Source: Octopus vulgaris (taxonomy: Eukaryota). Taken from it: 64,000 bases of DNA. The notes under the pieces were generated by a model. That model did no database searches, was not told the origin of the DNA, and worked only from the letters and a program-made list of their open reading frames with translations. The position numbers and the translations under genes were made by a program. The DNA is taken from NCBI GenBank assembly GCA_951406725.2, contig OX597821.1, forward strand, positions 29,946,001-30,010,000. Reading direction: 5' to 3'. This document shows, in pieces, positions 1-64,000 of the stretch. Position 1 is the first letter of the stretch. Each line of letters opens with the position of its first letter.

Positions 1-15
1 TATATATATATATAC

Positions 16-91
<76 letters not shown>
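1..91. repeat. (TA)n microsatellite with occasional CA
   Basis: Direct reading. Confidence 0.98.
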
Positions 92-94
<3 letters not shown>

Positions 95-127
95 GGGAGT
101 AAATCCAAACTTACAGGAAAAAAAAAA
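91..127 (-). mobile_element. Short terminal fragment of the PLE-like family also at 55454-55690
   Basis: ATTAGGGAGTAAATCCAAACTTACAGG matches ATTAGGGAATAAATCCAAATTTACAGG at 55454; both abut (TA)n. Confidence 0.65.
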
Positions 128-139
128 TATATATATATA

Positions 140-262
140 TGAAGAAGAGCGTAGGCTCAAAACGTAAAAGACTTTTTCTATTCCTGAGCGTTATACTAAT
201 ACATCTGTTTGTTTTGTTCACCATCTGTCTTCTTCTTTTGTTATTTTTCGTAAACTCTCCCT
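140..262 (+). mobile_element. PLE-like terminal fragment with a hammerhead-like motif
   Basis: Reverse-complement match to 54195-54315; TGAAGA-A-GAGC-GTAG-GCTC-(A)AAAC-GTA; embedded in (TA)n. Confidence 0.65.
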
Positions 263-505
263 ATATATATAGACACACGCACATAAACATACATACAGAC
301 ATATACAACAAATACATGTATCTACATCCATATGTTTTACATACCTGTCCATACATATTCCCACAATACCTGCGTACCAACATAAAGCACGCTCACGGAA
401 AAGCACAGATATAGATGCACCTGCATTTAATTTTTTGCGAATTCAGTCTTCACGGTGAAGTTCAAAAGTAAGCAGTAATTAACATAAAATGATTGTACAC
501 GCACG

Positions 506-537
<32 letters not shown>

Positions 538-797
538 CAGCAACGCACATGCACATGCCTTTTTATATGCATATATTTTCATGTATTTATATCATATTTT
601 GTAATCATCTAAACATGCACGTATATAGCTATGGCAAACTCGAGGGCAGAAACACGAACACCAATGAATTCACAGCCATACATTTATAGCTGTTTTTGCT
701 ATAAGATGCGCTTGACTCGTAACTGGGTGCTTGAATAACACCTTATTCAAACATGAAGTGCAGTTTATTTGGACAAAACAAACACATTTATTCATAT

Positions 798-1197
798 GGC
801 GCAGGAGTGGCTGTGCTAACCACATGGTTCCGGGTTCAGTCCCACTGCGTGGCATCTTGGGCAAGTGTCTACTGCTATAGCCCCGGGCCAACCAATGCCT
901 TGTGAGTGGATTTGGTAGACGGAAACTGAAAGAAGCCTGTCGTATATATGTATATATATATGTATGTATGTATGTCTGTTTGTGTGTCTGTGTTTGTCGC
1001 CCTAGCATTGCTTGACAACCGATGCTGGTGTGTTTACGTCCCCATCACTTAGCGGTTCGGCAAAAAGAGACCGATAGAATAAGTACTGGACTTACAAAGA
1101 ATAAGTCCCGGGGTCGATTTGCTCGACTAAAGGCGGTGCTCCAGCATAGCCGCAGTCAAATGACTGAAACAAGTAAATGAATAAAAGAATAAAAGAA
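798..1197 (+). mobile_element. tRNA-derived SINE family A (internal TA/TG microsatellite, TAAAAGA-repeat tail)
   Basis: B-box GGTTCAGTCCC; about 10 copies in the window; small deletion in the head. Confidence 0.92.
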
Positions 1198-1776
1198 TAT
1201 ACACAGGAAAACATTACCAATGAGTAAACTTTCATGTGGAGATTTCTTATAAATGGACCTTGCTATAACTGAATCAAATACTTTGATTTTCGAGACGTGA
1301 TTTTTTAAATCCATACACTACACTAGAATCCGTCCATTAACCAACTCACTCCTCATTTAACTACTGAAGAAGTTATCTTTCCCCTTTACAGATAATTTTC
1401 CTCTATTTTTGAGAGAAGAAAGAAGCGTACTAATTCTAGTTTTAGAACGTGTAGACCATGTACATATGAAATAATTAAAAATAACCAGCATGTATATACT
1501 ATATTTGTTTTAGGCATTTCCCCACAAGTGGACACACACATTTGTTTTTACAGTTAAAATTATATTTATTTTCATCACCCTTATACTTGTTATTGGCAGA
1601 AGTATTATGCATTCCGTCTACAGCATTTATTGCATTTTCAGGTGTTACTGTATGAATATTGGTTTTGAAATAGATTGAATAGGTGTGATATTGGATTCCC
1701 AGCTCAATTCATTTCATTAATGGAAATGATTGTTGGTCTCAGTTACCTCCCTTGTATTAGCCGCAGTAAATTATTT

Positions 1777-1811
1777 ACTACAACAACTACAACAACAACT
1801 ACTACTACTGT

Positions 1812-1857
<46 letters not shown>

Positions 1858-1906
1858 GCTACTATTACTGCTACTACTGCTACTACTGCTATTGCTACTA
1901 CTACAG

Positions 1907-1977
<71 letters not shown>

Positions 1978-1978
1978 G
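1777..1978. repeat. (CTA/CAA/CTG)n trinucleotide repeat
   Basis: Direct reading; source of the poly-T/L/S ORFs. Confidence 0.97.
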
Positions 1979-2223
1979 TTACACAGAACTGCTACAGATC
2001 CAACTTTTCTGATTTCTCTATTGACGTTCTCCTTCAGTTGCACCAGGGTCTCCGGTTTGTTGAACTTTTGTACTGAACTCAGAACGTAAAGACGGACGAA
2101 ATGATATATTAAAACGTACATGTTACACATATAGAAATGCATACGTATTCATATATATTTAGATTTTAAAAAATCTCTCCTAGCTGCATGAAAATGGAAA
2201 TTAAACAATATATAACAAAATAT

Positions 2224-2588
2224 TTTACTCTCTTTACTCTCTCTATTTTCTCTTTTACTTGTTTCAGTCATTTGACTGCGGCCATGCTGGAGCACCACCT
2301 TTTAGTACTTATTCTATCGGTCTCTTTTTGCCGAACCGCTAAGTGACGGGGACCTAAACACACCAGCATCGGTTGTCAAGCAATGCTAGGGGGACAAACA
2401 CAGACACACAAACACACACACATATACATATACGACAGGCTTCTTTCAGTTTCCGTCTACCAAATCCACTCACAAGGCATTGGTCGGCCCGGGGCTATAG
2501 CAGAAGACACTTGCCCAAGATGCCACGCAGTGGGACTGAACCCACAACCGTGTGGTTGGTTAGCAAGCTACTTACCACACAGCCACTC
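2224..2588 (-). mobile_element. SINE family A
   Basis: Reverse complement of 798-1197/42357-42748, with A-box TGGCTGTGTGG and B-box GGTTCAGTCCC. Confidence 0.92.
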
Positions 2589-3124
2589 ATTCATTTATTT
2601 ATCAGGATTTGGTATATTTTTGTTGAAAAATTATGCAGCGGATTACACAAACAACTCAAGTTGAATTAAATAGCAGCATATATTTTATTCACGGTTTACG
2701 CTTAACTTACAAATGGACATTATGGTTTAATGGTAAAAATCTAGAGAATATTTCGGTTTCAAAAGGATTGAAAGAGAAATTAAGTTTAGAAAAACTAACT
2801 CGCGTGTTGTAACACAAGGATATTGATACTTGATATGTTTCTAATTAAATCGACTAAGCATGCAAAATGTCTAACTTTATCCGTAGAGTATTTCAAGTAT
2901 TAATATGAATATCTTGCATGCTCTCTCTCTCTCTCTCTCTTTACTTCTCTGACCCTCTCTCTCTTTCTACCATTCTTTCTCTCTCTCTCTCTCATTCACT
3001 CTCTCTTTGTCTGTCTGTCTGGAAGATAACAGAAGATGTCATATGATAAGTTCATATGTTACTATGTTAGTGTGCTAAATTGACTGAAATGACACATTTT
3101 CAAACATCAATATTAGTGGGTAGA

Positions 3125-3290
3125 TAAGGAAGTGAGCATGCCGGATGAAATGTTTAGTGACATTTCGTCCGACTTCACGTTCTGAGTTCAAATTCTGCGG
3201 AGGTCGACTTTGACTTTCATCCTTATGGAGACAATAGAATAAGTACCAGTTCGAAATTACTGGCCTTGGGCCAAAATTTGAAATCAGTAG
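3125..3290 (+). mobile_element. SINE family B (Meta/MESC-like central domain), degenerate
   Basis: GAGTTCAAATTC B-box followed by GTCGACTTTGACTTTCATCCTT...AATAAGTACCAG. Confidence 0.8.
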
Positions 3291-3320
3291 TAATGGGTAG
3301 GTAATGTATATTACATTTCC

Positions 3321-3394
3321 GGGCATATGGCGTAGTGGTTAAGAGCGCGATCTACTAACCCCAAGATTCCGAAATCGATTCCAGGCAGTGACCC

Positions 3395-3463
<69 letters not shown>

Positions 3464-3636
3464 TAATAATAATAATAATAATAATAACAACATCGAAAAA
3501 TACCTTAGGAATGAGAGCCCAGGTTCGAAATTTCCCCAAAACACCCGATGAAGGCTGGAGGGTATATCAGCCGAAACTTTGCGTTAACAACAAACAAAAT
3601 GTGGACAAATATCCGTCAATTGTAAATAATGTAAAT
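3321..3636 (+). mobile_element. Chimeric SINE-like element: tRNA head + (AAT)n + PLE-like tail with a degenerate minimal hammerhead
   Basis: A-box TGGCGTAGTGG 3328-3338; B-box-like GAAATCGATTCC 3371-3382; (AAT)n 3396-3487; AACAC-CCGATGA-A-GGCTG-N10-CAGCC-GAAAC-TTT-GCGTT at 3540-3585. Confidence 0.7.
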
Positions 3637-3745
3637 TTCGTTTGTTTTAGTAAATCCATTTACACACAGATTTTATTACTAAAGAACAACAAAATTTGTG
3701 TGTAATCTTACGATTTGATATAAATATATATATATCTGTGTAGTT

Positions 3746-3960
3746 TTTTATTCTTTTATTCTTCTATTTGTTTCAGTCATTTTGATTGCGGCCATGCTGG
3801 AGCACCGCCTTTGATCGTACAAATCGACCCCAGGACTTATACTTTGTAAGCCTAGTACTTATTCTGTCGATCTCTTTGCCGAACCGCTAAGTTTACGGGG
3901 ACATAAACACGCCAACATGGTGGCGAGACAAACAAAGACATACAAACATAAGCACAAACA
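3746..3960 (-). mobile_element. SINE family A, 3' half only
   Basis: TGTTTCAGTCATT..GCGGCCATGCTGGAGCACCGCC; ends at the internal microsatellite. Confidence 0.85.
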
Positions 3961-3971
3961 TATATACATAT

Positions 3972-4027
<56 letters not shown>

Positions 4028-4460
4028 GGTACTGTAAATTTAGTGTAAGCACCTGTATATGCCAGATAGTGGCAGAGGTGAGAGAGAACATATCAAATAA
4101 AATTAAAATCAGAACACAAAGGATATCGCGGTACACGTGTTTCAAGTTTTATAAACAATCCGTTATTACATCAGTGCATTATTGATATAAAAGATGGTTT
4201 AAAGCTCTTTTCAGCCGCAAATATTGGTAGTCCAAAGAATTACACCACAATATAAAACATATGAGACGTAGATGTAGTATTATCCATTATAATAGGTTTA
4301 TCATATCTCCTTGAAAGAATGTATTTGTAAAATTTCCTCACTGTATAATTGTTTAAAGATATATTGGATTTCGAAAATCTGCCCATACTGTATCACCAAT
4401 CCGCATGAGTGAGTGAATATATATATATATATAGATAGATAGATAGATAGATAGATATAC

Positions 4461-4508
<48 letters not shown>

Positions 4509-4939
4509 GTTACAGCAAAGTACGATTTGTGATGCTAGAGTACATATATATAAGAAAAATATAAACATATTTGTATACATCCACAAATGTTTATAAATTG
4601 TATGTACATATGTGTAAGCGTATATAATCGTACACAGACACACATATGTATGTATGCATGTTGCTTTTGGATGTATAAATACATAACATACACTTTGATT
4701 CATAGATACGCAGTACGTGCATATATACATACGCACATGCTCACGCACAAATGCACACACATAAGCATATAAATGGCATTCATATAAGCGGCACAGATAA
4801 AAAATAAACACAAATACACTTATCACAAAATATATTTTTCTCCATCTATCTAATTATCTCACTTCCGCTGACATCACTGTCGAATTTCCCTCTCGATCCC
4901 CCTATACATTTGTCTTCCGTTTACTGTCTCTATTACAAT

Positions 4940-4969
4940 CTATATATATAAATATATATATATATGTAA

Positions 4970-5001
<32 letters not shown>

Positions 5002-5067
5002 ATATGTATGAATGTATATATGCATGTATATATATATATATGTATATGTGTATATGTATATATATAC

Positions 5068-5161
<94 letters not shown>

Positions 5162-5584
5162 CATATATATATCTATATATATATACATATACATTTCTTC
5201 TAATATATAATAACTGTACATCATCTCCAAACCTTCCAATATATATATATAAAACAGAAAACTAACATAGGTTGGTAATTTGATAGATAAAGAAACGTAT
5301 TTCTAATTTCAGTGTGTTTGCATGTCTTGGTACGTTTGCGTGTCTTTAAACTTGTTAAAGCGGAATTTTCTCCTCAAGATGTGTATGGAGAGTTTACCTA
5401 TTTGTACGCGCACAGCTGTATGTATATATATGTGCGCGCATGAGAAAGTTTAGATACATATATATGTAAATACATAGGTACGCATATGTATGTTTATATG
5501 TATATATATGTATAAATGCATATATACATATATACATAAATGTATATATGCATATATGTATATACATAAATGTATATGTATAAG

Positions 5585-5615
<31 letters not shown>

Positions 5616-5854
5616 CTATATATATATACAGCCACACACACACACACGCACGCACACATACACACATACACGCACGCACACATACACACATATATATATA
5701 TATATGCATACACACACATATTCATCTATATGGATGTATGTATGTATGTATACACTTAACTGCGAATGACTTTCCTGCTATGCGCTACCGCTCGACTGAA
5801 TCGAGATTCCTTATGCTTTGGAGTTAATTCAATAAATGCACCTACGTTAATGGA

Positions 5855-5925
<71 letters not shown>

Positions 5926-6123
5926 CATACATATATATGTGTGTGTGTGTATATATATGTATATATATATGCATACATATATATATATATACACGTGTGT
6001 GTGTATGTGCATACGTATGTCTATATATGTACGTATATGCATGCATGTTTGTGTATCTATATCTGCCTATCTATACATATATGTATATAATTTCCTATAT
6101 ATACACACATACGGGCATTTGTT

Positions 6124-6178
<55 letters not shown>

Positions 6179-6203
6179 TAGATAGATAGATAGATAGATA
6201 GAT
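4940..6203. repeat. Compound (TA)n/(CA)n/(TATG)n microsatellite field with short unique spacers
   Basis: Direct reading. Confidence 0.93.
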
Positions 6204-6390
6204 GAGCATATAAATATACCTGCTTATACATTCACATACGCGCTTAAATGTACTTTTGTTGATGAGCTCGTTAGACTTGAAACGGTGATATGGAATCGAT
6301 TCTTGAACAGCGCGGGAATCTCTGCAGTTCTCTCAATCTTTGGGCACAGATACGCGCGCGCACACCTACACAAACACACATACACACACA

Positions 6391-6427
<37 letters not shown>

Positions 6428-6701
6428 CCTCTATCTCTGTGTGTCCTCCAGAATATGACATAAACATACAGAATGCAACGTTCTTCAAGAAGCAGTAAGG
6501 CGCTGAACTTGCAGAAGCGTTTGTACACTGGACAAACTGCTCAGGGCTATTTCATCTGTTTGTACGTTATTTTCCAAAGTCCACGGAGCACGGTTGAGCA
6601 CTAGGATTGATGAAATCAACGAGCTCCCTTGACTGGAATTGCTGGCCTTGTGCCACAATTTGAAATTATTGTTTCCTTCCACATGACGTTAAGGCTAAAT
6701 A

Positions 6702-7437
6702 TTTGTTCCTCCCATAAATAATGCGGTCTTTCTATACTTCTTTTATATTTCAAAATTAAGATAAAGAAAGTCCTTTTTTAATCTAAAATATACTCTCCTT
6801 CATTTTCTACAACGATCTTCCATCTGGTAGACTTGCAAGGCTCCTCTTCCAAACTTCACTTGTCCCTGACGAAAGATACTCCTCCAGTACTGTTCCTGAC
6901 CTCGTCGACAGAATTGGTAATTTTTCTGTCCGAATAATTTTGAAGACTGCGTAATAAATGATAATCAGATAGGGCAATCTCCGGCGAATATGGTAGGTGG
7001 AGCATCGTTTCTCATTCAAACTGCTCCAGTCTTTCGCATGTCTTCCTCGCTGTAGGTGAGCGAGCATTATCCTAATGGAAGGACACCTTTGGTCTTGCAG
7101 CCAAAGATGGTCGTTTTTCTTCTAACGTCGACTTAAGCTGCTCAAGCTGCTCGCAGTAGATCTCCATTGTTATCGTTTGGTTTGGGTTTAAAAGTCCAGT
7201 TGACTAAACCTTTCATATCCCACCAAACAGATAACAATATTTTACGTGGGTGAAGACCTTCTTTATCCTGGGGTGCTGGTGTTTCTCCTTTCCCTGCCCA
7301 CTGTCTTCGGCGCTTGATATTTTTATAGAGAACTTATCGGCTTTTATAGCAAGTTGAAGCAGGCACTTTATCCCGTCTCCTTCCGACTTTTAGGTCATGC
7401 AATTAAAAAAAACCCCATTAATTATGTGATGATTCAA
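6702..7437 (-). mobile_element. Internally deleted mariner transposon remnant
   Basis: Minus-strand peptides GLHPRKILLSVWWDMKG and PPYSPEIALSDYHLLRSLQN; degenerate TIRs (TTTGTTCCTCCCATAAATAATGCGG / CCCCATTAATTATGTGATGATTCAA) flanked by TA. Confidence 0.85.
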
Positions 7438-7961
7438 TATATAGCCATGATCTGAAAATGCAAAATCACTGAGTGGGTGGAATGGGTTTATGCAAATATT
7501 TGATCAGGCAGTTTAGAGAGTGATGTTTCTTGTTTACAGTGAGTATATCTCGGTTCTTTGTTGTTGTCTTTGACCATCGTCACCGTCCCTAGCATTTTGG
7601 TAGTGTTTCTCTTCATCTCTTGATTGTAGTTACTGAGAGTATTGTTACTGGTGCAGGGATTTTCCTGATTGCTAGACTTTTCTTATAGAATTATATTGCG
7701 TATAAGACTGTAATATGTAGGCAGTTTAGTTGGAGTTTCGTGAGGTTTAATTGGAGATAAAAGCAGATTATACGTATATACATGTGTGTATGTGTGTGTG
7801 TACGCGCACGTGTCTATCTGTCTGTCTGTCTGTGTTATAAGCCCTTACTTACGCTATACACAGATACTTGTCCTAATTCACTTCTTCCATCTTCGTCCTC
7901 GCTCCTCCTATGCTTCCTGCTCCTTTCACTTCCACATCCTCCGTCTGTTCTTCCTTCTGAC

Positions 7962-7988
7962 ACTACAACAACAACAACAACAACAACA

Positions 7989-8030
<42 letters not shown>

Positions 8031-8040
8031 GCTGCTGCTG

Positions 8041-8078
<38 letters not shown>

Positions 8079-8174
8079 GTTGCTGCTACTACTACTACTA
8101 CTGCTGCTGCTACTACTACTGCTTCTGCTGCTGCTACAACTATTACTACCACCACCACCACCACCACCACCACC

Positions 8175-8218
<44 letters not shown>

Positions 8219-8219
8219 A
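7962..8219. repeat. Compound (CAA)(CTA)(CTG)(CCA) trinucleotide repeat
   Basis: Direct reading. Confidence 0.97.
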
Positions 8220-8749
8220 TTTTTGCTTCCCTGAACTCGCAAGCTCTGTATTATATCTATCTGAATCTAAGCGATACTTCCCTTTGGCAATCTTATCTGA
8301 TATGAAACGTACCAATGAATATGGTAGCTACAACTCCCTCTAATCACATCCCATCTCACCGTCTTAGTAAAGAATACATAAGACCTGTGACTATACTTAC
8401 ACTGAATATAAGAAAAAGAAATATAAGATGCTCAAGTCGGGACTATCTTCAGTCACCAGTGTCTTCAAACAGAGTCTGGGTCTCGAGATGGGATCCTCTT
8501 CGGATCTTAAGGCCTTTGTCCCACACATGCCTCGCTCTCTGGGCAGGGCATCAGTTAGTCGCAGAGTTAACGTGCGAATGCTTGTAAATATTTTCAGCTG
8601 AGTGTAAAAGAGTAACGTAAAATGAAGTTCTTTGCTCAAGGAAACAACACGTCCAATAATCGAAGGCAGACTTAATGATCACAAGATGAACATTTCCAAC
8701 CACTTGTCCACGTACCTCCACTCTGGCGCTAAAAAAACAACAATTAGGT

Positions 8750-8992
8750 CCTTTCTCTCAGCCGTAGGCTTAAAAGCCCAGTCTCCTGGATTCAGTGGCG
8801 TATATATTCCTCCCGAGAACAGAACCTGTCCATCGCTGGATTACTCAGTTTTGCCAGCTGAATGGACAGGAGCAACGTGAAATAAGTAAAGTGTGGTGCT
8901 GCGGAACATAACGCATGGCCCGGTCGAGGAACTAAAACCTCAATCTTATAATCGCGACTGCAATACCGTAACCACTAAGCCACCTGCCTCCG
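8750..8992 (-). mobile_element. Degenerate tRNA-derived SINE with a V-domain-like 3' part
   Basis: Minus-strand head GGAGGCAGGTGGCTTAGTGGTTA; 3' part CCAGCGATGGACAGG...TATACGCCA resembles that of 36252-36552. Confidence 0.65.
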
Positions 8993-9213
8993 CAAACAGC
9001 AACTATAGTATCCTATATATCGTAAATTCGGTGTGATATCACTGAATATCTCGTGATTTGTTAAATGATACAGGAGAAAACAAATACTATCCCAATGTCA
9101 TGTTCCATCTTCAGAGTTGAATATGAGATTGACAGTGCAGTATTATGGATATCGCATTAATCATAGCGATTTAACAACGTAGAGGAATAAAGGTGAATCT
9201 TTCTCTCTCTGGA

Positions 9214-9249
<36 letters not shown>

Positions 9250-10224
9250 TATGTATATGATGAGAAAGAGAGAGAGGAAGTGATACGTGGAGAAGAGAGA
9301 ATGTGTGTATATATATTTTGTCTACATGCTCGTGCATATGTGCGTTCTCACTCGTCGTCTGTGTGTCCTTAGATATACAAAGAAAGGGAATGTGTGAAAG
9401 GGTGTTTTTGAGAAGAATGAGGGAGAGAGAGAGAGTGTGTGTGAGAGAGAGAATGAGAGGGAGAAATAAAGAGAGGGAGATGAATTAGGAGAGAGAGAGA
9501 GAGAGGGGGGAGGGAAAGTAAACAGAAATAGATTAGGAGATAAAATGAAAAACTTGATAGCGGATTGCCAAATGAAATGAGTACAACATGTAGTTTATTG
9601 GTGTTTACAATGTTAGCATAACTTCATCGCACAGCCAACCACTTTTCGCTCTTACACCCCTAAGAATTAGTACGAAACTAAAGTGTTTGTTTATTGATAC
9701 GTTGAAAGAAAGGACACGTGATAACTAACAAAGAGACGACAGCCTTTCACATTCACCGGAAATCTCGAGATAAAGCTGTCACGTTGAGTGAGGTCATTGA
9801 TTGTACAGTGAATAAGAAGTAACATACGTCCAATAATGATATTTTCCTTCAGAATATCCATCAACACTCAATATTAAAGGTATATTTTTCTTGTAAGCCA
9901 TTGTGTTATTCCGTCCATCCTCCGCCCTTGCAGGATGGACGGAAGTAGAAGTTTAAACTTGATCTCGAAGCCTGGATAGGAACAATTATTAATAACAACT
10001 GTATTTGTAATGTAGGTCGAAGTAAATAGATAAAGGGATTAAAATAATTTGTAACAACTATACCAACAGTAAGAAAAATGATGAGAATGATATGCGTGCT
10101 GAGAGATGAGAAAAACTCGTTCGCATGATGTGCGCGCGCGCGCGTGTGTGTGGTTATATAAGGATATAATTTAGATTATTTAAATTAAGTATGATGTATT
10201 TTATTGTGGATATGCTTTCGTTCT

Positions 10225-10785
10225 CCTGCAGGGTGTCCAACAAACACCCGACTCACAAAGCAAGCCTGGTGGGGTTGCCAGTTTAGTCGCCGACAACCCG
10301 ACCATGTAACAGGTTGTACTGGATTACATGGTACCAGTAGCACTCAAGTGACCTGCAGGACAAAAGAAATAAGACCTGTCAAAGGGCGGAAGAACTACAG
10401 CGTAGTCAACGGCCATCCAACGCTCTGCTGCCTTGTAGATAGACTTTTTAGTCAAAGGCTCCGGGTGGGGTCTCCTAAGCTAACCCCCTCCTCCGGCCTA
10501 GGCAACCGGGTAGTATACGCCTACTGAAAACCATGGATCCTTTTCTCTCTTTCGCCATGGTTTGGATGGCATGGGCAGGAGGGGCTCGTCAGCCATGGTT
10601 GGCAACCCTCCTAGGAGAAGAATAACTCCGACTTCAAACCTACGGCCCGAGGATATCGCTGTCACCGTCCCAGCTCGCTAGGCTATGGCAGATGAACCTC
10701 GTGCTTAAAGGCTGGGGCCAGTTTGCGCGCACTGCACTTCACCTTAAAAAGCTCCCTAGCGCAGGCCAAAGGACAACAAAAAAAG
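10225..10785 (+). mobile_element. ~560-bp GC-rich noncoding retroposon, possibly derived from an RTE 5' UTR
   Basis: 11-bp direct repeat GCTTTCGTTCT at 10214-10224 and 10786-10796; ACAACAAAAAAAG tail; GGCAACCCTCCTAGGAGAAGAATAACTC..TTCAAACC resembles RTE 5' UTR motifs (from recall). Confidence 0.7.
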
Positions 10786-10937
10786 GCTTTCGTTCTGCTC
10801 ACGATTTAGTGACAGCTACTGTACTTTCTACACTGGAACATTGTGCTCATGCATTATCATACCTACTATTCTCTCATATTAAATTAAAGATATATGAAAA
10901 CAGTAATATTTGTTAAAGCGTTAGCAATAGCAATATA

Positions 10938-12350
10938 TGAAGGTGGGCTGAAAAGTTCAAGGCTGATTATCAAGGAGAGATGCAAGAGCTGTGAAATCTT
11001 GCATGTGTTATTTCCAGCTCTTCTAATTAATAACTGTATTGTTTTATTCCAGCTAAACTGGGCAAAATTATTTGGCATCGTGATATCATCAAGTACAATA
11101 ATCCATCGACTATCGCGGATGTTATGTTCCAAAACCTTCCATAGAAATAATTGAAAACTAAAATCATAAAAACTTATCGGGCGCAGGAACCCGGATTTAC
11201 TGAATCTGCGATGTACTGAGTGCGCGATAGGTGAACCGCGTTGTACTGAGTGCACGATAGGTGAACCGTGATTTAGCGAGGCATTACTGTACCTGCACAA
11301 ATGGGTTTAGCTCCCAAGAACATTCATGCTGATATGGTAGCTACATTAGCAGATGATGTTCCAGTTTTTACAAATAATGCAAAAATGGGCCGCTGAATTT
11401 AGGATGGGAATAGAGAGTTGAAGATGACCCAAAGTGGAATGCCCTAAAATTGCTACCACCAAGGAAAACATTGATCATGTTTATCACATTTTGAGGTGAT
11501 TAACTATAAATCATATAGCCAATGCAATTAGCATATCCTGTGAGGGAGTTGAGAATATTCTACCCAATGAAGTTGGCATTAGGAACATTTCTGCTTGGTG
11601 GGTTCATGTTTTTAGACACCTGATCAAAAGCGCAACAGGTTTATCACATCACGGGAAATCCTGACAATGTTTCAGACAAATCCAGCTGGTTTCCTTGAGC
11701 GTTTGCTAAGCCAGGATGAGAGTTGGGGTCACCATTTTTCAGCCAGAGACAAAGACACAATTTATGCAGTAGAAACATCTGCCTCAAAGAAGGTCAAAGT
11801 TTTAATCTGCAGGGAAGGTAATGGGCTCAATATTTTGGGACATGAAACGTATTGTGTTTATTGGCTATCTTCAAAAGGACCATACCATAAATGGAGAATA
11901 CTCTGACAACTTGCTGAGGCAGTTACAAAAGGCTATCAAGGCCAAGCTTCCAGGAAAACCGGCGAAAGGATTCGCGTTTCATCATGATAATGCTCCAGCA
12001 TACAATATGTTAGTTTCAATGCCTGCTGTGCCTGACTGTGGTTTTCAACTGGTTGCTCATCCTCCCTATTCTCCTTATTTGGCCTAATCTGACTATTATA
12101 TGTTCTCCTACATGAAATGACACTTGGCTGGGAACATATATGGTAATGATGATGATGATGATGTCATATTCGTTGTTGACATTTTTGACCAGTTGGATGC
12201 AAGTTTCCGTATTAATGAGATCCAAACAATGCAACACCGATGGGAGAAGCGTGTGAACCGCAAGAGGGACTATGTTGAAAAATAAACCTCATTTACTTAC
12301 ATTCCATGAGAGTATCTTAGTGAGACTATGAACATTTCAGTCGACCCTCG
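10938..12350 (+). mobile_element. Near full-length decayed mariner (DD34D) transposon
   Basis: TIR-like TGAAGGTGGGCTGAAAAGTTCA / TGAACATTTCAGTCGACCCTCG; peptides LSQDESWGHHF, MGSIFWDMK, HHDNAPAY, HPPYSPYLA*SDY; frameshifts and stops. Confidence 0.92.
11096..11289. mobile_element. pogo/Tigger-like MITE nested in the mariner
   Basis: Imperfect TIRs CAATAATCCATCGACTATCGCGG / CCGTGATTTAGCGAGGCATTACTG with TA on both sides; removing it restores mariner HRDIIKYLHK; internal 30-bp tandem duplication at 11212-11270. Confidence 0.8.
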
Positions 12351-12961
12351 GACTGTAGCTGAATGATATTTTCAGTAGACTTTGCTTTCTATTCTGTTCC
12401 TTAATTCAAAGTGCTTACTTCTTGCTGAAGAGGCAAAATAATACATAACAATTAATATAATATCCAAAGCTGTTCTCGCTTGAGCCTGCAAATTCAGTAA
12501 TCACTACATTCGAATTCACATTATCTTTAGTATCAAACGTTTCAGAAAAATAATGATTCCAGAAGAAAGTGTATTTTTAATGATTCTCTATAAGCTTCCA
12601 TCAATGTTACTATTTTATCTGGGGAATTTCAACGGCGTCTGCTTGTAGAAGACAGAGAGAAAAATGTTGTTTTACCTCATGTAAATAAGATGGAAAGAGT
12701 AAACGAGGAATATTCCTTGCGGTTTCTCAGTCAGTCACAAACAGCAGCTCAGTTTTCAACTCACACTCCAGCTATTGTTCTAGAAAGAGGAAATGCATTG
12801 GTAGTCGAAGATACATTATGCTAGTAAAAAACAAAAAAATCAGAATAGTTGTGGCTGCAATGCTTTAGATTTAGAAATGGTGATGACGTCATGGATGAAA
12901 ACAACGACAATAATGATGACAGCATCATTTCATTATTTACAGCAACATATATGACATGAAA

Positions 12962-13340
12962 TGCAAGATGTGTTCTAGAAGTTTTGAGACTTTTTTCAAG
13001 GGAGGCATTTATTTAATTTCAAACAGGTACAAAACTCTAATTTTCTTCAAACTAGGATCATTTGACTTTAGTGCACCGTTGTTGCGCTACAGTCATTTCG
13101 TGAAGACACCATGAAAGCCGCCCTTCAAATTGAAGGTGCCCAGTACACTTGTCACAGTCTCTTTCATCTTCTGTTTCAGCTCGAGGAACAAAAAAAAAAA
13201 AAAAAACCCCACAGGATGCAAGGTCTGCACTGTAGAGAGATTGAGGTGCAATTTTGATGCTCATCTCTATCAAGTAGTTGGTTGCCATGATAGGAATGCA
13301 GACTGATGCATTGTTGTTCAACATGCTGTTACAGCCGTTC
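12962..13340 (-). mobile_element. mariner 3' fragment (same family as 43740-44570)
   Basis: Peptide NNNASV..APQSLYSADLASCG; terminal sequence homologous to 43740-43900. Confidence 0.75.
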
Positions 13341-13551
13341 CTTTCAATCTGGAATCGCAAACGTTGGCAGATCAGGTTATTAAATGTATTCTAATGATAT
13401 GCTAAAATTATAATAATATAGGACTATTATAACTGCTACACCCCCTAAAAAAGTATCGAGACGTGAGCAGTGCACCTCATAAATCAATAAGACAAGCAAA
13501 CCAATGACCTTTTTTGAACTGACAAACAGCAGCAAAATCTACACGAAATAT

Positions 13552-13750
13552 CAGTTTCAAATTTTGGCAAGTTCGGGGAAGGGTTAAAGTCGACTACACT
13601 ATTCCCAGTGCTGGCACTTATTTTATCGACTCCTGAAAGGATGAAAGGCAAAATCTACCTAAACGGAATTTGAATTCAAAAGCGTAATTGGGAGGAAATG
13701 CCACTAGGCGTTTAGTCCGGCGTGCTAAGGTTTCTGCCAGATCATCGCTT
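13552..13750 (-). mobile_element. SINE family B
   Basis: TTTTATCGAC..GAAAGGATGAAAGGCAAA..GGAATTTGAATTC. Confidence 0.8.
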
Positions 13751-14532
13751 TCAAATCTACATGTAATATCATCATACATTTTTTTTTCAAAACGGTAAGA
13801 TAAATTGTATACTTCAATGAAAAAATAAATACTGATAAATAATAATAACTGTTGATCATGCCATAAGTATCATTACTCATAGATGTCGATGAGAACGCCC
13901 CTGGGAATAAAATAAGCGTAAAATAAGCAACCAGAAATATAACTAATAAGAAGGGATTTTTTTGTTGTTGCGAACGTCACATAACGCTATTTTCGAAAGA
14001 CCACCCGCTATGTCACATGGAAACTTAATATATCATATATCATATCATAACCTAATATATCGGTGTCATACTTAGGTCATATACTCATGATTATGTTTAT
14101 GACAGATAATTCTCTTTTCAGCAAAAGCATCGGTGAAAAAGTAGGTTAATATGGTAAATCTCTTAATCTGATAATCTAGCGTTTACCATTGGCGCAAAAG
14201 AAGAACACAAGAACTCTTGAAATATATGTGCGTGTGTGTGTGTGTGTGTGTATGTGCATGTGTGTGTGTGTGCGTGCATGTAAATGTCAGTGTATAGCTA
14301 TACATATACACATGTATATACATAAATATAAGCATGTAAATATAAACATATGCATGCGTACACATACATATATCTGTCGTTTTTTTGCGTGTATGTGTCA
14401 GGTACGGGTGTATGTATTCTCGGCCGGCTGTGTATATGTACGATTTTTATAAGTATATATTTTAATATATGTTTATATATGCTTGTGTGTATGTAAAAGT
14501 ATATTGCCTTCAGGAAAGCACTTAGCTCGCAT

Positions 14533-14576
<44 letters not shown>

Positions 14577-14739
14577 CACATATATATATAGATATATATA
14601 TATCTACATACATATATATATATATATATATGCACACACACATATATATATATATATATATACATATATAGTATAGTCACTGTGATTCCTGTGTAGGAGA
14701 GATGCAGCCAGAGGGTAAGTATCCGTAGTGGTAAAGTAT

Positions 14740-15240
14740 CCGTAAAGGTAAAAGTCCAGTGCAGAAAATGTCGGATATTGTGAATCCAAATTTAAAAATT
14801 CGCCAGAACAACCACAGATCTTCTTTCAGGGTCCCGGAGAGACGCGACACAACGACACTCATGGCATACGTATGGTGCCTAAAGAACGATCGTACGCCCT
14901 TTAACATCAGGTGGAAATGACTGGAAAATTATAGACCTTATCGCAATGGAAAATGACTTTGTAAACTTTGTATGGCAGAAAAAATGTATAATCCTTATGA
15001 ACTCACACGAGGCAGGAGGCTACCTAAATTCCAGGACGGAAGCTATGGCGACTTGTCCACATTTTCGGAATTTTTTACTTCAAAACTGGAAATTCTACCT
15101 ATCAAGAGGAATATTTCTTCAACTATCACCGGCGTTCTTGGGCTTTTAAAAACCATTCTTTGCAGAGAACAGTTATCGTTTAGAGAAACTGAAGACATGT
15201 TTAGTTCACGCTAGATATGAAACTAATGACACTTCTCTAA
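14740..15240 (+). mobile_element. PLE 3' remnant: GIY-YIG endonuclease C-terminal part plus terminal region with a degenerate hammerhead
   Basis: Joined translation VGYCESKFKIRQNNHRSSFR..TTLMAYVWCLK..FNIRWK*LE..PY.NG..CKLCMAEK..LNSRTEAMATCPHFRNFLL fits the Neptune-type PLE endonuclease pattern (CxLCxxEK...LNxRxE...CxH). Confidence 0.85.
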
Positions 15241-15270
15241 AACTCTTACTTTACACATCCAAAAGTATAT

Positions 15271-15332
<62 letters not shown>

Positions 15333-15372
15333 GTATATATGTATATATATGCATGTATATGTAATATATATG

Positions 15373-15411
<39 letters not shown>

Positions 15412-15415
15412 TGTA

Positions 15416-15446
<31 letters not shown>

Positions 15447-15462
15447 GTAATATATATGTATT

Positions 15463-15510
<48 letters not shown>

Positions 15511-15584
15511 AAACACACATACATGGGGAGAGAGAGAGATAGAGAGAGAGAGAACGTGGAAGAGAGTCACGTATGTGTTTATGT

Positions 15585-15780
15585 ATGCATGTGCTGAAAA
15601 TTTCCTTGCTTTAAGGGTCGTGCGAAAAGCCTCGTTGGAGGCCCAACCTTCCAACTTCTTTTACAGGGCTTAGGAAAACTGAAGGACCGCCGTAATAAGT
15701 GTGTGTATAAAATCAAAATTAAATGACCCTCTTGTTTTTTTTCATACCCAAAGCCAGGAACTGATCAGCATCCCCTCATA
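15585..15780 (+). mobile_element. mariner-derived MITE
   Basis: TIR-like GTGCTGAAAATTTCCTTGCTTT / AAAGCCAGGAACTGATCAGCATCCCCTCATA; interior resembles a transposase C-terminus (GLRKTEGPP*/KCV). Confidence 0.65.
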
Positions 15781-16079
15781 CATAGATGTGCGGAAAATGT
15801 AGAAACTAAAAGTTAATCAAATTACGCTGTGCTTGTTGTTTGTATTTATATATTTATGTTGTAGTGTGTATGCGTGTCTGAAGCTGATTTATTGCATGTT
15901 TCTATAATGAGTGAATATTTTTGTACAGTATTGAGAGAAATTAAAATTTTTTTACTAAAAATTAATATCGGTATCGCTTAATATGTATATCTTTATAATC
16001 TTAAATTTATATTACGTATAAAGATTTTACACTGCGTATAAAAGGGAAAAATTCTAACGTGTGGGTTTTACTCAGCCAG

Positions 16080-17830
16080 AGCTGTGGGGCAGTCACCATT
16101 TATTATTCCGCAGTCGGTTTTTTGATGAAACAGTATCTGTCACAATACATGAGCATCGACATAGAACAGTATATGAAAGAAAGATGTACCTGTATATTCA
16201 ACTCCTGAAAACCCAGCAAATCTGTTCAGAGACGTGTTAATGATACCAAAATGGCACATGGAACAAATGGTAATTGAACTGGAATTATGTATTTGTTGGG
16301 AGGAAAGATACAAGTGAAATAAAGACATCTCTGCATTGGAAATCCAATCATAATGATGGATTTAATCCCGTAGAGAGACATAAGAGTTTTGATAGCTAGT
16401 CCTTTTGTGTCACGGTGACTTAGTACATCCAAATTTCGAAGTAACATAAGGGATGTCTGTTTATTTCAGTTTCTGATTGTAAGGACGTGCAGCAGCCGGC
16501 TGAAGATAACTGAAAAACTCTTCCGGATTGTTGGCTGCATCTTTATTATGAAATTCAATGTCAACTGATATGTACAATCCGCATTGGACTGATGTCTGTT
16601 GAGTAATAGTGTCATAGATATCCCGAAATATATTGTTTTCGGGAGCAAGGAAGATACATCCAGGCACCTATTCTTCTATGCGAGGCTAACATAAATAAGA
16701 TTAACATTCAAAACTAATTCTCGTGGTGTGTCGAAGATTTTTCCATTAATTAGATATCTCCATTCTCAGTGTTAACTGGTAACTAATTGTTGATTCCATC
16801 TAATGTAATATTGTTTCAAACTTGGCTGCGAAGATATCTCTATAAGATGCAAATCTGTTGTTGGTACAACAAATGCTTTCTTTCGTCTCCAAAATATTGT
16901 TTTCTTGAGGTACCTTCCCATCTCACAAGGAGGTATACTCACTTGTATGACTGGTAGATTTTGTCTGAAATTCCAAGATCAATAGCGTGACATCATCCAT
17001 TAAGTTAGTACCTCTGAGATCTTATAAAGTGTGATTGAGAGACTCAAATGCAACCCTGTGAGACATTGTGTTTCATCTTTTGCTTTCTGTAGGGTCAGCT
17101 TGAGAACTATTGCCTGTCAAGATCCATCGCTAATATAACGTACAAGACTGACATTGTCTCCAAGGTCAGTAGTAGCTGGAAAAAAGGAATGAGTAGTACT
17201 TCCACCTGTGAGCAAAGTTTTAGCAATTCCAGATGAGGTCACCGAAATAGCAATCTACTTGCCTGGAGGAAGTTACTGTAAGAATTAAGATTAAAAAGTT
17301 TTTCCTTTTCTAAGGGATGACCAACGAGATATATTTATTCCGTCCCAATGTTATCTGTTGGTTCATCTCACTGTAAGTTTTTGGTTTCTTATCCGAAACA
17401 ATCGATTCCGTTGGTATATTGCTCCAAATGTCAATTGTTTTAGCGTTTCAGATTGGAGCACGCAAACTACACTATTCATGATCCTTGAAAGCCATTTGTT
17501 AAACTCTATTTTCACTGAGGATCAATAGGTTCTTGTAAATGGCGAAGGACAACTATTGACGTGGCTTTCGTTTTAATTCTTGTCGAGTTTGACTCTTGTC
17601 ATTTTCTGTTGGTTACTATACTAAAGGTTCTGAGGTTAGTGCAACAAACAGATACAGCAATGAGAGTAATGTGGCCTACTCACCACATCTGAAGAGTGCG
17701 TACTGTAGAAAACTTCAAGAAACTGCTGCTGTCTGCATCATCTTGAAAGAAGTATTTTCTGTTATAAGCCACATGGCATTTTCCATCGACATATCAAGAA
17801 ATTGATTTGAGACACTTGTTTGAATTTATA
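16080..17830 (-). pseudogene. Highly decayed Helitron RepHel PIF1-type helicase
   Basis: Colinear minus-strand motifs: VDGKCH..FQDDA; GKTFLILIL; IAISVTSSGIAKTLLTGGSTTHSFF; MSHRVAFESLNHTL*DLRG; FRQNLPVI; FLAPENN; NPEEFFSYLQP; LLRNLD; FFHILFYVDA. Confidence 0.88.
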
Positions 17831-17923
17831 TATTGAAAATTGTGCCGAAACTGTCTACAAATTACAAAGGTTATTAAAATTTTGCATTTAATGTTATATC
17901 TTAATAAAGTTAGTAAGGGGCTT

Positions 17924-18349
17924 GGATCTTTTCGGTTTGAACGGCAGTTATTAACATAATTTCTAGGTAACTAGAAAATTTTAAACTTCGTATACTGGTA
18001 GAATGTGTTTATAAAACATCTTTTTCTCTTGCCTTTATTGAGAAAATTCTATAGTTTGTAATATATTTGTTGTTTTTTTTCTTCAATTTCTTCAATTTCA
18101 ACCAAACACTGACGTCTATTGAGGTAAAAATCATTTTGTGCCGTATGAATATGTCCCTCGTTTAAGAAACAGATTGGGTTTATTTACATTTGTGAAGAAA
18201 AACAGATACCCTTCCCCCCACCCCTAACCCTAACCCTAACTAACCCTAAAAGAGATTGAAATGCAATAGATCGATTCTAGGGTCATAATTATGGGTGACA
18301 ATTTCATATGACACCACTTGAAAAACTGCCGTTCAAACCGAAAAGATCC
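17924..18349. mobile_element. GGATC-ended MITE (Merlin-like) with an internal (CCCTAA)n tract
   Basis: 26-bp TIR GGATCTTTTCGGTTTGAACGGCAGTT; inverted copy at 56132-56558; no TSD visible at this copy. Confidence 0.9.
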
Positions 18350-18608
18350 AAATAGTGTTTTACTTAGAAGATAAGCTATTGTAGAGATAACAGCATAATG
18401 GTTTGTTTTTGCTTTTGAGAGTTCACTTTAAAAAGATCGCTTCGTTTGCAGAGGAGTGGGGATTTTGCTGTCTCCTGATGGTTCTCCGTATGAGTATACG
18501 GGAGCGTGTGCACTTAATGCTGCCTGTGTGTGCATCCACTGAAAGGATGAATGTATAAAAAATATCTACAGAAATAAAGACAGAGAGAGGGGGAGGCGAG
18601 AGAAAGCA

Positions 18609-18651
<43 letters not shown>

Positions 18652-18919
18652 AATAGAGCGAGTGAGTGAAGGAGAGGAATATATTGTTTAAAACGAATAA
18701 CGCTTGTATTTTTTATATCGATCACGAATATTTAGAAGTTGAACTCTAAGCCTATGCTTAAGCTGTATAATGGTTTTGATGGATGGTACTGTTGACGTAA
18801 AGAAACGTAAAATAGCGCAGAATTACAGAGAAAATAGATCGTAGATTTATTTGCTTGCTGGCTTTCATTTCTTATCTAAACATTGAAACTACATAATGTT
18901 TCTTGTGTTTACTCTACAA

Positions 18920-19150
18920 CAGAGGGAAGCGAGCTCGTAGACTAATCAAAGCTCCATAACATACGCTTTGCACTATTTCTTCCGGATCTCTACGTTATGA
19001 GTTCAAATGCCGCTGAGATCAACTTTGTCTTTCATCCTTCCGGGGTCGATAGAATAAAGTAACAATCAAGTACTAGGGTTTGTGGTATCGTATATCCTAT
19101 CATTATTAGTCAGAGTTATCAATTTATGAATTCCAAAGTCTGCCAGGGCT
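18920..19150 (+). mobile_element. SINE family B, degenerate
   Basis: GAGTTCAAATGCC..CTTTCATCCTTCCGGGGTCGATAGAATAAAGTA. Confidence 0.78.
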
Positions 19151-21693
19151 TTACTTTGTGTTTCATTTTTCCAGTGTTGAAATAAAATGTCAATCAATGA
19201 TTTGGTTTGATTTAAGTGATATATTTTTTTTCCAAAAACCCGAATCCTTGTATTTCCATTAGAAGTCATTAGTTTGTCGAAAGAGAAGGAGAACCGCCCA
19301 TAATGTTTGTAACCCCTCCCTCGCAGAAATTGTGAATGTTTTTCTTTTTTAAATGCAGTAGATTTTCATCTTAGATGGTTCTAGTTTCATGGAAGTATTT
19401 AATAATTATGAGAAAAAGGGAAATAAAGCATAATTAAAGAATAATTAACGAAAAACAAAAAGCTGATTTAACTGGAGAGTGAAAAATTATTGTGAATGCA
19501 AGTTATCGTTGCGAACGTTTATCGAAAGCTTATCTGTTGCAATCCAATACTCATTAGGGAGAGCGAACATAATACTGCTGATAAAAATCTTCTAAACGTT
19601 GAAATTATTTGAAAAATGTTCAGCGTTAATCGTTAGGAAGTATGGCGTTCCTCCTATCTCTCACATTACAGAACAAGAATAAGGAACGATATGCTAGAGA
19701 CTTTAATGTCGCTGTGTTTGTAAATTATTTCCCCCTCAGCAATTAATCGTATTTTAAATAACCGAAATCCCGGTGTCAACAAGGGAAATCTTTCTGGAAT
19801 TTCACTGTATTTATCTGGAAATATATATGTATGTTGTGTATATAAGTGTCAAAAGTTTGGCTGAATGTGTGGTCTGAATATAACTTAAGCTACGTTTTTG
19901 CCATTATTTGTTCAGCTGACATATATGGCAGTTAAAAGGTTATCGTTAAAAAAGCTACTAATTTTTAGGTTGAGCGGGAATTATCTATTATTATAGATGC
20001 CCTGTTTAATGACTTGTAGCTGCTGCTGTTGATGTTTAGCCCTAGGACTACTCAAATAGTGCAGTCCATGATCAAAAAAATTTCAGCCGTGTCCAACTAA
20101 TTACACACACACATACACACACATCGTATGCGTATGGTTTGAAATCAAAATGGTTTGTCAGAAATTATTTTAATCATCATTGTTCATCTGTATTATGACA
20201 GACGTTTACACTTATATATGTAGAAGACTTATTTAATTTACGAATGGATAAAACCATTGGGTACACTCATATTAAACTTAACTTCAAGTATACTATCCAA
20301 AATATGCTTCGCTTTTTAAGCCTTTTCCTGTCCTGTATATCACACCTGATACACTTCTCTGACATGAATGCATCATAAATAATAAAAATTTCTAATTGTA
20401 GTTTTAAACCATCAAAATAACTTGGGTGTCAGTAAAGTATTATTATTCCGCAGAACACACGAAAGAAATGCCAACGAAAAGTGTGAAAACAAGCATGACC
20501 GTCCAGGGAAAACTTATGAAGACCTTTTGGAAAAGCAAATAGTTAAAGATTTGAGGGAGATTTGCTGGCTTTTTCTCTCAAAACCCTCTTGAAATTGCGC
20601 GTGAAACCAGTATTTGTGAAGTGTAGCAAACCGTAAAGAGAATTACATTTTTACATCAGTGTATTATTACTATATGTTTTATCGACTTGAATACCGCTGG
20701 AAATCTCAGACAAACCCATCGGTGTTTGAACACAGGACGTAGAATAAATCTGGTTATCTGCTTCATTGACATTGCAGACATGAAAGTCAAAGTTAATATC
20801 AGAAAGATGAAAGACATTGATATGTGAACAATATTAAAAATATCATTACATATTATAACCATCAAAATAACAGATGAAACAGCAACCTTCCTCTTTTCAC
20901 TTTTCTCTCTCAGATTGCTGCATGTAATATCTAATATTAATATTTAATATTAATTTAGCTTGAAATTACCAGTAGTTAATTCATTCATCATTAAAAATAA
21001 TAATATCCGAGAGGCCATTCTGATTTCTGTCAATTAAGGTAAGAATTAGATACGGGCGACCTAATTATCCTCTCATCAATACGCTAGCGCTCATTTCTTC
21101 GATTCCAGAAAGTAATCTTAGTGGATTTGAAATCAGAACATGAAGGGTTGTGTCTAAAAAGTTATTTATTTATGTATTTTGAATACTAATTGGCTGTGGT
21201 TCTAATTGGTTACATATATCTGGACAAGTGATATCACTGGTACCCTGTACCTCAGACGTTAAGACTGAAAAGGAAGTGGCAATAAATCCGTGCGAGGAAA
21301 TTAAGAATATTTTTCTCCTAAAGGACTTCGTTTGGTAACCCCCATTTTTTTTCTAAAGATGTTTATACATTCATATATATATTCACATATATACACAGAC
21401 ACACAGACACAGACAAATAGATCACACACACACAAACATATATGTATTTGTAAATTTACGTGTGTGTGTATATGTATATATATATATTTCCTTGCTCGAA
21501 AGAAGGACAGCCGACAACTGATGAAGGGTCTTATTTTATGCTACTTGTCTTGTTTCAATTTGTTTCTCTCGTTCTTTGCGTACCCAATGTTATTTTCGTA
21601 TTTCATGTTGCTTACGTTTTGTGACGTCCTTTACCCATATATGCATACCTATAGACATACATATGTATGTATGTACATATATGTGTGTATATA

Positions 21694-21746
<53 letters not shown>

Positions 21747-22056
21747 CTTATAAACAAGGGCAAAAGAAAAAATTATTTCTATGCCAATATGCTGATAACA
21801 GACTTTAAATTGTCAATTTCCACTTTTCAATATACATTCACTATAAATATACGTTGTGCTGAAATCGACGAAAGCTAGCCAATAGATTTCTTTTTAAAAA
21901 AGTTCGTTATTTCTATATTGAATCAATTTCGGGATTAATCCTATGGATTCTTCCCTCTGCAGTAGAAAATTTTCTACCAACATAATTTGCTTCATCCCAC
22001 GAATTCACACTAAGTATCTTGCAAACCAGATACAAGAACGAAGTATATTTATGTAT

Positions 22057-22700
22057 ATAACTTAGATAACTTAGGTATGGATCGGTCAAAGATTGGTTCA
22101 GGCCATGTTTAACTTAATAGCACCATCTGATAAGTCATTTCTAAGCTTTGTGGTATCATGGCCGATTCAAATAGATTTCTTGTTGACTGAGATGTATTCA
22201 GGCATAGGTAGCTTACCTTGTATCCCTTCAAGAAATTTATCGAAGTTTCGTTTGAAAATGATGGGATATTTTTCTTCTTTGATTTGTATTGGGATGATGT
22301 TAAATAGACCAGGGACTGTTCAGGAAGAAAAATTCTGTTGTAATGAATTGATGTGTTGTGAGTCTGAATTGTGTGAATAATGCCCCAGCCTGGGATGAAA
22401 TCTAAATCCAATGCTGAGGTCATTTGGGTAAAGCTGGTGGCATACTCTCCCCATTGTGCAAATGATGCAACCTTCACAACGGCGCTGGAGAAAATAAAAG
22501 CTCAGTGTTTCAAGATGGTCCTAATAATCAAGATCAGTGTTTTCACTAAATGATCGTTGAGGTGAGTCATTACTCGTAATGTTTTGTTTAATGTGCGGAG
22601 ATCACAGGGGGAAGCAGTATTTTAGGTGTGGCCGTACAAAGGAGAGGTGGAGAATGATGACATCTTGCTCTCTTGACCGGGAAGTTCAGAGGATCCATGA
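22057..22700 (-). mobile_element. 5'-truncated CR1/Jockey-group LINE (ORF2 C-terminus and 3' UTR)
   Basis: Minus-strand VRPHL/YCFPL*SPHIKQNI..PQRSF..LQRRCE..FHPRLG..PGLFNIIP..FKRNFDKFLEGI; ends in a (CTAAGTTA)x2 tail. Confidence 0.85.
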
Positions 22701-22733
22701 GCTAGTTCTGCGATATAAACATACCTATATATA

Positions 22734-22843
<110 letters not shown>

Positions 22844-22872
22844 CTGTGAGGGTATGTGCTTGTGTGTGTGGG

Positions 22873-23225
22873 GGAGGCGCAATGGCCCAGTGCTTAGGGC
22901 AGCGGTTTCGCGGTCGTTGAATCGCGATTTCGTTGTGAGTGTCTATTGAGCGAAAACGCCTAAAGTTCCACGAGTCTCCAGCAGGGGATGCTGGCGAACC
23001 CTGCTGTACTCTTTCATCACAACTTTCTCTCACACTTTCTTCCTGTTACTGTTGTACATGTATTATCAAAGGGCCACCCTCGTCACACTCAGTGTCACGC
23101 TGAATCTCCCCGAGAACTACGTGTCTGTGAAATGCTCAGTCACTTGTACGTCAATTTCATGAGCAGGCTGTTCCGTTGATCTGATCAAATGGAACCCTTG
23201 TCGTTGTAACTGACGGAGTGCTACA
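22873..23225 (+). mobile_element. tRNA-derived SINE family C (alternative tail)
   Basis: Head GGAGGCGCAATGGCCCAGTG; body homologous to 36252-36552; tail homologous to 24035-24180 on the minus strand. Confidence 0.75.
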
Positions 23226-23251
23226 ATATATATATATATACATATATATAT

Positions 23252-23428
23252 AACTTATAAATAAGGGCAAAAGAAATAATTTCTAATGCCAAATATGTCG
23301 AAACTAGACACATTGTTCATAACCATATAATTTACCACAATAAGCACGTTACTCGAGTAACATGCTTATGTGTCTAGTTTCGGCATATTTGGCATTAAAA
23401 ATTATTTTTTTGCCCTTATTTATAAGTT
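23252..23428. repeat. ~60-bp inverted repeat with an internal palindrome; PLE-like terminus in (TA)n
   Basis: 23252-23312 is the reverse complement of 23368-23428; related sequence at 21745-21800. Confidence 0.8.
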
Positions 23429-23504
23429 GTTTATAAATTTAACCTTTAAAGGTATTTTTTAATATGCTGGCCATTCATAAAATTTTTTGGGGAAAAAATT
23501 TTTC

Positions 23505-23558
<54 letters not shown>

Positions 23559-23755
23559 TATATATACATATATACATATTTATACATATATACATAAATA
23601 TATATGCATGTATATATACATTTATGTATATATACACATACACATATATATACATACATATGTGTGTATATTGATATGTGTATATATATATGCATATATA
23701 TATATATATATAAACATACATACATATGCATAGACATACATACATACATTCATGT

Positions 23756-23819
<64 letters not shown>

Positions 23820-24034
23820 GTATGTGTGTGTGCATACATGCACACACATATACACATATTCAGACACAAATACACACATTCATATATAAATGTTTCGCGC
23901 GACATATCACGAATTTCAATTTTCGGCAATGGTTGCTTAGGCCTCCGTAATTAAACTGGTTGTTGTTGATAACATTGATTATGATGATGATGATGATGAT
24001 GATGATGATGTTACTGATAGATACTTTAACGTTG

Positions 24035-24320
24035 ATGATTAACTTGTTCGATCAACTGATGAACGTTCTTCTCAAGCTAACATAAGCAGTTGAGTATTCC
24101 GTAGACACCCGTACCCTTAGCGTAACCCTCTAGCAGTATTATTGTGACAACAACTGTGACAAAGCGTGGCCCATTGAATAACTCAGTTGCTGGCTATTAT
24201 TTTTCCTGAAAGGGTTATAGTAATATTAAGACACAGTGGTCGAAAATGCTTCATAGTATGAACAAACGCGTGACTTCATGATAGGGAAGTGAACTTCCTA
24301 ACCTCTTGGCTACGTTTGTG
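24035..24320 (-). mobile_element. Old degenerate SINE sharing its tail with 22873-23225
   Basis: GGGCCACGCTTTGTCACA..TACGCTAAGGGTACGGGTGTCT..CAGTTGATCG on the minus strand. Confidence 0.55.
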
Positions 24321-25069
24321 TCCATAACAGCTGTCATAAATCTTACCTCATCCGTGCCGAGCCTTCTATTTTAAGCTATGCAAGTCTTGATGTAGGTTTT
24401 GATGGCACTTCATGCATTAGGTTCTAGGGATCCATTAGAGACTAGACTAGTGAAGTGAATCTAGGAATAACCGCTCCTAGTCTAAGCCAGTGCTCCATGG
24501 TGAAGAGCCTTATCCTTCTCGTGGTGCTACCGTTGGTGCTTTAACTTGCTATGGTCGATAGCAGATTTGAACTGATAAAACACTGGTACAAAACAACATG
24601 GCTCTAGAGGAGCTACACCCCGATAAAAATCGCATTGGTAGGACAGTCCCAGTGCGACAAAAGCCACAGAAAGTCTGCATGTTGAACGTCCATGAAAAAT
24701 TTTGATGCTACCCACTGGTTTCAGATACTTTTCCAATGTCTCTTCCAGGAAATGACTTACCCATGTCACAGCTAAATATTATTGATTTGTGACACTAACA
24801 GACACTGCATCACCCATTTTGATAGTGAGATCATTCCGATCGCATTAAACTTTGTACTTTATTTTACCGATTCCTTGAAGATAAAGGAAAACAAAGTTAA
24901 CGTCGGCAAGATATGAACTCGAAATGTAACCTATTGTTATCTATCCGTACTAACTGGTACTTTATCATGCTACCCACTGAAGGTGAAAGAAAAATTGAAA
25001 CCAGTGAACATTGCGTAACGAAGTGTATCCGATTCCATAAAATCCAGGTCTTTATTTTATTGACGTCTA

Positions 25070-25283
25070 AGAATGGTTTCAAATTTTGTCAGAAGACTGA
25101 CAATTTTAAGGAAGAGACTAAATTAATTGCATCCACCTCAATATTCAACTGGTACATATTTTATCGACCATTGAAATGTAATGTCAGCTTTGGCAGAATT
25201 TGAACCCAGAACGTGAAGATCTGGAGAAAATGCCGCTAAGCTTTTTGTTCAACTCGCTAACGATTCTACCAGCTTGTTGCCTT
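25070..25283 (-). mobile_element. SINE family B
   Basis: GGTTTCAAATTTTG tail and GAATTTGAACCCAGAACG B-box; flanked by TAAGAATG direct repeats. Confidence 0.75.
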
Positions 25284-25566
25284 AAGAATGAGAGAAAAAA
25301 ACTGACGCCGTCGGGAATTCAGTGTAACATACTTAACTACTACAAGGCATTTTGTCTGAGGCTCTAATCATTGTGCTAAACCACCGCCGGCCAGAGGGAT
25401 TTTAAACATAGTTACACTCAGCAGGAATTCCTCTTAGTACATGGAGAAAGGAAATATAAAGCACTATGGTGGGCGTGTGAGATTTACTTATATTACACAG
25501 CCTTGACAAAGACATAATCAGAAAGATACACACACGCATGCAGACACATACATACACACACACACT

Positions 25567-25604
<38 letters not shown>

Positions 25605-25616
25605 AATGTATATATT

Positions 25617-25661
<45 letters not shown>

Positions 25662-25758
25662 ATACAAATTAAATATATAAATACATAATTAAATACAAAA
25701 ATAAAAAATGAAAAAATAAAAAATAAAAATAAAAATAATAAAAAAATATTTATACATA

Positions 25759-25808
<50 letters not shown>

Positions 25809-25898
25809 ATGAAATGGATAAATGAATTATCTTGTTACGGATTATTCAAAATTTAACCGATACCTGTGTAGCAAAAATCACACCAGAAAAGACACGGT

Positions 25899-25964
25899 TG
25901 AGGTTACGACCATGGGGTTTCGCCCCCGTGCTTTAGCGTGGATAATTGAAGTTTTATATATTCA

Positions 25965-26010
<46 letters not shown>

Positions 26011-26126
26011 CGTGCTTTAGCGCGGATAATTGAAATTTTATATATTCAGTGATATATATATATATATATAAAACTTCAATTATCCGCGCTAAAGCACGGG
26101 GGCGAAACCCCATGGTCGCAACCTCA
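25899..26126. repeat. Direct plus inverted repeated segment interleaved with (TA)n; PLE-like rearranged end
   Basis: 25899-25968; partial direct copy 26007-26052; inverted copy 26068-26126. Confidence 0.8.
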
Positions 26127-26454
26127 TAAATTTTTAAATTTTTAACTTTAAATTTAAATAATTTAAATTCTGAATTTTATATTTTATATATATTGTATAT
26201 TATATTTTTTAATTTTATTTCTATGTTTTTGTTTATGTTTTCCACTGTTTGATTTGCCCAATAGTGGTTTTATCTCTAATTTAATATATATATATATATG
26301 TGTTTAAATATTTGTTGCGCAAGATTTTTTATGTGAAGTCGTGTGTTGAAACAGATATTGTTATATTTCGGAATGGTCATATTGCCAGTTTAGCCAATAA
26401 AAACACACGCACTATATATTTGGTGTTATTTTGCTTCAGTGTTATTTATTTTTT

Positions 26455-26522
<68 letters not shown>

Positions 26523-27108
26523 TAATCAAAATAAAAACATGATGCCAAGGATTCAGCGGTACATATGTTTCGGGCCTTTGCTGGTTCAGAGTCATCCAGG
26601 TCATGTCCGAGAGAACGACAAAGAGTGCATGATATTAACAGTGAGTTCAAATCTTGGCAAAGTTTGCATTTGACTTTTATCACTCGCTAATGAGCTTTCT
26701 TCATTTTTCTCCTCCTCCTCCACCTCATCGTCCTCATATTCTCCCCCTCCTCCAATACATTTGTGATTGCAAAGGAACGAAGAAGACCTACGCAGTCGAT
26801 CTACTTTCCATAACAAGACAAATTCCAATATAATATGTACCGTTTCTAAAAGAATAAGGAAAAACACATCGGACACTATATTATCAGATATACACACATT
26901 CAGTTGGTGACGGTTGAGGAAACTTTCATAAGATGTTTACTCGATTCCCACTGACCTAGAGAGGAGCACAACACCAGTATTTTGGAATTTATTGCGGTTT
27001 TATATTTTGGAATCTATTTTTTTCAAGAATTCTATTTTAGAATCATTTTGGAATCTTTTTTTTTCTAGTTAATTTTAGTTATTTTTTTAAAATTTTCAGC
27101 TCATTAAA

Positions 27109-28219
27109 ATGGAATGTCGAGTTAAGGAAAACGAGCATTTTCAACACCTCCTTTCATTTGCTTTCCATCAAGGTTCTAAGGCCGCAAAAGCTGCTCGCGA
27201 CATTTGTGCTGTCTATGGAGAGGATGCCATAGCTGGAAGAACCGCTCGTGATCGGTATGCCAAGTTCAAAAATGGAAATTTTGACCTCAGAGATGCATCT
27301 CGTTCTGGCCGTCTAGTTGAGTTCGATGAAGACCGATTAAACCAACTTTTGCTCGAAAATTCTCGTCAAACCACAAGGGAATTGGTAGAGAAAATAGAAT
27401 GCTCCCACACTGCTATAAAGGAACATGTTCACTCGATGGGAAAGGTTCAGAAGTATAGAGCATGAGTTCCGCATGCTTTATGTGACAACTACAAAAATCA
27501 ACGACCCACAATCTCTGCTGGTTTGCTTTACTTGTCACTGCTCAGCTCATGGACTCAAGCAACGATTTCTTTCCCGAATCGTTACTGGCGACGAAAAAGG
27601 GTACCTGTACATCAATATGAAGCAGCGTAAGGAATGGCTTAGCCCCGGTAAACAAGCGACACAACGCATGAAACAAGATCTTTATCCGCGTAAGACGGTG
27701 TTGTGCGTATGGTGGGACTGGGAAGGGTTTATCCATTACGAATTACTTGAACGGAACCAAACGGTCAACGCAGAACTCTATGTTCCACAGATGGAACGAC
27801 TCAACACAGTTATTCAAGAGAAAAGACCTAATCGGCAGCATGGAGTTCTTCTGCTGCACGACAACGCCAATATGACCAAGGAAGCCATTGAAATGCATGG
27901 CTGGGAAGTGCTTCCACATCCGCCGTACTCTGCTGATTTGGCACCAACGGATTTCCACCTCTTTCGATCTCTTTCAAATGCTATGCGCGGGGTTTCGTTT
28001 AATACTGATTCAGAATTGAGAGCTTGGTTGGATTAATTTTCGGAGTCGAATTCGGGTGATTTCTACCAACGAGGTATTGAAAATGTTGTTGAACCTTGGG
28101 ATGAAGTTGTAAGCAACAAGGGTGAATACATTATTGATTAATTAATTGTTATTTTTTATTAAACCTTTTAAAAAACTCAATTTAATAAAACGGTGGGAAC
28201 TTAGTTGCCCACACAATGT
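27109..28219 (+). mobile_element. mariner transposase pseudogene with 3' TIR
   Basis: HTH N-terminus (AAKAARDICAVYGEDA..RSGR), RIVTGDEKG, VLCVWWDWEG, LLHDNA, HPPYSADLAPTDFHLFRSL; frameshift near 27460 and a premature stop; 5' TIR not found. Confidence 0.95.
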
Positions 28220-28342
28220 ATAAGTAGCTGTGGACTTGTGTCAATGACCAGGTCACAGATGTACCACAAAATGCTTTGCCATTTTACAATATACAATACT
28301 AAAACATGTAAAATAAAATGAATATGTCGGCACATATATGTA

Positions 28343-28403
<61 letters not shown>

Positions 28404-29289
28404 TTTAAATAGCTATCACTAGTCGTCAACGACGTAATTGTTTCGGTTTTAAACTCGATCTCAGAGCAAGTCAGTACAATTCCGAAAATAAATTGCATTA
28501 AAAAGAAACTTGAATATATTTATATATTAATTGATTAATTTATTTATCATATACTTCGTGTATTTATTTCACTTCAGTATGCTTTTCAGATAAGCCTCAA
28601 TGTAACACGTCACTATACTGTTTGCACTTAGATATGAGAGAATAAATTAAATTCCTGAATGCCTCAAATTTCCCAGAGAATTCAAAGAAAGCTATTTATA
28701 AACATGTTCTTGAACGTTAAGAAAATAAAATGAAATAAAAGAAAGATGGTTTTAAATATCGTGTAAGTTCGTTTTCTTAAAAAATATATACTGCGTGGTA
28801 AAGAGCATGTCTTCTACAAAGGCCCCGGGCCGTCTAATGTCTTGAGTGAAGATTTGGTAGACGGTGAAAGAAACCCTTTGTGCGCGCGCATGTGTGTGAT
28901 TGTGTTTGTGCTTATTCTCACCACCGCTTGACAACCATGTTGGTTTGTTTACGTCTCTGTAAGTTAGCAGGTCGGCAGGAAGTGACCGATAGAAAATTAT
29001 CCAAATTTGAAATAAATAATTTAAAATAAATAATAAGATAGAAGAATAACCAACTATAATATAATATAGTTTTAAATATCGCGTAAGTATTATATGTTTA
29101 GTGAAAATTATACGTATTCTATGTTTAATTTCAAATTACTCCACATGAAATTTGAATTTAATATTTAAATTTCATTTAATACACTTAGAAGTATGTTTTT
29201 CTCTGCTAATCACAATCTGCAATTGTTTAGGGTGGGTTAGAAAATATAGCGGTTCAAGGTCGTGTAGGAAGACATTGAGCTAGAATAAA

Positions 29290-31066
29290 TAATAATGGTT
29301 TCAAATTTTGGCACAGGCGCAGAAGACTTCGAGGGGAAGAAAAAGTCAGTCACACCGAACCCAAGTAGTTGACTGGTATAATTTTACCAATTGCGAAAGG
29401 ATTAAAGACAAAGTCAACCGCGATACAACTCGTGATGTGAACGTAAAATACGGACGAAATGTCGCTAAGCATTGTGTTCGGCGAGCTAACTGTTATGTCA
29501 GCTCAGTGACTGAATAAAAATGATCCTGGTGGAATTTGAACTAAGAATGCTAGAATAAAATAATATAGTATTTGATTTAGGCACAACGCCGGTAATTTTA
29601 CGAGTAGGGTCTGTCGATGGCATCAATCTCAGTACTTGAATGTTTTTCTTTTTCATTTTACCGATAATGAATGGATAAAAGTTAAAATTCTCCTCGGTGA
29701 AATTTGAGCTCAGAACTTAAAGAGTCGGAGCAAATACGACGTTCTGAAAATTCTTTCAGTATGCTGCTTATTTGAGCCATAATAAGGATTTCTGACTTAA
29801 GCACAAGTCTAGTAATATTGCAGGGAGGGTTCTAGACGATTATATCGACCCCGGTGTACGACTAGTATTTATTTTATCGACTCCGAAAAGCAAAGTCGAC
29901 TTCAGCGGAAGGATCTCTACCTTTTGACCTAAAGATTTAAAAAAATTATTTTTTGTAACTAAACACCTTCAAACTTCGGACACTGGAAGAATGTGTCATA
30001 TAAAACATCTTTTACTCTTAGCGTTTTTGAGAAAAAACTAATATTTAAGAAGTTATTTCACGTTCAAGTTGTCCTATTTCGGTAATTTCAACCAGTCAGT
30101 GACGTCTATTCAGCTGAATAAAATTACTGCCGTTGTTTGTCAGCAATAACTTCCGGCGGTGTATTTTTCGTTTGTCACCGTTATTTATGATATCCCTAAC
30201 CCTAACCCTAAAACCCCAAACCTAACCCTAAAACCAGTACAAATGCACGAAAGATGTCATAAATAACGGTGACAAACGAAAAATACTCCACCGATAGTTG
30301 TTGTTGACAAACAACGGCAGTAATTTTATTCAGCTGAATACACGTCATTGATTGGTTGAAATTACCAAAATAGGACTACTTTAATGTGAAATAACTTCGT
30401 AAATATAAGTTTTTCTCAAAAATGCTAAGAGTAAAAGATGTTTTATATGACACATTCTACCAATGTCCGAAGTTTGAAAGTGTTTAGTTACAAAAAATTA
30501 TTTTTTAAATCTGTAGGTCAAAAGGTAAAGATCCCAGCGGAATTTGAACTGGAAACACAGAGATGAATGAAATGCTGATTCTGCTAGTTTGTCGTCTTAT
30601 TTGAGCTACAATAACGACCTATGATTTAGGCGCAAGCCTAGTAATTATGAAGGAAGAATGTTAGTCGATACCATCGAGTCCCAGTACTTAGACTGGTATT
30701 TTATTTTATCGACCCCGGAGGAATGAAAGATGGAGTTGTTCTCGGCAAGATTTGAACTCAGAAGGAAAAGAACCAGAGCAACTATAACAAAATATTTTAC
30801 ACACACTCTAATGGTTTTACGAAATCAGAGGTTTTTAAATCTACAATAATTTTTCTCTGATTTTGTCACAAGGGCAGAAATTTTGAGCATGTGTATGTGT
30901 GGGGGTGCAATTCGATTGCATCGATGAGCCCGGGATTTTGCTATTATTTCAGTTAAACGACTGAAGCATGAAGGGTAAAATTGACATCGGCGGGATTTGA
31001 GCTCAAAACGTAAAGAGCGAGAATAACTACTAAATATTTTGGTAATATTTGGTTAGCTCACAGCCT
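29290..31066 (-). mobile_element. Head-to-tail array of five SINE family B copies (one interrupted by a MITE)
   Basis: Repeated TTTATCGAC/GAATTTGAACTC motifs at ~250-bp period, separated by a TTTGAGCTACAATAA-like spacer. Confidence 0.8.
29911..30534. mobile_element. Foldback GGATC-ended MITE (Merlin-like) with ~280-bp arms and a (CCCTAA)n centre
   Basis: 8-bp TSD CAGCGGAA at 29903-29910 and 30535-30542; arms 29911-30193 and 30253-30534. Confidence 0.95.
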
Positions 31067-31201
31067 ATTATTTGAACTACACTAATAGATATAATTGTGA
31101 GTAGATTACATAAGTTTTAAATATTTTATGGAATGGAGGATAAAGGAAAGGATTTAAATGTCAGTACTCCATAGGCTGGTATTTCATTTATTTCTAAAAA
31201 A

Positions 31202-31433
31202 GGGGTGAGCTGGTAGAAACGTTAGCACGCCGGGCGAAATGCGTAGCCTTATTTCGTCTGCCATTACGTTCTGGGTTCAAATTCCGCCGAGTCCGACTTT
31301 GCCTTTCATTCTTTCGGGGTCGATAAATTAAGTAACAGTTACGCACTAGGGGTCGATATAATCGACTTAATCCGTTTGTCTGTCCTTGTTTGTCCTCTCT
31401 GTGTTTAGCCACTTGTGGGTAGTAAAGAAATAT
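31202..31433 (+). mobile_element. SINE family B, subfamily with a Tx1-like tail
   Basis: GAGCTGGTAGAAACGTTAGCACG head, GGGTTCAAATTCC B-box, Meta-like core, tail TGTCCTCTCTGTGTTTAGCCACTTGTGGGTAGTAAAGAAAT. Confidence 0.9.
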
Positions 31434-31734
31434 GTATTTGACTTATTTCTAAAAGACGAGAGAAAACGTCAAGCATGGAAGATATTTGAACTAAAACTAG
31501 TGTGAAATGCAAGTAAGCCAGAGAGAGCGCTGTCATTTCGAACATTTTACTACTTTTGATAATAAGAATTTTAAACCTTGGTAGACCATAATATTAACAT
31601 TTTTTGAAGGAGTGGGACATCTGATCAAATAGAATCCAATGATTAGGTTTATTTTGTATTCAAATTAGTGACGTATACCATTGTCTCTTACACGTTTCCA
31701 ACAGACCAATCACTAGTTCACTTCACTTCTGAAG

Positions 31735-33095
31735 CTGAAAGTGACAGGCAGTAACTTGAGGGACTTAATTCGGAAAGACCCGTTTTGTTTCTTTTTTACT
31801 TTATCCGTTGATATTTATCAACAGAATAAGTGTGTATGTGTATGCCTGATCCCATACATGCATTCATGCACATACGCATACACTGGTAGTTGTGCCCCAA
31901 CATGGGCAAAACTCGTTTGCTACAAGTAGTAAAATCATATACAATCGGTTTCCTAACAGTTACTATCTATACAATTCTCCACACAAAATATTGATCAGTT
32001 CTAGGCTAATGCACAATGGAATTGAAACCGGAAATAACTGTTTGGGAAATGAAAATCTTAACCGTACTGCTATGTCTACACCAATGATACTTAAATAATC
32101 TATTCGGAAATGACGAATATCAAAGTATACCATAGCCGGATTAGAACTGAAATCATAGAACAACATAGCTATATGCTGAAAAACATTTAGGCGGTTCGTA
32201 AACCACTGCCCTACTGCTTTAGGAAATCATACATGAATAGTCTTGCCATTATTATTGCAGAACAAGGAGGTGGTAAATCTTTTGTGTATTTTTTCAGTTT
32301 TAAAGTATGTACAACCAAAGCTAATTATAACTTAACTTACATCGCCTCTAGGATGAATATTTGTATTGTTCGGCTTCATTTGATTTTGGAATCTCCAGGA
32401 ATTGTTGTGGGTATTTCAACATTTAGCGTAAACTACTTGGCAGAAAAAAAATACAGCCAGCTGGAGTTTATATAATCTGTGTTAAGACTGCATGAAATTT
32501 GCAAGCTACAGTGTTAGTGGTTAAGATAGAAAACTGGCCGGGGTGTTAAATTGTTCGTTATGTTACTTCGCTGTATTCATTCTGGCTCTCTTCGCACTGA
32601 TACTACTGCTGTCAGCTCTGCCTTTCATCAGTTCTAGGTAGGTAAATAAAATGCTTGTATTGTTGTCCATTCTTTTCTTTCTGTTTTTCTCTCTTTCTTG
32701 AAGAAGCAAACTGTTTTCAAACGTGATGACGGCTGTATTCACTAGGTCTAAAACAGCCATCAGGAGGTGAGGACACAGGGCAATGTAATGAAATTTTTGC
32801 CTATTTTTGTTTATTTCCAGGTCGTCACCGATTAATCAGACCTATGATGACACATTATTCAGTCCTTATCATCCGTTATATTTTTGTGTCCTGAAAGTGA
32901 CAAGCAATAACTTAAGGGACTCAATTCGGAAAGACCCGTTTTTTTAAAAAAATTCTATTCGTTGATATGTATCAGCAAAATGAGTGTGTATGTATGTGCC
33001 TGATCTATACATGCATCCATACACATACGCATACATTGGTAGTTGTGCCCCAACATGGGCAAAACTCGCTTGCTACAAGTAGTAAAATCATATAC
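31735..33095. repeat. Pair of ~205-bp direct repeats (31735-31942 and 32891-33095)
   Basis: Both run CTGAAAGTGACA...AATTCGGAAAGACCCGTT...GGTAGTTGTGCCCCAACATGGGCAAAACTCG...AAAATCATATAC. Confidence 0.92.
32528..32766 (+). CDS. Candidate two-exon fragment (32528-32637 and 32704-32766) with a hydrophobic segment
   Basis: Donor AG|GTAGGT at 32638, long polypyrimidine tract plus AAG acceptor, donor GAG|GTGAGG; phase-compatible RKLAGVLNCSLCYFAVFILALFALILLLSALPFISSRSKLFSNVMTAVFTRSKTAIR. In-frame stop upstream and no good 5' acceptor or ATG. Confidence 0.3.
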
Positions 33096-33218
33096 CATAG
33101 TTGTGATGGCTAAAACAGTCTAAAGAATATACAAGGAAAAAAAAACAAAATAAACGCCTTTCACACGCAAGCTGAAAGTATGGGTAACGATAATCGTCAC
33201 GATTAAAAGCCATCTGAA

Positions 33219-33897
33219 GGCAGCGAGCTGGCAAAATCGTTAGCGCGTCGGGCGAAATACGACGTGGTATTTCGCTCATCCATACGTCTGGAGTTCAAAT
33301 ACCGTCGAGGTCGACTTTGCCTTTCATCATTTCTAGGTTGATTAAATAAGTACCTGTTTCGCACTAGGGTCGATTTAATCGACTTCATCCCTTCCCCAAA
33401 GCTGCCCTTGTGGTAAAAAATTTAAATATTTATTAAACCACATCTGAAAGTGGTGAGCTGGAAGAATTGTTAGCACGTCGAGCAAAATGCTTCGCGGCAT
33501 TTTGTCCGTCTTCCCGTGCTGATTTCAAATTCAGCCCAGGTCGACTTTGCCTCTCATCCTTTCAAGGTGATAAATAAAGTATCAATGAAATTCTGGGGGT
33601 TAATGTAATCGACTAGCCCCCTCCCACAAAATTTCAGGCCTTGTGCCTTTTGTAGGAATGACCAGTAGACCACATCTGAAGGCAGCAAGCTGGCAGAATC
33701 CTTAGCCAGCCTGGCAAAATGCTTAATCGGTATAGCGTTCGTCTTCACGTTATGAGTCTAAATTTCGCCATGGAAAATTTTGCTTTTCATCCTTTCAGGG
33801 TCGTTAAAATAGGTACCAGTTGAGAAGTACGTTTGATGTAATCGTCCTGCCTCCCCCGCAAAATTTCTGGTCTTGTGTCAAAATTTGAAACCAGTTT
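33219..33897 (+). mobile_element. Head-to-tail array of three SINE family B copies
   Basis: Heads at ~33219, ~33449 and 33681, each preceded by a CATCTGAA-containing spacer. Confidence 0.9.
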
Positions 33898-34754
33898 TAA
33901 CCCACATATAACACTCCAGAAAAGCTCATCTTATGCGAATTGTATATTTATTAAATTTCTGTGTTATCAACGAAGACAGTAAAGAAAAACGGACGAGATG
34001 ATATAACTTCTATTGGAAATCGAACCTGACCCTTGAATGCTACTTACGAAATGACGCATGAAAAGTAAGATTAGCTGCCATTCTTCGATGACTAGTCTTA
34101 ATTGTAATGAGCAATGTAATAATTATGTATGCAATTATCTCTTTATTACTATGAGCTGGTTGATGCATATATATATGCGATGCATGTTGTGAATGAAATA
34201 AATGAATAGCGTTTGTGATGCTTGTGTGTGTTTGTGGTAGTGCGTGTTAAGTGTACCTGCATATCTCTGTGATTATTATTGCGTGTCCATGTGTATGTGT
34301 AGTGTGCATCCATTTATGAATATTCAATAAAGATTATGCTCTAGATGTAGCTTGTTACGGAGCACGTATACGGGAAGTAATTTGATTAATATGAAAGGAA
34401 GACGTGTGCACAATGATTTTGATTGCATATCTATTGGCACATAGATCAGATATTAGTTGACAGGAAGGAAAAATGGTGTGGTGGGGGAGGTAACTGGTTT
34501 TCATTAAACCAATGAGAAAACAAGGGGCTAACGAGAAAGATCTTCGGCCTTTGTCTTTTAATACAATAAAAACAACAGCCAAATAATCCTCAAATCATTC
34601 CCTTATGTTTTAAAAAGAGGAGGGGCGCATTCGATAATATAGCAATAGATCCTCACCAAAATTGAAGATATTGAAAAGTAATACTGAATTTCCATTTGTT
34701 AAGTTGTGGGCGTTGTGGTAAAATAAAAATTAGATTGCACCAGATTTTAGAACT

Positions 34755-34806
<52 letters not shown>

Positions 34807-34846
34807 GCATATGTATATTTATATATGCATGCATGTGTATATATGC

Positions 34847-34894
<48 letters not shown>

Positions 34895-35217
34895 GAAAGA
34901 GAGAGAGAAGCATTTGTAAATTGTGAGACCCGAAGCAGAAGTCTGTTTAGATTTTTGACTAAGAACTGTACTGCTCACAACTGAGAAACTTCTGATTAAG
35001 GGCCTGTTGAGTAGGGTTCATTGGAGCTACAGCAACTTTTTTATGTAAACGAAAAGAAAACCTTCAGAAAGATTTTAAATCGGAAGGGAAATACAGGAAA
35101 TGAAATATTTTAAGGAATTCAGTCTGCCACGTACGACGCGATGTACAGCATATGGATTTCATGTATTGACAATAAGTAGAACACACACACACACACACAC
35201 ACTCACACACACACACA

Positions 35218-35295
<78 letters not shown>

Positions 35296-35949
35296 ATATT
35301 TATTGGCGTGTCCGTCAGACCAGCGTAATGGCATCATTCGAAAGCAAAAACGATGCGAGGAATTGCATTAAAACCAGCGGTGTATAATAACATCCGATAT
35401 AGCTTTATATATATATTTACACAATATATGCAAGATATGTGTAAATACATATATCCTTGCATTTGGATTCATTAAATCACATCTACTGATGTTAGTCAAT
35501 GAAAGGACTGCTACATCTCTCCTCGACCTGCTAGAAATATCAGCCAAGACTTCCTCAAGTCACACTGAATCATCTATAGAAAAGAAACATTGGCGTATAC
35601 ATACTGTGATGCAAACACCAAAGACTCGTATTTTCATGTGATTAAACCGCTTCTTATACGTCTATATCATTACTTCAGTTGCGAACCTTCAAACTCAGTA
35701 GGCAAGAATTTATACCGGCTTCCCTGATGTATAAGCGACCCAAAGTAGAAAGCGCCTTCTACAGCGTGAATCCAACACCATTGCATCGCAGGAGTGTTGG
35801 TGCTCATCTTCTCCAGAGTTAAGTGGAGTATTGTAAAATTAGGTATTTTGCTCAAGACTACAAGGGAAATTATTGTATGGAATCGAACTATAACCTTGCA
35901 ATCGTGAGTTCAACACCTTGGACGTCAGGACATTTGTCTTCTCAAATAT

Positions 35950-36150
35950 TGGTTTTAAATTTTGGCACAAGTTCAGAAATTTCGTAGTGTGGTTTAAGTC
36001 GATTATATCGTTCCCAGATAATTACTTTATCGATTCAGAAAAGATGAAAGGTAAAGTCGACCACAGCGAAATCTAAACTTTCAAACGTAAAAACGGATGA
36101 AATTCCGCTGAGCATTTTGCCCAGCATGCTAACGATCCTGCAAGCTCGCC
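35950..36150 (-). mobile_element. SINE family B
   Basis: AAATTTTGGCACAAG tail, GATGAAAGGTAAAGTCGAC core, GCTAACGATCCTGCAAGCTCGCC head. Confidence 0.82.
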
Positions 36151-36251
36151 ATTTCATGCCTTACCATCTATTAATTGTACTCAAGAGCGTAAGCGAGACT
36201 AACTTTTAGGTACTCACCCCTAATGACCACGCTGATCAAGGTAGTTTACTG

Positions 36252-36552
36252 TTGTTGTTTGTTCCTTCTCGAGCCATGCCTGGCTCATAAGGGCCGGTTT
36301 CCCGGTTTCCTTGGCGTATAGGTTTCCCACCTGGACGGGAAGCCGGTCCGTCGCAGGTGAGCTGCAAGATGCAGGAGGAAAGAGTGAAAGTTGTGGCGAA
36401 AGAGTCAGCAGAAGTTTCGCCATTACCTTCTGCAGGAGCTGCGTGGAGCTTAGGTCTTTCGCTCATAAACACACACATCTCCCGGTCTGAGATTCGAACC
36501 CGCGATCCCTCGACCGTGAGTCCGCTGCTCTAACCACTAGGCCATGTGCCTC
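36252..36552 (-). mobile_element. Young tRNA-derived SINE family C with a V-domain-like 3' part
   Basis: A-box TGGCCTAGTGG, B-box GGTTCGAATCT, (AAC)n tail, 15-bp TSD CAAGGTAGTTTACTG at 36237-36251 and 36553-36567. Confidence 0.95.
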
Positions 36553-37189
36553 CAAGGTAGTTTACTGCTGACCATAAACACATTTTCAATTTTACTATCC
36601 CTCTAAATGCTTTAAATTCTTCTCAACAGGTCTTTGAACTGTAAGTAAACTCCCGTTGAGGTTTGGATGATGGATTAGCAGAATCGTTAGAGCGTTGCGC
36701 AAAATATCTTACCGTATTTCTTTCGAAACGAATTTTATGATACACGTGACTCAACTTTTAGTATTAAGACTTCTACCGTCAAATGTTTTATTTTTTTTCT
36801 TAACTTGCTAAGTTGTAAGGCATGCACACACACACATACACACACACACACACACATACACACACACACACACACACACAAACACACAACGCACGCATAC
36901 GTACACACACACACACACAAACAAGCACATGCCGACGAACACACATATTTATGCGCACATGTACACAGAAAAACACAGAGAGGGGAAGAAGGAGAGTGGG
37001 AAAGTAAGAAAGAGGGAGAGAAAGAGAAGGAGAGCGTGTGAATGAAAAAGAACAACACATTAATCATTGCTTCGGGACGTGATAAAACTAGATGTCTCTC
37101 CTCAGGCCTGGACTCAGATCGGTCAAGCTGACCCTTGAAAATACGGTTGATATCATGAAAAACAAGACCGCAATATTACAGCTCAATAA

Positions 37190-37600
37190 GGCGGCGAACC
37201 GGCAGAATCGTAAGCATGCTGAAGAAAATGCTTATCGGCATTTCGCCCGTCTTTACGTTCTGAGTTCAAATTCCACCGAGGTCCGCATTGCCTTTCATCC
37301 TTTCGGGGTCAATAAGATAAATACCAGTTGAGCACAGTGATGTTGATGTAAGCGGCTTCATCGCGCCTCCGAAATTCCTGATCTTGTGCTCAAATTTGAA
37401 ACCAATATTATGGCTTAAAATGGCAGCGAGCTGGTAGAAACGTTAGCGCGCCGGGCGAAATGCTTAGCAGTATTTCGTCTGCCGTTACGTCATGAGTTCA
37501 AATTTCGCCGAAGTCGACTTTGCCTTTCGGGGTCGATTAAATAAGTACCAGTTACACACTGGGTTCGATATAATCGACTTAATATGTTTGTCTCTCCTTG
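37190..37600 (+). mobile_element. Two tandem SINE family B copies
   Basis: Heads at 37190 and 37422; spacers CAATATTACAGCTCAATAA and CAATATTATGGCTTAAAAT. Confidence 0.88.
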
Positions 37601-37664
<64 letters not shown>

Positions 37665-37743
37665 AATCTATCCAGCCATCCGTTTGTCCGTCCGTTCGTC
37701 TACCTACCTACCTACCTACCTACCTACCTACCTCTCTACCTAC

Positions 37744-37781
<38 letters not shown>

Positions 37782-37835
37782 GCCCGCCTATCTATCTACC
37801 CTATCTACCTATCCATGCATCCATCCATCTATCTA
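37601..37835. repeat. (CTAT)n/(CTAC)n tetranucleotide repeat
   Basis: Direct reading. Confidence 0.96.
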
Positions 37836-38689
37836 CGTAAGTCTAAACAATTTCTCGTATTTATTTATGTTAGTTTACATTGAACTTTTGTCAACAGCTG
37901 GTTAATAACATCAGCTTTCGCGTGATTGAATCGGTCTTCTGAAAATCCACCCTCTGTGGGTGTATTTTCGCTTTACAAAATTCCTTAAAAAATTTTTTTT
38001 TTTTCAATCTGTCCTGGAAAATGGATAACTTGGCTGAAGCGGCCATCGTTCCATTGTCTTTCATGGACATTAATTTCCTTGCATTGCCGAATGCTGCAGG
38101 GAAAAGAGAAAGCATTGAATCACATTCACACGCAGCCGAACAACGTCAACACACATACTGACAAGAGCATTCCAAACAAGAAAGTGGGAAAGGGAAGCAA
38201 GAAGAATGAACAAATGTCTACAGCCACCACCACCACCATTACCACCAACGCGAACAGACAAAGTAACTTTGCTTCAGCTTTGAAGCAAAGAAAACGAGCG
38301 GTTTCATTTACGCCACAACAGCTAAAGGAAACACGACACCTTTAATCTAAGGAGGGTAATACAATGAAACTAAACACATTTTAGAAAATACTAACAAAAA
38401 AAAATCATATACAAGGCAACGAATTTAAAACGAGAAAACCCGTAAACATAAATCAACAAATAATTCAAAAATTGGGAGTTCCTTTATAAACGCTCCTCTC
38501 CAAGAAAATGAAATACAGTTAAAAAAAAGTTACGAAAATGAAAAAATATATACAAAATGAATGATGTATGCAAAAAATTAGAAAGATTCAACCATTTTTA
38601 AAGATTTTATACTAAAAAATAAAACAAACGGAAAACGGGTACTCGCGAATATAAACAAACATTTTGGATGGTATAAATGAAATCAGCGG

Positions 38690-40410
38690 GAGTATCCCCA
38701 GTTTTGTGACTGCTAAAGAAAGATCTAAACAAGGGGAACGTCATAGATAACTTCAAGCCCATCACTCTGCTCAACGCAGATTTGAAGATTTTGGCTAAGG
38801 TGTAAGCTGAGAGATTGGCGCTTGTCATCGAGAAACTGGTCGACAAAGCGCAAGTATCCATGGTAACCTCCACCTCATGCGCTACATCATAGACAGAGTA
38901 GTTAAGGAACCTGGCATGCGTGGGGCGCTGATCAATTTTGATCAATCGAAACCTTTCGATAGGGTAGACCATCGATATTTGTAATCTGTTCTTTCACGTT
39001 TGGATTGCTGCTTTATACAGCGACATCCTTTCAGCAGTTCACGAGAATGGTCATCTGTCCAAACCATTTGACATTACGCGTTTGGTTCGTCAGGAATGCC
39101 TCCTCTCGTCACTTCTGTAGGTATTGACTCTTGAGCAACTACTACGGAAGCTGGAGACGCTGAGGGTCATCCTGCGAGAAATGAGATGGAGGCGGAGCGT
39201 GTCTGCATACGCGGATGACGTATGTGTCATAGTGTCAAGACACAGGCATACTGATGTAGTCGGCGCGACCCTAAAACAATACGAAGCGGTAAAGTCAGTG
39301 TGTTTGAGGCTCGGCGCCTGGAGAAACAAGCCCATGCCGTCCAACAGCGTCTCCATCGCGGGACACTGGACCGACGTACCGGTTAAATTGCTCGAGATCT
39401 GGTTCAGACCAGACCTTCAAATGGAGAAGAACTGAGACGAAATGACGAGTAGGGTGGCCGCTCTTACCCAGCAATGGGCCGAGAGGAAGCTATCCCTAAA
39501 ACGTCGGGCGGAGCGGCGTACGCGCACATCGCATCCGTCAACTGTTACCGTCTGACCGTCGTACCTTGTCCCGACTCTACCATCACCAAACTGGAACGCA
39601 TACTCTTCCGCTTTTTGTAGTAAGGAATCGTTCCGATGGTTAGGCGATCCATTTGCTGTGAACGTCTGCTAAATGGAGGGCTGGGCATGCCATGGTCGAT
39701 GATGCGCAGACATTCGCTGAAACTGCGACATCTTCAGGGTTTCATTGACAACGTTTATGAGACGCGCTTTTCTGCAACTGGCCTCTTTAGCCGAACAGCA
39801 GTCATGGATCAAACAGAGACGGAGGCTAGGCGAATCCGCGAGTATCGCTATGCTCTCGAGGAACTCTGCCGTCCGGGATCAAATTTGTGTAACTCTAACT
39901 GCACAAAATCGTTCTATAGAAGATTAGTGGAGTGGAGGTTTGACTACGTTCTAGGGGTAAAATCTTGAGGAGAATCATCAACGTTTTCAAGTACCTCTTG
40001 AGAAGGAATGTGAGAATAGAGAGGAAGCCTTTCTCTCATGAAAATTTCAATAAAAGGTGAGCGAATGTAGCAAAGACGGTACGCGTGGATGACGAAATCA
40101 CTTTGAGCATGATCCTGAAAATCCAGAGAGAGAAAGAGAGGGGGAGATCGCTTTGCTCTCATGTGTTCTTTCCCTGCCTGATGTTACCTTGGCCTTTTTC
40201 GTAGGCTTTTCTTTCCACGTATAAACCTAATCTGTATTACATATTTTCTCCCCCTTTTGAGAACTCTTTTATAAATGGAACATTTTTATTCCGATGATTA
40301 CACGTCCCAAACTCTTTCAATCCCTTTTGATCGTATTTTGTTTCTTTTTTTTTCGAAAAAAAAAGTTCTACATTGTATTGTCCCCTCTGTGTTCGGCCCT
40401 GTGTGGCTAA
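38690..40410 (+). mobile_element. Decayed, internally deleted Tx1/L1-clade LINE (RT, ORF2 C-terminus, 3' UTR)
   Basis: DNFKPITLLNADLKILAKV, NLHLMRYII, LINFDQSKPFDRVDHRYL, VRQECLLSSLL, AYADDVCVIVS, NGGLGMP, FKYLLRRNVRIERK. A possible ORF1 remnant lies upstream (38020-38680). Confidence 0.92.
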
Positions 40411-41214
40411 TCTATCTATATATCTATCTGTCTGTCTGTCTGTCTGTCTGTCTGTATGTATGTATGTATGTATGTCTGTCTGTCTGTGTGAATTATCTTG
40501 GTGTCTACGATTTTACAGTCTTCATACTTTTGAAACTAGGTTTGAATTAACCAACCATTCTTCCATGTGTTTCCGCCTGGACCTTCGAAAATTATACTGC
40601 ACTTTTTCGGTACAGAAACTTATCAATCTCTTTAAAACTGCACTCTTATTAACGTGGCATCTGGTAAAATTGACCGGGTTCCTTCTTTCCCTTCAAGAAA
40701 TTTTCCAGTCTTTAGTCATTTCAAAACTCGACCCGTTAAATACACATTTAAAAATAAATATTCAAAAGCCCATGTCTTTACGTTCTATACTAATCTTTTC
40801 CTCAGAGAGCAAAATTCCTTATTCATTATCCAGATTATGGTTGCTGCTCTTCCTTAATCTTTACGTTAGGTCTGTTTCACATATTTGCTCTGTCTCCCTC
40901 TAAAGGTCCATTTCTAAACTCTGAAACTCCTTGAAATTTATTTAGATATATCTTTTAGTTCATCTTCTAGCAGTGATACTCCATTTCTCCTTAACCTTAA
41001 TAATTATCATCGAAGGGATCTGAACAATTTTCCGATATCATTCATGATATTCCGTTGGATAAATTACCTCTTTCCTGGTTAAGACTGTGCCATTGAAGTA
41101 TTATACTGGATTCAAACTAGTAACGTCTCTTGCATTCTTCATAAAAATCCTTACGGAAGCCACAATTCCTCTTCGTTTTGTCTTGCGCGTTTAAATCTTA
41201 TTAATTAATGGTTT

Positions 41215-41665
41215 GAGCTGGCAGAAACGTTAGCACACCGAGCGAAATGCGTAGCCGTATTTCGTCTGTCGTTACGCTCCGAGTTCAAATTCCGCCGAGG
41301 TCGACTTTGCCTTTCATCCTTTCGTGATCGATAAATTAAGTACCAGTTACGCACTGGGGTCGATGTAATCGACTTAATCCCTTTGTCTTTCCTTGTTTGT
41401 CCCCTCTGTGTTTAGCCCCTTGTGGGTAGAAGAGAAAAATAATTAATGGTTTCAGATTATGGCATAAGGACAGAAATTTCGGGAGTGACTAAGTCGAATC
41501 CATCGAACTCCCCGTGCTCAGCTGGTACTTGTTTTAGCGACCCCGAAAGGATGCAAGTGAAGTCGATCACGGGAACACGACGGAATTTGAACTCACAACG
41601 TAAAGACGGACAAAATGCCACTTAGCATTTTTTCGCGGCCTGCTGACGATTCTGTCAGCTCGACG
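41215..41665. mobile_element. SINE family B (+, 41215-41438) inserted at the tail of an older family B copy (-, 41445-41665)
   Basis: Direct repeat TAATTAATGGTTT on both sides of the + copy. Confidence 0.88.
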
Positions 41666-41945
41666 TTTTACAACTAATTATTGACGTATTTTCAGTGTTC
41701 ATCGAGACCAGTTGTTTAAACAATTAATCTCAAAGGAAATTGGCTGGGAAGTAACCCGAGAGGGTACTTGGGGACGCTAAATTTAAATACACTGAGCGAA
41801 CTAAATATAGTATTAACCCTCAAATGCTGGACTCTGGAAACATTCGAGAAATTTTAATAGTGTCTCGAATTAAGTGAAACGAATAACGATAAATCTAACA
41901 TTCAATAGTTGTTATAAAGTACTGACATCTCAATACTCAACCTCA

Positions 41946-42001
<56 letters not shown>

Positions 42002-42356
42002 ACACACATACATATGAGAAAGTGTGGGTTAGTATATAAACACAATAACACTATGGGAATCAACAACTTCAGACGAACACACATATAAGTATGTATAAGT
42101 ATGTTGAGATGTTGAAGAATCACTGGTGGAACAAAGTAGACGGTTTAAAGTTACATAGTAGCTTTCACTAAGGACAGACACGTGTATAGACGCACATGCA
42201 CACACACACAAACACACACACACACACGCACACTCATACACACACACACGCACACGCACGCCCACACACACACACATGCACACACCATCCAGAATTAGAA
42301 ATATACATACCCAATACATCCAGATATAGATTCAGATACTGAAATTGGATTCATAT

Positions 42357-42748
42357 GTGGCTGTGTGGTAAGTAGCTTGCTAACCAACCATATGGTTCCG
42401 GGTTCAGTCCCACTGCGTGGCATCTTGGGCAAGTGTCTTCTGCTATAGCCCCGGGCCGACCAATGCCTTGTGAGTGGATTTGGTAGACGGAAACTGAAAA
42501 GAAGTATGTCGTATATATGTATATATATGTGTGTGTGTTTGTGTGTTTGTGTTTGTCCCCCTAGCATTGCTTGACAACCGATGTTGGTGTGTTTACGTCC
42601 CCGTCACATAGCGGTTCGGCAAAAGAGACCGATAGAATAAGTACTGGTCTTACAAAGAATAAGTCCCGGGGTCGATTTGCTCGACTAAAAGCGGTGCTCC
42701 AGCATGGCCGCAGTCAAATGACTGAAACAAGTAAAAGAGTAAAAGAGT
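42357..42748 (+). mobile_element. SINE family A, well preserved
   Basis: A-box TGGCTGTGTGG, B-box GGTTCAGTCCC, (GTAAAAGA)n tail. Confidence 0.95.
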
Positions 42749-43739
42749 ATATGTCTCCAGCTTTTTAATATCTTACCTAAAGACTTAAGTGCCCTACAGT
42801 GTGTGGATGTTGATGTTTGTAAAAGCCATCTGGACCTTTTGCTGTGTAGAATTTCAGAGGAACTTATTTGATGGTAAGAAACAAAACTTTGCGCAGAAAA
42901 TAGGGAAGATCAGTGGAGGTGTAGCAGCACCAATGGAGGTGACCTAGCATGGCGACTGTTTCAGAGCTGAAACAAGTGGAATACAAAAAGATATATATAC
43001 GATTAAAAATTTTAAAAATGAACAGTCTTTAATATCGTGTGTTTGTATTTGTATGTGGGTGTGAGTGCGAATGCAAATTTATCTCGTTGAATCTGCTTTT
43101 CATTTTTTTTTTTTACATGGAAAAAAAAAAAAAACTAGCGGGAGGCTTTACGAATCTGATGCATAAATAATTGTACGACTAACATGGAACTTAATGAACG
43201 CGATGACACACAAGGAAAAAAAAATCGTCTCCGTTAGCATAGACATACTGGTATTTATATATATTTATATACAAGAGTAGAAGGGCGAGGAAAGAGACTG
43301 AGAAAGGAGTGAGTGGGGAATTTGAACACTTTATGCTTAACACCCAGTCTTAGCATGTCCAGAGAGAGAGAAAGCTGAAACCTTCATAAAGCACATATCT
43401 TTTTACGTACTCTACAAAACACACTCTAAATATACACAATCACATACAAACGACTATAGAATAAGTATATACAAACTAATATGCGTACGTGTGTGTGTGT
43501 GTGTGGGTGGGTGGGTGTGTACATATTGGTATGTATGTGTGTAACATATATTCAATTTAATGTAGGCTTTGAATGCTTGATTATGCAAGAATCAGCATTT
43601 GTATAGTATGCTCATATACAAGCAAGTATACACTTATGTGTGTATGTGAGTGTATGTGTGTGTATGTGTGTGTGTGTGTGCGTGTGTCTGTATGTACATA
43701 ACTACATACAAGCACATACATATTCATATGACTCACATA

Positions 43740-44570
43740 CAAGGTGCATTCCGGAATTTTTGAGTCTTTTTAAGGAAAGGCATTTATTAACTTCAAAGAA
43801 ATACAACATTCTTATCTCCCTAAAAAATAGGTTCCTCTGACTTCAATGCACTAGTTGAGCTCTATCCTCTTCGTGAAGGCTCCATTGAAGTCCGAAGTCC
43901 TCTAGAGTGAAGGTGTTCTGAACGCTTCTCACTGCCTCCTTAATCTTCTATTTCAGCATCGAGGAAAACGAAATGTCACGTGGTACAAAGCTTGGACTGT
44001 TGGGAGGGATGCGGGACATTTTTGTTGCCCGTCTCTCCCATGTAATTTGTTATCAGGATAGAAGTGTGGACTACTGTATTGTCCTGGTGCAGGTGCTCTG
44101 GCCATTTGCAACGATATCCCTTACTGAATTCCTTCAAAGCCTCCACAAAATTTTCGTTGTTGACCTTTCGTCCGGTGGGAACCCGGTGAATGTAAAAGAT
44201 GCACGTGCTGTCGAAAAAGAGGATCATCATAAGCTTCTCGCTGGACTTGCTGTGTTTGGCTTCTTGAGCCATGGAAAAACAGAAGATTGGGCTTATACAA
44301 GTTAATCTATATATGGGGCATTTCATAAGATGTTGCAGCATTTTTCCCAGTTTAGTACAACCATTTATTACATAGTGTGCTTTCTGATTGTCTTCACGTC
44401 TCAACTGCATTCTGTAAACTATTCCACCTGTAACAAGCAGCGTTTAGTAGATTATTAGATTAGGTTCAAAGCTCTGTTACTGCTGTCTCTTTCAATCTGG
44501 AATAACAGAATGTGGACAGGTCAGCTTATTATAATTCTCTCTTACAAAAGTCTCAAAATTATGGTATTGT
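43740..44570 (-). mobile_element. Internally deleted mariner remnant
   Basis: ORF 43976-44410: KLMMILFFDS..HQDNTVVHTS..VPHPSQQSKL; degenerate TIRs (AATTTTTGAGTCTTTT / AAAAGTCTCAAAATT). Confidence 0.85.
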
Positions 44571-45622
44571 ATGGAAAAGCTGGGCTTTCTGAACAACGCC
44601 AATAATCGTACTGCTTTCCCCACTGCATTAAGGATAGTTCGTGTATGATCAGGACTTATATATCATTGCATACTCTGCCTACAAGCTGCAAATCTGTCAG
44701 AAATGTTGTGAGGATCTAAGAACGAACATCTAAGAATACATATGTATTGAGTATCATAGGCAGTAGGCAGGTATGTGACGTATTCCTTAATCTCGCTCCG
44801 AGAGGAAGTACGGCGTGCAGGGCAAACTATCTCTGTACGCCCTCCTTCAGTTGATGGAAAGCGCCTCAATACACACATCAGCTAGAGTACCCTTTAATAG
44901 CTCATTCGGCAGCACCATATACGCTTGCTCGAAATTCAGAGGTGCAACTAATTTTCTCGGCACCTCATTGATAAAATCGCCAGAGAAGTGATCAGAATTT
45001 TTCATGATAAAGCTCACCCACATTCCTTCTTTTCAGAGAAACGTCCCATATTCAAAACTTTTTTTGTGTTTAAGACATGTTTTTGTTATTGTTTGCGTTC
45101 TTATATTTTTTCTTTTGCTATAACTCATATCTTTGTTTATATAAGAAATGCGCTCGCTTGTGTTTCGTCGTGTATTTTCTGAAGTATCAATGTCTCCGTT
45201 TATGTTTGTAATCATATCTGTTTGTTTAAGCGTAATTATTTATTCTTCGTTTATTTAAGTCTGTGTTATTATTTTCATAATTTCCAACAAATATTTTCTC
45301 TGTTTTAAGCATAATTTCTGCGACCTTTTTTTTGTGTGTGTGTGTTACTTCTTACCGCTACTCCACACAAAGAAAAGCCTATAACCTGACAAATATTTTG
45401 AAATTTAATTTTATTTTGGAAGCATAGAATGTTTGCCCGGCTCAGGTATTAAGGACAGACTCCACGCTTTTGTAAGGTTGCTGCTTGAAGATAATCCGAG
45501 AAAGGAAATTTCCATTCGATAAGTATTAATTACATTATAGTGAGACGTCAAGTTTGCTTACTACGCTTACAATAATAATAATGATATTAACAACAAGAAC
45601 CAGAACAACAACAGCAATAATA

Positions 45623-45838
45623 ATAATCCTTTCTACTAAAGGCACAAGGCCTGAAATTTTGGAGGAGGCGACTAGTTGATCACATCGACCCCAGCGTTTC
45701 ACTGGTACTTCAATTTTCGACCCTAAAAGGGTGAAAGGCAAAAATCGATCTCGGTGGAATTTGAACTCGGAACGTAAAGACGGAAATGGCGTTAGGCATT
45801 TGGCCTGGCGTGCTAACGAGTCTATCAGCTCGCCGCCT
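45623..45838 (-). mobile_element. SINE family B embedded in (AAT/AAC)n
   Basis: Tail CCTTTCTACTAAAGGCACAAGGCC, head CAGCTCGCCGCC; an older copy follows at ~45960-46150. Confidence 0.88.
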
Positions 45839-45869
45839 TAACAATAATAACAACAACAACAACAACAAC

Positions 45870-45919
<50 letters not shown>

Positions 45920-47254
45920 CAACAACAGCAATAATAACATTCATAATTTCTAATTAATAATATTTGTAATTGTGACACGCGACCAGAAATTTTGAGGGGT
46001 ATATTAGCCGAATACATCAACCGCAGTACTTGTCTGGTACTTTATTTTTCGTCCTTAGAGGAATGAAGCACAAATTTGATCTCCAGGATATTTGAACTCA
46101 GAATATAAAGTGTTAGAACAAGGCGTTTCGTCCGACACTCTGACGATAGTAACAAACACAGCCATAAGGCTCGAAGGACTTCATTTTTGTAACATATCTG
46201 CATTAATACACGAATAAAGAACAAGATACGTGTTCTTACGGTGAACAGCAATGCCATACCCGCAAATTTAAATCTCACAGCAAAATCTATCATACTACGA
46301 GGGGACATTACTACTGGTCTTAATTTCAACTTCTACTTGTTACCTCTATTTTTCATATTTCCGGGAACTATAAATATCGTATTAGTCAAAACAAATGGAC
46401 TGTTGAATTCAGTAGACTATCAGATGTGACACTCACTGTTTTTGTTGCTTCTCTTTGCGTTCCGAGACCAAATTGTACCGTGGTCTATTTGGGTGGTAAA
46501 ATTAATTCGTAGCCCGATTTTACACAACCACCTGGTTCTTAGTTCTACACTACCTCATGGGATTCCTTATCGCATTCTTCTCTGTTGCATGAATTTGATC
46601 TAGGTCCCCAGCGGAAAAATGCTTACTTCTTACCGTTGTATCGCTTTTACCGGCTTTACAGATTATCAAAGGAACTATACTTTATTCTTTAATTAACGAT
46701 TAAAATACTGGCTAATAAAACAGGTCACTTTGGAGTCCTACGTGGTGAGAGGGAGGAGCAGGCTAATAAACTAGACGATCTAAAATTGTATAGTGAACGG
46801 ACCGCATTTTGAGAATGTCGCCAGTATTATAAAACAGTTTAGCAGTGACGTTAAATAGACCTTTAGACAGGAGAAAATGCGGGAGTGACATTTTTCGTGG
46901 CAAATGAACCACTGGAGAAAATATTTCATACATTCATATAAGGAGAGCTGAAGACTTTTTATAGTTCTACAAATATTTGTGCATAGATGAGCGTAAAGAT
47001 ATCTGTACAAGAGGTGTTTTAAGGAGAATTAACTATATTTTCGTAGAGCCAAGAAGTATAAAAAAAGCTTATCTCATTACCAAAAACATTATCCATGCAA
47101 GGAATACAGTTACAATGCCAGCAGCAATATACGACTCCGTGGTATGGAAATGGAGCGTAACACAACTAAATGATGTAGTCTGCGATGTAGAATATCGATT
47201 GGAATATATCGCATACTACAAACTTGTCTGATATTCAAAGACTTCATATTCATA

Positions 47255-49171
47255 GAAGACAAAGTGAATAAGAGGGCACTTGAACAACAGGGAATGATGT
47301 AAACACAACGCCATTAAATTTTCCAACTGTTTTTACACAACACTCAAGAAGGCCTGCAATGTACCCTTGCTGATGATAATAAAAAAATAGCATTTTTGTC
47401 ATATCTGCAACCGTAAACGTATTTTGACTGTTGTAATAACCCCATCCAAAGAGGAGAGATCTCTTCTAGAGGTTAAATTTCGTTACGTTGAAGAATATGT
47501 ATATTTAATTTATAGTTGTACTATTCTCACGAAAAATTAGTGAAAAATTCGAAAAGCTAAAATCTGAAATTAATCAGCAGCAACAATGGCGCAGAGTTGA
47601 CCGTGGGAAAAAAAAACCGTTTAGGTTTGTGTTTACACGGCCATTTTTTCGCAAGCCGGATGTCTCATACATAAATAAATTACTAGTTTCAGGTTTTTCC
47701 TAGTACAGAGTACTGGGGAATTTTTGCTGAATTTAAATCTGATAAAGAAATTTTCTTATCGTGTCTAGGTTTTGTATATCGAAATACCCATGTTTCTTCC
47801 CTTGTTGCTCTACCGGATAATATTGCGTAAGCAAATTGTGTTAGTTTGCTGTGCAGTGTTTTAGGATAGATATACTTAAATAATTTATGCAGAGTTATCC
47901 TTCCTTCTTTCATTTTGCTTAGAACACAGCTGAGTTTCGCAGCTGAAGTTTCCATTGCGTATGCAAGTTGTTTATGCTATGGAAAAGCAACTTCCCATTG
48001 TGAAGTTAAACTATGTTGCAGTTTCTTTTTCTGCTCTTTGTATCATGACAGACTCTGTTTCTGCAATACCCAACAATTATCCTCCATCATACTTTAAAAT
48101 ATCCATATATCTGCGGTCCTTAACAGAGATTTTACAGCTCGTCACTTACAGCACCAAGTAGGGAAGGTAACAAGGTGAGAATGTGAAAAAATGCATCTTA
48201 AGAGACATCCTTAATCCTATTTTTGCTACGAGTTCAGAACATTATGTACTTGTTCACAGCAGTTCAAGCAGTGTAGGTTACAAGGAAATATTTACCAGCT
48301 TAAAATAAGTTGTTCAAGCTTGTACTGTAATCTCAATTCGGAGTAGCTTTATATTCTCCTTTGCCAGTATTTCATTGAATGCCTTTTAAACGTGAAAGAC
48401 AACTAACTTGGTGACTCATACCGTTGACAAAAGCTAATGCGAATTGGTGGAGGTTCCCATGGAAGCATGAAACCAACGACCCACAACGATGCACCGTCAG
48501 TACACACATAGCAATAAGCAATAAACACACAACACAAGAAATCAACCAGAATTAGTAATGAGAAACCCATTTAACAGAAATAATTACGAAAATAGGATAT
48601 AACAAAACGTCATACAAATGGAGAAATACGTATGTATAAAAGAATGGAAAAGAGCTGTTTAATGCGACTCTACGAAAAAAAGATTTAAGGTCAATACAGA
48701 AAAAAAAAAAACATGGCCGGGCAGTAAAAGAAAAGTTAAAAGCTTAGGTAAGTCACATAAGCAAAAACATGTAAGGTAAATACTTACAGAAATGTAGGTG
48801 CATCTCTTTGAGAATATGTTTTCTCAATCAAACGTAGAAAACTTTATATGAACACTGGGAATGATCAATAGAAGATAACAGAAGACAAAGGGGGTAAGAA
48901 GGCTCTTGAACGGCAGGGAATGATATAAGGAGAACGCCATTAAAGTTTCCCTACATCTTTTCTACAACACCCGCTGTTGGTAATTATGATAAAAAATAAC
49001 ATTTTTGTTATATCGTAACAGTAAATTTGTTTTGACTGTGGTGATACTTCCCTTCAAAGAGGAGAAAATCTCTTCTAGAGCTTAAATTTTGTTCCGTGGA
49101 AGAATATTTATATTTAATTTTTAGTTGTACCATTTCTGACGAAAAATTAGAACAGACTTCGAACAGCTGAA
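47255..49171. repeat. Pair of diverged ~300-bp direct repeats (47255-47561 and 48880-49171)
   Basis: Shared AGAAGACAAAG, CAGGGAATGAT, AACGCCATTAAA, CAAAGAGGAGA..ATCTCTTCTAGAG, ACGAAAAATTAG. Confidence 0.88.
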
Positions 49172-49363
49172 AGGATATCTCTTACACAGATACGTAATAT
49201 AAAGATAACAGTTCCACTAAGGCACTGCACATATATTAATTTAAATTCTTTCAACAGAGAGAATACAAAACTGAAAGGAAACACATATCCAACGTTAATA
49301 GAACGGTCTCTGTTCTTTGCAGAAAAAAAATGAAAAAACTGTTTTTAAAATGTTGCTTGCTGC

Positions 49364-49376
49364 TACTACAACAGCA

Positions 49377-49426
<50 letters not shown>

Positions 49427-49430
49427 CACC

Positions 49431-49489
<59 letters not shown>

Positions 49490-49505
49490 CACTACTACCA
49501 CCACC

Positions 49506-49543
<38 letters not shown>

Positions 49544-49565
49544 CACTACTACTACCACCACCACC

Positions 49566-49624
<59 letters not shown>

Positions 49625-49697
49625 CACGACCACCACCACGACCACCACCACGACCACCACTACTACTACTACTACTAAACGACGACGACGACGACGC
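49364..49697. repeat. (CTA/CCA/CGA)n trinucleotide repeat
   Basis: Direct reading. Confidence 0.97.
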
Positions 49698-50618
49698 AGG
49701 TATGGTAGTAAATCAAAATTAATGGCTTGCAATTGTGTGAGCTTCTGAATGGCTGGAACAGTGATGGAATAAGATAATTGTTCCAAGATAAGAATAATTG
49801 TAATGAAGTAGAATATTAAAATACAAGTGATGTAGACTGATAGAAGAGCTTGACATTACGTTGAGCAAAGATTTGTAGTAAATAAATATTTACCATTATT
49901 CTTTAAAAGTATCAAATATTCTAAAATATCAACCTTTGTGTAAAAGAGAAATATCATTTTTTTTTCTTTTTACAAAGGTATGAAATTGTTGTCTGTGACT
50001 ATACAGAAATACAATCATATTAGTAGACGCGAAAAGAATTATTTGTTATTCAGTACAAAATTGAAATAGCACTCCAACAAAATATAATATACTAACAGCC
50101 TTGTTAAAACCCTTTTATGAATACAGACCCGCACACACATAGACACACACGCACGCACATACACAGACGCCCGAAGACATACGCACATATATACACATAT
50201 TTATATTTATTTGTTGACTAAACTAGATCTGTTATGAGAGAAATAAAAGTAATTGATCGCAAAAGAAAGAAGTTAGACGTTTCCATTTTTAGTTATTTGT
50301 TTTGGCAAATATACATCTCTCCGATAGAATAGAAATAATTTTTAGTGAACTTTCTTAGACTCCTTTATCCTGGTATTTGTATAAGTCATTGAACTGCGTC
50401 TAAGTTGAGGCATCGCTTTCATATGTCTGTATGTACGTATGTACGTATGTATGTATATATGTATCTATCTATCTATGTATGTATGTATGTATGTATGTAT
50501 GCATCTATATGTATGTATGTATTATGTATATATGTATCTATCTATCTATATATCTATCTACTTATCTATTTATCTATCCATCTATCTATCTAGCGATCTA
50601 TCTATCTATCTATCTATA

Positions 50619-50651
<33 letters not shown>

Positions 50652-50674
50652 CTCTATCTCTCTATATATACATA

Positions 50675-50742
<68 letters not shown>

Positions 50743-50799
50743 CAAAATAGCTAGTAAGAACTCAAGAAAAGATCAGAGTAGTAACTATACTAACTAGTA

Positions 50800-50838
<39 letters not shown>

Positions 50839-51149
50839 TGCGTGTGTGTGCGTGTGTGTGTGTATCGTCGTTGTCGGCATTAACTCGTATCCAGTAGTTA
50901 ATCTGCAGCAATATACTGAGTCTCTTTATCCTGACGGGCGCAAAGGGTGACGGTCCCTGAGATGGCTGTTCACGCTAAGAGTTATATAGAGATTCGGGGG
51001 CATTTATCGCAGAATAGTGTTAGCAGGGAAAGAGGAAGTGCGAGTAGGTCTTTACGTCTTCAACATCTGATCTCTGCCCCTTGATGTCTGTAATTTTACA
51101 CCTGGTCCGTCCCCTTGACGGTGACATGTCGTCCCTTTTAAAAATATAC

Positions 51150-51875
51150 CTCTTTCTCTTTCTCTATTATTTGTTTCAGTCATTTGACTGCGGCCATGTT
51201 GGAGCACCCCAGGACTTATTCTTTGTAAGCCTAGTACTTATTCTATCGGTCTCTTTTGCCGAACCGACAAGTTACGGGGACGTAAACACACCAGCATCAG
51301 TTGTCAAGTGATGTTGGGGGGGGGCAAACACAGACACACAAACACACACACACACATATATATATACATAAATACGACGGGCTTCTTCAAGTTTCCGTCT
51401 ACCAAATCCACTCACAAGGCTTTGGTCGGACCGAGGCTATAGTAGAAGACACTTGCCCAAGGTGCCACGCAGTGGGACTGAACCCGGAACCATGTGGCTA
51501 GTAAGCAAGCTACTTATCACATAGCCACTCCTACGCCTATGTTTCAAGCCATTAGACTGCGATTGTGCTGCAGCACCACCTTGAAGAGTTTTAGTCGATC
51601 GACTTTAAGCCTCATAATTATTCTAACGGTCTCTTTTACCCAAGTTATTGGGACGTAAACACACCGACGACGGTTATCGAGCAGTGATGGAGGATAAATA
51701 CAGACACACTCACGTAGATACATGTACGGCAGGCTTCTTTCAGTCTCTGTCCATTTACAACGTTTTGGCCAAACCGAGAGTCCAGTAGAAGAGACCAGCG
51801 TAAGGCGTCACGCGGTGAGACTGAACCCAGGACTAAGGGATTGGGAAGCAAGATTCTTACCACGCAACTACACCA
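51150..51875 (-). mobile_element. Two tandem SINE family A copies (51150-51538 and an older one at 51540-51875)
   Basis: Reverse-complement homology to 42357-42748. Confidence 0.85.
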
Positions 51876-52404
51876 GTGCTTCTGTGAAATTTACCACAGT
51901 ATTTCTTTTATTTTTCACTGTTGCTGAAACACTGGGTTACAGGGAGGTAATCACACCGATTCCATTATCTATAACGGTATGTATGTGTGTGTGTGTGTGT
52001 ATATATATCTGCGTGTGTGTGAGGGTGTGTGTGTTTGTATGTGGTCACGGATGAAATATCTTTGATCGTGGATTGCTTTGATTAAGCCAGAAAAGGGTAC
52101 GAAGCAACAGCAAAAAATAAAAAGGAAAATGACAAGAAATAAAGTACAAACTAGCATGTAACTTAAGTGCAAAGCTTATCGAACATGAAAGGGCTTATTC
52201 ATATATAACCTTTGTCACCACGGCCATTACCAAATCCACGGCGACGATGACGACGACGACGCACCACGACCACACCATCACCACCACCATCACCACCACC
52301 ACTTCACCATCGCTGTCACCAACGATAGCAGTAACCGTGACACTACAGAGAACAGCACAGGAGGCTGGAGTGAAAGTGAGTAAAGGAGTAAAAAAAAATG
52401 TCAA

Positions 52405-52880
<476 letters not shown>

Positions 52881-52899
52881 ATATATCAATACATATCAA

Positions 52900-53335
52900 G
52901 CGTAGTCGTGGTCATGTGGTAAGAAGCCTGCTTACCAACCATATGGTCCCAGTTTCAGTCCCACCACGTGGCACCTCGTGCAAATGTCTTCCACTCTAGC
53001 CTCGGGTCCACCAAAGCCTTGTGAGTGGATTTAGTACACGGAAACTGAGAGAAGCCCGTTGCATATATATGCGTGTGTGTATGTGAGTGTATGTGTGTGT
53101 GTGTATCTATGTGTGTGTGCCTTTGCGTCTGTGTTTGTCGTCCCACTATCACTTGTCAACCGATGGTGGTATGTCTATGTCTTCGTGACTGAGAGGTTTG
53201 GCAAAAGACACCGATAGAAGGATTACTAAGCTTAGTAAGAATAAGTCTTGGGGTCAATTTCTTCGGCTAAAATCCTTTCAGGCGGTGCTTTAGAATAGCT
53301 ACAGTCAAATGATTGAAACAAATATGAGAATAAGA
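52900..53335 (+). mobile_element. SINE family A, diverged
   Basis: GTGGTAAGAAGCCTGCTTACCAACC..CCTTGTGAGTGGATTT..GGCGGTGCT. Confidence 0.88.
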
Positions 53336-53337
53336 TA

Positions 53338-53379
<42 letters not shown>

Positions 53380-53390
53380 TTGTGTGTATG

Positions 53391-53433
<43 letters not shown>

Positions 53434-54122
53434 TTGTGTGTATGTATGTGTATATATATATATATATATCTTCACGAATATAGATGTATATATATATATA
53501 CGTATATATATAAGAATTATTCAATTTAGAATATAATGGTGATAATTGAAGTAATTAATTGCTTTTTTTGTAAAGTAGATCTAATGGCTATTTCAAGAAT
53601 AACGCTTAAACTTACAATCGACATTATTTCGATATTGTTCTTAATTGCTTTTAATTCTCAACTCAGTAGAATTTTAAATTTAAACACCTGAAACTATGTA
53701 AGTTCATATTAGGTTGTGTATATGATATGAAAAGAAAAAAAAATTATTTTGTAAGTATGGCAATACAATTAGAGACATAGAGCTGCTGTCTGTAACCTTT
53801 TACATATATAATGTTTATAAAATTATATGATACAAAACACACTCTATACTGCAATGGCCAATAAAATAGGAATAAATTTAAAAAAAAAAAATATTCTTTC
53901 TGACTCCTGGACCCGTATCTAATGATCCACAGCTCAGTATTCGTGCGCGACCCGCTATTTGAGGACCCATGAAATATTAATATAATTAATTATCATTACT
54001 AAGATCCTGTATGGAAGTTCATGCTAGGTGTCACTATCACTTACGACACCCGTTGGCACAAATCTAGACATGGCACTGTAAACCAAGATGAAGCATGAGC
54101 TCTCTCTTTCTCTCTCTCTCTC

Positions 54123-54181
<59 letters not shown>

Positions 54182-54194
54182 ATCTATGTTAGTT

Positions 54195-54395
54195 GGGGGA
54201 AAGTTTACGAAAATAAACAAAAGACGAAGGCAGGTGGTGTACAAACAAACAGATGTATTAGTATAACGCTCAGGAATAGAAAAAGTCTTTACGTTTCGAG
54301 CCTACGCTCTTCTACAGAAAGGTACACAGAAAAAAAACAAGGAGAGAAACAAGGAGAAGAAAAGATGTGTGTAGTAGCTAACAATCTATCATGGC
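54195..54395 (-). mobile_element. PLE-like terminal fragment with a hammerhead-like motif
   Basis: Minus strand CTTT-CTGTAGA-A-GAGC-GTAG-GCTC-GAAAC-GTA-AAG at 54287-54321; same family as 140-262. Confidence 0.68.
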
Positions 54396-54488
54396 ATCTG
54401 ACTATGTATGTATGTATGTATATATACAATCATACATGCATTCAAATATACATACATGCATTCATATATACATACATACATACATACA

Positions 54489-55360
54489 TAGGGTGCGATG
54501 GGTAAATTGTTGCCATTTTATAATTTTAATCTATCGCAGGTACATTGTTTGATTTTGATATTGTATAGAAGGATAAGTTGGACTCCGTCTGTGAGAAAAA
54601 CAGCACCATGACGCAAGTCACCCTGCTGCCAGAAATTTGGAAACGACATGCTGTGTTGCATGGCATTCGCACCGGAAGCTCCAATACGAATATTTCAGAG
54701 TGTTTAGGTGTTAATTTGAGGAGAGTGCAGAGGATTCGAAAAGAGTTAGATGAGTCTAATGGTAATTCCGAAGGCACAGCAGTTCAGAAATCTCACTCTG
54801 AGCGTTCTAATAAGAAGAGAAATCCTGAATTTGTGGATGAGATCCAGGCAATAATTACCAACGACCACTCTAAGTCAATCAAATCCATCTCTAGGGACAT
54901 AGGAATATTCGTGTTTTTTTATCAGGCAGATATTGAATGAAGGCATTCGGCACTCCTCATACATGATGGGAAAGGGCCAGTTTTTATACCAAGCCATCAA
55001 GGACAAGAGGAAAGACCGCGCTATGAAGCTTTTGAACAAGCTGAAGCATCTCCTCCAATCGAACATGCTTTGGTTTTTCTCAGACGAGAACATTTTCTAC
55101 CGGGGTCAGATGGTGAACACACATAACAAAAATGAAATGAAAGTAAGGATTATGGCAGCATTCACCAATTTAAACAAGGAGACGGTCCAGAAGAGTTGCA
55201 GTAGATTCCGAAGTCGTCTGGTTGAAGTCAATGGCGATTTTATTGAATAAATTTACTCTGTGTATTTAGCGTAACTTGGTAAATATATCTGTAAAAATGA
55301 GATGTCAGTGTTATTTTCCTGTTTGCGTAATTTAAACGACAATTTATTCGTCGCATCCTG
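54489..55360 (+). mobile_element. Internally deleted Tc1/mariner element, maT/DD37D-like
   Basis: TIRs AGGGTGCGATGGGTAAATTGT / ACAATTTATTCGTCGCATCCTG; peptides KRHAVL..VQRIRK, LWFFSDENIF, SCSRFRSRLVEVNGDFIE; the catalytic middle is deleted, so the family is inferred. Confidence 0.85.
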
Positions 55361-55453
55361 TATGTATGTATGTATGTATGTATGTATGTATGTATGTATG
55401 GAAATATCTATATATGTATGTATGTATATATATATGCATATATAATAATAAAT

Positions 55454-55690
55454 ATTAGGGAATAAATCCAAATTTACAGGGAAAAATCAGATTTAGGATT
55501 AAATCCAATTTTATAGTAAAATATTATATAATATAATTCGAGACAAAACCACTTTTTGCAAAACAAACAAGGAAAGACTTAATCAATACATAAAAATTTT
55601 AATATAAAGAAATAAACCGCCACTACAATCGTTTCATGTCTTCAATGACATTCGTCAGGTGGATTTTCGATCTCCTAATCTGTTTTTAGT
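55454..55690 (-). mobile_element. PLE-like terminal fragment in a microsatellite
   Basis: Contains the hammerhead below; its terminus matches 91-127. Confidence 0.7.
55620..55662 (-). ncRNA. Minimal type I hammerhead ribozyme
   Basis: CCAC-CUGACGA-AUGUC-AUUGAA-GACAU-GAAA-C-GAUU-G-UA-GUGG: complete core, stem I 4 bp, stem II 5 bp, stem III 2 bp, GUA cleavage triplet. Confidence 0.85.
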
Positions 55691-55797
55691 TATATACATA
55701 CATACATACATACATACAGGGTGCAGCGAATAAATTGTGTGTATGTATTTATGCATGTGTGTATGTATATATGTATATACATACATACCTGCACACA

Positions 55798-55842
<45 letters not shown>

Positions 55843-55843
<1 letters not shown>

Positions 55844-56645
55844 AACTGTCATTAGACTGAGATCATGCTGGGGAACTATCATGAATAATTATAATCGAAC
55901 GAATTGACTCATTATTTTTAAGCCTAGTAATGGAGAATTTTGCCGAATGGCTAAGTTACAATGATCTAAATACAACAATACCACTTGTCAAGCGAAGCGG
56001 TGCGGGAAACACACATACACACAAAGGCACACACACACATATGCACGTACATACATATTTATATAGGGCGAGCTTCTTTCAGTTTCCGCTTATGAAGGTT
56101 TTGGCTGACCCGAGGGTCGAGTAGAAGACACGGATCCTTTCAGTTTGAACGGCAGTTTTTTCTAGCGGTGTCATATGAAATTGTCACCCATAATTATGAC
56201 GCTAGTATCGATCTATTGCATTTCAATCTGTTTTAGCGTTAGGGTTAGGGTTAGCGGTAGGGGGGAAGGGTATCTTTTTTTCTTCACAAATGTAAATAAG
56301 CCCAATCTGTTTCTTAAACGAGGGACATATTCATACGGCACAGAATGTTTTTTTTACCTCAATATACGGTCATTGATTGGTTGAAATTACAGAAATTGAA
56401 GAAAAAAAACAACAAATATCTTACAAAATATAGAATTTTCTCAATAAAGCCAAGAGAAAAATATGTTTTATAAACACATTCCACTAGTATACGAAGTTTA
56501 AAATTTTTTAGTTACCTAGGAATTATGTTAAAAACTGCCGTTCAAACCGAAAAGATCCGAAGACACTTGCCGAATGTGTCATGCTGTGGAACTCATCCCA
56601 GAATCATGCGGGAAGCTTACTGCTTAGTACACAGCCACGCCTGCG
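55843..56645 (-). mobile_element. Old SINE family A copy split by a MITE
   Basis: GTAGAAGACAC|...|GAAGACACTTGCC rejoins the SINE sequence once the MITE is removed. Confidence 0.8.
56132..56558. mobile_element. GGATC-ended MITE (Merlin-like) with a (TTAGGG)n tract
   Basis: 8-bp TSD GAAGACAC at 56124-56131 and 56559-56566; inverted copy of 17924-18349. Confidence 0.95.
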
Positions 56646-57015
56646 CCTCTGTGACACCTTTATTATTAAATATATATACATATGTAAGTGAGGTTACTAA
56701 GTGCATGCTGTGTTATATAACAGTATTACAGCACGTATCTTGATAATCTTCAGTGATTAAACGTCCGTATATGATATATGGTTTAAATGAAATTATAACC
56801 GCATAACTACAGTGTTTCTAGGTTTGACTACTGGAATAGAGGCAGGGAAAGTGACAGAAATTGAAGTAGCAATGCAACCATATATCACGCACTCGTAAGT
56901 ATGACTTGGTAACATATACCTTGATTTTTCGCCCTATATAATCACGAGCAGACATAGATACCGTCTCACTTCCTCACCTTTGACACAGAATATGACAGCT
57001 GGGGAGAGAAAGAGA

Positions 57016-57054
<39 letters not shown>

Positions 57055-57609
57055 GTAGTAGCACGTGAGGGCTATTCATTATAACAGAATAGACTGAAGG
57101 AATATGAGGTGAGGCATCTTGCTCATGGACACAAAGGCCCGCCCAGTCTAGGAACAGAACGCATGTTCTTTTGATCATGAGCCAAATTCACTAACAAGGT
57201 CGCTCCCCCTAACTGAAATACCATGCAAACTGTTATATAACATGATGCTTCCAAATTTATGCAAATGGCGGATATTTGTACAGAAAAGACAAAGTGAAAT
57301 AAGCAAAGGACGGAAGCCAAGTTGTACGCTCTCTAGTAATGAAGATTGTTATTGTTGAATTGCAAGTTAGCCTCTATTCGGTAGATTTATGAGTGGCCCA
57401 ATTGCCAAGGGCATTCTAACCATGAAAGTCGTGGCTTTTTAGAAAAAGGAGGGAAACAAAATATGTGATTTAAAACCCACTTGATAGTGTTTTTGAAAGA
57501 GATTTTGGTCAACCATTTCTTGTTTGTCAAGCGACCATGTAAAAGATTTCTGTCGATGGCCATCTACAAATGGTGGAGGTGGTGGTGGTTAGAATGATGG
57601 CAGTAATGG

Positions 57610-57843
57610 TATAGATGATGATGATGATGATGACGAGGTGGAGGGGGAGGATGAAGTAGATGACGACGAGTATGATGAGGATGAAGAAGAAGATAATGAT
57701 GATGATATGCAGACGATGATGATGTTGATTAGAATCGTAATAAAGACGGCAATACTGGTGATGGAGGTGGTGATGATGATGACGATGATGATGTTGATTA
57801 ACTTCATGATAAAGACGATGACAATGATGATGCTGCTGCTGCC

Positions 57844-57927
<84 letters not shown>

Positions 57928-57952
57928 AATGATGATGGTGATGATGATGATA

Positions 57953-58000
<48 letters not shown>

Positions 58001-58035
58001 GTGATGTTGACTATGACATTCGCGATAATGATGAT
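57610..58035. repeat. (GAT)n trinucleotide repeat with degenerate flanks
   Basis: Direct reading. Confidence 0.96.
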
Positions 58036-58590
58036 GGATGACTGCGATACTGATGCCTGAAAGAAAGAAATGATTCTATTACTAGCCAATAATTTACAAG
58101 AACTCTGGCCAGAATCCATAGAAATAAAGAGATAATGGTAATAATTTTTTTCCCCTCTCTTTTGTTTTGGCTGAATCTACTGTTAGTAGGGTTCATTTAA
58201 TGTATAATTCACCTTCACTTTCTCTTTTCTCACTCATTCTATAGCTCTCTGTCTATCGTTTTCTCTCTTTCTCTCTCTCTCTCTCTATCATTCTGGCAGT
58301 CAGTCTCTTCCCCTGTCTCATTCTCTCTTTTCCTCTGTTATCTCTCTTTATATCTCTCTATCTCTCGATCTCTTTTCATCCTCGTTGCCCTTCACTCTCC
58401 GCATTTGCTTCGCTGAAAGTAAATGCCACAGAGACACTACAGCATTCTAGATAGATAAAAATGATAAGATAGCACACGATAAAAAAACAAAAACAAAACA
58501 AACACAAAACAAAAGACATACACTTTCCATCCATATCATCATCATCGACATCATCACTATTATTATTATTATTATTATCATTATTATTAT

Positions 58591-58651
<61 letters not shown>

Positions 58652-58848
58652 AAAACTTTCTCATAGAATTTTTTTGTCGTACACACAAAAAAAATAATTA
58701 TATAAGATAAATTATAAAAGAAGTTTACTTCGTGACTATACATGAAGAAATAAATAAGTATCGAATAATGTTTGACCAACGTAGTGTATCAAATAAACTG
58801 AATTCTAATAATACCTCCTTTGCAAGCAATAGTAAGCTGATACTTCAT

Positions 58849-58928
<80 letters not shown>

Positions 58929-59089
58929 TATATATATGCATATATATATATATATATATATATGCATATATATATATATATATGCATATATATATATATA
59001 TATTTCTTTACTACCACAAGGCTATATTATACTACATATGCATACTTAATATCGATATACCTAATATATAACGACAGACGAAATATACG

Positions 59090-60232
<1,143 letters not shown>

Positions 60233-60351
60233 GTGCTTTTCGTTATCTGTCGAAGTTATATAATATGTTGCAATTTACTATTATAGAAAAGAATATCGCA
60301 GAATATCATTTATTCTTGTAGATTTTTTTAATTTCTAGTTTCTAGATACGC

Positions 60352-60414
<63 letters not shown>

Positions 60415-60792
60415 CATCTGTGCTAACCACACGCAGCCACACATCTACATACAATTGAATTCAGCTCAGAATTCGTGGTATTTGGTGTAAAGATACCATT
60501 ATATCGTTGATTGTAATACATACGATAAATATGTTCCCGGTGTAAATACCAGTAAGCAGTTTCCAGCAAATAGCCCGATATAACAATATATGCACACAGT
60601 CAGACACACACGCCCACCTTAGCGTACATACACACGTATGTATATATGTGTGCATCTAATGAATGTATATGCAAGAGTGTGTGCGTGTTTGCGTGTGAGT
60701 GTCTGTTTATATATTTAAATCTCCTTAATAACAGCACAATATGTATTAATAAATATTTAAATGGATGAACAAACACACACATATACATACAT

Positions 60793-60837
<45 letters not shown>

Positions 60838-60840
<3 letters not shown>

Positions 60841-61148
60841 TCTTTTACTTGTTTCAGTCATTTGACTGCGGCCATGCTGGAGCACCGCCTTTAGTCGAGC
60901 AAATCGACCCCGGGACTTATTCTTTGTAAGCCCAGTACTTATTCTATCGGTCTCTTTTGCCGAACCGCTAAGTGACGGGGACGTAAACACACCAGCATCG
61001 GTTGTCAAGCAATGCTAGGGGGACAAACAGACACACACAAACACACATACACATACATATATATATATACATATATACGACGGGCTTCTTTCAGTTTCCG
61101 TCTATCAAATCCACTCACAAGTCATTGGTCGGCCCGGGGCTATAGCAA
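60838..61148 (-). mobile_element. SINE family A lacking the head
   Basis: Near-identical to the reverse complement of 42445-42748. Confidence 0.93.
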
Positions 61149-62669
61149 ATATGTATAAACTATAGCTATATGTATAAACATGTATATGTATAAACATAAT
61201 AAATAATAATATATGATAAATAATTTGTTTGAAATTTTTACCGGCATCCTCTCTGTCGCCGGAAATAAACTGCATCGACGCGGTTGCTTTGAAAAATTCG
61301 GATATACAGGCAACTGGTTTACAGGTGAATCTAGTTGTGTGTATATTTGAAATCTAAAGGCTTCCTACTGACGAAACTAGCCTCAGTGAACACTTTTTAC
61401 TGGAATGAGTTAGAAACCATGGCCTGGAAACTAAATTAGTTGGTAAACGCTTTTAATTTTCAACCATTTCGAGAATTTATCCATAATTAGTGGTTTGAGT
61501 CTGCTATTGCTCTTTCTAGCACAAGGCTATTGCACTTTCTAGCACAAGGTATAGTTGTATATGTTTCTGTAGACATATACGATCTTTATAAACACTTGGG
61601 CACATGTATATTTACATGTGGACAGGTATACATATTTGAATGTTTATACATAAGTTATACAGCCTTCATGAACTTAAATGCCTATGGAAAATTCTCGTGC
61701 TATGGTGTGGCCTTGAGCTAAACGTAATGACTTATAGTTACATGCCTACTTCTGACCATATTCATAAAATCTAGAAATGCATAAGCTGAGTAGGAAGATA
61801 TAAAAAAGCACTGATAAGTATTCATAGTTATATACTCTTCTTAATCTAAAACTTCCTACGATACCTAGTAAAAATTTGTTAATGTAAATCAACATTTCGA
61901 CGTTTACGGTGTGACCAATGGATTCACCTCGAAGTATTTTTTAAAAAGTCCTTCAATACAATAAAATTCAGTTTTCTATAGAAAGAAGATCGTTACTTAA
62001 ATATGTCACATACGTTTACGACTTTACATCCTCACCTGAATGAACCGCAAACATTAACAGAATTCCTACAACATACTGAAATAAATCTCCCCACAGTACA
62101 TTTACACTACCTTTATATCAACGTACGACTACGTTTCTTCCTTTAAACACCTTTCCTTCGCAACTACTTTTCTTGTTGGACGAAATGACTTGTAATTACC
62201 CTCACATTGCTCCACTTACAAATAAAAAGTCTTCCAAAAGATCTATAACGCCAATACGTATCAAACTATCTAACAGCTGACTGAAAGAGAGTGAGTAGAA
62301 ATTTTAAGTCACTGTCAATCTCTTTTCTACAGATGCTGCTAAAGTTGTACTCTAGTAAATAGTTTTCAGAAATCTTTCAGTTTAATGTCAAATTCCTCTA
62401 ATATAAAACAAGTTGTATGTATGTATATATGTACGTTTGTATGTATGTATGCATGTATATGTGTATTTATGTATGTGTATGTATATATTTATGCATGTGT
62501 CTCTGGCTGTCTCTCTCTCCCCATACATACATATATATATATATAATTATAATAAAAGGGTTATTTGCAATAAGTTGCTTAAACCACATACCGAAAATAT
62601 TAGAAATAGCAGTCGAATGAGTTACTATTACTATTACTACAAAAATAATTGAATTAATTATATTTCACC

Positions 62670-62716
<47 letters not shown>

Positions 62717-62772
62717 CAACTTAATAAATAAAACATATGCATATATGCATACATATATGTAGTACCTACATC

Positions 62773-62839
<67 letters not shown>

Positions 62840-63891
62840 TATAAAATCTAGTGGGGCATACAATATATTGTTTCTCAGTAGATGTCTCTTGTATTTTCAT
62901 AGTTGGATAGTGTACTTGTTGCGTGCTATACGTTATACAATTTATAAAGTGTTATACTTGGTTATGCTATGCCTATTGTGACATAAATTCATGCAGGTTT
63001 GATTCAATCGTACGGACGCAAGAATTTAAACAGCATCATGTGGAAGCGGCGATGTAATTTCCGAAACATTATTCAAATCCTCTTTGAAATCTCTCACGAA
63101 CCTCTGATGTACAGAAATGTTACCTTATGTTTCCATTAAATTCGGAAGACACTAGATGGATGGTAAAAATCCCCAATTTATACAGTATATCGTTGCAGAG
63201 GTTTTGTAGTAAGGTTTCAAATTATTTCTGTTTCAATCTTGGTATTTTATGTAATTTTGAATTATAAGTTATTCTCTAAAGTTATGTAAGGTTTATAACG
63301 TGTAATTACAGGTAAACCGTCATAACCGTACATACCATAATTGTGAGATATGAATTAATCTTTTCGGATAGCCTGTACATATAATCCAAACGAAATTGCA
63401 TACATCTGCACAAAACTACGACTCGTTAATATCTTCGAATATGCCTGCAGCGACAGCCTTCTCAACCCTGCAGGCTCTGTATCTGACTATCTCTCTTCGA
63501 CGAAATGAAAGCGTTTATTTCATGACACATGACGCCGTCCTTCAAAGAGAAAATTCTGCTGTGAACATGGATTTGGCTAAATTCCTGTCACAGGATGAAG
63601 TTGTTAGCGAAGATGTATCATTGATTCCAAAATTTACTGCTCCAATAAAGAAGCATCTTGGGATATTACCGGACGCTTTTGATGTTTGCTCTTATACTAA
63701 AGATTACAGCTATAGTTACTACTGGATAAATAATACATCTTACTTCAAAATTAGTTACGCGTTGACCTTCTATATGAAGCCGTTGACATGAAAAATGACG
63801 AAGCAACAAATACAAATTTTTAAGGAAACTCGCTAGAAATCTTTTGTGTATGACAGATTCAGATGCCCAAATATTTCCTAGAAATGAAATA

Positions 63892-63915
63892 ATAATAGCA
63901 ATAACAATATTATTG

Positions 63916-63980
<65 letters not shown>
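63892..63980. repeat. (AAT)n microsatellite
   Basis: Direct reading. Confidence 0.97.
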
Positions 63981-63981
<1 letters not shown>

Positions 63982-64000
63982 CAAACTTTTTAAAAAAAAT

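What the first reader, a model, noticed from the sequence alone, without database searches (positions are those of the whole stretch)
29275..31085. Five-unit SINE array with six copies of one spacer: repeated insertion at the same site
Seen: minus-strand family B units separated by TTGAGCTAGAATAA (29275), ATGCTAGAATAA (29547), TTATTTGAGCCATAATAA (29768), TTATTTGAGCTACAATAA (30597), TTTTTAAATCTACAATAA (30832) and TTATTTGAACTACACTAA (31068). The units are strongly diverged from each other. Inference: each new copy inserts directly upstream of an existing SINE head and re-duplicates the same target, producing a chronological insertion record. The spacer's reverse complement resembles the spacer at 37171, hinting at a target preference.
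Basis: partly seen in the sequence, partly recalled or inferred. Interest (0 to 1): 0.75.

Follow-up and report, generated by a model that had tools for sequence, protein, structure and literature searches.

The report
SINE stack reusing one insertion site
Five to six old copies of a short mobile element sit head-to-tail, each separated by a copy of the same 14-base insertion scar, and were most likely stacked by repeated landings in one site, a known process that turns out to be very common in this genome.

Summary
They bound minus-strand SINE copies (nhmmer E 1e-18 to 1e-51). I add a degenerate seventh spacer, a remnant sixth unit, and a 625-bp foldback transposon that splits unit 3.

The repeated block is 14 nt (TTATTNTAGCTCAA). 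Its first 5-6 nt match the SINE's own 3' end and general target motif (AWTATT). The other 9 nt are locus-specific and are not part of the family consensus.

Repeated insertion is the best reading:
- Units differ in subfamily state (u4 versus u1: 16 of 31 diagnostic sites discordant) and in their 5' ends.
- They share no excess derived mutations (p=0.10 and 0.50).
- They never group in 200 bootstrap trees (AU for one clade p=0.035; a quick tree gave 0.40).

Local duplication of u2, u4 and u5 is not excluded. No age gradient or insertion order is shown. No extended target motif exists.

In 800 kb of unbiased sample, 44 of 158 neighbour intervals are same-orientation within 60 bp, against 2.3 expected for both orientations.

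The mechanism (multiple insertion at one target) and the TSD1-(SINE-TSD1)n layout are already published. This is a new member of a known kind, of moderate interest.

The parts
29275..29288 (-). Spacer S5, the 3'-most copy of the target-site duplication (SINE strand: TTATTCTAGCTCAA)
29289..29503 (-). Unit u1, a young-type (B1-like) SINE copy that lacks about the first 6-8 model positions
   Evidence: nhmmer B1 119 bits against B2 65, model 7-219; 21 B1 against 7 B2 diagnostic states
29504..29516 (-). Spacer S4b, a degenerate seventh copy (TATTCAGTCACTG)
   Evidence: read by eye, weakest part
29517..29546 (-). Remnant unit u1b. It starts at the B-box-like motif (model about 70-92) directly after spacer S4. 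It is 5'-truncated and internally deleted.
   Evidence: BLAST of consensus positions 71-90 to 29547-29528, 90%
29547..29558 (-). Spacer S4 (TTATTCTAGCAT)
29559..29771 (-). Unit u2, old-type (B2-like) SINE copy
   Evidence: nhmmer B2 93 bits against B1 64
29772..29785 (-). Spacer S3 (TTATTATGGCTCAA)
29786..29909 (-). Unit u3, 3' part
   Evidence: nhmmer model 84-219
29910..30541 (.). Foldback transposon (29910-30534) inserted into u3, plus the second copy of its 7-bp duplication CAGCGGA (30535-30541; first copy 29903-29909). It is later than the array.
   Evidence: a contig of a related organism joins across it
30542..30600 (-). Unit u3, 5' part
   Evidence: nhmmer model 48-112 at 30517-30578; alignment
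30601..30614 (-). Spacer S2 (TTATTGTAGCTCAA)
30615..30834 (-). Unit u4, clearest old-type (B2) copy
   Evidence: nhmmer B2 169 bits against B1 76 (this profile was built from hits to u4); non-circular states 0 B1 against 9 B2
30835..30849 (-). Spacer S1 (TTATTGTAGATTTAA), the most decayed full-length copy
30850..31071 (-). Unit u5, B2-leaning copy with mixed states
   Evidence: nhmmer B2 79 bits against B1 58; 11 B1 against 14 B2 states
31072..31085 (-). Spacer S0, the 5'-most copy (TTAGTGTAGTTCAA), followed by unrelated flank
33209..33909 (+). Second array of the same type in the window. Three B1-type units (33217-33426, 33448-33647, 33679-33896) are bounded by four copies of another spacer (ACCACATCTG-like). 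The middle unit has a different tail type.
37172..37421 (+). Solitary B1 copy (37188-37409, nhmmer hit; its last 6 nt AATATT are also the start of the 3' direct repeat) used as comparator. It has its own direct repeats (37172-37187 and 37404-37421) and is followed at once by a family A head.

Best explanation
The array is a stack of SINE copies that most likely arose by at least three or four separate retrotransposition events into copies of one and the same target site.

Shown directly:
- Each solitary copy of this SINE family is flanked by a locus-specific direct repeat of about 15-18 nt. That repeat begins with AWTATT, the same letters that end the SINE.
- In the array, the same 14-nt repeat stands on both sides of every unit.

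Inferred mechanism: target-primed reverse transcription by an unidentified partner LINE nicks at an AWTATT or (ATT)n-like site, where the SINE RNA 3' end can pair. A second nick about 14 nt downstream duplicates the target. Each insertion therefore leaves two intact copies of a site that had already proved usable. A later SINE RNA that lands in either copy in the same register re-duplicates the same 14 nt, and the stack grows by one unit and one spacer.

The units come from different subfamilies and have different 5' ends, so they are not copies of one another. Units u2, u4 and u5 cannot be told apart in this way, and one or two of them may have been added by unequal exchange.

The array predates the split from a relative that is about 9% diverged at this locus. 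It was later hit by a foldback transposon.
For: 1. Spacer is a target-site duplication, not consensus. In 30 dispersed copies the family alignment starts at (T)AAGG and ends at GAAACCAATATT, and the flanks carry different direct repeats. In the genome search with u4 plus its spacers, the 42 other matches span at most query 34-244 of 253, so none covers a whole spacer.

2. Different sources. Diagnostic states (B1:B2) are u1 21:7, u3 14:8, u5 11:14, u2 8:13 and u4 5:23. Discordant sites are u4-u1 16 of 31, u5-u3 13 of 23 and u4-u3 11 of 23. With subfamilies defined only from copies not selected through the array, u4 is 0:9 and u1 is 7:3, Fisher p=0.003.

3. Different ends. u2, u3 and u5 begin ATAAG/ATAAT. 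u1 lacks about 6-8 nt. u1b begins at about model position 70, right after a spacer. Tails differ in ATT-repeat length.

4. No shared history. The ratio of shared derived states is 0.79 for u2-u5 against a null of 0.66 (sd 0.10), p=0.10. For all five units it is 0.655 against 0.659, p=0.50.

5. Tree. The units fall in 5 separate places. They form one group in 0 of 200 bootstrap trees. The AU test of one clade gives p=0.035, delta lnL 47.

6. Spacer variants. The three 3'-most spacers share TTATTC while the others have G or A at that place. Some duplications therefore followed a mutation.

7. Generality:
- A second array in the window has 4 copies of another spacer, and locus L032 holds B2, B2 and B1 units with related spacers.
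- Across 39 adjacent tail-to-head pairs, the mean excess identity over unlinked copies is 0.8%, and 2 of 39 pairs have rank at or below 0.05.
- 14 of 45 complete junctions join different families.
- In 800 kb of unbiased sample, 44 of 158 intervals are near and same-orientation, 7 are near and opposite, and 2.3 were expected in all.

8. Age. A contig of a related organism spans u1-u2-u3 with 44 other letters and 10 gaps over 511 nt. Another carries u3-u4-u5.
Against: - The quick-tree AU test did not reject one clade (p=0.40). The careful one is only borderline (0.035), and u4+u1 gives 0.062.
- u5-u4 (6 of 28), u4-u2 (5 of 26), u5-u2 (7 of 25) and u3-u2 (6 of 22) discordances are compatible with a common origin.
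- The B2 profile and consensus were built from hits to u4, so they are partly circular. The non-circular test has only 10 sites.
- The 0.17 discordance rate used as a yardstick is my own assumption.
- Duplication right after the first insertion would leave no shared derived mutations, so points 4 and 7 cannot exclude it on their own.
- The partner LINE and its nicking preference were not found.
- The tRNA-like head was not confirmed by ARAGORN or Rfam.
- Why a used site should be hit again among millions of AWTATT sites is not explained.
Confidence: 0.65

Rival explanations
1. Pure local amplification. One SINE inserted once, and unequal homologous exchange or slippage between its two flanking 14-nt direct repeats made SINE+spacer tandem copies. 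These copies then diverged in place. This is the explanation proposed for TSD1-(SINE-TSD1)n arrays in a clam.
For: It predicts the same layout. It is the published explanation for this layout in bivalves (PMC11481361, passages read). u2, u4 and u5 are not distinguishable by subfamily state. The quick AU test did not reject one clade.
Against: - u1, u3 and u4 differ at 11-16 of 23-31 diagnostic sites.
- The 5' ends differ, and one unit is truncated right at a spacer.
- The units never form one group in 200 bootstrap trees, and the AU test gives p=0.035.
- Genome-wide, adjacent units are no more alike than unlinked ones, and 14 of 45 junctions join different families.
- The clam arrays are described as highly similar units truncated at the same position. 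That is not the case here.
Confidence: 0.12
2. Mixed origin with exchange dominant. Two or three insertions seeded the locus, and most of the unit number comes from later unequal exchange between the 230-bp repeats.
For: u2, u4 and u5 are compatible with one origin. The published R1 array is read as a double insertion followed by expansion through exchange (PMC5932611, passages).
Against: - There is no excess of shared derived mutations among u2-u5 (p=0.10).
- u3, which has discordant states, lies between u4 and u2.
- Pairwise identities of u2, u4 and u5 (0.65-0.67) equal those to unlinked copies.
Confidence: 0.15
3. Single-event concatemer. The reverse transcriptase jumped from the 5' end of one SINE RNA to the 3' end of another during one integration, which gave a multi-unit insert.
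For: Template-jump concatemers are made by LINE-1 ORF2p in vitro (PMC10830420, passages). Units from different RNAs could differ in subfamily. 18 of 45 complete junctions elsewhere in this genome have 2 nt or fewer between tail and head.
Against: A jump puts no copy of the genomic target between units. Here every junction holds the same 14 nt that also flank the whole array. Spacer variants imply that time passed between duplications.
Confidence: 0.03
4. The spacer is part of the SINE itself (a terminal repeat of the element or a co-transcribed leader), so the array is only SINEs abutting each other.
For: The first 5-6 nt (TTATT) are identical with the SINE 3' end. The 4 nt after four spacers (ATAA) fit the SINE 5' end. 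A similar 14-mer flanks the copy at 37172-37421 and locus L029.
Against: In 30 of 30 aligned dispersed copies the flanks outside AWTATT differ from locus to locus. CTCAA occurs in 0 of 120 3' flanks, and AGCT in 7 of 120 against a 4.7% background. Matches to u4 stop short of its spacers.
Confidence: 0.02

Closest known systems
Tandem transposable elements formed by double or multiple insertion at one target site (McGurk and Barbash 2018, PMC5932611; R1 array with 33-nt rDNA duplications; P-element dimers with the 8-nt duplication in the junction). Passages read.
   Same: A copy of the target-site duplication sits in every junction. Units with distinct 5' truncations are taken as proof of separate events. 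The effect is favoured by elements with a target preference.
   Different: Here it is a non-autonomous SINE with only a weak 6-nt, microsatellite-like preference, not a strictly site-specific element. There are 5-6 units from several subfamilies. The units are old (22-30% diverged) and were not expanded into a homogeneous satellite.
TSD1-(SINE-TSD1)n and TSD1-(SINE)n-TSD1 arrays of tRNA-related SINEs in the blood clam Scapharca broughtonii (Mob DNA 2024, PMC11481361). Passages read.
   Same: Another mollusc, and the same two array layouts. The first matches this finding. The second matches the family A arrays noticed here. Arrays that mix families are also reported there.
   Different: The clam units are described as highly similar and truncated at the same tail position, and are attributed to unequal recombination between duplications. 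Here the units are as unlike as unlinked copies and differ in their ends. About 3% of clam SINEs are in such structures. Here 44 of 158 neighbour intervals are, though the criteria differ.
Insertion signature of RTE-clade LINEs and their SINEs with microsatellite-like 3' ends (Biology 2026, PMC13295347). Passages read.
   Same: The first letters of the duplication agree with the repeat at the element's 3' end. This suggests that pairing of the RNA tail with the nicked target guides the cleavage site or priming.
   Different: The partner LINE here is unknown, and the clade was not tested. That paper does not treat arrays in the passages I read.
Template-jump concatemers of non-LTR reverse transcriptases (LINE-1 ORF2p in vitro, PMC10830420). 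Passages read.
   Same: Head-to-tail copies of short templates.
   Different: Such concatemers have no target duplication between the units, so this mechanism does not fit the array. It may fit the zero-spacer junctions elsewhere in the genome.

Membership tests
SINE (non-autonomous non-LTR retrotransposon) | Short, non-coding, highly repeated and dispersed | tested here: met
   About 220-234 bp profiles. 7310 first-look candidates in the genome. 196 hits in 800 kb of unbiased sample, 3.95% of bases.
SINE (non-autonomous non-LTR retrotransposon) | Flanked by variable, locus-specific target-site duplications; many 5'-truncated copies with intact 3' ends | tested here: met
   Direct repeats were read by eye in the alignment of 30 copies with flanks. 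Hits often start at internal model positions with complete tails.
SINE (non-autonomous non-LTR retrotransposon) | tRNA-, 5S- or 7SL-related head with internal pol III promoter boxes | tested here: inconclusive
   A B-box-like GTTCAAATYCC motif is seen by eye. ARAGORN found 0 tRNAs in 6 loci with young copies. Rfam found 0 matches at E up to 1 on a young copy. The tRNA origin of octopus SINEs is taken only from a citation listed in PMC4758252. That the window is cephalopod is my recollection and was not tested.
SINE (non-autonomous non-LTR retrotransposon) | 3' end shared with a partner LINE | tested here: inconclusive
   A scan for the tail motif outside annotated SINEs in about 1.05 Mb gave 1 unconvincing hit. 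No genome-wide search was made.
Multiple-insertion tandem (same target site reused) | Junctions contain the target-site duplication that also flanks the array | tested here: met
   There are seven spacer copies. The five full-length ones have a mean pairwise identity of 0.79.
Multiple-insertion tandem (same target site reused) | Spacer length and start agree with the family's usual duplication | tested here: met
   Solitary copies have direct repeats of about 15-18 nt beginning AWTATT (tail profile). The array repeat is 14 nt beginning TTATT. Lengths of solitary duplications were read by eye, not measured systematically.
Multiple-insertion tandem (same target site reused) | Units are independent copies (different truncations or subfamilies, not each other's closest relatives) | tested here: met
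   Met for u1, u1b, u3 and the group u2/u4/u5. Inconclusive within u2/u4/u5.
Array by unequal exchange between duplications (clam type) | Units highly similar, with the same truncation points | tested here: not met
   Pairwise identity is 0.56-0.67. It is not above that to unlinked copies: two adjacent pairs of this array (u5-u4, u2-u1) have ranks 0.35 and 0.48. The 5' ends and tail lengths differ.
Template-jump concatemer inside one duplication | No target sequence between the units; one duplication around the whole | tested here: not met
   Every junction holds the 12-15-nt spacer.

The most novel reading that the evidence does not exclude
In this genome SINE insertion is self-seeding. Every event recreates its AWTATT/(ATT)n-type target on both sides of the new copy, and existing SINE ends attract further same-orientation insertions so strongly that more than a quarter of all SINE neighbour intervals are head-to-tail stacks. 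The stacks are multi-subfamily insertion records that survive across species. They are a standing, retrotransposition-driven source of tandem DNA. This points to an unrecognised homing of the SINE/LINE particle to resident SINE termini, for example through pairing of the RNA tail with the resident tail.
Probability: 0.4. Interest if true: 0.55.

Novelty: new member of a known kind. Interest (0 to 1): 0.4.

Why it matters
The finding gives a clean, old, multi-subfamily example of target-site reuse by a SINE. It also shows that in this 2.8-Gb genome head-to-tail stacking is the rule rather than a curiosity: near same-orientation neighbours are about 38 times more frequent than random placement predicts (44 observed against about 1.15 expected for that orientation).

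This matters in three ways:
- Repeat annotation. Merging tools may fuse such stacks, and age landscapes may mix subfamilies.
- The birth of tandem repeats from mobile elements.
- The integration chemistry of LINE/SINE pairs with microsatellite-like tails.

It does not reveal a new kind of element or mechanism.

Tried and rejected
- Tandem Repeats Finder reported no array with the roughly 235-bp unit period over 27000-40000. The units are too diverged.
- The quick ML tree and its AU tests were unreliable. Constrained searches found better trees than the free search, so I repeated with a careful search.
- A strict non-circular definition of diagnostic sites left only 4-6 columns and no power (first part).
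- The automated comparison of junction spacers with flanks (best 8-mer match) could not be told from its null, because old duplications are too decayed. Spacer reuse in other arrays was therefore judged by eye.
- I tested a segmental-duplication explanation for the likeness of the 37171 spacer. BLAST of the flanks gave only microsatellite hits.
- I tested for an extended target motif. There was no enrichment.
- The partner LINE was sought by its tail motif and not found.
- The tRNA nature of the head was not detected by ARAGORN or Rfam.
- A second read-laying job, meant to show the joint across the foldback in three runs of the related organism, did not complete. The absence of the foldback there rests on one contig.
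- Earlier scan notes by place held nothing for this genome.
- Literature. I searched three times. In what I read I found no description of such arrays in cephalopods. The 2026 Octopus vulgaris repeat paper (PMC13282606, passages with SINE or tandem only) mentions tandem repeats only as TRF output. Supplements were not opened.
Full report
**What is there**

The window is G000:C8:29946001-30010000 of a 2.8-Gb genome. Between 29275 and 31085 the minus strand carries SINE copies head to tail.

- B1, a young type of 220 positions, from 30 loci found with the copy at 37165-37430.
- B2, an older type of 225 positions, from 29 loci found with unit 4.
- A, of 234 positions, from 13 copies.

nhmmer places five units at 29292-29506, 29565-29761, 29782-29910 plus 30517-30578, 30615-30825 and 30851-31034.

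**The spacers**

The 14-nt core has 4 copies with at most 2 mismatches, against 1.2 expected, and 0 of 100 shuffles reached 4. At 3 mismatches the count is at chance level.

Read on the SINE strand, the spacers are as follows:

| Spacer | Coordinates | Sequence |
|---|---|---|
| S0 | 31072-31085 | TTAGTGTAGTTCAA |
| S1 | 30835-30849 | TTATTGTAGATTTAA |
| S2 | 30601-30614 | TTATTGTAGCTCAA |
| S3 | 29772-29785 | TTATTATGGCTCAA |
| S4 | 29547-29558 | TTATTCTAGCAT |
| S5 | 29275-29288 | TTATTCTAGCTCAA |

I add a degenerate S4b (29504-29516). Between S4 and S4b lies a 30-nt remnant of a sixth unit, which begins at the B-box-like motif.

Unit 3 is interrupted by a 625-bp foldback element with a 7-bp duplication.

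**Is the spacer part of the SINE?**

Only its edge is.
- In the alignment of 30 dispersed copies with flanks, the family starts at (T)AAGG and ends at GAAACCAATATT.
- Outside this, each locus has its own direct repeat of about 15-18 nt. That repeat begins with AATATT-like letters, the same as the SINE end (read by eye).
- Among 120 copies with complete tails, the last six profile positions are A 90%, A/T 39/55%, T 92%, A 85%, T 77% and T 77%. The flank beyond shows no specific motif. The 5' flanks show a three-base A-T-T periodicity.
- Matches to unit 4 in the genome stop short of its two spacers: query range at most 34-244 of 253 for the 42 other matches.

So 9 of the 14 nt are specific to this locus. 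The array has the layout duplication-(SINE-duplication)n.

**Local duplication or repeated insertion?**

Five lines of evidence bear on this.

1. Subfamily states. At 33 columns where the B1 and B2 consensus differ, the units read as follows:

| Unit | B1 states | B2 states |
|---|---|---|
| u1 | 21 | 7 |
| u3 | 14 | 8 |
| u5 | 11 | 14 |
| u2 | 8 | 13 |
| u4 | 5 | 23 |

Discordant sites:

| Pair | Discordant sites | Reading |
|---|---|---|
| u4-u1 | 16 of 31 | different sources |
| u5-u3 | 13 of 23 | different sources |
| u4-u3 | 11 of 23 | different sources |
| u5-u4 | 6 of 28 | compatible with one origin |
| u4-u2 | 5 of 26 | compatible with one origin |
| u5-u2 | 7 of 25 | compatible with one origin |
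| u3-u2 | 6 of 22 | compatible with one origin |

The yardstick of 0.17 discordance expected for true duplicates is my assumption. B2 was defined from hits to u4, so I repeated the test with subfamilies defined only from copies not chosen through the array (84 B1, 23 B2). With 10 columns, u4 is 0:9 and u1 is 7:3, Fisher p=0.003, and u4 against u3 gives p=0.044. With stricter columns there is no power.

2. Ends. u2, u3 and u5 start ATAAG/ATAAT. u1 lacks about 6-8 nt. The remnant unit starts at about position 70, directly behind a spacer. u1 and u2 have longer ATT tails.

3. Shared derived mutations relative to the subfamily consensus.
- Ratio for u2-u5: 0.79, against 0.66 (sd 0.10) for random sets of four old dispersed copies (p=0.10).
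- Ratio for all five units: 0.655 against 0.659 (p=0.50).

4. Trees.
- In a careful ML tree of the 5 units with 25 B1 and 25 B2 copies drawn at random, the units sit in five places. They form one group in 0 of 200 bootstrap trees. Forcing one clade costs 47 lnL (AU p=0.035). Forcing u4+u1 costs 34 lnL (p=0.062).
- An earlier quick tree with 70 dispersed copies also scattered them, but its AU test gave p=0.40. Constrained searches beat the free one there, so I do not rely on it.

5. Spacer variants. S4, S4b and S5 share TTATTC. S0-S2 have G and S3 has A at that place. At least some duplications therefore happened after a spacer had mutated.

Together these show at least three or four separate sources: u1, the remnant unit, u3, and the group u2/u4/u5. 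Within that group, exchange cannot be excluded.

**Order and age**

Divergence from the B2 consensus, each with about 3% sampling error:

| Unit (5' to 3') | Differences | Percent |
|---|---|---|
| u5 | 45 of 175 | 25.7 |
| u4 | 45 of 204 | 22.1 |
| u3 | 40 of 158 | 25.3 |
| u2 | 53 of 193 | 27.5 |
| u1 | 64 of 211 | 30.3 |

u1 is 73.5% identical to the B1 consensus by BLAST. There is no significant gradient, so the 'chronological record' is not shown.

Contigs of a run of a related organism (coded C) give the age:
- One contig covers 29290-29808 with 44 other letters and 10 gaps in 511 nt.
- A 2675-nt contig carries 29780-29889, 30578-30784 and 30899-31058 in order. It has 96 nt where the window has 688 nt between 29889 and 30578.

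All five units were therefore present before that split, and the foldback is likely absent there. This rests on one contig, because the confirming job did not complete.

**The genome-wide picture**

I took 40 regions of 20 kb at round coordinates on 26 contigs, 800 kb in all. The sample holds 196 SINE hits and 158 neighbour intervals:

| Class | Count |
|---|---|
| At most 60 bp, same orientation | 44 |
| - tail to head | 14 |
| - tail to internal | 23 |
| - internal to head | 6 |
| - other | 1 |
| At most 60 bp, opposite orientation | 7 |
| Expected for near pairs of both orientations together | 2.3 |
| Far pairs, same against opposite orientation | 61 against 46 |

Over all material:
- 39 adjacent tail-to-head pairs are on average 0.8% more alike than copies of the same families at other loci. 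2 of 39 have rank at or below 0.05.
- 14 of 45 complete junctions join different families.
- Junction lengths beyond the profile end fall into classes: 18 of 45 at 2 nt or fewer, 5 at 3-7 nt, 15 at 8-20 nt, and 7 longer.

The finding belongs to the 8-20-nt class.

Other examples with a repeated complex spacer are a three-unit array at 33209-33909 in this window, with four ACCACATCTG-like copies and a middle unit of another tail type, and locus L032, with B2, B2 and B1 units.

**The spacer at 37171**

That solitary B1 copy has direct repeats at 37172-37187 and 37404-37421. They match the array spacer at 11-12 of 14 places.

The flanks of the two loci share only microsatellites. AGCT (7 of 120 against 4.7% background), GTAG (8 of 120 against 4.0%) and CTCAA (0 of 120) are not enriched in other duplications. 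One further locus (L029) has a similar duplication. I treat this as the shared AWTATT motif plus an unexplained coincidence.

**Mechanism**

Shown:
- Duplications begin with the letters that end the SINE.
- Every junction of the array repeats the duplication.
- The units come from different sources.

Inferred: target-primed reverse transcription at AWTATT/(ATT)n-like sites, with a second nick about 14 nt away. Each insertion leaves two usable copies of the site, and a later hit in the same register adds one unit and one spacer.

Not explained:
- Why used sites are hit again so often.
- Why orientation is so biased.
- Which LINE is responsible.

**Comparison with what is known**

- Multiple insertion at one target as the origin of tandem elements, with the duplication in the junction and distinct 5' truncations as the criterion, is established (PMC5932611, passages).
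- Both array layouts seen here were described for SINEs of a clam and attributed to unequal recombination between duplications (PMC11481361, passages).
- Agreement between the start of the duplication and a microsatellite-like 3' end is described for RTE-clade LINEs and their SINEs (PMC13295347, passages).
- Template-jump concatemers (PMC10830420, passages) do not fit this array but may fit the zero-spacer junctions.
- Two earlier scan notes on other genomes named the same two concepts.
- In three literature searches and the passages read from a 2026 Octopus vulgaris repeat annotation (PMC13282606), I saw no account of such arrays in cephalopods. That the window is cephalopod is my recollection and was not tested.

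**Verdict**

The repeated-insertion reading is the best supported (about 0.65), with local exchange possible for part of the units. The claimed order, age gradient and extended target motif are not supported. This is a new member of a known kind, made more interesting by how common such stacks are in this genome.

Noticed in passing
window 29910-30534 (duplication copies at 29903-29909 and 30535-30541); loci L142-L146: A foldback, MITE-like element of 625 bp. Its two roughly 280-bp arms are 91% complementary. Its centre is telomere-like (CCCTAA)n, and this is kept in 5 of 5 other copies examined. The duplication is about 7 bp. There are at least 3476 first-look candidates in the genome, and all 40 scored places are full-length or nearly so (38 of 40 cover about 600 or more of the 625 query positions) at 88-91% identity on the better strand. 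It is likely absent from the orthologous site of a related organism (one contig).
   Followed up: partly
loci L032 (248-1380), L037, L024, L006, L047, L033, L034; random regions R069, R071, R081, R083, R093: Family A SINEs form regular tandem arrays of profile positions 50-234, with one fixed junction (tail ...AAAGAAATAG joined to GTATTTCG... of the head). There are up to six units. Arrays often start with a full unit and often end with a B1-type unit that begins at about position 50. In the unbiased sample, 23 of 158 intervals are of the tail-to-internal type. This matches the TSD1-(SINE)n-TSD1 layout reported in a clam and calls for a different mechanism than the finding.
   Followed up: partly
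window 33209-33909 (+): A second array of the same type. Three B1-type units are bounded by four copies of another locus-specific spacer (ACCACATCTG-like). The middle unit carries a different tail variant (…TTTTGTAGGAATGACC…).
   Followed up: partly
loci L022, L035, L038, L040, L043, L044, L060, R081, R083 and others: 18 of 45 complete tail-to-head junctions have 2 nt or fewer between the SINE tail and the next head. Either the reverse transcriptase jumped between templates, or the insertion went into the resident tail with a duplication of only the ATTATT.
   Followed up: partly
window 37172-37421 and locus L029 (about 1470-1730): Two unrelated loci carry target-site duplications very like the array's spacer (11-12 of 14 at 37172; ATTATTGTAGCT... 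at L029). Yet the flanks are unrelated and no general extended target motif exists. This is unexplained.
   Followed up: partly
window 37422-37603 and 37601-37835: A family A copy follows the B1 copy's 3' duplication at once. It loses its tail in a (TATC)58 microsatellite.
   Followed up: no
window 31200-31432 (+): A well-preserved family A copy lies 115 bp from the array's 5' end in the opposite orientation. It has its own direct repeat (TTATTTCTAAAA).
   Followed up: no
locus L012 (1503-1968); random regions R111, R061: Head-to-head SINE pairs with gaps of about 30-34 bp. This is what opposite-orientation hits on a palindromic AATATT target would give. Only 7 near-opposite pairs occur in 800 kb.
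   Followed up: no

Follow-up and report, generated by a model that had tools for sequence, protein, structure and literature searches.

Bivalve multimers of short interspersed elements (SINEs) have been reported in two layouts, TSD1-(SINE-TSD1)n and TSD1-(SINE)n-TSD1, TSD being the target-site duplication (PMC11481361). In that account, arrays of the first layout hold about 3% of the copies, their units are highly similar, and unequal recombination is proposed for their origin. Rodent and bat B2, Dip and Ves elements form head-to-tail multimers, some of mixed families, which include 40–49% of the B2 and Dip copies; the origin of the B2 multimers is stated there to be unresolved (PMC8466645), and a further report on rodent SINEs also leaves the route of formation open (PMC10702118). 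For Alu, the title of a study on target site triplication (Lee et al. 2015, cited in PMC11481361) implies SINE tandems with a thrice-repeated target site. Beyond SINEs, tandems of the Drosophila P, jockey and R1 elements are described as double insertions, with site preference and a TSD at the junction (10.1101/158386), and R2 integration is reported to be aided by homology arms, that is, by RNA homology beside the nick (PMC12203849). Octopus OR1/OR2 elements are listed as CORE-SINEs (PMC4824008, PMC4758252), and a SINE share of 4% is quoted for an octopus genome (PMC12988792).

The array considered here lies in a 64,000-nucleotide stretch of Octopus vulgaris DNA (contig OX597821.1), referred to as the window, and consists of three SINE copies with one TSD between and around them. 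Arrays of this genome resemble the bivalve multimers in their TSD-separated units and in chains whose later units, behind an initial full head, are truncated at one head position; both layouts occur in the bivalves too, where some arrays mix other families (PMC11481361). Unlike the bivalve TSD-type arrays as described, the octopus units are not highly similar and vary in subfamily and age; of 97 young ends, 44 lie in chains, several to a chain. Like the Drosophila tandems, they appear as independent insertions at one site with a TSD between them: the junction TSD is locus-derived, and the units are of independent origin when tails are included (AU p = 0.004; 0.185 without tails). As described, however, the Drosophila tandems are without copying of the resident's 5' part or fixed internal landing sites (10.1101/158386). 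The rodent and bat multimers differ in their A-rich tails, and their description gives no fixed internal head sites (PMC8466645). The R2 homology arms (PMC12203849) work like the completion step proposed below for the octopus SINE, but R2 is autonomous and uses one fixed rDNA site, whereas the homology of the octopus SINE would come from its own earlier copy, at any locus. The TSD-(SINE-TSD)n layout and double insertion are therefore known, and what would be new is the resident-aided completion together with two fixed landing sites in the head. Our literature search, mostly of papers accessible without subscription, retrieved no description of stacked SINEs in octopus, nor of SINE self-insertion completed by homology, let alone with mixed subfamilies at the rate seen here.

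These routes of multimer formation, left open for rodent B2 and ascribed to recombination in bivalves, leave different marks, and the octopus genome holds many arrays of mixed, datable subfamilies; sequence data should therefore suffice to test the rival routes. Were the 5' junction completed by homology, the SINE would shelter in its own copies, chimeras would bias copy ages and subfamily calls within arrays, and there would be a concrete mechanism for tail swapping between SINE subfamilies.

The octopus SINE family

The SINE units are 218–231 nt long. The genome contains 62,831 exact 15-mer head words, and 279 fragments were found in 120 preset 10-kb stretches (1.2 Mb), of which they represent 3.9%. 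Among 30 tRNA-model hits, the best global match of the head was tRNA-Arg(TCG) (37 vs 34 for the next, with a 17-nt gap), a modest similarity. Many of the top tRNA-model hits are tRNA-Lys(TTT) and tRNA-Thr(AGT) variants, which may be tRNA-like repeats. The family shows the features of tRNA-derived SINEs, namely a tRNA-related head, short and interspersed copies in high number, variable TSDs and an AT-rich or simple 3' end. We presume that it resembles the OR SINEs (OR1/OR2); given its tRNA-Arg-like head and its share of about 4% of the sampled DNA, OR1/OR2 is the likely candidate for its identity. The groups A, B1, B2, C1, C2 and C3, labels of this analysis, are defined by their tails, and their median divergences are 6.5% for A (n = 82), 12.5% for B2 (12), 16.8% for B1 (25), 20.0% for C1 (37) and 11.8% for C2 (4). 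The B1, C2 and C3 tails have (ATT)n 3' ends.

Alu elements are primed at poly(A) by L1. In the octopus SINE, TSDs were searched in the 57 of 74 full-length copies without SINE-internal sequence downstream and accepted at a score of at least 9. They were present in 31 of these 57 single copies, compared with 4.4% of 1064 mismatched controls, and had a median length of 16 bp, the longest being microsatellite matches. The TSD sequence differs from locus to locus, without one fixed genomic target of the R1/R2 type, and its first bases match the 3' end of the element. AA directly precedes 63–64 of the 74 heads. At least one base, mostly in a stretch ending in AA, lies between TSD and head in 30 of the 31 single copies with a TSD and is absent from the downstream TSD. 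The spacer is thus made up of the TSD and the junction bases, and "TAA" does not represent a target motif, so that the nicking originally proposed at the head junction between TAA and GGCGGCGAG has to be abandoned. By the logic of target-primed reverse transcription, the head-adjacent bases would come with the element's 5' junction, priming would occur at the TSD end remote from the head, and the first nick would fall about 16 bp upstream of the head.

No tail shared with a partner LINE was found among the 30 best reverse transcriptase (RT) loci of 56,077 candidates (best local score 30/120); 24 of the 30 belong to one family ending in (ATT)n, four to another, and two are single. We assume from the appearance of its RT that the commonest young LINE with an (ATT)n end is CR1-like. 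The loci L228–L250 carry a young, abundant LINE family, with frames of up to about 950 aa among the matches listed and a 3' end formed by a short hairpin-like sequence plus (ATT)n; it is a candidate SINE partner. Folding of six individual SINE tails gave no significant stability (z from -0.4 to 0.65); a small hairpin around CTTGT, with stems varying between subfamilies, was seen by eye only.

Structure of the focal array

At 33203–33912, three SINE copies of about 215 bp (within 33219–33896) alternate with four spacers:

33203..33218, forward strand: spacer S1, TSD copy plus 5'-junction bases, unique with its flank
33219..33432, forward strand: SINE unit U1, tail subfamily C3, about 19% from its consensus (tail from 33405)
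33433..33448, forward strand: spacer S2, TSD copy
33449..33664, forward strand: SINE unit U2, tail subfamily B1, about 17% from its consensus (tail from 33637)
33665..33680, forward strand: spacer S3, TSD copy
33681..33896, forward strand: SINE unit U3, tail subfamily C1, about 21% from its consensus (tail from 33869)
33897..33912, forward strand: spacer S4, last TSD copy, followed by flank; last 5 bases unlike those of S1–S3

The four spacers are decayed copies of one locus-specific 16-bp TSD. Ungapped matches over 16 nt were 13 for S1–S2, 14 for S2–S3, 12 for S2–S4, 11 for S1–S3, 10 for S3–S4 and 9 for S1–S4. The last 8 bases, ending in CTGAA, are common to S1–S3, and S4 differs there. When compared with the 16-mers that precede 110 unrelated heads, none of S1, S2 and S3 scored above 10/16 (0/110 at 11 or more); 12/16 was attained by 31 of 5927 unrelated pairs and, for S2 outside the focal array, only by L282 among 645 heads from the fetched loci and the window. 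The upstream flank with S1 matched only itself in the 2.80-Gb genome (G000), using a search that skips very common words, and no paralogous empty site was found by it. The spacer starts given in the original prediction (33203, 33433, 33666 and 33897) were recovered, each of its seven quoted motifs is present once, and its view of the spacer as locus-derived agrees with the uniqueness of the flank with S1 and with the low scores of S1–S3 against unrelated heads. A master spacer common to the arrays was also considered and rejected by the spacer comparison and the genome search with the flank. Tandem Repeats Finder made no report over 33203–33911 because the units are too diverged, and ARAGORN and Rfam gave no match at the focal locus.

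Evidence for a separate origin of the three units

The best tail scores assign U1 to C3, U2 to B1 and U3 to C1, in line with the three tail types expected; the predicted likenesses of the U2 tail to the copy at 45623 (45623–45837, B1) and of the U3 tail to the C1 copy at 37190 were both recovered. The units differ from each other at 65/207, 69/205 and 72/213 aligned sites (31–34%), which is approximately the sum of the distances of each unit to its separate consensus. In the full-alignment tree, U1–U3 were joined by 52 further B/C copies, no more than 14 from any group and excluding A copies and those only weakly assigned. U1 branched within the C2/C3 set (99/90) and U3 with C1 (92/77), and a 98/97 branch placed U2 on its B side. 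A single clade of U1–U3 was rejected with the tails included (p-AU 0.004) but not on the body alone (first 165 columns; AU p = 0.185), although the body-only tree still placed U1 in a starred set without U2 and U3. The expectation that the units would not cluster together is thus sustained with tails and not on the body alone. Nevertheless, from the divergence of 31–34% and the three tail subfamilies it follows that the units are separate insertions at one site and not duplicates, as had been proposed. We regard this as very probable, and it would be much the simplest reading of the focal array.

In the same body-only tree, six B1-tailed copies join C2/C3 bodies (97/87), showing that head and tail types are mosaic across the SINE family.

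Abundance of stacking and landing at SINE heads

Using the focal array as a query, we retrieved many similar stacks, each with its own spacers; the array is ordinary for this genome, one of very many. Genome-wide, exact head words lie 200–261 nt apart on the same strand in 551 cases (294 + 257) over 62 gap lengths, compared with 52 head pairs over 31 gap lengths in the off-period control and about 22 per 31 under uniform placement. Head-to-tail stacking is therefore enriched 5–13 times, some true tandem duplicates included. In the 120 preset stretches, a same-strand tail lies no more than 45 bp upstream of 9 of the 125 heads, a count attained in 0/1000 shuffles (0.9 under the null), whereas opposite-strand adjacency amounted to 2 head-head pairs vs 0.28 (40/1000) and 2 tail-tail pairs vs 0.54 (100/1000). 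Arrays are thus commoner than random insertion would give, as anticipated. Tail-to-tail inverted SINE pairs abut or overlap at their AT-rich ends at 41215–41664 of the window, L011:9219–9536 and L019:8382–8811, without significant enrichment.

Of the 97 intact A ends, 44 continue directly into the head of another copy, 35 of them at position 48 and 9 at position 15; these junctions fall in 28 chains, and because several of them belong to one chain, the 44 are not independent events. The words at positions 15 and 48 are themselves variants of the A end (AGAA, GGTATTT). SINE-head sites represent 46 of 289 GGTATTT words and 95 of 17,975 AGAA words, and no A end was found on a non-SINE GGTATTT among those listed. 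Since so few of these words are SINE-head sites, word availability does not explain the landings. The copies of this SINE family are themselves insertion sites for it: landings next to or within the heads of older copies far exceed chance, likely because an incoming copy pairs with the old one to complete its insertion. At L068:2552–3367 and L070:1093–1716, A-type chains with a TSD are inserted in the antisense strand of an older copy, at the GGTA word that this copy has near position 136.

Probable completion of the junction on the resident copy

In 10 A-over-B/C junctions with a complete fragment downstream, the upstream A was the less diverged in 9 and the more diverged in 0 (5.3 vs 10.1% over invariant columns, p = 0.004); the reverse layout, B/C over A, had 0 occurrences, and 19 A-over-A junctions showed no difference in divergence. 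The first units of A-to-48 chains have heads that are more diverged than those of other A copies (10.0 vs 6.5%), and an older diagnostic base is present in 5/17 of them vs 1/31 (p = 0.017). Most position-15/48 junctions are seamless, and the resident head is kept as an ordinary TSD of about 15 bp in L045, L057, L330 and L355, which demonstrates that insertion into DNA copies occurs. The position-15/48 chains agree with an insertion whose target was a resident DNA copy and whose 5' join was formed through homology to it.

A gradient of similarity from head to tail, first noticed in hand-picked groups, was examined in two sets of 60 loci. From the first, chosen by pattern, 37 A-A pairs were obtained, of which 32 passed the filters, 18 with a shared spacer and 14 without. 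The 18 shared-spacer pairs differed by 2.8% within pairs vs 7.0% across pairs at positions 1–40, and by 9.7 vs 9.5% at positions 201–231; the likeness was greater in head than in tail in 13/18 (p = 0.0013). The held-out set, chosen with the sequences unseen, yielded 43 A-A pairs, 40 past the filters, 24 with a shared spacer and 16 without. Its 24 shared-spacer pairs gave a flatter gradient in the same direction (head 4.2 vs 7.6%, tail 6.6 vs 7.3%; 18/24, p = 0.0028). No gradient was observed in the A-A pairs without a shared spacer, neither in the 14 nor in the held-out 16 (p = 0.90 for the latter). In addition, junction bases are often common to the first two spacers of a pair and missing from the last. 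The 5' unit of L324 is, together with its spacer, an almost exact copy of a decayed C1-like neighbour over about 165 nt, beyond which it has an A tail; L181 and L334 are similar chimeras. Uniform similarity would be expected of pure duplication and none of pure target re-use, and the gradient is unlike either. The likeness of heads but not tails in young pairs suggests that insertion is primed by microhomology and that the resident copy serves to complete the 5' junction.

These observations can be assembled into a sequence of steps. Single copies carry, by the TSDs found, a duplication of about 16 bp, the first bases of which match the 3' end of the element; between it and the head lie a few additional bases that end in AA. 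On the model of target-primed reverse transcription, a putative partner LINE protein would nick the bottom strand where the target matches the tail, and the 3' end of the RNA would prime at this nick. Each insertion is seen to leave the target intact on both sides, and landings of new copies at the upstream TSD of a resident, or at its head positions 15 or 48, far exceed chance. The similarity gradients suggest that the 3' end of the cDNA would, at such sites, meet the adjoining homologous head or body of the resident and be joined to it by annealing. This joining would duplicate the spacer and the junction bases together with a 5' portion of the resident that varies in extent. The product would be a chimera of resident head and new tail, placed 5' of the resident.

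For the focal array, we favour three separate retrotranspositions, each primed by a few matching bases and finished by pairing with a resident copy, as the probable course of events. For the family as a whole, homology-completed self-insertion is probably a main driver. The focal array had been put forward as the clearest evidence for self-targeting; it is too old to show the route, which is visible instead in the young pairs and the position-15/48 insertions. At its age, homology completion and plain re-use of the target are not separable, and either may have built it.

A bolder reading, which we consider doubtful, is that the SINE RNA itself pairs with a resident DNA copy and recruits the LINE machinery, and that the A-subfamily 3' ends (AGAA, GGTATTT) were captured from the family's own head in earlier chains. 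If true, self-targeting would be self-reinforcing and would yield new head/tail chimeric subfamilies, a homology-guided homing by a non-coding retroposon.

Alternative explanations

The alternative that survives best, although we consider it unlikely, is that a site duplicated by a first insertion is simply hit again, either TSD copy being open to a later, independent insertion while the resident SINE remains passive. This is the published explanation for P, jockey and R1 tandems (10.1101/158386), it fits the focal array fully, and it is in agreement with the older pairs. In old B/C pairs, the class of the focal array, the 5' and 3' units are equally diverged (10.0% vs 9.1%, p = 0.41; two heads could be used in 42 of the 70 pairs fetched, the power being lowered because exact tail words were required in both units), and head sharing is only 1–2 points. 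The order of subfamilies is balanced for C2/3-then-B1 against B1-then-C2/3 (46 vs 41, p = 0.67) and biased for B1-then-C1 against C1-then-B1 (95 vs 59, p = 0.005). Most old-class pairs carry (ATT)n spacers and can therefore be explained as plain microsatellite targets, with either side open to insertion. The head-pattern and preset sets also contain full-length mixed pairs; the 5' unit is the younger one in 6 of these and the 3' unit in 1, and in 5 further cases a younger 3' unit runs on into an older copy. The two-unit case predicted at about 37171–37600 is real, and its younger unit is likewise the 3' one, which target re-use also accommodates:

37172..37600, forward strand: second array, formed by a spacer, a C1 unit (37190–37401), a spacer and a young A unit from 37422, the latter interrupted by a (TATC)n microsatellite

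Within the focal array, rare shared states (one in U1–U2, one in U2–U3) are within chance; that it ends in the oldest subfamily and that S4 is unlike S1–S3 fits growth at the 5' side and could also be decay. However, target re-use does not predict junction bases common to S1 and S2 and missing from the last spacer, the gradient of similarity and the chimeras of resident body and new tail, or landings at head positions 15 and 48 far above word availability.

An origin in tandem duplication, with TSDs recombining unequally and the tails later acquired from other subfamilies by gene conversion, is improbable and, for the focal array, already largely refuted. It has been proposed for the bivalve TSD1-(SINE-TSD1)n arrays (PMC11481361), the body-only tree is compatible with one clade, and near-identical arrays exist in this genome (L153, L341, L377). 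Indeed, shared-spacer pairs that are near-identical throughout (L153, L341, L343, L377) show that DNA-level duplication also occurs and inflates the stacking enrichment. For the focal units, it would nevertheless have to account for a divergence of 31–34% that approximates the sum of the distances to separate consensuses, for three tail types and for a U1 body placed in a starred set apart from U2 and U3. Two extra conversions would be required here, and at other loci conversion would have to be confined to the 3' part of the 5' unit.

Even less probable is the formation of multimers at the RNA level in one event, by read-through dimer masters or by RT jumping between RNAs. Many A-to-48 chains do have one outer TSD and mostly seamless junctions, template jumping is known for the R2 RT (PMC12203849), and the rodent precedent is, as stated, unresolved (PMC8466645). 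However, units of equal age would be expected, yet the downstream fragments are older in 9/10; this route cannot place a locus-specific spacer between units, and the focal spacer is unique; and the retained heads show insertion into DNA.

Ty3/TRE5-like elements are tethered to Pol III transcription factors and insert upstream of Pol III units. A similar tethering of the SINE, with insertion immediately upstream of Pol III units in general and SINE heads among them, would agree with the clustering of landing sites from about 16 bp upstream to position 48 of the tRNA-like head, but is the least credible of these routes. A same-strand SINE tail lies within 45 bp upstream of 0/30 tRNA-model hits (about 2 expected at 7%; a weak test, many of these hits being possibly tRNA-like repeats), opposite-strand head-head pairs are few (2) and the copying of the resident's head is unexplained. 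At L200:1254–1485, an A copy begins 15 bp downstream of a same-strand tRNA-model hit.

Other repeats in and beyond the window

An older array of the same family lies upstream of the focal one:

29290..31075, reverse strand: older and longer array of the same SINE family, in which one spacer of its own recurs (five HMM hits; about seven units when counted by eye)

Its spacer resembles those at 37172 and 37404, with dissimilar flanks, which may be chance. The array is interrupted by a foldback element (29911–30534), inserted in a SINE unit, with terminal inverted arms of about 280 bp (86–94% complementary) that enclose a telomere-like (TAACCC)n stretch, and flanked on both sides by direct repeats of 8 bp without mismatch (29903–29910 and 30535–30542); it looks like a non-autonomous DNA transposon. 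A direct repeat of about 210 bp (31735–31945 and 32891–33098; 86–95% identical, 1154 bp apart) ends about 100 bp upstream of the focal array. Elsewhere in the genome, homogeneous multi-unit arrays and short head-only tandem arrays (55–58 bp) were observed at L322 (C3:162.82 Mb), L347 (C6:20.17 Mb), L377 (C9:100.40 Mb), L326 and C18:41.664 Mb, the "C" in these positions referring to the genome and not to the tail subfamilies. They are likely later expansions by unequal crossover, that is, early SINE-derived satellites.
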